A stretch of 63,833 nt of DNA, the filler included, from Pelomyxa schiedti (lineage: Eukaryota; Protista; Evosea), in the NCBI GenBank assembly GCA_020536535.1. It is 8 parts of 8 records of this genome, joined end to end, with 100 filler letters (N's around TTAATTAATTAA, not from the genome) between each part and the next. Parts side by side here need not be neighbours in the genome. Positions count along the whole stretch, not along the records: positions 28,959 to 49,241 come from JAHLWZ010000620.1; 7 more parts are not named here. The stretch is one strand, 5' to 3'. Positions 1 to 63,833 of the stretch are shown piece after piece. Positions within the stretch are counted from its first letter, which is position 1. Each line of letters opens with the position of its first letter. The notes beneath the pieces were generated by a model. That model searched no databases, had not been told where the DNA came from, and was given only the letters and a program-made list of their open reading frames with translations. The position numbers and the translations under genes were made by a program.

Positions 1-43
1 TCCTCAATTTAAACTACCACCTGCCTACACTTACACAAACTAG

Positions 44-2536
44 CGAAATGGTTCTGGAAATCTGAAAAAGGATTGGTAGAATATAGTGCAGCTGCATCCT
101 TAAAGTTGGATGCCGCCTACACTACACACAACCCGACAGTTGTGATTGATTCAGAGAGGTATAAACCTAAAGTCCTGCAGCAGCCCATTAATCCTTGGAT
201 CAGGTTCGTTGATCTTGAGGACATGGTGCAACGTAGGGTTGATGATCCCACCAAAGAGCGACCAATCAAACGAGAACCTATCAGCACTCAAAGCGCACAA
301 CCAAGTCACAGCACCGCCTATACGCGAACTTACTCCTCACCCTCCCCTACAGCCAGTGTTCCTCCACCAAAGGCCGCCACAGCCAGTGCTCCTCCACCAA
401 AGCTAGCCAAGGTACTACAGAAGGGTTCGGCTGTCCTTGACCCTATTTTCGCATCTAATGATCCAAACGTATGGATAAACACTGTTTTGAGGTCTTCTTA
501 CCTGAATGCAGTGGCATGTACTGGAAGTTGGGGATGATATTTATGATGTCACACTCAATCAGGTAGAACACAACTAGTTCTAATCCTGCTAATCCCGAGA
601 AAGACAAATGTGAAGATGAACACGAATAAATTTTACATAATGCAACTCCTGGAATCAGATAAACATACAAGATATGTCCTTTGGACACGGTGGGGGCGAG
701 GTAGTAGAGCACAGAAATAATAACATGATGTAACTAGTTTTACAGTTGGATTAGCCGGGAATTCCGCAAAAAGAGACTTTGGAAATAATTTAGATGCAGC
801 GGAAAAAGCTTTTGAACAAAAGTAAGTGACCCATTTGCCATTCCCACCTATTATTTATTATCTATAAATGCAGGTTCCGGGAAAAAACAAATCAAAGATG
901 GTCCAACAGGAACAATTTCGTCAGTTGTCCTGGTGAGTACAACATTGTTGAAAGGGATTACACACCGAAGGATGATGATAGTCAGTCAAACACCACTCAA
1001 CAACAGTCGGCACCTAAACCAATCCTTCCTCCTCCCTCAACCCTTCCCCTTTCTGTACAAGAGCTTGTCACTGCCATTTGTGATATTAGACAGATGAACA
1101 GTGTGATGAGAGAACTTGAAATTGATGTAGACCGAATGCCCCTTGGTACTACCAACAAACAACAACAACTTTCTTGAGCTTTCTGGGCAATCCCTAATAT
1201 CTATTAGGAAGGTTATCCAAGAAACAAATTCAAGCTGGTTATAAAATATTGCGGGAATTGGAGGCTGCCATATTATCACCTAGTGGTCCTCCCAGAGGCG
1301 CCCTTGAGAACTACACCAATCAATTTTATACTTTAATTCCTCATGCCTTTGGGATGCGCCCTCCAGTTTTAATTTCAACACCAGATTTGCTTAAGGGCAG
1401 GATGAAGATGCTAGAGGTATATCCCCACTTTACCTTTCTTTCATGCTAACTTCTCTAAGGCTCTCACTGATATGGAAATTGCCGGGCGTGTTTTGGTGAA
1501 AGAAGATGACTTGGCTCGCGAAAACGTTCTTGATCTACAATACAAAGCCCTTCATGCCACAATAGAGCCTCTGGATCCCGATGCGGAAGAGTTTTCTTTG
1601 ATTCAGCAGTAATTACGCTCTCTCTGAGGGTAGGTTAATTCATACTTCTATATAGGTATGTCAAAAATAGTCACGCTCCAACTCATACTGAATACACTCT
1701 TACGATAACGGACATATTCACTATAAATCGGTATATGTGTACTCCCTATTAATTTTGCCAATTTTTTAACGTGTCGCAGGAGCGTCGAAGCCCAATATGA
1801 GCAGATGTGGGGTACTCTTCACAACAGAAAGCTATTGTGGCATGGCTCGCGACTTACAAATTTTGTGGGTATTATTTCTCAGGGGCTCCGAATCGCCCCT
1901 CCTGAGGCTCCCAAGACAGGCTACATGTTTGGGAAAGGTGTGTTTGCTTGGCGGGTAGTTTTATCTTTTTAAATCGCTCTAAGGGTTGTATTTTGCTGAT
2001 ATGGCGTCCAAGTCTCTAAATTATTGGTAGTTCACTTAGCGTTTTTACACCTACTAAAATTACATAGCCATGCCTCAAAGCACAAGCCTACAGTATCCTT
2101 CCATTGCATTTTGCAATCAGTTTAAACTACAGCAGGGTCTGGGACTTATTTGTGAAGTAGCACTGGGTGATTCATACTGCCTGACTGAGGCTGATGAAGA
2201 CATAACATGGGACATGGTGAACAACCTTGGTTGCCACTCAACCAAGGGCCAAGGCACAACGTGCATTGATGCAGCCGGAAACCATACATTGTAATTCCCA
2301 TTTCATTAATTTAATTTAAATTAAATCTTCCTCCTGGTTTCTCACTGTTTTACAGACCCAATGGGTCCGTGATTCCACTTGGAACACCCAAGCAAAGCGG
2401 TATTCCTGATAGCGATTTGCTTTATGATGAATATGTTGTCTACCAAGTCAGCCAGGTGTGTTCCACTTATTTTTCCCACCGGTTTTCATTTACCCAACAA
2501 AAGGTAAGAATGAAGTACCTAGTTAGAGTGGTATGA
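44..2536 (+). CDS. Poly(ADP-ribose) polymerase, PARP1/2/3-type (WWE - Pro-rich linker - WGR - regulatory - catalytic); 5' partial, multi-exon
   Basis: Spliced exons give WWE (KWFWKSEKG...[13 protein letters not shown]...RPIKR), WGR (NKFYIMQLL...TRWGRVG), regulatory (MPLG...[12 protein letters not shown]) and catalytic motifs [46 protein letters not shown] and LLYDEYVVY; stop TGA at 2534-2536. Confidence 0.95.
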
Positions 2537-3027
2537 ACGCCATATCTTTTGCTATTCCTCTCTTACCGGTAATGCTACAGCACTTCAACTTCCTTGATTG
2601 AAAGCTTGCCTATTCAAAGCTTAGTTTTCCCCTTGAGGGAAAAATATATTTGTCTATCTGGTACGTAGTAAATACCAACGATCACCAAGGCATCAGTGTA
2701 TTTGCTTTGTACAAGTATTTGCTTATTGCCCCCTTTCGAAAGTGTACTTCAAACAAGGAAACCCACTCAATAAATTAAAATAAGAGGCTACAAAATCTAC
2801 TTCTGGTGATTGTTTTTGGTTTCCACACCCAATTGGCTGTTTTACGAACGGGTTCTCCTGATTCCAACTTATGGGGTGATGACTGATGGAGCGAGTCTAT
2901 TGTCCAGCAAGCTGAAATGAGTTCTTGAACTTCGTGATTTGGGTTTGTGTTGGGATGGCTCAATTGGGTGAACAAAAAAATCAGCTGATCCAGAGCCATG
3001 AACGAAAATTACAGCGTTCCGCTCTCA

Positions 3028-4719
3028 TCAAAAAGTGTGAGGGGAAGGAGCGATGGACTGGGGCAGGAGTCCCCTTGGGAGTGACAGGGTGAACAATTGT
3101 GCTCCTGTGAGTGCATCCACAAACGTGTGAACGGTCGTGATTTTTTTGAGGGGTTCTGTGCTGAAGGGGGACCCAAACCTGGCAGTTGATGATGCTGAAT
3201 GTGTGTGAGAGAACACTCTTTTCTGGCATCTGAGTTCTGCTGGTGTCACAGTGAGAAAGCTGCTCACCACCATTCCACAGCCTGCAACCACTGACAGTGT
3301 GTTCGGAGGGTGGTGTATTTGGAGGCCTGGAATCAGCTTCCGAATCCTGTGGAAGTTGTTGCTGACTTTATCACTGTGGTGATGGTGAGAGTGGTGGTGA
3401 TGATGGTTGTGGTTGTGGTTGTGGTTGTGGGCCTTCTCGGTTGGTGTAGAGCAATACAAACTGGGATCACAAAGAGATGACAGGGCAAACACGGAGGTTG
3501 AGGAGTGGTCACTTGTTGTTGTGCTGATGTGCGACTCGTCAACTGCATTCACTTCCAGTCCAGTGCTGTCCTCGAGCCAAGTGAAAGTAGCACCTGTACT
3601 CAACTCCAACAGGCTTTGCTCTTTCTTTGTTGTGAAGGGCATGTAGTACTGGCTCTCATGCGCGCTCCTGTTGATAAGTGGCCTGCACAAATTGTCAGAT
3701 GACAGCCCCAGCTGAGATAAATTGCATTCAACGACGAATTCTGGGTGTGTGATGACACCATCCTCCTGCCCCAAAGTGCTCAAGTCGATTTGAAGTAAAC
3801 AAAGGAAGAGGGCTGTGCCCCTTGTTTGCAATAAGAACATGTGAAGAAGATCAGAGCGTTCCAAGTGGGAATCACCATCCAGGCAAAAGAACTCCATCGA
3901 CTGCAGGTCACTCAGCCAAGTGCAGCTGTCCCACATCACAGTCTGCTGCACCACAGCATCAGGACCATCCAAAACCCTCCACACAACCAAAACCTTTGTT
4001 CCTGATGAGAACACAATCCACTTGTTGTTGCACACTCCCATTGGTGGTAATTTGTGATGACTTGGAATCGTAATCAGGCTCGCCTTTGAATCAGATCCCT
4101 TTACTTGAACAGAGTATTGCCACAGTCCACCTGTTCCGTCTACATGTAACTTTAACATCACTATCTTGGCAGGCCTGATCCACCCAAAGCAGGTGTAACC
4201 AACAAAGAAAACAGAGAATGGCCCTTGAACGATTCCAAGAGTGTGAGACACACTGAAGAAAACATATGTGTCACAACAGGTCCTTCCTGAACCATATTTA
4301 CAGCAGGCACCAGGCTGGTGTGAAAAATTGGCCAGAGCAGCCCTTTCAACACCACACACCCACTTCCTCCCAATGCACTCCACAATGACCCAATGTGGCA
4401 GAATCCCAACAAAACAACACTTCTCTGCTTCTTGGAACAACTCCGTGTTCCTTCCTCCCCCACCACTTTCACCAACGTTGCGTTTTTGGTTCCCACCATT
4501 CTCAACTTCGTTTCTCTTGAGAGAATGCGGTACAGTGTTTGCAAAAGAAGTGGTGGATTTGGGCAGTTTGCGTTTTTCCGCTTTTGGTGAAAGTAGCCGG
4601 AACATATTCCTTGGTAAGAGGCCTGATGCGAGAGCAACAAACTGCTTTTTCGCGAAAAGTGGTGGTTGTACGTCGCGTTCCGCGTCCCACCAACATTCAA
4701 CGGTGAAACCCTTCTTCAT
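3028..4719 (-). CDS. Intronless orphan-family protein (F-box-like N-terminal motif, predicted beta-rich body, His-rich insert); tandem copy 1
   Basis: ~560 aa ORF, ATG at 4719; motifs AKKQFVALASG, ILPHWVIVECIGRKWV, FSVSHTLGIV and C-terminal VDALTGAQLFTL; near-identical paralogue at 6013-7719. Confidence 0.8.
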   Translation of the reverse strand: MKKGFTVECWWDAERDVQPPLFAKKQFVALASGLLPRNMFRLLSPKAEKRKLPKSTTSFANTVPHSLKRNEVENGGNQKRNVGESGGGGRNTELFQEAEKCCFVGILPHWVIVECIGRKWVCGVERAALANFSHQPGACCKYGSGRTCCDTYVFFSVSHTLGIVQGPFSVFFVGYTCFGWIRPAKIVMLKLHVDGTGGLWQYSVQVKGSDSKASLITIPSHHKLPPMGVCNNKWIVFSSGTKVLVVWRVLDGPDAVVQQTVMWDSCTWLSDLQSMEFFCLDGDSHLERSDLLHMFLLQTRGTALFLCLLQIDLSTLGQEDGVITHPEFVVECNLSQLGLSSDNLCRPLINRSAHESQYYMPFTTKKEQSLLELSTGATFTWLEDSTGLEVNAVDESHISTTTSDHSSTSVFALSSLCDPSLYCSTPTEKAHNHNHNHNHHHHHSHHHHSDKVSNNFHRIRKLIPGLQIHHPPNTLSVVAGCGMVVSSFLTVTPAELRCQKRVFSHTHSASSTARFGSPFSTEPLKKITTVHTFVDALTGAQLFTLSLPRGLLPQSIAPSPHTF

Positions 4720-7700
4720 TTTGTACACAGAAGAAAAAATGATGGGAGTCAGAAATAATCAGACGAGATCCATGCCCTGGGAGGTGGTACTTGCCTTCGT
4801 ACCAAGTGTAAAGGGGAAACAACGCATCAAGCTGAGAAGGAAACAAATGATTGGAAGATTTTTTTCCAAGAAACCAATCAAACCTGAGTTTTGGTGCCGT
4901 GGTTGTGCCAAAACGAGGCAACCACTACGTCCAAAAGTACAGTAGCAACACACTCGTGGTGGTTTTGAATTATTGAGCCTACCCCTCCTCGCTTGTTGCA
5001 CCAAAGCGTACACAACAAATTTTTAAATTAAAAAACCCAGGCAGCGGGCAGCGGCGACATAGTGGATGTGCTTTTTATGTTCGAGTGCATCTTTCAGCAT
5101 CTCACAAGAAGTTTTCACTCGATCTCATACAGAATTTCTTGATGCTGCATCAAGTGAAGTCCATTGTTCTTCCTCAAGGTAAGAATCAAATTATTGCGCT
5201 CTTACACTCATCAATAATCTCGGGCATCGTCTTCAGTGCAGTATCCATTACCGGCCAATGTTACTTTGAAACAACACCACACAGATTACTGGAGCCATTT
5301 CTGGATAATCTACTTCACAACACAGAAAACCACCAACAATAATTTGTCTGAAAATGATGAGAGAAGAAACAGCTCTCCTCACCCCAACACAGGGCCCATA
5401 CATGCAGCAACTCAGTCAAACTTTAATGTACGAAGCTGGAACTGCTGTATCTTCTCTGTTTTTTTTCTTTTTCGAGTTCTTACATTTGAAAACCATGTTG
5501 TGTTTTTGCCCTCGCATACAGGGAGACCCCTGAGACCTGGCAATTATTAGTTATCCAGCCAGGCACTCGAAACATGTGAGCTCTGCTCTGCGTTCAACAG
5601 GTTTTCACCTTTCTTGTGTCCCAATAATTCACTCCAATCCAGATCCTTTTTCTTTGTCCAACACAATCCTTGAGGCAAACAGGGTTCCCCTTTGTGCACT
5701 TCCTGTTCGCTCTGAAACCAAGTTTTTCCCGTTTCCACCCTGAAAAACAAAGTTGTGGGTGGCTTCTTCTCTCAAGGCAACCAATTTCTTCTCTCTGATT
5801 GGGTTACAGTCGGGCTGTCACACAATCACAACTGTGTTGCCGCTCCTTAAAGTGGACCCAAGAAACCAGAAAGCTTCATCTAAAAGCCACTGGAGTCACT
5901 CACCACTAACACAAAACACAAAATTTTTGCAATCAGAGAAGAAACTGGAGCCAAAAATTTAAAATTATTGTCACCTTTGGGTTGTCTGAGCAACAATGAT
6001 TCTTGGAACCACTCATAATCGTGGAGTCTTGCAAGGGGAAGGAGTGATGGACTGGGGCAGGAGTCCCTCTGGGAGTGACATGGTGAACAATTGTGCTCCT
6101 GTGAGTGCATCCACAAACGTGTGAACGGTCGTGATTTTTTTGAGGGGTTCCGTGATGAAGGGGGACCCGAACCTGGCAGTTGATGATGCTGAATGTGTGT
6201 GAGAGAACACTCTTTTCTGGCATCTGAGTTCTGCTGGTGTCACAGTGAGAAAGCTGCTCACCAACATGCCACAGCCTGCAACCACTGACAGTGTGTTCGG
6301 AGGGTGGTGTATTTGGAGGCCTGGAATCAGCTTCCGAATCCTGTGGAAGTTGTTGCTGACTTTATCACTGTGGTGATGGTGAGAGTGGTGGTGATGGCGG
6401 TGGTTGTGGTTGTGGTTGTGGGCCTTCTCGGTTGGTGTGGAGCAATACAAACTGGGATCACAAAGAGAGGACAGGGCAAACACGGAGGTTGAGGAGTGAT
6501 CACTTGTTGTTGTGCTGATGTGCGACTCGTCAACGGCATTCACTTCCAGTCCAGTGCTGTCCTCGAGCCAAGTGAAAGTAGCACCTGTACTCAACTCCAA
6601 CAGGCTTTGCTCTTTCTTTGTTGTGAAGGGCATGTAGTACTGCCTCTCATGCGCGCTCCTGTTGATAAGTGGCCTGCACAAATTGTCAGAGGACAGCCCC
6701 AGCTGAGATAAGTTGCATTCAACAACGAATTCTGGGTGTGTGATGACACCATCCTCCTGCCCCAAAGTGCTCAAGTCGATTTGAAGTAAACAAAGGAAGA
6801 GGGCTGTGCCCCTTGTTTGCAATAAGAACATGCGAAGAAGATCGGAGCGTTCCAAGTGGGAATCACCATCCAAGCAAAAGAACTCCATTGATTGCAGGTC
6901 ACTCAGCCAAGGGCAGCTGTCCCACATCACAGTCTGCTGCACCATAGCGTCGGGACCATCCAAAACCCTCCACACAACCAAAACCTTTGTTCCTGATGAG
7001 AACACAATCCACTTGTTGTTGCACACTCCCATTGGTGGTAATTTGTGATGACTTGGAATCGTAATCAGGGTCGCCTTTGAATCAGATCCCTTTACTTGAA
7101 CAGAGTATTGCCACAGTCCACCTGTTCCCTCTCTCTGTAACTCTAACCTCACTGTCTTGGCAGGCCTGATCCACCCAAAGCAACTGTAAAAATCGAAATG
7201 AACAGAGAATGGCCCTTGAACGATTCCAAGAGTGTGAGACACACTGAAGAAAACATCTGTGTCATAGCAGTCTGTTCCGGAACCATATTCACAACAATAA
7301 CCAGGCCGGTGTGAAAAATTGGCCAGAGCAGCCCTTTCAACACCACACACCCACTTCCTCCCAATGCACTCCACAATGACCCAATGTGGCAGAATCCCAA
7401 CAAAACAACACTTCTCTGCTTCTTGGAACAACTCCGTGTTCCTTCCTCCCCCACCACTTTCACCAACGTTGCGTTTTTGGTTCCCACCATTCTCAGTTTT
7501 GTTTCTCTTGAGAGAATGCAGTAGTGTTTTAGCAATAGAAGTGGTGGATCTGGGGGGTTTGCGTTTTTCTGCTTGTGGTGAAAGTTGTCGTTGGGTAGCA
7601 AACAACATATTCCTTGGTAAGAGGCCTGATGCCAGAGCAACAAACTGCTTTTTCGCGAAAAGTGGTGGTTGTACGTCGCGTTCCGCGTCCCACCAACATT

Positions 7701-8090
7701 CGACGGCAAAACACTGCATCGTTACAAGAAAATGATGACGCAGAGTTTCAACTCGGTGGGTATGTCAGGTGTTCCAGTTGAGGAAGTACTTGCGTCTCCT
7801 TCAGCAACGGGTGTCATGAGGTCTATGGGTCCGTCATCCTCATTCACGCAACATAATAAAACATTCACCTCCCCGTTTCCCACAACTTTGTTTTTCAGGG
7901 TGGCTACTTCTCTCAAGAGCAACCAATTTACGCTCTCTGATTGGGTTACAGTCGGGCTGTCACACAATCACAACTGTGTTGCCGCTCCTTAAAGTCGACC
8001 CAAGAAACCAGAAAGGTTCATCTAAAAGCCGCTGCAGTCACACACCACTTCAGAGGTCCTCAGTAGCCTTACATCAAACACAAAATTCCC
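3040..8090. repeat. Tandem segmental duplication (gene plus upstream flank)
   Basis: About 3040-4700 matches about 6034-7703; upstream block about 5727-5920 matches about 7872-8086. Confidence 0.85.
6013..7719 (-). CDS. Intronless orphan-family protein; tandem copy 2
   Basis: 568 aa ORF aligning end to end with 3028-4719. Confidence 0.8.
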   Translation of the reverse strand: MQCFAVECWWDAERDVQPPLFAKKQFVALASGLLPRNMLFATQRQLSPQAEKRKPPRSTTSIAKTLLHSLKRNKTENGGNQKRNVGESGGGGRNTELFQEAEKCCFVGILPHWVIVECIGRKWVCGVERAALANFSHRPGYCCEYGSGTDCYDTDVFFSVSHTLGIVQGPFSVHFDFYSCFGWIRPAKTVRLELQREGTGGLWQYSVQVKGSDSKATLITIPSHHKLPPMGVCNNKWIVFSSGTKVLVVWRVLDGPDAMVQQTVMWDSCPWLSDLQSMEFFCLDGDSHLERSDLLRMFLLQTRGTALFLCLLQIDLSTLGQEDGVITHPEFVVECNLSQLGLSSDNLCRPLINRSAHERQYYMPFTTKKEQSLLELSTGATFTWLEDSTGLEVNAVDESHISTTTSDHSSTSVFALSSLCDPSLYCSTPTEKAHNHNHNHRHHHHSHHHHSDKVSNNFHRIRKLIPGLQIHHPPNTLSVVAGCGMLVSSFLTVTPAELRCQKRVFSHTHSASSTARFGSPFITEPLKKITTVHTFVDALTGAQLFTMSLPEGLLPQSITPSPCKTPRL

Positions 8091-8201
8091 TCAGAAGAGA
8101 TTTTTTTTATTGTTGATACCCAACTGGCTCACTCAAGTTGGAATCATTTCACGAAGGGAAACGAAAAGCCTTTTCGCTTTTTGTTCGTTGGTGAAGTGGC
8201 G

Positions 8202-9502
8202 ATGTCAGGTACGACAACGACAAGTGCCGCTGCGTTGACGAATACAACATCGGTGGTGGAAGGAAATGATGGGATGTTCAGGGAGATCGACGACAACATG
8301 GCCGCACTTCAGGCCAACATCAAGAAGGCCATGGCCGTACTGAATAAACAACGCGAAGATCTGAACAGAGAGAGGTCCACCTTCGAGGTTTGGGTTTTTT
8401 TTCTTGAATAAAATGAAATCAAATTGTCGCTGTGTCAACGGTATGTGTAGGAAATGAAAAGCAAAATTGCCACCGTGCATTTTGCATCAACGATAAAGTT
8501 GGATGTTGGCGGGTATTATGTCCAAGGTATAGTCACTTCACTAAATACTAATACACACTGTCTAGGAGGGTGTTCAAAACAAGCCGCGGTACACTCACAA
8601 AGGAACCAAGCATGTTGGCTACAATGTTCTCTGGGAATGGTATCCCTGTGGAAAAGGATGAGGATGGGGGCTACTTCATTGACAGAAGCAGCACCCACTT
8701 GTATGTACCTGCTAGCAGTACTGTATATTTCCTTGTACTACCTGGTTTTCCAGTGACACAATCTTGAACTATTTGAGAACTGGGGTGTTTTTGGCACCTT
8801 CTGACCCAGTTGCGATGGAGGAACTGAAAATGGAAGTTGACTTTTATCAGGTTGTAACCAGACTCTTTCGTACAACATACTTACTGCGCAAATAGATTCG
8901 GTCTCTTGTAAAGTTACTTAGTAAAAAAACCTTCAAGTGGTCCAGTCCCACAGACAAGGACGGCATTTTTTACTGGATTGGATGTGAGAAAGGTTCTACC
9001 ACCTACTCTGACCCAACAACAACCAGACCGAACTTGGTAAACACCCACCAAGTATCACGTACAATACACTCATAGTCAACAGGTCAAGGTTGACCAGTCA
9101 CCTGGGGCGAGGCAAACTCTTCTACACCCAGAACACGGTTCTGGTGATGTGTCCTGCTCTGATGCAAGGAACAAATACTTCACGGCTATCTTCACAAACA
9201 AGTGGCTCCTGTGCCCCAACTACTACTCCTTGTCCTACAACACTGGTTGCCACAGGCCATCAAACTGGACACTCTCAGCCTCCATTGATGGTCAGAATTG
9301 GGAAGTGATCTCCAACCACACCAATGACACTGCACTCCATTCACAAAACAGAGCCTCATGGCCAATCAAAACAACTCACAAGTTCAATCAGTTCAGAGTC
9401 ACGTGCACAGGCAATGATCAAGCAAGCGGTGGTTGCTATTGCTTCCATGTGTCTGGCCTGGAATTGTATGGTGCTCTGGAAGGACCCGATTGCTCCAATT
9501 GA
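8202..9502 (+). CDS. BTB/POZ (KCTD/T1-type) protein with N-terminal coiled coil and C-terminal F5/8-type-C/galactose-binding-like domain; multi-exon
   Basis: IKLDVGG-RVFKTSRGTLTKEPSMLATMFSG...DEDGGYFIDR...ILNYLRTG...EVDFYQI; C-terminal PSNWTLSASIDGQNWEVI...FNQFRV...GLELYG; stop 9502. Confidence 0.88.
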
Positions 9503-9858
9503 GATGAAATTGGAACCACACCACATGCCAAAAATTATTGTCCTGGTTGTTGTCAAGCCTAAGTCACCGAACTCTTCTTCGATTCCATGATCATTTTCTT
9601 CGAAGGTTCATCTTGATTATAAAAAAAGAATAAAATAAAGGAATAATACGGTGCTTCCACTGCGGTAGGTGTTATTTCTCTTCATTTTTCATTGCCCCCT
9701 GTTACCCACAAGTTCTCTGTTGTTGTTTGGTTTGGATTTAGTGGTGCTTTTTTTTTTTTTTGTTTTGGGTGTCGTTGCCTTATGACTTATCAACCACTAA
9801 TACCCAATAGAACAAACTCTTTTCTTTGCTTTTTTGCCCTCTGTGTTGCTATAAATCA

Positions 9859-12800
9859 ATGTCAATGGACGGGAACGTGTTCACACAGATATACAACTGC
9901 TTGGCGCAGATACATGACCCCAACACCGACCCCCAGGCCAGGAGGAGTGCAAATTCTGTATGCAATTTGTGTGTTTGTTCTCGTTGCCGTGATTGTGTTA
10001 TTGTGTGTGAGTGTGTGATTGTGTGACTGATTCTTGTTTGTATCTCGCTCATATCTCATTTTATCTTACACGTGTAATCTCACTTATTCAGATGTGTGAG
10101 TCTATATCTGCGCTATCAAACTGTGCTGAGTATGCTGTTGGACTGTTGACGTGGGGAGCACGCACTGGCGACCCAAGGGGGAATTCCCCGTTTATCCACC
10201 ACTTTGGACTGCATTTGTTGGAGCAGACTGTGAAGGCGACGAAGTCTTGGCATGCCTTGTCACCAGAAGACAAGTTGACATTCAAGAACTTGTCTTGGCA
10301 AACAATGTTCGCTGTACGTGCGCCGAGAACTCCTCCCCTACTTCTCCTCCTGTGTCTCATTGAACTTTTCCATAGTCTATATCACAGCCCCAGTATATAA
10401 AAGAAAAAGCAGTGCAGTTAGTGGTGGAAGTGGCTCGCCGTGAGTGGCCCACAAGCTGGCCGGAATTATTCCCGACCCTCTTTGCCAAGTTGAATGAAAA
10501 TGTTGGCTGTATTCTGTTTGGAATTATCTGACACCTCCAAGGCGCAATATGGAGAACTTGTTGTAAAAGTGTTGGGAGAGCTTTTCTTGGAGATCAAATC
10601 ATATTGCCACAAAGTTTCCAAAGAGGCCGCAGATCCGGCAGCTTTGACCTGGAAAACAATATTCCAACTATTGTACGAACACTTTGGCATTTCTTTTTCT
10701 TTAGTAATCGCCTTTCAAGTAAGAAATTGCTCGAAGAAAACTTGCCACCTTGCCTGGGTTCTTCTGCCCCACCTGAACACAATCTCCTCATATGCAAAGC
10801 AACTTTTTCGGCTCTATTACCGTATTCAGAGGGAGCAAGCTTAAAGTAAGAAAAATTTCCTCACAGTGGCATTCACCTCATCCAGGGAATACAACGAACA
10901 CTGCGATCTTATCAATGTTCTCTGCCAAACTTTCTCCTCCTCAGAGCTACAAATGGTCTGTACTGTCTAGTGTTTCTCCCTCTTAATGCACACAGTCTGC
11001 AGCGGAGAATCTCCTGGTACTTGTTGATAGGCCAACTGATATCATACCTGCCAATGCCAACTACCTAACAAAACCTCTTTGTTCACCATATTACGACCTT
11101 TTGAAATCCGCCGCTACAAGAGCTTCAGGGGCGCCTCCCTCTTCGTCGGGCTATTCTTTTTTTTGCAGAATCGCCCAGGTACTTTTTCAACCGTTCCAAG
11201 TTTAAGCACTCATCCAAACAGATACTAGATCTCGTTGGAACATCCGTACTTTCCCTTTGGACAAAGAATGAGCCTTCTTCCATTCCTCCGCAATTTCAGG
11301 AGTATGAGCGCGAGTGTATAATTGTGCCTCACACAAATAGTTATTGTGGACTTATGCTAGCTTTCTTTGGTCACCCAAGTCCTGTTGTTAGCTCTTTGGT
11401 TGTTCAGTTTTGGAGTAGTTTATTACGAACTCGCAACCTGTTGACAGTTGCCGTAGGCTTACATCTTACCACGAACTAATACGTTTTAGGGCATCTTACA
11501 GTCAGTCTTACCAAACGTTTGGGAGCAACTTCTGACAATATGTCTTGCAAAAATACAGTAAATGTGAATAATACCAAACCTCCATACTGAGTATTTCTAG
11601 ACACATTACCTTTGCCACTAGTGGTCCGCAGAAGGTATTCGTTGAGGCAGATTTTGATGCAGAAGGCGACTTCCACGAATTCTTTATGGTTTATCGGGCA
11701 AAAGTCCTTGACCTTTTACGACAAGCAACAATTGTAAAGGTTGTGATAGTATCAGTTTTGACTCTCTCAAACCAAATGTAAGCCTCAAGAAATGCTCCAA
11801 TTTTCCGTTAGCCAGTTGCAGAAGGCGCTGTCTACGTCACACAATACAGGAGCAGGTCAGTCCATGTTTTCGTTATGTCTAGTGACATTTGTGAGAAGAT
11901 ATTTCAATGCTGCAAAATCAATTGAGTGATGCTGATACAGCCACAAATATTTTTTCTTGTTCATGCTCTGCCTTAGCCGAGTATTTCACCACAAAAGTAA
12001 TATTCCTACCTTTTTCACATGTTTCACAGTATGCAGCACCACCCAGCGATATCTACTACAATTGACGCTATTGCCACACACGCAGCTACACTTCTGTTCA
12101 CATATCAAAATAAGGTACTTCACGCCAGCTGAAAGCATGTAGCTTCCATCACAAACAAAATTAAGTAATGGATATTAAACCGAAATTGAACAACCACTAA
12201 AACTAACAAACAAAAAGCATCCAGAGTTCCAGACATTAATATTGTATTCTGAGTGTCGTCAGACTTATTACTTACCCTTTCGCCAGAACGAACCTGGAGG
12301 CATTATGCTTTTGGTTTTCCACTCACCCCGAAGCCCTCCCCCAGCTCCTTCAGAAAGTATAGTTTTATTGTAGTATTTCTTCCTCCTAATGGAGTAGATA
12401 TTTAGTACCGCTCAATTTTTCAACACTGGGGAATCTGATGTGCGAACAATTTCCACACCAACTTACCAACTCAGACGCCGTGCCTTATTGGTGTTGTTAA
12501 GGTTAGCACTAGCGATACCCCAGACACTTTCAGTATGTGTAGGTGTGCCTCTGTTTTTACTCACACAGCCTTCAGAAATATCTGACTGAGTTGATTCAAC
12601 TCAGCCAGCAGTTACTATCCCAAAATCTGTTAGACTCAGAACGGATATCACTGTTCGAGGCTTTGTCAGCCCTTAGGTTACCTCTTGTTTTCTAAAACAA
12701 TTGTGTTCATTATTTAGCAATACCATGCCTGTGGGCGAGCAATTATCGTTTCTTGACCGAATACTGGACAGTGCTCTTCAGGATTGGTGCAATCCCGAAA

Positions 12801-14789
12801 TAACCTCAGTTGTTTCAGGAATACAGACACTTGTAAACTACGTCACATCATTCTCCGGGATGGGGACACTGGACCCTGGTTCCTATCAATGCAGGGTATT
12901 TTCCAGTTATGCTCAATTTCTTTGCAACCTTTTTTTTTTTTAGAAGAAGTTGTTCCTTTCACTTGCGACTATCCTGCATGTATGGCGCCGCTGCAATGTA
13001 ACAGGTGGAGAGGTACTGCACTCCCATTTGTTTCTTTAATACCTTAATAATAAAACTTTCCCTCCAGTGGGTTCTTGCACCTCAAATTGGGCGCGTGATG
13101 GGCAATTTGTTTGTGATGGTACAAACCCTTCACAGCATGTGGAATCCTTCTCTTATGGCTTCATTGCCACCACTATTGTACAAGACCCCAGATTCTGTTG
13201 TAAATTCTCTTATGGGTGAGCTGTAACCATGCTCTCTAAGTGTAAGTCTTGACATAAACAAGGTGTAAACGCCAAGAAGCCTTCATCGCCACTCGAAAAC
13301 CTTCTCTTGAACTTAGAACACCTCAGAGAAAATGCGTGGGTATCCCGTTTTTGACTGGTATAGAACTTATTTCTCTTAGGTACATTATTGGCGGAATTGC
13401 GGCTATGAAGCGCCCACAATCGTTCTTTGCAATTCCTGGACTGCCTCAGATGCTTCAAGTGAAACATTCTTTTTTTTTATGCTCGCACTAACGTACACTA
13501 GGGATCTTTTTTGTCTAACCTTGAACATGCCAATCTTCGTCACTTGATGAGATTAATTCGTATACTTCTACAGAAATCTTACTGCAACTAACTGAAAAAG
13601 GGGCATTTATCCAGCCTCTGGTCAACGCTTGTAGGCCTTCAGAATTCAGTTCTATTCTGCAAACCATATTTCCCCAAGTGTTAAGTTCAATTTTGGCCAA
13701 ACTGCGAAATACATGGAGAATTCACATTGCCAATTCACAAACGGATGCAGGCACACCGACTTCTCCATCAAACAGGTCTTTTGTTCTTATCCTTTATCAT
13801 TCTTACATGGATTCCAGCCAAGCTACAATGCAAGAGGAAATAATAGAAGACAAGGTAACTGCCCAAATTCATTCTAGTCCTTCTTACGTATTAAGGCATT
13901 ACGCGATTTAACCCAAGAATATTTCTCATTGCTAAGAAATTTGGTCTCACCCACAGGTGCCAATATCCCTGCACCTTTCCGTATTTTTGCTTATTCGAAT
14001 ATAGAAAAGAAAGACCTCTTCAAAGAGCGTAGTGATTTTGTGCTGAAGTGCCCAGTTAAGCTAGAACCCGTTGTCTTTCTTTATCTCATTATTGTAGGAA
14101 GTTCATACGCACATCATTGCGTCGATTGTAGAGGGACTGGGGTTCCCGGACACTTCTTCACTCTGCACATGTTTACTTTTAGCACAGAAAGTTTACACAC
14201 TTCTTCCCGGTATTCATTTCCTTCCGTATTATTTCAACCTGAGTTTGAAATACAGAAATGCCGGGAGGTGCGGCTATGATGAGCGCACTTCTTGAAGTGA
14301 TCTTCAGATCGGTCAGATCGCCTTCGAACCTGGAGTTTTCCCAAGACCATCTCAAAGAATTAGCAGTAATTGTACAACATATCATCACATGCCTGGGCCC
14401 AACACACCCAGCTGTGGCCGCAATTCCAGAATTCAACCCGGTAATTCCTTCCTTCCGCATTACCAACCACAGACCGCCTTATACGCGCAACACCCAATCA
14501 ATCAAATACCACCTCGGTTGTGCGCAAAGTAACTAAGCACAGGAATTCTGGACCAAGTTAAAAACCGCCCCAAAGACAAACCCCGTTCTAGCTGTAATGA
14601 GGACCCTCCTCCCGGTAATATTACCGCTACTCACAATTCTTTCCGTTAACGGAGCATTCATATGAACAGCAACGCAAGAAGCCACAGCTTCTGAGCTTGC
14701 CACTGCCAGCCTATGTCAAACAATCCTCCACATCACAAACATCATCATCAACACCCGACATCACTGCCCTCTTTGAGTCACCCCCCTAA
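9859..14789 (+). CDS. Importin-beta family karyopherin, exportin-5-like; many short introns
   Basis: IYNCLAQIHDPNTDPQARRSAN, HFGLHLLEQTVK..W, YIKEKAVQLVVEVARREWPTSWPELF (IBN_N/Xpo1 signatures); helical exons continue to ...DITALFESPP* at 14789. Confidence 0.8.
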
Positions 14790-15003
14790 TCCTAAGTCCT
14801 AATCACCCCCAGATGCATACATCCCATTATCCCGAAGAGCACCGGCACACAACCAACCCTCCCGTCACTACCACAACGATTTTGTTCTCTCCAATCAATT
14901 ATAATAAATCAACGCACTTCCAAACGTCCGGTTTTTTATACACAGTGTACACAGATGAAGGCGAACAGTTTTGACTTCGGTTTTTTTTTTTACCATCTAG
15001 AGA

Positions 15004-16108
15004 ATGGACGATGAGGACTAGTAAGTAACGCCCTCGCGTTTTAGTGTTTTAAGGGACAATAGTGATAAAGCGCTCAAGTTGATTATTATTGGAGACGCAA
15101 ATGTTGGCAAAAGTATGTTCTGAACTTTCTTCTTCTTTTCACAGTTTAACGCTTACGATTCAGCTTCATTGGTGGCCAGGTTTACGGTATTTATCGATAT
15201 AGTAATATTGGTACTATTGTTGGGTTTCAATACTTACTTCGCTTTTCAAGGATGACACCTTTTCCATTACACCCAATGCTGTTATTGGTGCTTCTTTTGT
15301 GTGCTTGCCCTCCATTTCCGTTCTCTCATTGAGTTGGTTTTAATGTTACCATTGTAGAAGCAACGAACGATCAGAGTTGAGGCCACTACTCTAAAACTTC
15401 GAGTGGTAAGCAACCTTCATTATTGGAACTCGCCTAATAGCCGGTTATAGTGGGATACAGCTGGTGAAGAGAGGTATAGCCGTTATTTCTCACCTCTTCT
15501 TCATAAAGCAACAGGTTTCGAGCTCTGGCTCCTTCCTGTATATTCCTTTTCCTTTGGCAACAAATAAACAGGTGAATTTAGATTTGAGGAACTCAGACGG
15601 AGTCATTATTGTGTTGTATGTAAGAAAAGCTACCACTTACCACTTGTTTAACCGGTTGTCAGTGACATTACTACGAAATCCAGTTTTGAAAGTATCCGGG
15701 CCTGGATAGAGGAGTGCCAACGGGAGACACCAGGGGCCCAGCTAATACTGATTGGAAACAAAGTACCCTCAAACATTCAATATTTTATTCACACATTTCT
15801 GCAGTGCGACCGTGAAGAGAACCGAGTTGTTGCAGCAGATACCGCAAACAAGTTGGCTGATGAGTTCCACATATCTTTCATGTATCAGACCAAGCCCCTA
15901 GTTCGCTTTACTTTAATTGACTTAATTATATTTGGCTTCTCAAAACACATCACCACCACAACAACGCAGGGAGTGCTCAGCCAAGGAATCAACCAACGTG
16001 GATGCAGCCTTCATGAGGCTTGTAACGGAAATCATTCACCCACGCTCGCCATCACCCCCTGTCTCTGCTGAACCTGCCCCTCCTCAATCCAACTCCCATT
16101 GTTTCTGA
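15004..16108 (+). CDS. Rab-family small GTPase (divergent), multi-exon
   Basis: Spliced: LKLIIIGDANVGKTS (G1), NAVIGASF (G2), WDTAGEERFRALAPSYLR (G3), LIGNKCD (G4), ECSAK (G5); ends SHCF*. Confidence 0.92.
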
Positions 16109-16410
16109 AGTGAAGAAGCACACTCACCCCACGATCTGCCTGCAACAATCAAAAAAAAAGATTTTTTTGTTACTGCCGTATGACAATGTGGAAATATTTC
16201 CACCTTGTAAAAATGAGCTTCCTGCCGTGCCTGTTCAGTCGTACTGAGCCCCTCTCCTGCCAGATATTGAGCTTGTTGAATGAGAAGTCAGAAAGGCTTA
16301 TGCTGTTAGGGGTGCGGCTCCATTCGACCGAATCGGCACAGCCACTGAAGCTGCATGCATGATCCCCAGGATGTTGCTAAAATCCAAAAATCCATTTTCA
16401 GTCCCGCCAT

Positions 16411-17447
16411 TATGGGCTCAGTACCTAAGTTCCGGCTTCTTTCATCAACCTACCTTTCATTCAAAGTACGATCTAGCGTGATGACTACGGAGGGGCACGG
16501 CCACGTCGGCAGCAGCAGTCCCACCGAAGTCACCGCGGCAACCTTCCACCACCACAACCACACCGTCGACAACCCGCCACGCGACGCGCCACAGCCACAA
16601 CCAGCACCAACCCACGAGCTGCGGCCCGCCGCCAGCGCCTCCTTAGACGACCGGGCTAGCACCGCCACCACAAACACAACCGAGTGCGATGCCGAGACGC
16701 ACAGCGACAGGGGCCCCACCACCACCACTACAACCAACAGCAGCAGCGGCAGCGGGCGCATCGTGCCCGACGGGAACACCGTCGCCACCACCACGGCCAG
16801 CAGCAACAGCGACCAGCCGCCGGAGCGGGAACGGGAAGAGCAGCAGCAGAAGCAACACCAGCAGTGGCAGCAGCCAGCATCGCGGCGCGGGGGGGGCGGC
16901 ATCCACCACGGCCAGCCCACGACGGCCGCACAGGGCCACACTGGGGGGGCAGCAGAGGGAGGAGGGGCGATGCTGGCGTGGACCGAGCTGCTGATGCAGG
17001 ACCGACAGAGGGAGATATACCGCCACGACGCCACCGCCACCGCCACCGGCACTGGTACTGGCACCGGCACCGGCACGGGCACCGGCACGGGCACGGCCGG
17101 GAACGGGGGCGCCCTTGGCGGCAGTGCCATGGTAGGAGGAGCTGATGCGGAACCACCACGACGGGCCACGATGTTGGCAACATCGACGATTAGTGGCTGC
17201 GGCTGTGGCTGCGGCTGTGGTTGCGAGTGCGAGTGCGAGTGCGAGTGTGGCTGCGTGGGCGGCGGCGGGGGTTGGGCGGCAAATGGCACTAGTAGTTGTA
17301 GTTGTAGTAGTAGTTGTACTAGTATTAATAGAATCCAGGCAGATAGAGGAGGTGTATCATTATTATTACCACCATCATCGCAACAACAACAGCACCAGCA
17401 GCACGACCATCGCACAACTTCCGGGCAGTATTTCGCTCATCCTGTAA
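16411..17447 (+). CDS. Low-complexity N-terminal region of an unknown protein, truncated by a gap
   Basis: GC-rich open frame with poly-T/Q/G, (TG)n and (CG/CE)n tracts; no recognisable domain; start uncertain. Confidence 0.5.
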
Positions 17448-17547
17448 NNNNNNNNNNNNNNNNNNNNNNNNNNNNNNNNNNNNNNNNNNNNNNNNNNNNN
17501 NNNNNNNNNNNNNNNNNNNNNNNNNNNNNNNNNNNNNNNNNNNNNNN

Positions 17548-18496
17548 ACTCTTTCGTACAACATACTTACTGCGCAAATAGATTCGGTCTCTTGTAAAGT
17601 TACTTAGTAAAAAAACCTTCAAGTGGTCCAGTCCCACAGACAAGGACGGCATTTTTTACTGGATTGGACGTGAGAAAGGTTCTACCACCTACTCTGACCC
17701 AACAACAACCAGACCGAACTTGGTAAACACCCATCAAGTATCACGTACAATACACTCATAGTCAACAGGTTAAGGTTGACCAGTCACCTGGGGCGAGGCA
17801 AACTCTTCTACACCCAGAACACGGTTCTGGTGATGTGTCCTGCACTGATGCAAGGAACAAATACTTCACGGCTATCTTCGCAAACAAGTGGCTCCTGTGC
17901 CCCAACTACTACTCCTTGTCCTACGGCAACAATGGTTGCCACAGGCCATCAAACTGGACTCTCTCAGCCTCCATTGATGGTCAGAATTGGGAAGTGATCT
18001 CCAACCACACCAATGACACTGCACTCCATTCACAAAACAGAGCCTCATGGCCAATCAAAACAACTCACGAGTTCAATCAGTTCAGAGTCACGTGAAACCA
18101 AATCAAGAACAGAAACAAAAGAATAAAATCAAAAATAATACGGTCTTGAATCACCCCCCCCGTACTGCGGTGCGTGTTATTTCTCTTCATTTTCATTGGC
18201 CCCTGTTACCCACAAGTTCTCTGTTTAGTTTGGATTTAGTTGTGCTTTTTTTTTTTGTTTTGGGTGTCGTTGCCTTATGACTTATCAACCACGAATACCC
18301 AATAGACCAAACTCGTTTCTTTGCTTTTTTGCCCTCTGTGTTGCTATATATCAACGTCAATGGACGGGAACGTGTTCACACAGATATACAACTGCTTGGC
18401 TCAGATACATGACCCCAACACCGACCCCCAGGCCAGGAGGAGTGCAAATTCTGTATGCAATTTGTGTGTTTGTTCTCGTTGCCGTGATTGTGTGAT
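17548..18496 (+). repeat. Second copy (probable alternative haplotype) of about 8861-9996: BTB 3' exons plus exportin exon 1
   Basis: Near-identical sequence bounded by gaps; this copy stops early (FNQFRVT*) and lacks roughly 200 bp. Confidence 0.85.
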
Positions 18497-18540
18497 NNNN
18501 NNNNNNNNNNNNNNNNNNNNNNNNNNNNNNNNNNNNNNNN

Positions 18541-18552
18541 TTAATTAATTAA
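18541..18552. other. Artificial contig linker TTAATTAATTAA inside N runs (also 28903, 49286, 51025, 53301, 61147, 62360)
   Basis: Identical 12-mer with stops in all six frames, centred in ~100-nt N blocks. Confidence 0.95.
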
Positions 18553-18596
18553 NNNNNNNNNNNNNNNNNNNNNNNNNNNNNNNNNNNNNNNNNNNN

Positions 18597-20156
18597 GTCC
18601 AAGGAAGTTATTATAGCTGTCTGTTCTGCTGTAGATGCGTGGCATACAGATTCGTAAAAAAATTCGGTACCAGTGATTTGTTTGCGAGAAAGAACTTGAA
18701 CTACGTCCCATTTGGACGGTGCATCCCTGTAACTGGTGCTTAGCAATGCCAAATATGAAATTTTTAGGGTAGAAATTCGCACTCATTAATTGCTTCAAAT
18801 CTGAATCTTACATGAGAAAGAAGAGGACCAGAGGGTGGCATGCCATTGTAGTGAAAACATCTGTAGTCTACACCCTGATGCAGCTGCTTTAGGGATACAA
18901 AGAGAAAACGAGATGAAAACCCGTTTTATGCATGATCCCTCTAAATCCCTGAGTAGAGTTGCATCGGTGCAAAAAAAGCACGTTATGTGTGCAACACCGT
19001 GAATAACCCAAACGGGATACTTTGGATGCCGGAAGTGTGGGTGTAGAGAAGATTGTGGAGTAAGTCTATCTTGCAGTAAATCCAAATCCAACTGTCCAAT
19101 GCAAGGTCTCTCCCGCGGTGCCCTGGAAAGAGCTGGCAGTGCCTCTCCGCATGTTATAAGACTCGTCATAGGCTAGAGGTAAATTGACATGGGAAGTCCT
19201 TCTTTGGTTGTTGGCAAACCGGGGAGGTGGCCATCATTTCGGTAATGGTATCTCTTTGTGTCCAAACAAGTGAGTAAAGATAGAATACTACCCCAGCAGG
19301 ACCCTGGAAAATTGGGAGTAGTTCTAGTATACCAGACAAAGTGAGGAAGTAAAAGATTAGTTTTCCTATTACCGATTATGGTAGAATACAATAATTGCTC
19401 ATTTTCAACTGGGACCCTGCGGACCACTAAATCATCCTCCCTAGGGCTGCGGGGAATTGGTGCACCTGGCCGTGGAATGACCAGTGCCACACTCGTTGCG
19501 CCTCCGTCTTTAGCACACCGTGCCACTTGAAGAAGTGATGCAAAGATAGCCGAAGTGAGATATAACTGGGATCTACTAAGGCGGGCGGAAGAGCAACAAC
19601 CTCTGTGCTTTGGTGAGACCATATAATACATGTGTTGGTTGGATCATCCTAAATAAACTCACGCAGATAAGTCAGGCAGATTCAAAAATCCCAGTTTGAA
19701 TAAGGCGATCCAGGCTTGGACGGAACCCAAAACACCACAGGCTCCGTTTCTTACCTGCTTCAGGCAACAACTTGACCCATCAGCATCAATTATGAGAGAC
19801 TCATGAGTCGGCGGCGAAGCAGTAGCAGCAATGGAAGTAGAATTCTGCGTTGAACACGTTGACGGCGGGATAGCGTTTTCGGGAAACGTCGTGGAGTCCG
19901 ACTCAGGCGCGAAGCAGAATCCCTCGTTGTACCACGGCTCGAAATATTTGGTGTGGGGTGAGGCCAATTTCTTCTGGGGCCACAACGCCCAATGCGTGAA
20001 CTTGGACACCCCCTCTTCTTGCATTCCCAACCTACAACCTACACAGGAATGTAATTGGAATTTTACAATCGAATCTGTTGGGACCCTGAGGGAGATCCAG
20101 GGCCAACCGATTCTAGTGCCTTCAAAGGCCGGAACAACACCATTGTAGTTACTCAA
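18597..20156 (-). CDS. Hypothetical multi-exon protein, 3' truncated by a gap
   Basis: Successive minus-strand ORFs (19659-20156, 19173-19631, 18795-19169) separated by intron-like segments; no family recognised. Confidence 0.45.
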
Positions 20157-20846
20157 ACTAAAACAGAATGAACTCAGTGAGGAGTGATGGGCGAAGGATT
20201 AAGGGAATCTTGGAGTGATGATTGGGCGCCACCAAGTTGGCCATTCCCGGGAACCAGCGAGTTCAAGTCACAGACACCAGCCAACAACGTCCCTCACCCA
20301 GACCACATATCTTACACTCTGTGCACTACACAAGTGAAGCAGCAACCATCACCCCTTTTTCTTTGCCCCAGTGTGCAAGTTTTCGGGGTCACCAACTTCC
20401 AAACCACAAGAACAAAGGTCCATTTAAACTATTTATTTAAGTGGTCTTTAACCTTCAGTACTCTCTTTCACTCTGAAACCATCTTACACTCTGAAACCAT
20501 CACTTCCTTGGCTATGTTTGAGTGACAAGAGTTCTTTGGCCAGTGAGATGCACATGTGTTGATGGCAGTCTTGCTTTATAACCTTGAGACTTCAGCCATG
20601 TGTGACATGATGACAAGAGATTCAACATCACATTTGTGAAACAATGTGGAGGATCATACACAAGTCATTGTAAAACTGGCTTGACCAGCTGAATAAAATA
20701 ATCAACAGACCGGAATGATGTTGTTTTCATGTCATTGCCAGTCTCGGTGGTCTGGTGTTTTTTTATTTCAGCCAAAAATTGTTTCGGTCACCCAATGTGG
20801 ATGGTGCTTTTCTCTGGTGTGAAAAACCGAGTTTTATTACCATTTG

Positions 20847-22438
20847 TCAGTTATGTTGGCATAAAGCACATAGGCCTACAAATACACCCACTGTCATCAC
20901 AACACTAAAACAAATACCTAACTTCCTGGCCAGTTTCTTGTCAGAAGTGTCGGTATCAACCCCAACAGTAAGTTCAGCAGTGCCTGAGCTTTGCAGGCTG
21001 TCACGAAGCTGGTACTTGTTACCAAAGGAAACAGTTTCCTTCTTGAATCCCCAATTGACCTGGCATGTGGCCACGAGCTGGACAACATCCCCATCTGGGT
21101 TTGTGAACATCACATAGGGATCAAGGTACACGCTGTTTCTCTGTTACAAAAAAAGGGGGGCAACCCATCAGACTGAAATACCTGAACTTGTTCTCCACAG
21201 GAGACACAACAAGAGATTCTGGGAAAAAAATGTCAACGTTCTGGATGTCATCATATGACCATATCAAATTACCAGCCCAGTCATAGATGAACATGTCGGT
21301 GATGCAAGAGCAGTTGGACCCAGGAGTCCCACCAGTGGTGGTGATATTCTCCTCGATCGTGATTCCTTAAGGCAGGTAATGGTACAAAAAAAAAAAATGC
21401 ATACTTGTTCCTGGTCTAAAGGATGCATCAAATTCACCCTCCTCGTTGTATGTTCTCATTGTGAGCCATGCTTCAGCCTCACGGGCTGTCGTCTCACAAT
21501 TGGGAATGCCAATGGTGATTATTGCATTGAAGAATGGGAACTCGTCGAGCGTATCTGCGTTGCAAGTGGAATAGTAGTCGAGGCAAGCAACAAGGAACTG
21601 AATCGTGAAATTGCCATAGACCCTGCAGTTGGATTTGGGATACATTGTCACAGTCCCAGTCGCGGTAGAAATTTCGTGAAGCTCAGCTTCGATCTCCGTA
21701 GTTAGAACAACAGCGTCATTGACGTAGCTTGTTGGCCAAGATAGTGGCTTGGGGTTTATGCCAGTGATTTGATAGGGGGCGTACACTGCGGAATTGACGT
21801 CACAATAGTCTGTGTCGTACGTCGCCCAACAATAGGCACCCACGGATCTGAGGTAGTCTCCTGGGTCATAAACATAAATGCTTGTAGTGGTAGGAAGCAG
21901 CAACACCTGGAGAAGAGTGGTAAAAACAGTGAAGTTCAGCATGGAAATTACATATACGTTTGTGAGAGGAAAGTAACTGACAACATACATCATTGAAGAC
22001 CCCATTGAGCACGGCGGCGTTTATGGTACCGTCAATATTGGTACCAGAATACATTGCGTCAGTAAGCTCCTTCACCACAGTGTTGAGCTGGTACCCACTT
22101 TGGAATGCGCAGTGTGTGCTGTACTCGTCGGAATCGAAGTCCTTTGTGACTGTCCTGACGCACCCGTTTGTGCCACTCGTTGTCAGGTTCCACCCATTGT
22201 GGTTGGATGACCAGTAGTTGCACATCGTGTTGTCCAAGGCACCAGTGAACTCGAGTGAGCCCAGGGAGTGGTCGCGCACAGTGACAGTGACGATGCTGTC
22301 GTCGTGGGGGGCGGGGTACACCACCGTCATGTACCGGTTGCCGTCGACAACACTCCACGACATGTAGTCGTCGTATGTGCAGTCTGTAGTGTTTGTGGTG
22401 GCCGAGGCCACCACGCACAACACCACCACCCACTTCAT
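20847..22438 (-). CDS. Type-I membrane/surface protein (signal peptide, Cys-containing beta-rich ectodomain, C-terminal TM); family copy 1
   Basis: MKWVVVLCVVASA signal; exons homologous to 22510-25150; SPVENKFR-NSVYLDP...QLVATCQVNWG; TM LGICFSVVMTVGVFVGL; exact 3' end uncertain. Confidence 0.75.
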
Positions 22439-22509
22439 ATGATCCAAGTTTGGCCAAACAAAACGTTTTTTATTTTCATTTCATTTTGTGAGTATTAATT
22501 ACAGTGCAA

Positions 22510-25150
22510 TCAAAGTGGGAAATCGATGGCGAAGACTGGTGTTTTCGCACGTGCCTGTCTTTTACCCTTTGCATACTTAATTAACACAACCAGAACCACA
22601 ATTGAGGCAGCCACAATCAGTACACCAACCACCCCCACAGAAACTCCAATCACCAATGCATTGTCCTGGCCGTCATGAATGCTGCTGCTATCATCCACAG
22701 ACCCAACTGCAACCATGGCAACACCATGGACAGACTGTGACTGGCCCATTCCCCAGTTTATGACACAGGTGGCATTGATTTGAACCACCTCTCCATGTGT
22801 TTTATCAGCAAAGATGCTTGGGTCAAGGTAAACACTGTTGCAGTTATAACTGTAAGTACAAAAATAGATGCTGGTGATACACACAGACCTGAATTTGTTC
22901 TCAAGTGGTGACAGAAGGAGAGAGGTTGTATGAAAAAGATGCGCCTCTGTTTGGACGTTGTAATGCCCAATAAGATTGCCGGACGAGTTATACAAGGATA
23001 ACACAGTTGTGCAGTCGCAAACATTCTCGGGAACGGTCCCATAAGTGGTAATGTTTTCATCAATTATGAGGGCTATTGGGAAAACTTAAAAAGGAAAAAG
23101 AAGGAGTAGGAAAAGAACACACTCGCCCCTGGTCGAAAAGACATTTTGAACTTTTCATCCTCATCATAAGGTCTAATGCTGAGAGCAGTGTTCCACTCCC
23201 AATTCTTGCACTCCGGGACAGCAATGACACAGCCTGCTGAGAAGGATTGAAAATCCTGAAGAACGTCATCATCACAGGTGGGGTCCTCAGTGAGGCATTC
23301 AACAAACAACTCAAAGACAAATTCGCCTGAGATTTCGCAGTTTTCTTCTGGGTAGATCATAACTAGAAGCATTACCCTTGACACAGAGTGAGGAGTGCTT
23401 GTAATTGATGTAACTTTTACAACAGCACCCAGAGTATTATTTGGCACAGCAACTGGAATGGGATTGACTGATGTGACGCAGTATGGTGCACTTATCATGG
23501 CGACAAAATTGGAATAGTCATTTTCACCCATGGTTCCAATAGCCCCACTCACACTCACACTATATTCAGGTGGTTGATAGAGAGTTATTTCAATTTTCTC
23601 ACTCTCTGTAGAAGATGGAAGTAGCATTTCCTAGTCATATTTGAGAGTGTGAGGAAACGAGAAAGGAATTCAGAAATGAAAAGAACACACATTGTAGAAG
23701 AAGGAATTAACTGTCACTGTGAGGATTGTACCAAACATTGCACCAGAATACAGTGGGACGGTGTGCTCTTCCATTGTTGTGTGCATCTCATAGTCTCCAT
23801 TTGTAGTGCGGACAATTTCCGCACAATTTGTGATGAAAAAGTCCGCAGCAAAGTCCCTTGTCACAGTCAGTGCACAGTCATTTGTCTCGGATGAAGTTAC
23901 AACCCAACCATTGTGGCTGTCAGTAGAGTACTCACACATTTTGCCGTTCTGCCCCTCAGGAAACGCTAGGGAGCCCAGCCCATAGCCCTCAACAGTGACG
24001 GTGATCATGCTGTTGTGTGGGTATATGGTAACATGATGGTTGTTGTTGCCGTATTCTTCATATGTGCAGTTGGCAGTGGTGGCAGCAAAACAAGGCTGAG
24101 GGTTAGTTTCAAGTGAATTCTTCTGTGTGCCAGAAATAGCTGTCAGGTCCTTTCCCCAGTTGATGCCACACCTAGTACTGATTTGCACTAACTCCCCATT
24201 TAGAGCCGGAAATGCACTTGGGTCCAAATAAATACTGTCCATTTGTTAAAGACATACATAGAGAAAACTCGAGAACGAACCTGAATTTGTTCTCAAGTGG
24301 GGAAACAAGAAGTGGTGTTAAGTTGAAAAGTTCATCAGTGTCGAGGCTGTAGTTCCCGATTAGAGTGCCAGACCATGCATAGACAAACATCTCAGTGTTG
24401 CAGGTACAATTACTTGCTGGAGTGCCTCCATTGGTGCTTATAACATCTTCCACAATTACAGCTTTTGTTTTGTTTGGTTCTTTAAGTTTTGGTACCAACT
24501 ACACACTTTGGCCTGCCTGAAAAGATGTGTCGAAACTTCCATCTGCATCATATGTCCGTGCTATGAGAAGAGATTCAATCTCTTCTGTTTTTGTAGTCTC
24601 GTGATAAAAATAGAGATCCACATAGCCAAGGAAGGAGGGGAAGTGGTTTTGTATATAATCCTCACAGTTAGGGTCAGGTTGGATGCACCCAACAAAAAAT
24701 TCAATTCCGTATGTGCCTGATAAATTGCCGGAGCAGGAGGATTCTGGAGATATGATGATCAAGGAAGTTGTCCATGCAAGAGAAGAGTTTGAGTCGATAT
24801 TAATGCTTGTTACCAGCCCAACAGCAGAATTCACACAGTCAGTTGGAATTGAAACCAGAACAGGGTTAATTGAGGGGATATAAAATGGCTCCTTCATGGC
24901 AGCTATTATTCCTGCGAAGTAACCCTCATTCAGGGATCCAGCCGAACCACTGACTGCGATACTGTACTCTGGTGAAAATACAGCATAAGCACAGTGGAGA
25001 AGAACAGTCTAAAATCGTGAATAAACCACGCGAGGTTGTTTTGATTTTGGGCCATACAGTGGACACGAGCACCCACTTCGACAGGACAACACCTTGTCTC
25101 TTAAAAAAGGCAGTTGGGTCAATCATCTGGCCCCACGAGAGGGCCATCGA
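22510..25150 (-). CDS. Type-I surface protein of the same family, with about 1.6 tandem ectodomain units
   Basis: PEYS...INP...FFVGC...RTYD...SF and SPLENKFR-S(I/V)YLDPS...C.INWG each occur twice; TM LVIGVSVGVVGVLIVAASIVVLVVLI followed by KYAKGKR...IDFPL*; start uncertain. Confidence 0.7.
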
Positions 25151-25199
25151 TGCGAACGATTTTTGTGATGGGAATCTACAACGGCAAACAAGTTTTTTA

Positions 25200-27967
25200 A
25201 AACTTGTTTAGAAGACCCACAGTCACTCCACACACAGGTTGGGTGAAAAATTTATTTATACATGTGCGAGCCTGCCACCCCAACAAACTCTTATACTCCC
25301 CCACTACAATCAAGTGTGGATCACATACAAGGCCAGCAATGGGGGATTCCACCAGCGAGTCCAAATGTAAATTACTTTGGGGGGCAGCAGTCAACCATGG
25401 TTGGGGTGACACATGAGAGTCAGTGAGTACAAGGGTGCAAGGGAATACCTTTCAGAGGAGAGCTCCTTGTCATCCAGGGAACTGGTGTGGAAGGAGTGTG
25501 AGGTTTGTGGACCAAGTATCAGGCAAGTGATTTTGAGGAAGAAGCCATGCCACTACCCTAATGTAATTTGCTACAAGTGAAAGGGTAAGGGGCACGTACA
25601 AAGAGACTGCCTTAATGTAGCAGCAGCTGAGACTGGAAGAAAAAAACTAGGCCAACCCCAGGATGCAGAAAGAGACTGCACCCAGGGGCAAAATATCACT
25701 ACAGAACCTAGCCCACAGAAAGTAAGGAAAGGCATATTGAAGTTGGGGAATACCACTAGTACAGTTCTGGGTGTGACAGAAGAGGTAGGACGCCATGTGC
25801 CTTTGGAATAAATCATCCTGGGGAGAAAGATAGTCCCATCCTTCACATGGTAAGAGAGAGTGCGTTCACACCTATGTATGTAAAAGTAAGGGTAAAAGAT
25901 ATCATGTGTAGATACTGGCCCATGCCATAGAAACTGGCTCTGCCAGGCCCATCTCAGCATGGACCAGAAGGCTCAGTGAGGCTGAGCATTTGGGCATCAT
26001 CTGAGTTTCAGTGCCTGGTCCAGCCTGTTGTATTGGCCCAAAGAAACATTGAGATTTTGCATTAATTATCAGAGGGATATCCATTGCCCAGCATAGAGGA
26101 GTGTCTGTCAATCCTGGGAAAGCAGAAGTATTTCACCTTGCTCAATCCAATCACGGAGGATAAAGAAAAGACCACTTTCATCACCTGGCACAGCCTCTGT
26201 TTCTGTGGGTGGGAAACTGCACCAAAAGAGAACAAAGAGACACAATCTCTTTTATTCATCTTGGATTCTTTTTTCTTGTACTGCACTCAATTGAATGATG
26301 ATGTTTCCTCTCAACAGAGATGCTTGGAAACAGGAAAACACTGACACCTTCACCCCTTTGCCCATGATCCAGTTATGCTATGAAGTCTTTGCCCAAGGGT
26401 GAAGGTTTCCAGAGGAAAGAGACAGCAAAAACCTTCAACATCTCCCTTGCTTCTTCCCATTGAGAATGAACCTCAGGAGTCAATTTCTCACAGTGTAACC
26501 AGTCAAACTGCAGTACACTTAAAAGAGAGGTTAAAATCTCCTTCAAGGTTTTTAACCTCCAATTTGGTTTCCATGCCAAGGGGAAACATTGCTCCAGGTC
26601 AACTTCCACCTTTGCATTTTTGATAAAACAAATATATGTGAGATACTGGCCATCAATCAGCTTTTTTGCTTTATTGGCCTGAAATGTCTTGTCAGGCCAA
26701 CTTGAACCACACAAGAAATCAACTGTGTTGCCACACCTGGGCATCCAATCCAACAGCCTTTAGCCACAGCACACAAGAGGCCAAGAGATTCAGCACCACA
26801 TTGGCAAATGAGTGCAAAGGATCATACACCAAGTGCTTCAAGATTGACTTCAGCAGTTCTTTTTCTCTTTGAGAAGCAGAAATGTTTCACCAAGCTTATG
26901 CTTAACTAGAAATTCACAACCATCTTTGAAGCAAATGGGCTTGTCTTGGATATTGATGTGTTTCCTGGAGGCATTTGGAGCAGCACAGTCAGAACACAAA
27001 GGAACTGCTTGCATCCAGTCCACACAACAACAAGTTCTGATTGGCAGAGAAACAGTTTCATCAGCAGCCAGATCCAACACTTCCTTCAGAAAGGGGTAAC
27101 TGGATTCAGCCCAGTGCTTCACAAGACCTGCATCTGGTCAAGAAGAATGCTATCTCTGATAGCACAGGCATCACCTTGTGAAGATGTTATGCTTGAGAAG
27201 GCAAATTTGAGTTTATCTTTTCTGTTCCTTTGAAAGATGAGATGATTACCTGGATTTGGGAACTCAGGTATTCTGACTTGGGTTACCTTGGAGGTAGAGG
27301 ATCCCGTTCATGGGAAGTTCATGAGAGGGAGTACTGCAATTTAAAACACAACTTACTGATAGCACTAATCAGATTTTGTGCTTGTTTTTGTGCTTCCATT
27401 AGATTATTTGAGACAATTGTTGGTTTGTCTGGTAGTGGAACCACAATGGGGCTTGGGGGAGTCACTGGTGCTGAAGTGGTGTTCCCTTGACTTTCTGGAT
27501 TATCTCTCAGTCTCGGTGTTCGTGCTCACACTCGCAGAGAGTTTGCTTGTGTATTCTACTGAATCACACAGAGGTCAGTTACCCCTAAAAAAAGCTTTGC
27601 CCCATGGGTGAAGAAAAAAGGGTGAAGGTGTCAGTGTTTTCTGCTATAAAGCTTCACCCCAAAACCTCCGCCCCATGATCCAGTTATGAGACCCCAAAAA
27701 TCAGAATTAGCAATGCTGTAATCACCCCAAAAAATTAATTACCCAATTGAGATGTGTGCTTCTGTGGGATGTGTAGTTCATTGTGTGATGGCAAAGCAGA
27801 GAACAAGAACAAGATTGAGAAAGAGATTCTATGATTTGTTCTGTTTGTTCAGGTAGATTGATTTCCTAAGATGTCAGGTCCGAGTGCTGACTCAGCAGGT
27901 CAGTCTCTCGGTCTCAGAGTGCTCGTGCTTGCAGAGAGTTTGCTTGTGTATTCTACTGAATCACACA
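25200..27967 (+). mobile_element. Degenerate Ty3/gypsy LTR retrotransposon remnant
   Basis: Gag zinc knuckle CYK*KGKGHVQRDC (25569-25610, Cys replaced by stop); RT start YPLPSIEECLSILGKQKYFT...EDKEKTTFIT; integrase-like TAFSHSTQEAKRFSTTL; 37-bp direct repeat at 27534-27570 and 27931-27967; many stops; boundaries approximate. Confidence 0.7.
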
Positions 27968-28019
27968 AAAAGCCCAACCACAGAAAAAAAAAGCAAAAAA
28001 GTAGTACATTGACATGGAG

Positions 28020-28340
28020 AGCCTCTCCATTTTCACCACAAAATCACTTGTTGTGACCCCTCTGGAGAACAAGTTCAGGTAACTTCCTTCTTCCCCTTTT
28101 TGTCTTTTTCAGCAAACAAAACAGTGCGTACCTCAATCCCAGCATCTTCCCAGACCCCAATGGGGAGGTTGTCCAGCTTGAGGCCACATGCCAGATCAAC
28201 TGGGATGCCTACACAGCTCCAACCAAAACTAAAGGCTCCACCTGGGGTTACCATTGTACTGGGATCAGGTTCAGGTAAACCCACAGTGATCTGCTGAAAG
28301 ACAGGCACGTGTGAAAACACCTATCGATTTCCCACTTTGA
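28020..28340 (+). pseudogene. Inverted 3' fragment of the surface-protein family
   Basis: PLENKFR|intron|NSAYLNPSIFPDPNGEVVQLEATCQINW and terminal KTPIDFPL* match 22510-22930; frame disrupted and TM missing. Confidence 0.7.
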
Positions 28341-28957
28341 TAAACTTTGATAAACTTGTAATTAAAACTCTTTGCCCTTTGAAAAGTCTTTAAGGGTTTG
28401 GGTTCCAGGGTCAAAAATCTTGCTTAGTTGTGTAACTGTAAATTAGGGTCAGAGAATTGAGCAAGCACAACACCAGTATAGGTATCACACAGGTTAAGTG
28501 TGATACCCTTGCCCCTGGGGTTCTGTGGTGTACTGGTGCAACTTGTTGCTGTTGTTGGCACAGGCACTGGAACGATTCCACAGTTTGGGATTGAGTTCCC
28601 TGGGAAACCCCTCACCGGGTGATGGACACAGCAGGGATTGTTCAAGTCTGATGAGTGGAACACATTCATTACAGTGTGCCTTTCTTGGATGCAGAACAGG
28701 TGGTGTGGCCAAACAGTTCCAAGAAAGGAAGTGTTCTGGAAGGTATGTACAGTTTTCTTGGTCTTGGTGTTGAAGACATGCCCTTCATGTATTCCACGAA
28801 TGACGTCTCCAGAACTGTGCAGTGTATGCAGTGTGTTTCCTATCCAGATTGAACCGCANNNNNNNNNNNNNNNNNNNNNNNNNNNNNNNNNNNNNNNNNN
28901 NNTTAATTAATTAANNNNNNNNNNNNNNNNNNNNNNNNNNNNNNNNNNNNNNNNNNN

Positions 28958-29286
28958 NGCAACCTCGGCGATCTGGTGACTCCCAGGAGCAGGGGAGAAA
29001 TGCCGAAGGTGACGATCAGGGGGCATGGCGTCCAGTCCATCGTCCACGTGGAAAGGCGGATGACGAAGAACCGCGCTGTATCGGTGACCAGGTCCCATAA
29101 CAGGCGCGCAGCGGTGGCGCCGTGTGTTGATAACAGAGCCGGGGAGCACCGCGCCCCGCATCGGGCGTGGGCGCTCGCCGCCAACGCCAAAACAAGCGAT
29201 CGCGCGCTGTACTGCTGCGTCACCTGCAGTCTACATCGTCGTGCGTGGTGGTACCGCCTGTGGCGTTCGAATCGCCGTCCATCCGG
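28958..29286 (-). CDS. 5' part of orphan-family gene A
   Basis: SARSLVLALAASAHARCGARCSPALL...RLLWDLV...FGISPLLLGV; overlaps 32647-32767. Confidence 0.65.
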
Positions 29287-29469
29287 ATTTATGGGAAGAT
29301 TTTTTCTTGGATCTGTTCAAATAGAGCCATTGTCTAGATCATGAAAGGGTCATTGAGGTATGTGGGGTAAACTCGATGTGGAAAACGCATTTATGCAGAA
29401 ATAACTCAAGTTATTGGGTCTCCACCAAGGTCACACACTCCCCCAAAACTCTTCTTTGTTCCAATAACA

Positions 29470-29993
29470 TCAAAAATGAACATGATAGACAACATTCATG
29501 ACTTGCCTCTCAGGTACCTCCATGACAAGAAGCGGGAATTCAGTCATGGCCTCAACCACGTCGATGTGGTGCTCAAACACACGAACCAGGAATCCCCCTT
29601 CTGCAATTATGCTGAACAAGCATATTCCCTGTGGCTGAACAACTTCCCTCAGCGGTGCCCTTGTATCGCTGCAGTCCCACACCTGGTATTTTGCGCGGAA
29701 TCCATTGGGCCCAGGGAGCCAAGTTAAGAACATAGAGTCACTGATCCTGGAAGGTTCCATCTGCGGGGTGCTGCCGATTCGCTGTGATGAAGGTACGCAA
29801 GGGACACCTTCCGTCACGTTGTATAGGTCAAGGTGTCCTGGCATGGCGCTCTGCAGGCCACATATCAAAGACCGGGCACCGGAGCGATTCCGCAGTGGAA
29901 GAATCGTAACGGGGGAACCAACCACGAAGTCATAGCAAAGGTTTGTCAGGACACAAGCGGCGCCGGTGGATTGGGTCTTCTCTATGTCCAGTA
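29470..29993 (-). CDS. 3' part of orphan-family gene B
   Basis: YQVWDCSD...AEGGFLV...VVEAMTEFPLLVM; overlaps 32868-32988. Confidence 0.65.
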
Positions 29994-30443
29994 NNNNNNN
30001 NNNNNNNNNNNNNNNNNNNNNNNNNNNNNNNNNNNNNNNNNNNNNNNNNNNNNNNNNNNNNNNNNNNNNNNNNNNNNNNNNNNNNNNNNNNNNAAGCTTC
30101 ACCCCAAAACCTCCGCCCCATGATCCAGTTATGCACCCCTAAGTTATAGAAAGTACAACATGTAGCTGCACAGGCATGTGTCCTGGTTCTTGGTTCAGCC
30201 CACACAAACGGCAGGTGTGTGTTGAAGTTATTACTGAAAAAACAGTGAAGCCGGGGGTGAGGCTGCTACATTATGTGTGTTACTGACCAAAGGTGGTTAT
30301 TGCCACACAAGGTTACATAGTAAAGATGCAGTTGTTTTAGTTCTTGTTCCTACACCTTTCCTTTTAGTGTACAAAATACACAGTTTTTCATTCAATGTAA
30401 CAAACGACAGGGCTCAGTGGTGTTCAAAGATTTGAAGCATCAA

Positions 30444-31634
30444 TCATGGTGGAAGTACTTGTTGGCTGAGCTGGTCACAATTCATATAACCAATATTGGT
30501 TGAGGTAAGTGTGAAGATTGTTGCACCCGTCTCCGAATCCACAGTGTGGACTTTGCCTTTTTCCTCACTAACACAGAAGTCTCCCGTAGGCTTAAAAGTA
30601 CGATATTGCACCATTTGAGCAAATGTAGTGACGATACGGGGCCCCACAGTTGCACTTCCACGTAAGTCCCACACTGCATATCGTTTTTCAGCACCTTTCT
30701 GCTCCACGAGCAAAAATCCACCATGCATAAAGTGGTCCATGACATCCCGACATAGAACCTTCAGTTGGGAACCCTCTTGAATCTCGTACATCGTGTTGTC
30801 GGCACCCAAAGCCACAACCCTTTTGGAATCCCAGCAGCAATGGAAAGTGCAGAGGGACGGAATTCCCAGCTGCTCCGGAACAGACCTCTTCACAGTGTCC
30901 ATTGGCACCATCACACCAGTATCGAACGCCTTGGCAGCAGAAATGCGGTGGAACACACACTCCCCACGGTATGACACGCAAAAGGCCGTATCATCCACGA
31001 ATCTCACGAAAAACATGCCGCTCCGCCCAATCTCCATTCCCTCACCAGGAACCACACTCTGTGGCCCCAAAACAGTAAGAGTCTCTATGGATAGGGACCC
31101 CCGCACAACAACCTTCCACATCCTCCAGTTTTCGCAGTCGATGATCCACTGCCCCACGCACGCCACCTTGCCACGTGTGGTGCCTTTTGCGGCATCCAAC
31201 ATGCTGACGTCGGTCTTCACGCCGGTGTGTATGTTCATGACCACGCCGCAGCGACGACAAGGAGGAGGCGGTCCCACAATTGCGCTTGGCGGGACGAACA
31301 CGTGGCCCCTGCCGTCCATCTTCACGTGCCGCGCCATCGTCTCGGTCGTCGACGTGACGCCGAGGGTGCACCGCGACACGCCGACGAAGAGCGTCGTGGC
31401 GAGCGAGTTGACGCGCACGGCGACGGTGACCGCGCCGCCGCCAGACCGCAGCCCCGCGAAAAAGTGCTGCAGCAGGGGCACATCCCCGCGCGTGAGGATC
31501 GCGGCCGGGCTGCTGCGTCCGCACCGGGGTTGCGTCGAAGTCATCAGCGCCATAATCTGAGCACTCAAAGTCACGCGCGGCACCAACTCCACATCCTCAC
31601 ATACCCCAGCACCTATCATTTCATCGGGAGCCAC
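30444..31634 (-). CDS. Intronless orphan-family protein (~390 aa)
   Basis: SAQIMALMTSTQPRCGRSSPAAIL, VGVSRCTLGV, YAVWDL, C-terminal VDSETGATIFTL. Confidence 0.75.
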   Translation of the reverse strand: MAPDEMIGAGVCEDVELVPRVTLSAQIMALMTSTQPRCGRSSPAAILTRGDVPLLQHFFAGLRSGGGAVTVAVRVNSLATTLFVGVSRCTLGVTSTTETMARHVKMDGRGHVFVPPSAIVGPPPPCRRCGVVMNIHTGVKTDVSMLDAAKGTTRGKVACVGQWIIDCENWRMWKVVVRGSLSIETLTVLGPQSVVPGEGMEIGRSGMFFVRFVDDTAFCVSYRGECVFHRISAAKAFDTGVMVPMDTVKRSVPEQLGIPSLCTFHCCWDSKRVVALGADNTMYEIQEGSQLKVLCRDVMDHFMHGGFLLVEQKGAEKRYAVWDLRGSATVGPRIVTTFAQMVQYRTFKPTGDFCVSEEKGKVHTVDSETGATIFTLTSTNIGYMNCDQLSQQVLPP

Positions 31635-31726
31635 CCACCTTTTTAAGAAATTTGTTGAAAGATTTCACAAACTGGTGCTAGTTGTAACAGACCCCAAAAT
31701 CAAAGTGTTGTCTTGGGGCAAGTAGT

Positions 31727-32767
31727 TTAGAAGTGGTCATGGTAGTCTATAGACATTGCCTGCCTGCCTAGGATCTCCACGACAAGAACTGGGAATTCAG
31801 TCATGGCCTCAACCACGTCGATGTGGTGCTCAAACACACGAACCAGGAATCCCCCTTCTGCTGTGATGCTGAGCAAGGTGCTCTTCTCAGGCTGGGGAAC
31901 TTCCCTCACTGGTGCTGTGGTGTCACTGCAGTCCCACACCTGGTATGTTGAAAGGAATCCAGTGGGCTTGAAGAGCCAAACTGCAAACAGCGAGTCACTG
32001 ATCCTGGAAGCCTCCAGCCGGGTATGACTGCTGTTGATTTGCAGTGAAGCCGGCACACCCTCAGTCACATTGTAGAACTTGTGGACTCCTGGACGGGGAT
32101 CCCACACACCAGATATAAATGAACGGGCACCGGAGCGATTCCGCATTGGTAGAATCGTCAGGAGGGGGCCTGATATGAAGTCATAGCAAATATTGGTCAG
32201 GATGCAAGTCCGGCCTGTGGAGTGGGTTTTCTCGATATCCAATACTAGAAACATGACGCGGCTCTCTACGCGGGCGTTCTCCAGGCCAACAACGAGCTCG
32301 TTTGGTTTGGATTTCGTGAACATCATGCGGATTATGTTGTAGTTCGACGGGTGAGAGAAAGGCAGTTCCACACGGGATTCCACAGGCTGGAAGTCAGTCA
32401 CTCTCTCGATAGTCATGAAGTCATCTTGCACTGGACAGTCGGGCTTCCGTCCCAACCTTACGAGGACCAGCCACCTGTGATTCACAGCCTGGAACGACCA
32501 CCCAATTTCGGTGATAAGTTCCACCCGTGATCGGGCAGCCGAATTTTTCAGGTACAGGCTCATGAGGGAGGTGGCTGGGTTGATGGACTCCTCGATTTGG
32601 TGGTTGGGCGACACCCACAATGGCAATCCCGGCGACTCTTGGCGGAGCAACCTCGGCGATCTGGTGACTCCCAGGAGCAGGGGAGAAATGCCGAAGGTGA
32701 CGATCAGGGGGCATGGCGTCCAGTCCATCGTCCACGTGGAAAGGCGGATGACGAAGAACCGCGCTGT
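31727..32767 (-). CDS. 3' portion of orphan-family gene A
   Basis: Open frame below the gap, paralogous to 32868-33682; its 5' end matches 28958-29078. Confidence 0.7.
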   Translation of the reverse strand, partial: TARFFVIRLSTWTMDWTPCPLIVTFGISPLLLGVTRSPRLLRQESPGLPLWVSPNHQIEESINPATSLMSLYLKNSAARSRVELITEIGWSFQAVNHRWLVLVRLGRKPDCPVQDDFMTIERVTDFQPVESRVELPFSHPSNYNIIRMMFTKSKPNELVVGLENARVESRVMFLVLDIEKTHSTGRTCILTNICYDFISGPLLTILPMRNRSGARSFISGVWDPRPGVHKFYNVTEGVPASLQINSSHTRLEASRISDSLFAVWLFKPTGFLSTYQVWDCSDTTAPVREVPQPEKSTLLSITAEGGFLVRVFEHHIDVVEAMTEFPVLVVEILGRQAMSIDYHDHF

Positions 32768-32867
32768 NNNNNNNNNNNNNNNNNNNNNNNNNNNNNNNNN
32801 NNNNNNNNNNNNNNNNNNNNNNNNNNNNNNNNNNNNNNNNNNNNNNNNNNNNNNNNNNNNNNNNNNN

Positions 32868-33682
32868 CGGGCACCGGAGCGATTCCGCAGTGGAAGAATC
32901 GTAACGGGGGAACCAACCACGAAGTCATAGCAAAGGTTTGTCAGGACACAAGCGGCGCCGGTGGATTGGGTCTTCTCTATGTCCAGTACAATGAACATGA
33001 CTCTGCCAGCAACATTGGCTTTCTCCAGGCCAACCACGAGCTCATTGGGATTGTATGGGGCAAAAACCATGTGCATGACGCCGTAGTCTGGAGGGTGCGA
33101 GAAAGGCAGTTCCACACGGGATTCCACAGGCTGGGAATTCGTCACTCTCTCAATCGTCATGAAGTGACCTTGCATGTGAAGAAGGACAAGGACCAGCCAC
33201 CTGTGATTCGCAGCCTGGAACGACCACAGGATGTCATTGGCAAGCTCAACTCGCGAGGAATTGGCAATGTTCCTCAGATGCACGCTCTTACAATGCAGGT
33301 CGATGGACTCCTCGATCAAGTGGGTGGGGGACACCCACAATGGCGACCCCACGGCGGTGTCCTGGTCGCAGTACCTCGGGGATTTCGTGACTCCCAGGAG
33401 CAGCGGCGAAAGGCCGAAGGAAATGCACAGCGGCGAAGGCTGCCAGGACATCGACCACCCAGTCAAGTTTATGACGAAGAACCCGGCCGTATCTGTGACA
33501 AGATCCCACAATAGACGGGCGACGGTGGAGCCGTGGGTTGATAACATAGCCGGGGAGCACCTCGCCCCGCATCGGGCGTGGGTGCTCGTGGCGAACGCCA
33601 AAACAGGTGATCGAACGCCACACTCGTGCGCCACGCAGAAACCGGCTTTGTTGCCCTGGACGTTCCAAACGTCACCCATCAA
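32868..33682 (-). CDS. 5' portion of orphan-family gene B
   Basis: VRSPVLAFATSTHARCGARCSPAML...FGLSPLLLGV...NHRWLV; its 3' end matches 29873-29993. Confidence 0.7.
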
Positions 33683-33864
33683 AACGGCAGGTTTTCATTT
33701 TCTGGGAAGATGCTGAGGTTCATGGTGAGACAACTAATAATTAATTATGGTTGATTGTGGTTGGACAATAAAGCCAACCATGTTCTCTTACTATTTACTT
33801 TGAACGTTAGACTACAATATTTTTACCATTCCAAAGGTTCACGTGCTTTAGTGGGGAGGCTGTT

Positions 33865-36290
33865 TTAGCTGGAGATAAATCGCCTGTGAAAGCCCCAGTA
33901 ATATTTGTTTAGAGTAGTGCAGTCTACATAGCCACAGCCATTGGGAATCTCTTGGTTCAGGTTCCATGGAACAACTCCAGTGGTGAACAAAATGAAAATG
34001 TCTCCTGGGCCTGCTTGCTTATTGTACTCGCTTCGGTATTGGGTTGCATTGAGATTTGCTTGCCCTTTTTTGTATAGATGCACAACTTTCACTACTCTTG
34101 AGTGCTTGGTTTCTGCATCTCTTACGTAAACTTCGCCAAATGCGTCTCCACCATCAGCGGATGTAGCGTTCAGTACAAAGGATTTTAGGAAATTACCCGG
34201 CAGGCTATTGCTTCTACTAGTACCTTTTACAGCGTCAATTAAATCGAAACATGTGATTAGGTATTACCAGTAGTTTGCTGGTGCAGGGAGACGTCGGGTT
34301 CCAGTAACGTCACATAAACTTCGAGCGTTTCTGGAAGTGGGGGTGTGGTGCTGAAAGTTACTCCATCAAATAAGGTGACCAGGGGAACCCACTCGCCATG
34401 AAACATCCTGGACCTTAGACAGTAAAACATTACATTGAAACGTTCCCAATTTGTCCAGGCTGGTGCCGTTGTGTGTCCCTCACAGAAGGAGCTCAAATGT
34501 GGCCAGTCACATTCACATACTTCCTGAATCACTCGGTCGTTAGATCTCGTAGCGTTCACCCATGCCCAGGCTGGTGCATTCACCAATAATCCATTGCGCT
34601 CTGTAATCAACCCCGCGGAAATAACAGTATCTACTCGGATAGTAGTACCTGGAATCATCGTATCACGGAACGCCGTACTGTAAATATTCCTAGCCGGCGA
34701 AATCCTCTGCATGACAATGAACTTGAGCACATGGATAAACGGCAAGTCAGCCACAATATTTGGGTAGCGGATTGATAATTGCGTAACAGTGTTGCTTACA
34801 ATTGAGCGCGGATTTGTGATACCCACAGAACAGGCATCAGCTAAAGCTTCGAGGGCACGTCCATGCCCACCCATATCCGCTACCATTTGTATTTGGTCAT
34901 TAGGATTTATGGATGCGGGAAATGGAATCAAGTTCTCTGCATGACTCAAGGGTGGTGGCGAAAGATGAACTCTCCTTTGTGGGGTTGATTGAAGAAAACA
35001 ATTCAGAGGCACAAGCAGTGTTCCAGAGCAGCAAGCAATAACAAGAGGCCCCTCAGTATTATTAACCAGGCCTGCCACAGAGGCAAGGCATTGTTGCACT
35101 GGTGTTGAAAATGGAGAGGTTGTGTCCAGATTGGTTAAGGGCAACCTTGTTATGCTGTCCACCATCAAAAATACAGTCATATCTCGAAGCTTCTGACCAG
35201 AAGTCTTCGCCATGCAGGTAAAAACGTCATTGGGGGTGGGATACGCATGAAAGAGTGTTGATCTAATCCCCAACTGTATGAGCATTCTGGCTGAAATGGC
35301 TGAAAGAATGTTTGATGTATCTTGAGGTAACGATCCAAAATCAGTGCCATTCTCAAAAGATATGTTAAAAATCATGGCATTCGTAAGTCGCCTATGGAGC
35401 TCGCCTTCCTCTGGGTGTAAGGAGATGGCTTTCACACTCAGGTGAGGGAATTCTTGGAGGAGCCTGGATTTTCCTGTTCCAGGACCTGTCAATGCCAGAA
35501 AGAGTGGGTGAAATTCCTTCTGTGAACATGCAGCCATAAAGTTACGGAAGTGGTCCAGAAGGTGAAGCCCCAGGGTTTCCATTATTCCTTCAGGCTCTTG
35601 GGAAGCCCAAGTCGAACCAGTTCCAGTGCAAAACTTCTTTGGTGGCACGTATTTCAGTTCATACACTGCAAGAAGTTACTCTGTTATAGCTGCTTTTTTG
35701 GGGGACCTAGTTGAATGACTTGCCCTTCAGAAGTCAAATGTCTGACTTGATTCAAGTCTCTGTTAGCTTTGAACCATTGCGAAAAGCGGTGTAGCAACTC
35801 TAGGTTAAATCCAATAATATCGTTCACTCGGCCCATCTGCTGAGAGTGGGTACTAGATTGGGAAAATACACGCACCTCGATTATTTCCCTAGACGCCAAG
35901 CCGACAAATTTCGACGCAACAATACGGTGTGCTTCTCTATCTTCTAGTAACTGCAGTAGAACTGCTGCCTCTTTTTTCGCTGCAGCAGCCACGGTCTCCT
36001 GACCCGCGATAAGGCGCGCCGTCACTGATGCATCGAAAGCTGTCTCGAAACGTCGTTGAAGTGTGGGGTCGCCGGGGATGTGTAACTTGGCCAAACGCAC
36101 AAATTCCACACGGGACACTGGGTCACTTTCCACGTGCACTAATACGGTGTCGATACGGGTGTTGAATCTCTCATCTTCGACCATTATTTGCTCTCTTTCA
36201 CAGATGTGCCGACAATTAACGTTGGCGGCCTTTATGGCTGCGCCAAACAACTTATGTAGGTTGGTGTTGTTGTTTTCTCTTTTTATTAGG
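33865..36290 (-). CDS. Crinkler/RHS-type protein: helical N-terminal header + P-loop NTPase + C-terminal restriction-endonuclease-like domain
   Basis: Walker A GPGTGKS, FNISFENGT, Walker B VFLMVD, DMGGHGRALE, WERFN, then VLNATSADGGDAF...VHLYKK...DIFILFTT...VD...YYWGF; introns at about 35666-35706 and 34224-34267 join the three ORFs in frame; start codon not resolved. Confidence 0.72.
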
Positions 36291-36734
36291 CCCGTTATTC
36301 TTCATTAAAGTTGTGGTGGGTTTAGGCTGTATCCTTGGTGGTACGGAATTATGAGTCAACAGCCTTCTGCTAAAACCTCTTCACAACAGAGTTACATCAT
36401 CCATCCGGTACCCCGAGCGGAAAACCCGTCAGATGAGGATCATGGTGCAAGTACGACTCTGCCCTCAGTGTGATGGCGGGGAAGACATTCATCGTGGGGA
36501 TACCGTGCACACAGGCGATTATGGGCCAAGACCAACGGCTACTGCGATACCGTTGTGTCAACCTGTTCTTGTTGACGACGATGGTGACGTGCTTGTGCCA
36601 CGTAACTCCCTCACCGTTTGTTTCGCCATCTCTCNNNNNNNNNNNNNNNNNNNNNNNNNNNNNNNNNNNNNNNNNNNNNNNNNNNNNNNNNNNNNNNNNN
36701 NNNNNNNNNNNNNNNNNNNNNNNNNNNNNNNNNN

Positions 36735-37532
36735 CTTTTTTTCAGCTGGGTGCTGGCGTTGGGCTACCTTCTTTGATTATGTCATGGCTGGGAGCCCGTG
36801 TAACTTTTATAACAGGTTATTCTTTCACTGAAAATATTCCTAACTGTGGAAGATCGGTACACCAAGGTTTTAGGCAATTGCGAACATAATATTGCCCTAA
36901 ATGCTCACTTACTGAATCGTACTGTTGTGCGACATATGGATTGGACAAAACTCAGCCCTCAAGCCTTGAATACCGGTTTCTTCCTTGGGCAATTTGTCAT
37001 GCACCCACGCTTATAGAACCTATTTCACCTGAGAATTTGAACACTTCCACAACGAAGTACTCCTGGGACAGCTCTGATGTTGAATTATTACCGGAGGTAT
37101 CCGCCTGAATATTTAAAGTGCTCAATTATTCTTTCTTTTTGCAAAAGCACTCCAGGTTTCCGTCATTTTAGCAGCAGATGTACTCTACGGAATAAAGTCG
37201 GCCCAAGACCTACTGGACCGTCTCGAGTATGGGCACCTAAATGGAAAACAATTACACCAACACCAACCTTAGGGTTATGCTGGGTTCACACAAGCACAGT
37301 GCCCTGTACATCACTCTCGAAAAGCGGACGAATTTTTATCTTGAGACCCTGTCCTGTGAATCCCCTGTGTATGACCTATTCTACCGTGTGGTCACACATG
37401 GGGGGAGCCGGCTCTGTGGCGAGAAGATTGACATGGATACCATCCCCCACCATGTCTCCACTCCTCCTTATAATAGAACGTCTGAAATGGAAATGTGGGT
37501 TGTCAGACACAACTAAAAAGTTCTATGCATAG
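36735..37532 (+). CDS. 3' exons of a hypothetical protein
   Basis: Exon-like segments with GT-AG boundaries ending ...LKWKCGLSDTTKKFYA*; no family recognised. Confidence 0.35.
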
Positions 37533-37564
37533 AATATGGAATTGCTATTTTTTTTTTGTTTTTC

Positions 37565-39675
37565 TCATAGTACTATGATACCATTTAGGATAAATAGACT
37601 GATGAGAATAAGGGTAGTCCCAATGAGCTTGAGAGTAACACCCACAGGTTCAAAAACCCTCTTCCTCTCCTCTGGGCTTGTGCCAATAAATCTTCGTGTT
37701 TTTGACCATAAGAAACAAGAAAAGAAAGGGGTGCTTGTAAACCTTGGTACTAGAAGCACAACTACAACAACACCAAGCCAGCTGAAGATAATTTTGACGA
37801 GTGTTAGTTCTAGATATGTGGAATTCGGGTCATAAAGGACCTGGAAACGAGTAAGATTGTGTGAAAAAAAGGAGTTTGCCATACCGCCAGATAGAAGTAG
37901 ATAAATGATCTAATGTTTACAAAACCTCTAGCTTAAGTTTAGACCCAAATCATTGTGAAACTAGAAAGGTAACCTGAAGAAGAAGACAGCGAAAATATTA
38001 TACCAAGGAGTTGTATTTTCCTCCCAGGCATGAGCCACTGAGGTAACATAATTCTCATTCTACAGTTTGTGAGGGAAAGAATCTGGGAAGCAGGAGAAAA
38101 CGTGATATTGGGGGCTTTCAAAAATCTGCTTAAAGCCAGGCCATGTATCAACAATAAAAAGGTAAAGTGCCACATAGAAAATGAGAAGCACTTTGTCCTA
38201 AAAAAAAAAAATGGTTGGGAACGCAAACTTTGTAATGACCCTACCTACCACAGTAGTAAAGCCAAATACGTTGAGGTGATAAGTGTCATTGTATATAATT
38301 TGGAGACAGAACCAAAAGGCATATGCAATAGATAGAATGAAGAACGGGATCATAACTCGAAGAGTTGCAAAAAATAATGATAGTAAACGCCTGTTTTATT
38401 GTCACAATGAGAAGGACCAGCATTACACATACTCTTTCCAGGGTTTTGTAGTACTTTTTGGGGCAACGGGAGATTCTTCAGTTGATTGACTTGTGCTCGT
38501 AGTTGTTGTGCTTGTAGTTGTGGTTGTAGTGGCAGTTGTCCTATGCCTTGCTCCGACAACTTCCTCTCCCTTTTCAAGGGATATGGATTCTTCATCACTT
38601 TGAATTTTTACACTAGCCGTGTCCACCTCTCCTTCTTTGTGCAACAGAGGGGTTGACGCGCTTGGTTGAGAACTTGTATCTTTAAAGCCCAGCTTTACTT
38701 TGAGTTTTCTTGTGCATGCACCAAAATCAACACCCACTTTTTCAATGGTACACAACAGCGCACCAACGATTCCCAGGCAGTAAACGGATGCCGGAATAGT
38801 GGATGTAACAGGGAGATCTTCAATAATGTAAAAACCAATGGGATATAACGTGAAGCATTTACTAAAGAGGTACATGATCGGGTTAACTAAAAATGATGAA
38901 GCCAAATTGGCCAGAACCAGAAAGAGCAATCCCAAAGCCTAAACGGAGTAAGTGGATCTCAGAACTCGATCAAATGCCAACCTCACGATAGAGAAAAATC
39001 TCCCCAGTGTAGTATGCCCAATTAACGAACCCTCCTAACAGGATGAGAGGGTAATAGTACGAGTATACGAGGGCCGTTGCAGGACCCTAGTTGTAATAAA
39101 TTTCTTGATGTTATTGGACGGACCACCTGTGGTGGGCAAGGAACTGCATGACAAGTATCGGGTGTGCAACTCATATCTTTGTGCTCCACATCAATTTCTT
39201 GGTAGCACATTATCTAGGCCACCAAAAGTGATGGTGTTAGCTAAAAGCGCCTCCTATTCTACGCTATGTAATTATAGAATGGCCAAAAAAAAAATTAACA
39301 GGTGGCACTAGAGGTAAAGGAAAAAATGCAATCCAGAAAGAGGGATTACCTTACCTCGACGCCATCAACGTAAACAGCGCCAGTGTATTTAGCCGGAACC
39401 ATCCAGTAACAGCAACTCAAGAAAACGAACATCTGAACGCAGTTCATGCATGTCAGTGAAATCAACAGCTTGCGCCTGGAAGATTTGTGCACTATCCTGG
39501 ATACTCTTTGTCCAAATGCATCACCTACTGTGCTTATAATCCTTTTTTTATAATGAGTTTTAATTGACCATAAACAAAGAAAACCCTCCAAACAACACCA
39601 CGAATTACTCCCATAATCACAAATGTGGGTGACCTACTGTGCCAGTACAATGAGCCACAACGGGGCCTTCTCCAT
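37565..39675 (-). CDS. Multipass membrane protein, possibly DMT/EamA/CRT-like transporter; multi-exon
   Basis: Many hydrophobic exons in two blocks around a polar Thr-rich loop (38423-38700); ends VTLKLIGTTLILISLFILNGIIVL*; start uncertain. Confidence 0.55.
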
Positions 39676-39748
39676 CGTCGTTCCCTGCAACAGAAAAAAG
39701 GAACTTTGTTTCGCTTAAATATTGTTTTCTCGATTAATCTGATGACCT

Positions 39749-42700
39749 TCAGTGTTTTTTTGTGGTGCTGCATAAGCCCACTTTTGGGGATGATTTGCAG
39801 GCCGGGTGCACAGAAACACCGCAGGATACGCACTTGAGGCCAACAAGTCCGAACCTATGGAATTCATTGTTGGAGTTGTTCACCAGGTTGTGAAAATGAG
39901 TGAGTGATGGAGTGGGTATTGTATGATTGGGATAAGAGATAAGAGATAGAGGGCATACCCAGCAAGAACACCGTGGCAGGCACAACACCAGTGGGGTGTG
40001 CGGTAGGATTTCATCTTCCAGTCGTGAACTGTGTTGGTAGTTTGGTTGACGTGCTCATTCAGGGCTTGAACGACATCCATTGCGGCTTTGATAGTTTCTA
40101 TATCGGTGGTTCCGGGATATGTGTACCTGTAAGAATGGGTGAATGAACAAGGTAAGATAGGAGTGGGGAGAAAACCGCAGCAGGTCGCGGAGCAAGAGGG
40201 AGTATCTTGGAAGTCTTTGAACTGGGAGGAGTTACTTTAAGAAAGATGGGACATTCTCAAACCTATTGTTATCAATAAGCTGGTGAAGTACATCTTCCCA
40301 GAACCCATTGTTGTGGAGCACTTGGAATCCACAAATTTTCTGAACTCGACATTCTCTTCGTAACGTTCGGAAATATGCCTGTTTATTGCCTCGTATTGTG
40401 ACAGGAAAGGTTTGTATGATGTGAATAAGTCGGGTCTGCAGAAGAATTTGCCTAAAACATCTCCAATTGAGGCTGTCACGTGCCATTCAGAAATTCTGGG
40501 AGCGAGAAGATCAACAAATTCATTGTGTAATTCCAGTAACTGGCGTATGCCAGGGAATATGAACCTCTATTATCTTGTTAGCTGAGGAAGTACTTCAATG
40601 CACAACTTGTTCCTCCAGAGGAAGTAAGGTAACATCTGCCTCTAGAGGCTTTTGAAAAATTTCAATCAATTCGTTTAGATTTCCAACGTATTCTCTCTCA
40701 GTCTTTAGTAGTTCGCGCACAACATGGCGTTTCTCACGGGCTCGAGCAGAGATAGCAAAAACGTAGGCAACAAATCTACACGATCAGGGCGAGGGGAAAA
40801 AAATAAAAGCAAACCTTCGCTTCCTATATAAGCGCTGGATTTTGCACTATGCATTGAGAAGTTAATAGGGAGTTACGATTACGAATAACGTTACTGCAGC
40901 GTCATTGGGGTCCATCAGGCTTTTCCTCCTTTCTTCTTTTGGTTTCGGAGGCAATCGAACCTCTCCAGATTGTGAAGACGGTTTGACTGTAGGATGTTCC
41001 GGGTTTAGATTGGGCTTTTTAGATGGTGGTGCCGAGTTTCGTATAGAAACACTTGTGAAAAAAAAAGACTTGGTTCTGTGGGGTTCTGGCTTGGTATCTC
41101 CTTGTTCTGAATTGGATGATAAGTTAGCCACCCACAGTGAAAAAGGGGAAGGTGCATACTTCGTTTTCCTTCATGGGTTTGAAGGCATAATCCAACGTTA
41201 CTTGAAGTCTTGCACATAGGATGCACAGAAGCGCTGCATGATATGCATTTCAAACCAACAAGTCCAAAGCTATTTTGAAGGTTAGGATGGCCCACAGTGA
41301 GATGACCTCACCCAGCTAAAATGCCATGGCAAGAGCAACACCAATGAGGAGTCCGGAAAGATTTTTTTGTCCAATCGTGGACTGTATTAGTAGTGCGATT
41401 CACACTCTCAGTAAGAACCGAAACCATGGACATAGCCTCTTTAATGGAGGTAATATCAGGGGTTCCAGGGTATGTGTATCTGTAACATAATCAACAGATG
41501 GAAATAAAAGAGTGGTTCCATTACTTCAAGAGGTCTCGAAGCATCAAGGAATATCGAGGAAGGCGCTGCACTGCAAAAATTTGCGTGAGATGGTAGAGGC
41601 TCATTACACACCTAATGATATAAGGAGGCTCATTAAATACATCTTCCCAGAACCCATTGTTGGGGAGGATTGAGAATCAACAAATGTTCTAAAGGCTTCA
41701 TTTTGTTCATAGTGGTCACAGATGTGCCTGTTGATTGCTTCATATTGTGCGAGGAAAGGCTTGTATGATGGAAACAGGTCTTCCCGTGAGAAGAATTTAC
41801 ACAAAACATCTCCGATTGATGAGCGGACGTTCCATTCGGCAATTGTTGGTGAAAGCATCGCAGCAAAATCGCTATGAATGTCATGAAGCTGGGTGATTCC
41901 AGGAAATATAAAGTCCTTTTCCCCACAACCCAGTTTTAATTTTTTTTCACATTACTTTAACGAACCATTTCTTCAAGAGAAAGTAGCGATGAGTTTTCTT
42001 TGAGCGGTTTCTGGAAGTTTTCAATCAGTTCAGAGAGATTTCCGATGTATTCCTTTTCTGTTTTGAGCAATTCCTTTGCAACATTACGTTTTTCACGTGC
42101 TCGTGCAGAGATAGCAAAAACGTAGGCAATAAACCTTGGAGGATGAATGGGAGCTAAGAGGAAAAAGAAAAACCTGCGTTTTCGATACGCATTTTGAATT
42201 TTTCTCTAAAACTGAAGTAAGAATATGTAATCATGATGGTTAGCGTACTGCAGCCTCATTTGCATTTTCGCCGTAGTCTTGAACAGGTTCGCTATTGTTT
42301 TCAGGAGACTCTGTGCGGTCTGCTGACAATTCAAGGTTTCTAGGTGCAACTTTGGCCTCCTCACGTGCATCTGTGTGACTGGAGGAATCTGTTGGTTCTA
42401 ACTCTTGACTATTGCCATCCAGACATGGATTTTCTGTACTCAACTTATTTTTGCCCTTTCCAGTAAATAGTTGTTGCATAGGGCTTCCTAGAAGTGAGGC
42501 AGTAGAGGAAAAAAATTGCCCAACTTGATTGCCACTTTTAGACAATGCCCCAGTGAGTCGTTGTTGCTGTCTTGCAGAAATGGTCTTGGACTGAGAGGTA
42601 TTACTATGTAGAGAGGTGGCTGCCTGCTCAGTTGATCGGGACACGGGCGTATGTGAAGGTGTGTCACTACCTTGAACGGCCTTCACAGTTGTAGAAGCTG

Positions 42701-45700
42701 GTATCAGTGAGATATAAAACGCTTCGTGTATAACATACCAAAATGGCACTTTCTAATGTTGATATTGGATTTGCATAAAGGGTGTATGGATATACGGCAG
42801 GAAGCGCACTTGAGCCCTACAAGCCCAAATCTGAAATGGAGTATGAGAGTGAGTGAACCATAGTTGACGAGTACCCTGCAAGAATTCCATGACATGCACT
42901 GCACCAGTGAGGAGTCTTAAAAGTTTTTCTGTTCCAATCATGAACTGTGTTCGTTTCTTGGTTGATATTTTCAATCAAATGTTGAACCGTATCCATTGCT
43001 TCCTTTATGGTGCTAATGTCCATGGTTTCTGGGTAGGAATACCTTTTGGCAGAATATGTGTTATTCATCTCGTATTGAGTGAGGAATGGCGAACTTTAAA
43101 AGATCCCTTAGCAGAAGAGAATATCGAGGAAGACGTTGAACTGTTGTTGGGTCAGGTGGAAACAAAAACTAAAAAGGAGAAGGGAGTACCTATGGAGATT
43201 AACAGGCTCATTAAATACATCTTCCCAGAACCCATTGTTGGGGAGGATTGAGAATCAACAAATGTTCTAAAGGCTTCATTTTGTTCATAGTGGTCACAGA
43301 TGTGCCTGTTGATTGCTTCATATTGTGCGAGGAAAGGCTTGTATGATGGAAACAGGTCTTCCCGTGAGAAGAATTTACACAAAACATCTCCGATTGATGA
43401 GCGGACGTTCCATTCGGTAATGTGGGGTTCCAAGCGTTTGATAAAATGTCTGTGCATTCTTTTTATCTGCCTGATACCAGGGAAAAAAAAATCCTAGTTG
43501 CTGTTGGTAGACCTTCACTATCCCCGAGAACATACTGTGTCTTCACGGGGAAGAATAGTACTTTCTTCAAGGGGACTTTGGAATTTTTCAATCAGCTCTG
43601 TGAGATTCCCCACGTACTCTTTCTCTGTTTTGAGGAGCTCATCCACAATATGATGTTTCTCACGAGCTCGTGCAGAGATGGTAAAAACATAGGCAACAAA
43701 CCTACGTAAGAAGTAAAATTAAAGTGAATGAAAGCTATAATAACCTCCGTTTTCTGTACAGTCTTTGTATTTTCACCTGAAACAAAAAGTAAGAGTGAAT
43801 GATTTTGATAGGGATATACCGCCGCTTCTTCAGGAGACATTTTTGGATAATGGGCCGGAGCAACGCGTACTGTGTCAGAAATCACTGCCTCTTCGTTGTT
43901 GACAACTTGGGGGTCGTGTTTGTGCTTTTTGACAACAGTAGAGACTGGGGGAATATTTGTGTTTTCTTCACTGTGTTCCTTCGCTTCCATAGCTTGTTGT
44001 TGTTCTAGTGCCTGTTTTTTAGCTATAATCTGCACAAAGTGGCTTGCCGCAGAGGAAAAGAATTGTCCCATGTCAGTTCCTGAAGACTTCATGGACGCCA
44101 GGAAGTTTGGAGAGCCTATCCTGGGTGGGGGAGGAACTGGTCGTTCTTCACTAGGGGTCGGAGAGCTCTTTCTTTTCTCCATTGTGCAAATAATGATATG
44201 CCCTGAGTTCTTGCAGGTAGGGTGTATAGATGAGCGGCACACCACACATTTGAGACCAACAAGCCCAAAACTTAGGTACATAAGTATGGGTGAGTAAATA
44301 CAGCATACCCAGCAAGAACACTGTTGCAGGCACAGCACCAGTGGGGAGTTCTGAACGTTTTCTTCTTCCAGTCATGAACAGTATTGGCTGTTCGGTTTAC
44401 ACTAGATGTGAGTTCTTGCACAAGCTCCATTGCTCGCCTCAGTGACTCGATGTCAGGCGTCCCAGGATAGGAATACCTTTTTGTTTTAAGCTACTTTTTT
44501 TCTGAACATCATGAGAATGTAACTTCAAAAGATCTCGAAGCAACAAGGAGTAGCGCGGTAGTCGTTGTACTTGTAAATCATCAGAAAGTAAAAAAAAAAG
44601 GAGACAACTGGTTACCCATATTAATTAACAAACTTGAAAGATATATTTTCCCTGAGCCCAATGTGGTTGACGAACGAAGGTCAATGAACTTCTTAAAGTC
44701 TTTGTTTTGTTCATAATGAGAGTTAATGTGCCTGTCAATCGACTGATAGTGGGAAACAAAGTGGGTGTACAAAGGCAACAGATTGTCTTGTGAGAAAAAT
44801 TCACACAACAAATCCCCTATTGATGAGGGGGCACTCCACTCCTGGACCCGGGGAAGGAGCACATTCACTAAGTTGGAGTGAATCTGGTGCAGTTCCCGCA
44901 AACTCGGAAAGAGAAATTCCTTTTTTTTTTTTTTCCATTAGTTTGTGGGATGAAGGGCAGGCTTTTGACATACAATTTCTTGGGGATTGAGTAAATTAGA
45001 AAGTTCAAGAGGTTTCTGGAAATTTTCTTCTATTTCGAGAATATTTCCAACATATTCTTGCTCGGTTTTAAGCAGTTCATCAACCACATGGTGCTTTTCA
45101 CGTGCTCGAGCAGAAATGGCAAATACGTAGGCAACAAACCTGGAAATTTATCAGAGGTTAATGTAAACTGAAAATTACCTGCGCTTGCGAAAAAGTCGTT
45201 GAATTTTCACCTGCAGTAGTCATTAAAACTTTTTTAAATGTTGTATGAAGCATACTGCGGCATCATTTGGATCCAGTTGTGAATCATGGTGAACTTTTGA
45301 ATGATGTGAAGCATGCTTTGTTGACGAAATTTTGAGCTCATTTCCACTGGAGTGACTTTCACCAGATTGTTCCTGCAAATGTTCCCCACTCCCTTTGGAG
45401 TGCTTGTGCTTGTGTTTAGATCCCCTTGTTTCTTCACCTTTTTCTGGAGTTTTTGAAGTAATCTGCAATGCGGCACCCAGTCCAGGGGAAGTTGCTAGTG
45501 GCTCAAAGTTTACTTCCAAGGTCAAAGGTGATGCTGAGCGGTATGACGGGGATAAACTTGGAGATTCAGCGTGCTTGTGCTTGGGTGTGTGACTAGAGCC
45601 AGAGCCAGAGCCAGCCCCTTCAACCACAATTTCGACCGTTGAATCCTCCGTGTGCCCGTGTCGTTTGGAGCCACTTGCGCCGCTCTCACTTGTCCCCGCG

Positions 45701-46479
45701 CCGTGATCAGAAGTGCGCAGCTCTTTGGAGCTCTTGCGCTTGTGGGAACTCAGCGGGACGCTGCTCCGCTCTGGTTCCTCGCCGTCTTTGTCTTTGTGCC
45801 CTTTTTCCACTTGAGTCTCCCCGCTATGATGAGCCTTCTTGTGCTGCGAATGGTCACGCAGCTCCTCGTCGCCGCCCTTTTCGTCGTCCTCATCCCCGTG
45901 ACTCCGAGAAGGGGAATGAGAATGGGAATGGGAATGGGAATGAGACTCAGAATGAGCCTGTGAATGAGAGTGAGAGTGAGAATGCGAATGCGAGCCAGAG
46001 TGGCCTCCCTCGTCATCGCCATCATGTGCACTCTTTCCCATAATTGCCACAGCGTCGCCCTCGCCATCGGCATCGGCGCTTGCCTCTCCACCAGCACCCG
46101 AACTTTCGCCGGCGTTCTCGTGCTCGGATTTGTGATGGTGGTGGCGGCTGTGATCGTGGTGGTCGGTGCTCTCCTCGTCGCGCTCGTGGCCGTGGTGGGT
46201 CTCGTCACTGGCGCCTGTTTTGTGGGGGCTGTCACTTCTCGTCGGGGCGTCCTTGTCCCCGCCGCTTGGAGAATGCGGCTGGGGTTGCTTCCACGACAAT
46301 TGGATACCCCAAGAGGAGGACTTGCCGCCGCCGGAGTCTTCGTCGTTTTCTGGCGCCGCCCTGGATGCCCCTTCGGCCCTCTCCTCTACGTCTTCATTAT
46401 GGGAGTGCTCGTCGTGGCTGTGGTGATGGTGATGGTGGCTGCCGCTGGAACTACTCCGTAGTTGGTCCCGTCCACTCAT
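39749..46479 (-). CDS. Dbl-family RhoGEF with His/Ser-rich N-terminus and four tandem IQ-DH-C1 modules, no PH domains; multi-exon
   Basis: Four repeats of AAVKIQ..F/YRKR (IQ-like), ELLKTE.EYVGNL...F.KPL, SIGD.L..FF, YL.SLLI..VQRLPRY.LLLRDLL (DH), each followed by HDW...F.TPHWC.AC..LAGFGLVGLKC..C...HP.C (C1); stop at 39749. Confidence 0.88.
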
Positions 46480-46625
46480 TTTTTTGCAACTAGTTCTGTG
46501 AATCTAGTTTGATTTCCGAGTATCGTGCTTCGTCACAAAAAAAAACTTCCTCTTCTAGGATCTGCGCATAGGTATAAATAAACAAAATTTATTTCCTATC
46601 TTCCAGGGATTGCGGCAATTCAGTC

Positions 46626-47841
46626 CTAGGAATTTGATGGTCCATTGACAGGCCTATTTGCAGCAATCCAGGCGATAGCAAGAGTAACAGTATCGTCATC
46701 CACAAGCCTACCAGAGACCTGCGTGACCTCCCTCACAGCCATGGACGCCTCAGCCGCATCGTATCCCATAAGCACCAAAGTGTCGCTCGCCTCCTGTATT
46801 TTAGATGACTGGGTCCCCACAAAGTCGCTAGCAAAGAACTCGCTGCGGGCCCCGCGCAGGTCCACAAGCAGCTCCCACACGATGTTGCGCTCCCGCTCAT
46901 ACCCCACGTCCGTGACCAGGCTGTACAGCTCGCCCGCGTGCTTGGTGATGGTGCTGAAGTGGTTGTTGCGGAACAGCACGACCACCTCGTCCTCCGCGAT
47001 GGCGTGCCTCAGGGCCCCCAGCCCCGCGTTCGTGAGCTGGTTCCCCGTGTCCTGCAGGAACGCGTGGATCGCGTGCGTGAGCGGCTGGTCGCTCTCCGTC
47101 ACCAGCCGGCTGACGACGTCGTTGTACCGCTGGCCCGCGAGCGCCCTCGCGAGCTCGGCGCCGGCCGACGGGTCCACGATCCAGCCGTGGACCAGCCGCA
47201 CCCCGCTGAGCCCAAAGACGTCGATCTGGCCGCCGGGCTCGAAGTCGTCGATCGAGGTGAAGCTGAAGTTGACGTCTAGGCCGCCCTGGAGCTTCGGGAG
47301 CTGGTCCGCGATGGCGGACACGCGCATCACGGCCTCCTCGACCTCGGCCCCTGCGCCGCCGGCTCCTTTCAGGCTCGCCTGCTGAAGCATCTTGTTCATC
47401 AGAGCCTCACACATTTGATCGGCGGTCACGATCTGAGAAACTCCTTCGCGCGGTTGCAGGGTGATTTCGCCTCGAACAAGCAGGCAGTTGCATATTGCGA
47501 TCAGTGGGCACGGGCCATTTTCGTTTTGAAGTATGATGTGGGTGCGCCGCTCTCCAATGTCGATTCTTTTTACATGGTAGTCGCCTGCTTTCTCCGCCAT
47601 ATATACACCAGTTGGCGCGTCTTCAATCTGAGTGACACCAAGGCCTAATAAAAGGGTCAGAGTCGGGGGGCAAAAGAGGGGACTCCAGTAATGAGAAATG
47701 GCAGAGCATGAATACCTAGCAACGCTTCGTAGTCCCCGTCCAACGCTGTGGCACCTTGCTCACCATCAACATGGAACCACAGTTTGCCTTCCTTAACACC
47801 AATTACAGTAGCATTCCCCCTTGGAGTGGAAACTCGATAAC
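46626..47841 (-). CDS. MINDY-1/2 (DUF544) deubiquitinase with an N-terminal beta-rich exon and C-terminal UBA-like helices
   Basis: Catalytic QNENGPCPLIAICN and LFRNNHFSTI, LVHGW, LVTDVGY; tail LVLMGYDAAEASMAV; upstream exon RVSTPRGNATVIGVKEGKLWFHVDG splices in frame via intron at about 47644-47716; true start further upstream, unresolved. Confidence 0.9.
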
Positions 47842-48221
47842 TGCACAATGGTGAATGCACAATAAGAAACGCAAAAAAAAGGAAAAGAATAAGAAAACAT
47901 GTTTCATCTCGCTTAAGAAAGTATTTTTATTACCCGTGGAAAAAGCCGAACGGTAAGCACGCAGCCTCACTAGGGTCGAAATTTTCGGTGTTTCCACCAA
48001 TCACTTTGAACGGAAACGCCATCTATTGCGAGAGGAGGAAAAATTGTTCAAGGGTCGGCACCTTCGCTCTCCACTTTGAGTCTTGCAACTGCGGTGATTT
48101 TCTAAACATCTAATAAACAACNNNNNNNNNNNNNNNNNNNNNNNNNNNNNNNNNNNNNNNNNNNNNNNNNNNNNNNNNNNNNNNNNNNNNNNNNNNNNNN
48201 NNNNNNNNNNNNNNNNNNNNN

Positions 48222-49241
48222 GCAACCTCGGCGATCTGGTGACTCCCAGGAGCAGGGGAGAAATGCCGAAGGTGACGATCAGGGGGCATGGCGTCCAGTC
48301 CATCGTCCACGTGGAAAGGCGGATGACGAAGAACCGCGCTGTCTCGGTGACCAGGTCCCATAACAGGCGCGCAGCGGTGGCGCCGTGTGTTGATAACACA
48401 GCCGGGGAGCACCGCGCCCCGCATCGGGCGTGGGCGCTCGCCGCCAACGCCAAAACAAGCGATCGCGCGCTGTACTGCTGCGTCACCCTGCAGTCTACAT
48501 CGTCGTGCGTGGTGGTACCACCTGTGGCGTTCGAATCGCCGTCCATCCGGATTTATGGGAAGATTTTTTCTTGGATCTGTTCAAATAGAGCCATTGTCTA
48601 GATCATGAAAGGGTCATTGAGGTATGTGGAAAACGCATTTATGCAGAAATAACTCAAGTTATTGGGTCTCCACCAAGGTCACACACTCCCCCAAAACTCT
48701 TCTTTGTTCCAATAACATCAAAAATGAGCATGATAGACAACATTCATGACTTGCCTCTCAGGTACCTCCATGACAAGAAGCGGGAATTCAGTCATGGCCT
48801 CAACCACGTCGATGTGGTGCTCAAATACACGAACCAGGAATCCCCCTTCTGCAATTATGCTGAACAAGCATATTCCCTGTGGCTGAACAACTTCCCTCAG
48901 CGGTGCCCTTGTATCGCTGCAGTCCCACACCTGGTATTTTGCACGGAATCCATTGGGCCCAGGGAGCCAAGTTAAGAACATAGAGTCACTGATCCTGGAA
49001 GGTTCCATCTGCGGGGTGCTGCCGATTCGCTGTGATGAAGGTACGCAAGGCACACCTTCCGTCACGTTGTATAGGTCAAGGTGTCCTGGCATGGCGCTCT
49101 GCAGGCCACATATCAAAGAACGGGCACCGGAGCGATTCCGCAGTGGAAGAATCGTAACGGGGGAACCAACCACGAAGTCATAGCAAAGGTTTGTCAGGAC
49201 ACAAGCGGCGCCGGTGGATTGGGTCTTCTCTATGTCCAGTA
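48222..49241 (-). repeat. Near-identical copy of 28958-29993 (gene A 5' end, spacer, gene B 3' end)
   Basis: Same ends, a few SNPs and a ~16-bp indel in the spacer; bounded by gaps. Confidence 0.9.
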
Positions 49242-49341
49242 NNNNNNNNNNNNNNNNNNNNNNNNNNNNNNNNNNNNNNNNNNNNTTAATTAATTAANNN
49301 NNNNNNNNNNNNNNNNNNNNNNNNNNNNNNNNNNNNNNNNN

Positions 49342-50321
49342 ACCTGATGATGTCAATGTGGCAGCCGTAAATGGCACTGTGAAGTGCACCCCTGCACCAC
49401 AAGTCACTCCCTATGGGGAATGATGAAACGACCCACTTGAGCACCTCCAAGTGGCCTCCTTTGCACACGCCTTCAATCAGCCGAATAATTCCGCTCTCAC
49501 TCCAGAACTCCTCAATGAACAGTGTCACCTCCTCACTGGACGATGCTGCCAGTTCCTGGGAGTCAAAAAAAATTTCCAGTAAGGGGCCAATTTACATAAA
49601 TGAATGAGCACCAAACCTTTGGGTATCCAACAAGGGTGCTAATTTTGGAAGCACAAGTACAAGGGTCAATAGAACTTCCAGAAGAAGAAGAACAAGAACA
49701 AGAATCTTGCACCGCCGGTGGTTGCGACATCCCATTATTCGTTGACGGTGCTGCCTTTGTTGTTGCTGCCGACGGAACAGGCCAACGGACAGAGCCCCAG
49801 GCGCGACCCTTTTCCACGAACGACCGGGCGTCGTCTATGTGGCCACCCCAGCACAGCCCAGTCAACACGTCGATGCTCTCCCTCCCTGTCCTCCTCATCC
49901 TCATCCTGTTCCTCGTGGCCGTATCCCCGCCATCACCATCGCCACTGTGATTATGGGACAAGATCCACGCGGCGCTCCGTGGGCACCGCGAGACCGCACA
50001 CCACCGAATCACGTCGTGGTGCGACGGGAGAAGAGGCGGCGACGGCGACGAGGCGCAGGAGCGCGCCACGGCGGATGTGACGGCGGAGCAGCACAGGGCG
50101 AGGAGGGGGAACAGCCCCTCGCCGGCGCGCAGGACCGCCATTATGGGTTTGGGCGCGGCCGGTGTGTCGGTGGAAACGAGGACGATCGGGGCGACGTCTC
50201 CGTAGTCGGGCGGGGGGCACAGCCACGGTAGAACCACGTTGTCCCATAATACGTGTGACAGGTGAACAACTCGCGCCCTCTCTGTCTCCTTGTTGCCGCC
50301 TTGGCTGGTCATCTTCCACAC
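49342..50321 (-). CDS. Degenerate ankyrin-repeat protein, 3' truncated by a gap
   Basis: GLCWGGHIDDARSFV, GVCKGGHLEVLKWVV and SAIYGCHIDII ankyrin-like turns; probable intron near 49570-49625. Confidence 0.6.
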
Positions 50322-51080
50322 TGATGATTACCGGAAATACCTGCCACAAAATTAAAAGTCAAGAGGCAGAGACGGCAACGATGGATGTGAGGCCAAAGTA
50401 GTGGCGTTGCGTCGTGGTGCGTTGCGTTTCGTTACATTGCGTCGCGTTGTGTTGCGTTTCATTTTTAGCCTTTGTCGGGGGACTTTGCCATGCACTCACC
50501 AAGGCAGAAAGAAGCCCGTTACATTTTGTTTGTATTCCTCAACTCAACTTAGGCCGAAGTGGTCTGAAAGGCACCAGGAATAACATTTCACTGCCTCTGC
50601 ACGGTTCTGTGCCAGCCCACCATCCTGCCGGCTTAGCACATGTGTCTTCTTTTCTTTTTTCTTTTCTCAGTTCTGATAACCATAGATATCTGGCAGCAGC
50701 CAGGTTAGACGACACTAGTAATACTTCCGCACTGGAACCTAGACCCACCGGAATCACGGTAATGTTGAACTTACCTTACACTGTAACAAACTTAGTATTA
50801 ATTGAGGTATATTTCACCCCCCTCCACAAGAGCCAGTTGCCGGCACAAAGGCAACAAAAGCATGTGGCTCCGTACGTTGTGGTTGTTCACTCTTCTGGAG
50901 AGCACTGGTGCTTTGATGTCTGTGTATGATGATGTACTTGGGATAAGTTGGGTAGGCAAAGAGATATTGTGAATGATCCTNNNNNNNNNNNNNNNNNNNN
51001 NNNNNNNNNNNNNNNNNNNNNNNNTTAATTAATTAANNNNNNNNNNNNNNNNNNNNNNNNNNNNNNNNNNNNNNNNNNNN

Positions 51081-51597
51081 TGAGAAGAAGATGAAGAAGA
51101 ACATAAGGTGGTGCCCAGTGAGCTGTCAAGAACAAAGAACCGGGAGACTTCGGAATCGCGGGACGCACAGAGGAACCTGTCGGGGCCGAGGCACCCCCTG
51201 ACGGCCAGTCTCCCTACGGTCAGCTTGTCGGTTGCGCACATGCGCCACCGCACGACCCCCATTGTGGGAGACACCCCCGCGAACACGTGCACGTCGCCCG
51301 TTTCCGGGGCGCGGCCGCCCACGCGGTCGGCCACGCACTCGCCCGCGGGGCTCACCAGCCCCGCCAGGAGCTGCAGCTTGAGGGTGAAGCCCACGTGGCG
51401 GGACACGGGAGCACCCACCGCCGGCCGATCTCGGCCACCACGTCGGGCGGCAGCACCGCCGCCGCGGCGGGGCGGCGTGCGGGCGAGGGAGGGCAGAAGG
51501 AGGGAGCGGCGAGGGCGACGAACTGGTCGCGGGCCATCACTGCCACCACCTCCATGCCAATGCGGGGCATCGTCACAGGACTGCTTGCGTCCATTGA
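51081..51597 (-). CDS. 5' part of an orphan-family gene, tandem paralogue of 51789-53178
   Basis: MARDQFVALAA...VLPPDVVAEIGRRWV...FAGVSPTMGVV; truncated by a gap. Confidence 0.7.
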
Positions 51598-51788
51598 TGA
51601 GCGATTTTTTTTTTTTTCTTGTCCGAGGAGTAGCAGAGGAGATGTAGGTGGATGCACCCAACCGGGACATCAAGAATCCCTGGATTTGTGCTGAAACTGA
51701 GTGGTCCGTCCTCACCAGTGTCTTTGTTTTGCTTGTGCGGCTTCGGTTGTAGTGCTGTGAGAACAGCTGTGTGTCGACGAGTTGCGGG

Positions 51789-53178
51789 TCAGTGTTTGGA
51801 TTTGGTTGAACCGGGTGGTGGTTGTGGAATTGTGATGATTGCAAGGCGGGTTCCTGTGGCAACATCAACGAGTGCCACTCTGTGTGGATAATGTTGCGGT
51901 TGTTCCCGTTGTTGAGGAGGGAGTGATGTTGTAGTCGCAGTTGCATTACTCCTTCCGGTGTTATTGCCTGTTTGTTCAGTCAACACAGGAAGTATTCCAG
52001 TTCTGCCGGTGAGCGGCTTGTTGCATGAACGCTCTGCATCACAGGCGTGAACAGAGGTCATGATTGGAGTGTTCAGGTTTGACAAGTGGTATACCGATAC
52101 GCCGGAACTCCCGGCAACGCAGAAGTGCTCTGGCCCGATGATGTACCTGAAAGGCCAGTTGATGAATTTGTGTATTTGGCCCGGTTCCGCAGTTGCAGTA
52201 TTCTTGGCCGCCATGCGGAGCTTGTTAGAGTGCACCGTGAAGATAGTGCTTGGTTCCAGGAACATACAGGACCGGCACTGCGTCACTATCTCATTTAAGA
52301 CGGCCAGCTTTCTCAGTGTGTGGGTTAGCTCCAGGTCAACGAGTAACACACGGTCACTGCAGCATAAAAGCACTGTGTTCCCGGTTTCGCTGCAGAAAAC
52401 GGCCTTGCGAAGATCGTCAACAGTATTGAAACCCAGACAGCCGGCGGCAAAAACCAACCTTCAAAGCGCCGCCAACAACCGGCATGGTCATCAGCCCACC
52501 ATCCCCAAGTGCCACAACCCACCTCGTGTTGCAGTACGCCCGCCTGGATATGCCCCCCATATCACTGAAGCACCCAAGTTCAGGGCCACTTCTCCCTATC
52601 CACTCAGTCCTCAAACGAAATGTACTGAGAGTAGTAGCAGCAGCAGCAGTAGCGCTGGAAGAAGAAGAAGAAGAGGATAAGGTGGTGCCCAGTGAGCTGT
52701 CAACAACGAAGAACCGGCACCTGTGCGGCCAATCGTAAGAAGCACAGAGGAACCTGTCGGGGCCGAGGCACCCCCTGATGGTCAGTCTCCCGACGGTCAG
52801 CTGGTCGGTTGCGCACATGCGCCACCGCACGACCCCCATTGTGGGAGACACCGACGCGAACACGTGCACGTCGTCGCGCTGGCCCTCGCCCTTGCCCGCC
52901 CCGCGGCCGCCTCCGGTGCGCCCCCCCGCGCCCACGCACCCGCCCGTGGAGTTGACCAGCGCCGCGAGGTCTCGGAGCCTGAGGGTGAGGCCGACGTGGC
53001 GGGTGGCAGGGAGCACCCACCGCCGGCCGATCTCGGCCACCACGTCGGGCGGCAGCACCGCGCGGCGGGGGGGCGAGGGAGTACTGAAGGAGGGAGCGGC
53101 GAGTGCAATGAACTGGTCGCGGGCCATCGCTGTCACCTCCATGCCAATGCGGGGCATCACGGGTCCGCTCCTGTGCAT
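51789..53178 (-). CDS. Orphan-family protein (F-box-like motif + propeller-like body); one frame break near 52405-52460
   Basis: ARDQFIALAA, VLPPDVVAEIGRRWV, VSPTMGVV, CNTRWVV, C-terminal LVDVATGTRLAII; the two ORFs can be joined by a 55-nt GT-AG intron or a frameshift. Confidence 0.72.
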
Positions 53179-53356
53179 CGATCCAAACGTGATCCACTAC
53201 AGCAAAGAAATTTTTAATAAGGGTCCAGCGGAGGAAGGTACCCAGTCTGTGGGGGANNNNNNNNNNNNNNNNNNNNNNNNNNNNNNNNNNNNNNNNNNNN
53301 TTAATTAATTAANNNNNNNNNNNNNNNNNNNNNNNNNNNNNNNNNNNNNNNNNNNN

Positions 53357-55474
53357 GAATCTCTTCTTGTAGAACCCAGCAGAGTGCTCCATCTGATCTC
53401 ATCCCATTGAACTCATAGGAGAGGCCCTATCCATACTATGAGTTCGAGATAACATTACTCTTTGTATGCCTTAATTGAAGTGATAAAATGAGCGGTAAAA
53501 TCGAAGTACTGCTGGAATAGGCCTCTGATTCAGGCGACGGTTTGAGCTAACATCATAGATATCAGTACAACAAAAGAAGGAATGTAAGAATTACATGAAA
53601 ATAATTGTTGCTCCCCCACTTACAAGCGTGTAGCAGCCACCAGGTTTTTTTTTTTTTTGTTTTTCCTTCTTTATCCACATGACAAAAAGAGGCACAGTGA
53701 GCCCAATGATGCTCCCTCTCAAGTACTGGTTTGTATATTTTCCAGATTGAGTGACTCAGCTTAGCTATCAAATCACAATTTTGTGTTACTGTAAACAGTG
53801 ATTGAGTATTTTTATTTGCTTCCTCATGCGTTTCTAAGAGCTTATTGAATGTGGTTTCTTTTAACTCAAGTGCATCCTTAAGTGAGCTAAGGTCTCCTTT
53901 CTGTTGCTCTTGGTATTTTAGCTCATTGCTGGGATTTTTGAATCTTGAGCAATTTGTCCATGCATACTGGAGGGTTTTTCCTCTGTTTCCTTCTTGTGTG
54001 CAGTGTATTGTTCCTGAAGCAACAACTGTGTAAAACCGTTCGAAGCTGCCACTTGCTTTCCTTTTGAGTTTGAATAGTAAGCTTGTATCCTGTCCAAGTT
54101 CTTCTATTTTTTGAAGGAGTTATGTGGCGAGTGATGAGATAGTTTCCCCTGTGCCACATGTTACTTATCGCTTTGTTGGTGCTGCAAAATCACAGCAGAA
54201 TCTGATTGCTGATGTCATGCAAGAAGATCCAGCTGTTCCTGTCTGAAATCATATCGGAAATAGACTTGCGTTAACCTTGTATCTTGTCCACTTATTAGAA
54301 GGTCATTTTGTAGTTGAGAAAATCAGTGATTGAGGGAGTTCACAGTAACTTGAATTTCAGTGTTTTTGGGTGTCTGCTAGGCAATGTTTGTTAGGTTTGC
54401 ATTAATTTCACTCTGAAGTCGTGAAACTTGTTCCTCCGTCAATTTCTCTGCCTTTGTATGTTGGTTTTGAAGGTTGGAACTGAAGAACCAGAGGGCTTCC
54501 ATCTTGAATTGGGCTGCTTCTTCCTGCTGCATGGAAATACTTTTCTGGCCGCTATTTGGAGGTAATCTCACTGTTCTTTAGTTCCAACTTTTTTTTTTTG
54601 ATCCTTTTCTTCAATAGTTTTCGTTAAGGTTATACGCACAAGATCGCTACTATGTTGAAAATGTTTGTTGCAGCTGATCCTCGGTTTCTTTGCAGCAAAG
54701 AAATCTTTCCTTCAAGGGAGAGGATTATCCTCTTTTATTGGTTGAAAAATTCATCCAGTTTTCCTTGCTCCAGCTCCAGCTTGGCGGTATTTTCTTAGTA
54801 TATTGAAATCCTGCTTCAGCTGTGCAATTTCTGATTTCAGCAGCATGATAGGTTTGTTTGACAATTTTATCTTCTAGAAATGCTACCACCTCTTTCTGGT
54901 GATTCAATGCAGTGGTTAGGAGATCCAATCTTTTCTTCCATTCTCGTTCACAAGCTTGGTGCTCAGCCATAAGCTTCTCATAATTGTGGGTGGCGGACTC
55001 TGTTTGGTTTCTCAGATTGGAGTGCCTGTGTTTCCAGAAGTTTACTATCAAGGGTCTTCCTGAGAGTGTCTGTATACTCCTTTCAGAACCCAGTCAGCGT
55101 CGACTCTGACTTGAGGAATTTTTGTTGACAAGTTCCCTCAAGGTAACTCTGGGTATTACAAGTTGTTCACACAACTTCTTCTGAAGCACGGAGATTGTGG
55201 ATTTGAAACAGGCCATCTGGATTTCAGAAAGAGAAGCGAGATTCGTCTAGGCGGCTCTTCTTTTGTTTCAGCTTCCTTTAAATTGCACTCCAAGCAAGAT
55301 TTTTGAGATAATTGTAGGCCAGGCAAATGTCACTGCAACATTCAGAAAGCAAGTGCCCAGCTCATTCCCTGAAGGATCCTATTGCAGCATAGAAAGCCAT
55401 TGGGGAGACAACTGCAGAGATCATTGGCCATAAACAATCTGAAGGTACCGCCGCCAATGCTGATTGTTTCGTCA
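53357..55474 (-). CDS. Coiled-coil-rich hypothetical gene or pseudogene, fragmented
   Basis: E/K/Q/L-rich short ORFs (54725-55051, 54377-54571) with intron-like AT-rich gaps; frames hard to join. Confidence 0.35.
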
Positions 55475-57928
55475 TGGTTTATCATGTGAAACTTTCTAGA
55501 CGCTAGGCACTATCAATGAAGCTTCTCAAGGGAAATGACGTTTTCTGAAACGAGATAAAATTTCTCCTCACCAGCTGATATCGGATGAAGAGGGGGATGA
55601 CAGAAAAAGAATCAAATTTAGTATGACACAGAGAGAATACACAAATGTCAATATGAAATGAATCCAGGGCATACACTTCAGTGCAACCGTCCTCAGTTTG
55701 TCACGCGATGAAACAAGGAATACCACTTTCAGAATAATGACAAGGGAGGCGCAGCAATTGCACTCGCCGAAGCGGTGGCAAGAAGGAACATCGCGTGGTG
55801 CTTGTGAATTTGTTGCATTTCTCCAGTGGCTGTGCAGTTTGCGTTCATGGCAAAAACAGGGAGGGCCCGTGCACATCTACAATAAAGATCAAATCAGCAC
55901 CGCAGCAGCAACCAATGGGATCGTACAATAAAGAATTAAAAACGACGTACCTGGGAAAGGGTTTCTAACCGCAGAGAGAACACAACGTAATAAGTAGTAT
56001 ATACTGCACTGCATATGGCTTCATTGGCTCCCACGCGGATCTGCGTCGATCTGACCCTGGCTCGTGGCGTTCCCGTATCGTATTTTTTATTTTGTTTGTT
56101 GTGACGAAAGTTGAAGTGAAGGCTTTGCTTTTTTAAAAGATACAAGATGCCGCAGGCACCACTGACAACCAGTGTGCTGAGAACGTGGAAAATTTAATCG
56201 GCTGCTCCAGAATGGAAGTTGTGTGGAAGCAACAATCTCTGATGGTCACTTGTCCATGTTGGAGCAACGGACTACTACGATGATTATTACCTCTTATTCA
56301 TCATGGTAAGGAATTTATTGGTGTTTGTTTTTCATTACGTTTATGGAGGTGGAAACTCCTCTTGCACAACCACAATATAGTTCTCAGTAGTGCCATTTGC
56401 ATACACTGGCTGTTGGAATGCTGTTTCACTGCATATTTCATTATTGTTTGATTGTATGCGGCCGTGTCAAACAACTCATACTTGCATGTTATTTCTCTTC
56501 ACAAGTTGCAACTCCTGGTTGCAGGCAAAAAAAGTTATTGTACCTTTTAAAACCTTATTTATTAAATAGATTGGAGATGTTTGCCTTCCTGTGCTCAGGC
56601 ACAGGTACTACTCACACAAGTTTGTGTTTCAAAGTCTCCCGGCAGACAATTGTCTGCTCCAAATAATTCTGGATGAAAAATTATATTAATTCAAGCAAGG
56701 CAAGCTCTCATATGATTTTTTTCAGTTTTCTTATCTGCAGATTGTGGTCATAAATGCCTCTACAATTGGATAAACACGATAAAAAACTCCTTTGGGAACT
56801 GTCACTTCCAATCACGTGGCAAAAGGAAGGAGTAACCTTGATAAAATCTCAGAGATTTTTGCCTAGTAGGTACCTTATCCCACACATACCCTCATTATTT
56901 CTTCACCAGGACCTACTGGAGATCTGAGGAGCTTTATTGACTTCCTTGTATGAATCATTTGGCAAATTAGTCGAGAAGACAGAGACAGAGCTACTTCAAG
57001 TATCTTCATAGTTCCAAAGCAGGTTTGAGAACTGTTCTGCCTGTTGGTGCTTACACTTCCTGAAAGGTAACTGGCTGGTGGTAGCTGAACCCGGACCCCT
57101 TGATATCGCTGAACAGGAAAGAAGGTTTTGTAGTTACCACCATGGCAGTGCTGCAGCTGATTTCTCCCTACAGGATACAAGTTGTTGAACGGGACTGAGC
57201 AAACACTCTACTTAAACAGCCCCAGTGCTCGGTATAAGACCCCCAAGGGTTGTCCTAATACTACAATACTCCCATCCCATAACCAACTCTCACAACAACC
57301 ACAAACCAGAAACCACAAACCGCCGCGGAATCCCATAATAGAGCTTGTTGTTGTTGGTGCAATAGGAAAAACAAACGCAATCACCAAAAGAACCATTTTA
57401 GATTTTATTTTGTTCTTACTCTGCAGGCATCGGGGTGCTGGCGGTGGTAACATCACCCTCATCAAACTCCCCGACTAAATTAAATTAAAACAAGAAAAAA
57501 AAAAGGGTCGTACCTGACCAGTGAGCCTCAAAACCAGAGCCTTGGCCTTGCCAGCCTGACATGCTATGGCGGTACCAACATTCATCAGCCCAGTTTTTCG
57601 CGAAATCTGTAAAGCAAATAATTCCTGCTCACATTGTAACTGGTCCTCGTACGCAATGCGTTGTGTGGCTTGAATGAAAGTGTTTCCATCGTGTTGTACA
57701 AGTTATTGCCAACAATTGACGGGAGCGAGATTCCAAATCACTTCCGTGCTTGGGGAGAAAGAGGGTCCGGGAGTTTCATTGACAAGCACACATAAACAGA
57801 AAAAAAAGACGAACCGGCCGGAAATCGATCCGGCGATCTCTGTTGTTCGGATCAGGTCGAGTGAGGGTAAAAGGTTTTTTTTTATGAGGTTGTCAACACA
57901 AGGCAGCGCGGCACGTGGCGACCCATAA

Positions 57929-59500
57929 CTACGAATTCCGGTGCTGGACGATTGAAGTGTTGAGAAACAGACAACTAAGATAAGTTTGATCTCTCTTATG
58001 ATCATAAGAGCCTTTGAACTTGACCTCGTAGAGCGTTCCTCCAGGTATGAGCTTGTGTGCAACAATTTCCTCAATTTGCTTGTCGTTGACACTTTCCTTG
58101 TGGTCCTTTGTCTTCGGCAATAGCGGAGCCTTTGCCGGGTCAACCATAGAATTCTATGGTGTTAGACCAGTAGTTGTACTCGGTGTTGTATTGTGTGCAT
58201 AGACAATTGCAGGTATTAGCGAATCCCAATCATCCGCTTTCTTCAGAGCTCTTCGTAGATTGCTGTTGACTTGCTCAACTCTTCCAATAGTATGTGGGTG
58301 ATAAGGCCCGTTGATATTGTGGCACAGTATTCATAAATCCATGTAGTTCTTTGATTATTTCTGCTGTGCTTCTAACAGTTCTGTCAGTCATCACGATCTG
58401 AGAATGATCAGAGTAAAACGATTTCCCAATGCTGTAGGCTTCTTCCCAAACGGTCCAGCATGGTCCCACTGTGAAATATTCTTGGTGCATACATATATCC
58501 TGGAGTAGAATGTGATACCGGTTGCTGCAACACATTGCACGTTTGCTCCAGACAACTTCTGACTTGCTTATGTATGCCACTCACAAGGACTTCAACGGAA
58601 ACTATCTATCCGGTTCCAGAGAATATGTGATATCTTTGCTCACAGAATATCTTTACCTTGCAGATAATCAATAATGATTTCCACTTGAGGGCCACATCCT
58701 TAGCACTTCCAACCTGTGCTATCCCTTGTACAGTCGAATAGGAGCTTCCCTTGTGTTAGCAACTTCGATTGCAAAACTTCTAGTCTCCGGTATGGCCTTC
58801 TTTTCACTTCTCAACAAGTAATAATTCTCCAGGATGTAATCTGACTGGTAGATTGACTTCAATCTTCATAGTAGTCCAGCCTGGGATTGTCAAATCGTTG
58901 GCCGATACTATCCTCTTGGTGGTTCATGAGTAAATGTACTTTCTTTCCACCTTGCCATCTAAACAAATTACAAGAATGCAAGATGTCTCCTTTGTATGTT
59001 GTAGTGGCATCACAGCCCAGTAAAACTATATCCTTCAGTCCTCTGGTCACTGTAAAAGTTACAATGTGCCTTGCATTTCCGATTTCTACTGGTGAATCGA
59101 TTCATTCCCAGAATTCCAGTAATGTGTCATTGATAGCTTCAGCTTTTGCAATACTAGGCATTTGGGTGACTTGCAAGAAAACTCGAAAAAATTTTTGCGG
59201 TGTTTCCATCATCTTGAGACTAATGTTTTTTTGCAGCCGGGCCATGCCCGCGAGTGCTAGTACCACGACCACCAGGTGCAATTCTTTCCAATGCATCTTC
59301 ACTACTAACAGAAATAGTAGAGCATGAATCAATCATGATAGTGATGGGCTTATCATTGACTTTTCCCCCGGATGTGGAGTACTTGGTACTCCCTCCAAAG
59401 AATCTTGGGTCTTCTTCCTTACTGCCCCTCCATTCAAAGGGCTATCTAGTTTCCTTGGTGTTGTTGTAGTAATAGTGGGCAGTTTGCCTTTAGGTGCAAT
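57929..59500 (-). mobile_element. Degenerate chromodomain-bearing Ty3/gypsy (chromovirus-like) pol remnant
   Basis: Integrase core IVMTDR...GPYHPHTIGRVEQVNSNLRRAL...WDSLIPAIVYAHNTTPSTTTGLTP (about 58155-58400); chromodomain QIEEIVAHK...LYEVKFKGSY (about 58000-58085); RNase H-like LLGCDAT upstream; multiple frameshifts. Confidence 0.7.
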
Positions 59501-59559
59501 GATGGTACATACACCCAAACATAGACAACATCTGGGTGCTTGGTAATGATTTCAGAGCA

Positions 59560-61102
59560 GAATATGAAGTCTCACTACCTTCAATTGACTGCATGGAGTT
59601 GCCATGGAATAAGCAAGTACATTGCCACTGTACACCAGTGCATACCAGGATAAGGAGTATCCCGCCAGACATAAAGTCATCGAGAAGGTACAAGTGAATG
59701 CAGAGGCTGCAGAAGGAACACTGTATAATATAACACCTGCAGCTAATGTGAATTTGTGCATAGCCCCAGGAGTTGGAGCCGAGCTGAAGAAAGGAACTCT
59801 ACCTATCTGTATACTCAATCCCAAGCAAGAGACTGTAAGAATCCCTGCTGGAACTGTGCTAGCAACCACACAGGCCATGACAGAAAAGGATATAGCGTTT
59901 CTAGATGTACAAGAAGATTGCAGGCATACTGCAGCAGAACCAGGAGGCAAAACACAGGAGAATCTGGGGTCCGAGTTTGACAAGTATGATTGGGACACAT
60001 TGAGGAATGCTTAACAACACTAGTGGGACAGAAGGTATTCTCGCTCCTCAACTTATGTGGATACTGGCAAATCCCAATATCTGAGAAAGATGAGCACAAA
60101 ACCACATTTACTACTAGAGGTGGCCTGTTCAAATGGAATAGACTGCCATTCGGTCTTTCCAATGCTCCAGCAACTTTTCAAAGGCCATGGATCTAATATT
60201 GCAAGGCCTCCTCTGGGAAGGGTGCCTTGCATATATTGATGATATATTAATATTTGGAAGAGAGATGCGAGAAAACAATCAGAGGCTGATTCATGTACTT
60301 CAGAGGCTCAGTGATGCCCACCTATTCATACGCATGAATAAAGGTCAGTATGCTCAAAAGGAATTGCTTTACCTTGGGCACAGAATCTCTGGTGAAGGCA
60401 TAGCAACTAGCCTAAGCCACGTCGAAGCAGTAAGCAAATTCCCAACCCCAAAAACACCAGCTGATGTGCAGCAGTTCATTGGGCTGGTGGGCTTCAGCCG
60501 GCGATTTATAAGAGACTTTGTAAGCAAAAGCTGGCCCTTGGTGGAACTATATAAGAAAGATAGTGTATTTATATGGGAGGAACCACAACAGAGGGCATTC
60601 CAGGAGTCTTTCAGGAAGACTGGCACGCTGGTCTCTTGATGAGAACAACCTGTCATATGCTAGAACCTTTGACAAGGTCAGGAGGAGATATTGGTGGAAG
60701 GGGATGGCACAGGACATTCAGCAGTACTGCAAAACCTGCCGGGAATGCCAAGAGTACAGGAACAGATCCAACTTGAACAAGGGAGTTCCCATGAGCCTGC
60801 CAGTTGCATCTAGACCACATCAGATGATTGGTGTGGATTATATTGGTAAGTTGACACGCACCAAGCAAGGAAACGAATACATCCTGGTATTTGTGGACCA
60901 CTTCACAAAGTGGCCTGAGGCCAGAGTCAGTGCAGACGCAGCAACTACTGCACAAATATTTATTGACTTCTGGATCTGCCCCCATGGGATCCCTGATATC
61001 CTCATTTCAGACAGAGGCAGTCACTTTTTGAATGATCTGGTGGAAGAAGTCAATAAGATTTTCAGCATTGAACATAGGTTAACAACAGCATACAGACCTC
61101 AG
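59560..61102 (+). mobile_element. Ty3/gypsy pol fragment (RT + integrase), frameshifted, RNase H missing
   Basis: GYWQIPI..KTTFTTRGGLFKWNRLPFGLSNAPATFQR, AYIDDILIF, YLGHRIS; integrase RYWWKGM..DIQQYCKTCREC, GVDYIG, ISDRGSHF, TTAYRPQ. Confidence 0.92.
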
Positions 61103-61202
61103 NNNNNNNNNNNNNNNNNNNNNNNNNNNNNNNNNNNNNNNNNNNNTTAATTAATTAANNNNNNNNNNNNNNNNNNNNNNNNNNNNNNNNNNNNNNNNNN
61201 NN

Positions 61203-61765
61203 TCAGGGATATTCCCCACCTTTGCAGCCTGACAATCAGCAGCCAGAAACACCCACACAGAAAAAAAGGAAGAAACAACAACACTCTCAAACAAGCCCAC
61301 TATTTTCACTGTGGCCCCCCCCTTGGTTGTCATCCTCCTTTGCACACCCCACCCCTGCATCTCATGACCATTTGCAGTTGCGTTATACACCCACTCACCA
61401 TCCCACACATCCACACCGTTGCTGTCGTGCCACGTTCCCCTTTTCCAGTGGTCGTCCCTCCACAGCCCCTCGAACCACCCGCCATCGGCCCTGTGTTTCA
61501 CACCCCACCCATTGCTCTTGTTGTTGAGGCACTCTCCCTCGTAGGTGCTGCCATCGGGCCACTTGTACACCCCTCGGCCCGTTATGGCTCCGTTGAGCCA
61601 CACACCGTCGTACGTGTCGCCGTCTGGCCATTTTGCGGTGCCCCTGCCGTCGCGTTTGCCATCGACCACCCGACCAGTGTATGTTGGGCCACCACGAGGC
61701 ACCGCTGAGGTGTCGTCGACAACCATGGTCGCAGCACCCACTCGTTGGTTGGTTGCAGCTGCCAT
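61203..61765 (-). CDS. MORN-repeat protein, N-terminal part truncated by a gap
   Basis: YTGRVVDGKRDGRGTAKWPDGDT / YDGVWLNGAITGRGVYKWPDGST / YEGECLNNKSNGWG repeats. Confidence 0.85.
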
Positions 61766-62874
61766 GACGGGAGGGGACAAATGAATCACAATTCTTGCGA
61801 GTGCGCCTTGCGCACAGTTTGCCTGTGTGTTCGCAGAATCACACACAATTCGCTCACTTTTTTTCTCTGGTGACCTACAGCTTTGGGCATGCTTCCAAGT
61901 TGTCTCAGAGGAATCTCAAACAAAGATTTAACAAGCTTTTTTTATGTTTTAAAGCAAAACTTTTCAAGCATACGTTGATAAGTTTGTGTCACAGACTGGA
62001 GTTCAGCATTGGTTTTTTCCAGCTGATCATTGTGCTGTGTCTCAGACCTTGCAGTACAACTTCATACTCTTTTTGCTTTTGGGCCAGTTGTGTTTCATAC
62101 CTCAAATGTTGGGTGTGAGCTCTTTTTGCAAATCCTCCACAGTGCTTTTCAACATTTGTACTTGATCTTGAAGTAAATGCCTCTCTTGGGAGTGTTGAAA
62201 AGAGCAGAAACGTTGAGTTTCCTCTCGAGTCTTCTGTAGCATCTGTATTTGTTCATCATGAAGGGTCTTCAGATGTTTTTGTTGTTGCTAAACAATGTTA
62301 CTAAATAAATGTGTANNNNNNNNNNNNNNNNNNNNNNNNNNNNNNNNNNNNNNNNNNNNTTAATTAATTAANNNNNNNNNNNNNNNNNNNNNNNNNNNNN
62401 NNNNNNNNNNNNNNNTCAATGTATTCTTAATGAATCCTCAGGAATTCTTCCGGCAGGGTGATGAAGAGAAACGGCGGAATTTACCGGTATCACCTTTCAT
62501 GGACAGGTCCTCCAATGTATGCCCTGCCACGTTACATTGGGCAACCACTAAAATTCTTAATAGAAAATACCCAAATGTCAGAGTGCCTTCATAGAGTTTG
62601 TGATAACGCCGTTTGCCACAGCGTTTGTAGCGGTAGTTCCCAGCCTAGAGGGTTCCATACTATCCAATGTAAGGAATAACCTGTCGACTTGGGCGAGAGC
62701 CCCTTCCACCACTCCTCAAATACCCTGTGCCAACTCATAGATCACACAATCCCCACACCCACACACACACCCAATCGTGTATCAATTGAATACAAATTGC
62801 AGCACCAGGTACTTTTCTTGGTGTTGTCGGGACACACACCATCACAAACCACCTCTTTAACCGAAACCAATTCG

Positions 62875-63146
62875 ATGACAAGCAGGCAACAACAACAGCC
62901 GGGCAGGGGTGTCGCCGCACATACTCCCCCTTCGTCTCTATCTTCCCCGTCGCCGTCGCCGGGCGCGGCTTCCCGCCACGCCAACAGCCACACCACCACC
63001 ACCACCCACCGCCGCACCGCGGTTCCCGGCGGCGGCAGCAGGGGGGGCGACGCGGCCGGGGAGATCGGCGGCCGCAGTGGGCTGTGCATCCACTGCCCAT
63101 GCTGCATGAGGACATACGACTACCACCTGCACATCACCACCACCAC

Positions 63147-63183
<37 letters not shown>

Positions 63184-63833
63184 CAGCAGCGTCGGTCACA
63201 ATACAGTGGCGCCACAGCCACGGGGGGCATGGGCACGGGTAGCATGAGCAGTGGCACTGGCACTGGCACGGACGCGGATGGGTACGCGGCCAGGGGGGGT
63301 GGCGGCGGGGGTGGTGGTGGTGGTGGTGCGGAGTGTGCTGTGATCGTCGGGTACGACGCGGCCACGACCGGGGGTGGGGGTGGGGGTGTAGAGGTAATCG
63401 CCACGCGCAGGGGCTCCGGCCCATCACCGCCACCCTCACCACTACATTCAACAACCACCACCGCATACACTAGCACACCAGCAACACCAACAAAGACGGG
63501 GATAAGCTGTGTATCAGTTGATATTACAACATCACCCGGCTCCATCGAAAGCACCGGCACCAGCACCAGCACCACCAGCACCAGCAGCACAAGCGGGAGT
63601 GCCACGGACACACGGAATCAAATCCAACTCACACAACCACCACCACCAACAGCAGCAGCAGCAGCAGCGTCATCACATGGTAGCGGATCACAGGCATCAG
63701 TGGCGAGTGTCAGGTGTAATGGTGGTGATGTGGGTGGCGGTGGCGGTGGCGGTGGGTTGCAGGGGGCAGTGGCGAGTGGAGGGGGAGGGGCCGGCGCAGG
63801 GAGGGCCGTGGTGCTGCCGTGTGGCCATGACGT
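62875..63833 (+). CDS. Low-complexity protein with a probable interrupted RING-type zinc finger; runs off the window end
   Basis: Stop-free frame from ATG 62875 to the end (absent from the ORF track); CPCCMRTY at 63094 and AVVLPCGHD at about 63805-63831. Confidence 0.6.

Follow-up and report, generated by a model that had tools for sequence, protein, structure and literature searches.

The anaerobic amoeba Pelomyxa schiedti is a giant cell with amoeboid locomotion based on cytoplasmic streaming. In the window, that is, the whole stretch of 63,833 nucleotides of DNA from this organism that was analyzed here, the minus strand of positions 46479-39749 encompasses one gene of 27 exons, the coding region of which is interrupted by 26 GT-AG introns of 38-104 nt each and encodes a protein of 1837 amino acids (aa). 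The spliced model is an exact match to GenBank KAH3760313.1, "hypothetical protein Pelo_7868 [Pelomyxa schiedti]", and was found to be identical to the stored database copy of this protein (P0068) against which it was compared. The reading frame is unbroken over all 1837 codons, with no in-frame stop in the three linkers that separate the four modules of the protein. The gene is organized as follows:

39749..46479, minus strand: whole coding region (spliced model identical to P0068 / KAH3760313.1)
45256..46479, minus strand: exon 1, encoding the 402-aa low-complexity N-terminal region and the first residues of module 1
44186..45273, minus strand: module 1, aa 403-675 (spliced model and Pfam)
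45261-45136, minus strand: IQ-like segment of module 1, aa 407-420
45087-44383, minus strand: DH domain of module 1, aa 437-622
44376-44186, minus strand: C1 domain of module 1, aa 625-675
43838..44185, minus strand: linker 1, 116 aa (by composition)
42746..43837, minus strand: module 2, aa 792-1064 (IQ-like segment, aa 796-809; DH, 826-1011; C1, 1014-1064)
42267-42745, minus strand: linker 2, 146 aa (by composition)
41185..42266, minus strand: module 3, aa 1211-1484 (IQ-like segment, aa 1215-1228; DH, 1245-1431; C1, 1434-1484)
40913-41184, minus strand: linker 3, 73 aa (by composition)
39770..40912, minus strand: module 4, aa 1558-1831 (spliced model, RNA contigs and ORF P0001)
39749-39751, minus strand: stop codon, after a 6-aa tail behind module 4

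The four modules (45273-44186, 43837-42746, 42266-41185, and 40912-39770) lie close to where the first-pass annotation of this DNA had placed them and, as also stated there, share their intron positions: each contains six introns, at identical positions and in identical phases. The N-terminal region encoded by exon 1, which is enriched in Ser, His, Gly, Glu, and Asp, matched no Pfam family; the GC content of exon 1 is ~59% vs ~42% in the rest of the gene. All three linkers are polar, with few hydrophobic residues, and have in common a short FF[SF][ST] motif (aa 717, 1128, and 1507).

The Pfam search with P0068 as the query detected four RhoGEF (DH, PF00621) domains (E = 6.2e-147), the best match spanning profile positions 1-180 of 180, and four C1_1 (PF00130) domains (E = 1.2e-33). 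All four RhoGEF matches are full-length, in agreement with the earlier claim of a full DH domain in each module. These complete, above-threshold DH domains, along with the predicted structure of module 4, place Pelo_7868 among the Dbl-family RhoGEFs. The DH contact residues, when aligned to ECT2, are conserved as in this family; specifically, the 'TE' glutamate of CR1 (LLKTE), the QRLPRYSL stretch that includes the QR-x-x-RY pattern of CR3, and the last-helix asparagine ([VI]N) are kept in all four modules. In mutagenesis of Dbs and Tiam1, these three elements, namely the Thr-Glu glutamate of CR1, QR-x-x-RY of CR3, and the last-helix asparagine, reportedly matter for the contact with the GTPase. 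Among solved structures, the sequences closest to the DH domain are those of ECT2 (6e-20) and then Vav1 (4e-18), the C1 domain of which can also be aligned, and those closest to the C1 domain are the chimaerins (E about 1e-7).

The single-sequence AlphaFold2 prediction for module 4 was unusable (pLDDT 37.9) and was replaced by a model based on a 55-row alignment (pLDDT 93.4, pTM 0.81). In this model, a single predicted helix (residues 3-64) comprises both the IQ-like segment and the first DH helix, and the last DH helix is predicted to cover residues 199-221, with the C1 strands coming next. The DH fold of the model superposes on that of p115-RhoGEF with a Z-score of 23.6 and an rmsd of 1.9 Å over 197 residues. 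In a rigid alignment of the model to Vav1, the DH domain alone superposes; the placement of C1 relative to DH is suggested by this one predicted model. The search of a protein atlas and the ESM Atlas for similar folds yielded, as leads, generic DH or DH-PH clusters alone and no DH-C1 cluster.

In each module, the C1 domain starts 4-6 residues past the last DH helix. The Pfam matches in module 4 (P0001) extend over residues 36-218 for DH and 225-268 for C1, and the short gap between 218 and 225 as well as the predicted model agree with the earlier proposals that C1 directly follows the C-terminal helix of DH and that it occupies the place where a PH domain normally follows this helix. As previously claimed for this locus, no PH domain is apparent: there is no Pfam match to any PH family on P0068 at E-values up to 10. 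The first-pass annotation had named a cryptic PH domain in the linkers as a finding that would speak against its reading; no such domain was detected, given that the linkers have no Pfam match, that linkers 1 and 2 have no match in a PDB sequence search, and that linker 3 (73 aa) is too short for a PH domain. With C1 located directly after DH and followed by polar linkers, the architecture differs from the canonical DH-PH tandem; furthermore, given that P0068 has no Pfam match to PH, CH, SH2 or SH3, it does not belong to the Vav family.

A 32-nt micro-exon encodes the central part (x-KIQ-xx-[FY]-RKR-) of the IQ-like motif that precedes each DH domain:

45179..45210, minus strand: IQ micro-exon of module 1
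43745-43776, minus strand: equivalent IQ micro-exon of module 2
42174-42205, minus strand: equivalent IQ micro-exon of module 3
40815-40846, minus strand: equivalent IQ micro-exon of module 4

Two of these four micro-exons are flanked by RNA-supported joints. With the micro-exon spliced in, all four modules display the motif AA-x-KIQ-xx-[FY]-RKRRF, so the notion that the IQ-like segment is least conserved in module 2 had to be abandoned; indeed, the weak Pfam matches fall on modules 1 (15.0 bits) and 2 (14.9 bits), at profile positions 2-13 only, and the same search of modules 3 and 4 yielded no match. For the whole protein, the score of the Pfam IQ family (PF00612) is 18.4 bits, below the gathering score of 20.3. 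The IQ-like segment before DH is thus present in all four modules, with a sub-threshold assignment to the IQ family. The IQxx[FY]RK part is present, but the residue at position +11 is Val or Ile rather than the basic residue of the IQxxxRGxxxR pattern. Judged by its sequence, the segment is IQ-like only: of the basic residues that characterize a complete IQ motif, the second is missing.

The C1 fingers were tested against the ligand pattern H-x12-C-x2-C-x13/14-C-x2-C-x4-H-x2-C-x7-C. The eight zinc ligands are present in all four modules, with x8 instead of x7 ahead of the last Cys, and the Pfam matches are above the threshold, which identifies these domains as C1. The consensus of typical, diacylglycerol (DAG)/phorbol-binding C1 domains, as in PKC-delta C1B, includes Pro11, Gly23, and Gln27, together with hydrophobic residues in positions 8, 13, 20, 22, and 24. 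The C1 domains of Pelo_7868 have Pro11, Gly23, Phe/Tyr8, Trp13, Val/Ile20, and Phe24 but depart from this consensus in all four modules by Ala in position 22 and Val in position 27; the combination of Pro11 and Gly23 with Val in place of Gln27 had already been recognized in the first-pass annotation. On the evidence of these residues, the C1 domains are atypical, and their lipid binding is uncertain given the Val in place of Gln27, the Ala22, and the one extra residue (8 instead of 7) in the spacing to the last Cys.

The modules are 61-74% identical to one another at the protein level, module 1 being the most divergent (61-63%), and form one clade with respect to five single-cassette relatives, with a support of 97/100. 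Between modules, pN is 0.17-0.25 vs pS of 0.58-0.88, with synonymous sites saturated. An IQ-DH-C1 cassette of the kind present in single-copy genes of Archamoebae was duplicated in tandem within the gene, giving rise to the four cassettes, all of which are retained under purifying selection. Modules 2 and 3 additionally share an identical tract:

43204..43417, minus strand: 214-nt exact repeat in the large DH exon of module 2, identical to 41626-41839 in module 3

The longest exact match in any other pair of modules is at most 25 nt. An independent DNA contig consists of exactly this 214-nt tract, at a depth of 26.8 vs 13.4 in the neighboring contigs (2x). The tract is probably the result of recent gene conversion.

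Given that repeats of multidomain units often diverge in function and that module 1 stands apart from the others, a single gene could be envisaged in which activity is confined to a subset of the DH domains, with the remaining ones serving as pseudo-GEF or scaffold modules, or the protein could be mainly a multivalent adaptor. However, the full-length DH match, the CR1 glutamate, QRLPRY, the last-helix asparagine, and all zinc ligands are kept in every module, and non-synonymous divergence is low in every pair of modules, so we consider this scenario unlikely.

The RNA data consist of contigs from three runs of single-cell libraries, representing one sample and one study, which is also the source of the genome; on this gene, the contigs were examined up to position 45300. 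Altogether, 17 of the 26 introns are supported by RNA (16 by spliced joints and 1 by a loose contig end), and the remaining 9, inferred from the homology between modules, agree with the GenBank annotation. X1 RNA contigs connect linker 1 both to the C1 domain of module 1 and, via the IQ micro-exon, to the DH domain of module 2, and connect linker 2 to the C1 domain of module 2; one more X1 contig, leading from the C1 domain of module 3 into linker 3, overlaps a 1001-nt X2 contig that covers the whole of module 4. All six introns of module 4 are present in RNA contigs from the three runs, and the introns on either side of the IQ micro-exon of module 2 are seen in RNA; the two IQ-side introns of module 3 are inferred only, with an RNA gap extending from linker 2 to the DH domain of module 3 (42018-42331). 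The ORF P0001 (281 aa), derived from a transcript, is identical to module 4 except for one residue. Pelo_7868 is a real, transcribed gene.

Several of these observations might be taken to indicate that four separate single-cassette genes in tandem, or mostly single-cassette isoforms produced from internal promoters, were merged by annotation and contig assembly: the longest RNA contig on the gene is no longer than 1001 nt, and none contains more than a single complete module, let alone the gene as a whole; all three runs cover module 4, and the upstream modules are represented mostly in one; P0001 starts at a Met just ahead of module 4; and the same genome carries single-cassette genes. However, the heavier coverage of the 3' end would fit poly-A-primed single-cell libraries, and the Met of P0001 is merely the first one of a truncated sequence because the 5' end of the partial 1001-nt contig lies inside linker 3. 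Moreover, the linkers are open throughout, and the spliced contigs join C1 exons to linkers and linkers to the next module, so that four separate genes, transcripts of which the first-pass annotation had named as evidence against its own reading, are very unlikely. Internal promoters or shorter isoforms are possible given that no RNA contig spans the gene, that coverage is interrupted at 42018-42331, and that contigs were examined to 45300; taken as a whole, the merger scenario appears quite improbable. The possibility that the four-fold repeat is an artefact of the assembly of amplified single-cell DNA (chimeras or mis-joined repeats) is barely credible: although the genome was assembled from single cells whose DNA had been whole-genome amplified (PMC8887013) and independent Logan contigs of the DNA run are interrupted at the 214-nt exact repeat, the protein difference of 26-39% and the saturated synonymous sites show that the modules do not represent one sequence that was collapsed or duplicated, the junctions are crossed by independent DNA contigs (39700-41655, 41810-43233, and 43388-45300), the double depth of the shared tract is that expected of two true copies, and RNA contigs confirm unique linker-module junctions. 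The description of the locus as one gene is thus upheld by the unbroken frame, the spliced RNA contigs across module boundaries, and the agreement of the model with the GenBank annotation.

The single IQ-DH-C1 cassette recurs in Archamoebae, namely in P. schiedti itself (Pelo_14177 and Pelo_3319), in Mastigella eilhardi (P013787 and P023275), and in environmental sequences (P0069 and locus L001). These proteins, which are 28-43% identical to module 4, resemble Pelo_7868 in having the IQ-like motif just ahead of DH, the QRLPRY motif, and no PH domain, and in the C1 domain beginning ~48-53 residues past QRLPRY; some of them possess an added C-terminal SH3 or N-terminal C1 domain, whereas Pelo_7868 has four cassettes and no SH3. 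We found no study of these single-cassette archamoebal relatives and no paper with the phrase 'DH-C1' together with RhoGEF, and the Pelomyxa genome paper contains no mention of RhoGEF or GTPase (PMC8887013). No other multi-cassette IQ-DH-C1 protein was found in an exhaustive profile search and in homology searches: the search with the module 4 region of P0068 among proteins of 1010-3215 aa returned nothing at E-values up to 1e-5, the search with P0001 among proteins of 155-492 aa returned Pelo_14177 as the sole match, and proteins of 493-1009 aa were covered by the exhaustive profile search alone. The concern that this architecture might already be common in Amoebozoa is therefore borne out for the single cassette, which recurs in Archamoebae, but not for the four-fold version, which was found here only.

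Among known systems, RasGRF1 has an IQ motif just before DH, along with PH domains and a Cdc25 domain. GEF-H1 (ARHGEF2), AKAP-Lbc, and p190RhoGEF, in which C1 is N-terminal of DH and PH comes after DH (C1-DH-PH), and the chimaerins (C1-RhoGAP), which are GAPs and not GEFs, share with Pelo_7868 the combination of a C1 finger with a catalytic domain of a Rho regulator. Trio and Kalirin consist of two DH-PH units together with spectrin, SH3, Ig, and kinase parts; these and other multi-DH proteins are similar to Pelo_7868 in containing more than one DH domain per polypeptide. The first-pass description of multi-DH proteins as having two such domains is too narrow: the predicted proteins of the hemichordate Saccoglossus (XP_077861980.1; four DH with PH domains) and the sea star Patiria (XP_038061452.1; seven RhoGEF matches and no PH) exceed this number, and neither of them, nor Mastigamoeba P007516, which has two DH domains, contains IQ or C1. 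Gains of kinase, Ig, and FN domains in Trio/Kalirin have been mentioned previously (PMC5499878). The view that DH is nearly always accompanied by PH is too narrow as well, DH proteins without PH being common in Amoebozoa (PMC5499878). The Vav proteins (CH-Ac-DH-PH-C1-SH3-SH2-SH3) are, like Pelo_7868, Dbl GEFs in which an atypical, phorbol-unresponsive C1 works with DH; in Vav1, exchange is promoted by the PH-C1 unit, which is packed against the C-terminal helix of DH (PMC2427238). Vav, the origin of which has been traced to choanozoans (reviewed in PMC6562523), differs in the presence of PH between DH and C1, a single DH, and CH, SH2, and SH3 domains. Dictyostelium GxcDD, with IQ motifs at 390-417 and 432-461 and DH at 464-637 (PMC1914345), is similar in that the IQ motifs are located immediately N-terminal of DH, a precedent that the first-pass background did not include. 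It differs in its CH and ArfGAP domains, its three PH domains, its single DH, and the lack of C1.

Taken together, these findings make it likely that Pelo_7868 is a single-gene Dbl-family Rho/Rac GEF with a disordered N-terminus and four duplicated IQ-like/DH/C1 cassettes, without PH, the functions of which we infer as follows. The protein would begin with a disordered N-terminus rich in His and Ser, after which come four tandem cassettes on disordered linkers of 73-146 aa. Each cassette, of ~273 aa, would combine an IQ-like basic helix, predicted to be continuous with DH helix 1, with a full DH domain and an atypical C1 finger. Each DH domain would be catalytically competent. In the place of PH, C1 would be the membrane- or protein-docking and helix-stabilizing partner of DH, and is probably not a classical diacylglycerol/phorbol sensor; the IQ-like helix is a putative binder of calmodulin or another EF-hand protein; and the four cassettes on flexible linkers could provide avidity or clustered activation of GTPases at the membrane.

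A more elaborate scenario can be proposed only tentatively, and we regard it as possible rather than probable: IQ-DH-C1 might be a self-sufficient, PH-independent unit of nucleotide exchange that evolved in Archamoebae, with the atypical C1 taking over both jobs of PH, bracing the last DH helix and targeting to the membrane or a partner. Under this scenario, the active site would be gated by a calmodulin-type protein that binds the helical extension of DH helix 1, and the quadrupling of the cassette on flexible linkers would lead to clustered Rho/Rac activation or to activation only where several weak C1 contacts coincide.

Pelo_7868 is an unusual, not revolutionary, variant of a well-known family of signaling enzymes; because its sequence was already publicly available, as a "hypothetical protein", what is gained is an annotation together with a hypothesis that can be tested, and not a novel type of system. 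The usual account of Dbl-family GEFs centers on the DH-PH pair. Here, a lineage-specific family has C1 fixed directly on the last DH helix, a unit that was then multiplied four-fold in one protein, with all four copies retained by selection. Provided that the cassettes are active, they would be a natural test of the real role of PH, that is, helix stabilization or membrane targeting, and of whether multivalency tunes Rho signaling in a giant amoeboid cell.

Six-frame translation of window positions 46479-39749 (minus strand) revealed conserved peptide blocks that recur fourfold, including RFVAYVF..ARAREK, LLKTE..EYVGN, QRLPRYSLLLRDLL, HDW..HWC..C and FGLVGLKC, and are interrupted by short GT..AG-ended stretches. 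The spliced model, which combines 17 RNA-supported introns with 9 introns placed by between-module homology, consists of 27 exons separated by 26 GT-AG introns of 38-104 nt and contains an open frame of 1837 codons. At every residue, this model is identical to P0068, the stored database copy of the whole protein (GenBank KAH3760313.1, "hypothetical protein Pelo_7868 [Pelomyxa schiedti]"); the sequence is already deposited, but unannotated. The source organism is an anaerobic free-living archamoeba (Amoebozoa), with a genome and transcriptomes derived from micromanipulated single cells and a mean of 7.4 introns per gene; the genome paper makes no mention of RhoGEFs or GTPases (PMC8887013). The cassettes are located as follows:

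45273-44186, minus strand, module 1
43837-42746, minus strand, module 2
42266-41185, minus strand, module 3
40912-39770, minus strand, module 4

In single-exon Pfam scans, pieces of the RhoGEF profile were matched consecutively (positions 1-38, 36-135 and 138-167 of 180), and C1_1 was matched over its first 23 positions. On P0068, RhoGEF (E 6.2e-147) and C1_1 (E 1.2e-33) were each found four times, IQ scored 18.4 bits, under the 20.3 cut-off, and none of Pfam's many PH families was matched even at E up to 10. The spliced model and these matches bear out what the first-pass annotation had observed, namely four IQ-like/DH/C1 modules and no PH domain. In P0001, the 281-aa transcript-derived ORF containing module 4, DH is matched at residues 36-218 and C1 at 225-268. 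The linkers (116, 146 and 73 aa) consist of polar or small residues to 77-84%, and the two long ones, linkers 1 and 2, had no meaningful sequence match in the PDB.

Exon 1 (45256-46479) is about 59% GC and rich in His, Ser and Gly, with SHSHSH runs; GC shifts sharply inside the gene, the module region (39749-45255) being 41-44%. The same-strand upstream neighbour, an intronless gene for a 324-aa MINDY-family deubiquitinase (46626-47600, minus strand; PF04424, E 2e-73), is about 59% GC and ends 147 nt ahead of the RhoGEF start codon. Several long ORFs (30444-35666, minus strand, and others) have no Pfam match up to E 0.001; they probably represent exons of genes that are lineage-specific or lack annotation:

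30444-31634, 396 aa
31727-33682, 651 aa
34257-35666, 469 aa
35684-36250, 188 aa

The RNA evidence comprises contigs from three single-cell runs of the genome study, mapped on 39700-45300, where 16 spliced joints read CT..AC on the plus strand (GT..AG on the minus); the module 3 C1 intron is reproduced by one loose RNA contig end. In RNA run X1, record 6 joins the DH and C1 exons of module 1 to linker 1, reaching 44074; record 5 connects linker 1 (44030), by way of a 32-nt IQ micro-exon, with the DH of module 2; record 4 leads from the module 2 C1 exons across the 42698-42738 intron into 366 nt of linker 2; and another contig leads from the C1 of module 3, over the 41107-41159 intron, into 111 nt of linker 3, where it overlaps record 7 of RNA run X2 (1001 nt; linker 3 and the entire module 4). 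Independent contigs of DNA run X4 span 39700-41655, 41810-43233 and 43388-45300. No single RNA contig on 39700-45300 spans the gene, and RNA cover is absent at 42018-42331 in the pieces shown. Given the boundary-crossing RNA contigs, the DNA contigs and the open frame, four separate genes are very unlikely; the first-pass interpretation has partial support, and its single-gene part stands. At window position 40349, one X2 RNA contig has T where the genome has A, giving Asp for Val in P0001; an allele, an error or editing could account for this difference.

In scans of the individual modules, module 1 (15.0 bits) and module 2 (14.9 bits) give weak matches to the Pfam IQ profile, confined to its first half, and modules 3 and 4 are unmatched. 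Once the micro-exon is spliced in, AA-x-KIQ-xx-[FY]-RKRRF is read in all four modules, so the earlier remark that this segment is least conserved in module 2 does not hold. The AlphaFold2 model of module 4, built on a 55-row alignment of the family and other DH domains (pLDDT 93.4, pTM 0.81), has a single unbroken helix at residues 3-64; the IQ-like segment is thus modelled as extending DH helix 1 at its N-terminal end. Residues 199-221 form the last DH helix, with C1 strands from 227 on. The modelled DH can be superposed on those of p115-RhoGEF, PDZ-RhoGEF, intersectin and ECT2 (Z 21-24, rmsd about 1.8-2.2 A). In Vav1, the C-terminal DH helix is braced by a PH-C1 unit (PMC2427238). Given that rigid superposition of Vav1 and the module 4 model is limited to the DH (residues 27-224), C1 placement in the model is not simply Vav-like.

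Each of the four C1 domains has all eight zinc ligands and keeps Pro11, Gly23, Phe/Tyr8, Trp13 and Phe24; Val replaces the typical Gln at 27, as had been read from the DNA, Ala is present at 22, and 8 rather than 7 residues precede the last Cys. Judged by PKC C1 mutagenesis, these three departures point to an atypical C1. Among solved C1 sequences, those from chimaerins and PKC come closest.

In pairwise comparison, the modules show 61-74% identity, and they share six introns at matching residue offsets/phases (7/0, 17/2, 73-74/0, 174-175/1, 189-190/2 and 245-246/2). The four modules group as one clade (support 97/100) in a maximum-likelihood tree that includes five single-cassette relatives; the repeat thus originated by duplication inside the Pelo_7868 gene lineage. 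Between-module pS is saturated (0.79-0.88; 0.58 for modules 2 versus 3) and pN is 0.17-0.25; the duplications are old, with selection retaining every copy. Modules 2 and 3 share an exact 214-nt tract (43417-43204 = 41839-41626), which has doubled depth in an independent DNA contig and fits recent gene conversion. The duplicated unit contained the linker too, because a motif is common to linkers 1 and 2 and degenerate in linker 3:

protein aa 717-731, window about 44062, minus strand, GQFFSS[AT]AS in linker 1
protein aa 1128-1142, window about 42556, minus strand, GQFFSS[AT]AS in linker 2
protein aa 1507-1518, window about 41118, minus strand, SFFFTSVS in linker 3

The large DH exon served as query in an exhaustive profile search (1.84 billion representatives, no length limit, E up to 0.001), which yielded only 67 hits, the top ones having one IQ-like/DH/C1 cassette each. 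Single-cassette relatives are Pelo_14177, Pelo_3319 and Mastigella eilhardi P013787 (with SH3) and P023275; a 551-aa environmental relative has the layout C1-IQ-DH-C1-SH3. In P0003 (Pelo_14177, KAH3744441.1), the RhoGEF match begins only at position 64 and the stretch separating the CR1 block from the 'DW..SQIG' block is missing; its annotation probably missed an exon. Since contigs of ENA metagenome assembly ERZ21831265 carry exon fragments ordered IQ-like, DH, C1, SH3 (L001:2467-3862 and L003:2374-3318; environmental eukaryote), the cassette family is present in an unsampled organism too. No other multi-cassette protein emerged from word-based searches limited to lengths of 1010-3215 aa and 155-492 aa. 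Given this result and the single-cassette top hits, the cassette defines a small archamoebal family, with the fourfold form seen in Pelo_7868 only.

The background assumption of at most two DH domains is not a rule, because the same profile search surfaced predicted proteins with more: Saccoglossus kowalevskii XP_077861980.1 (P0005) has four DH with PH domains and Patiria miniata XP_038061452.1 (P0050) seven RhoGEF matches and no PH; Mastigamoeba P007516, also predicted, has two DH. The reviews consulted make no mention of architectures of the Patiria or Saccoglossus type. According to a survey, many amoebozoan Dbl GEFs are DH-only, and accessory domains include IQ and C1 (PMC5499878); in Dictyostelium GxcDD, the DH is directly preceded by IQ motifs (PMC1914345).

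Each of the four DH domains retains its GTPase-contacting residues, and exchange activity is probable for every cassette. Calmodulin or an EF-hand light chain could plausibly bind the basic IQ-like extension of helix 1, near the catalytic face. The C1, joined to the end of the last DH helix, would likely steady this helix and/or dock the cassette to a membrane or a partner, probably without classical diacylglycerol sensing. Four such units on flexible linkers would yield avidity or clustered activation.
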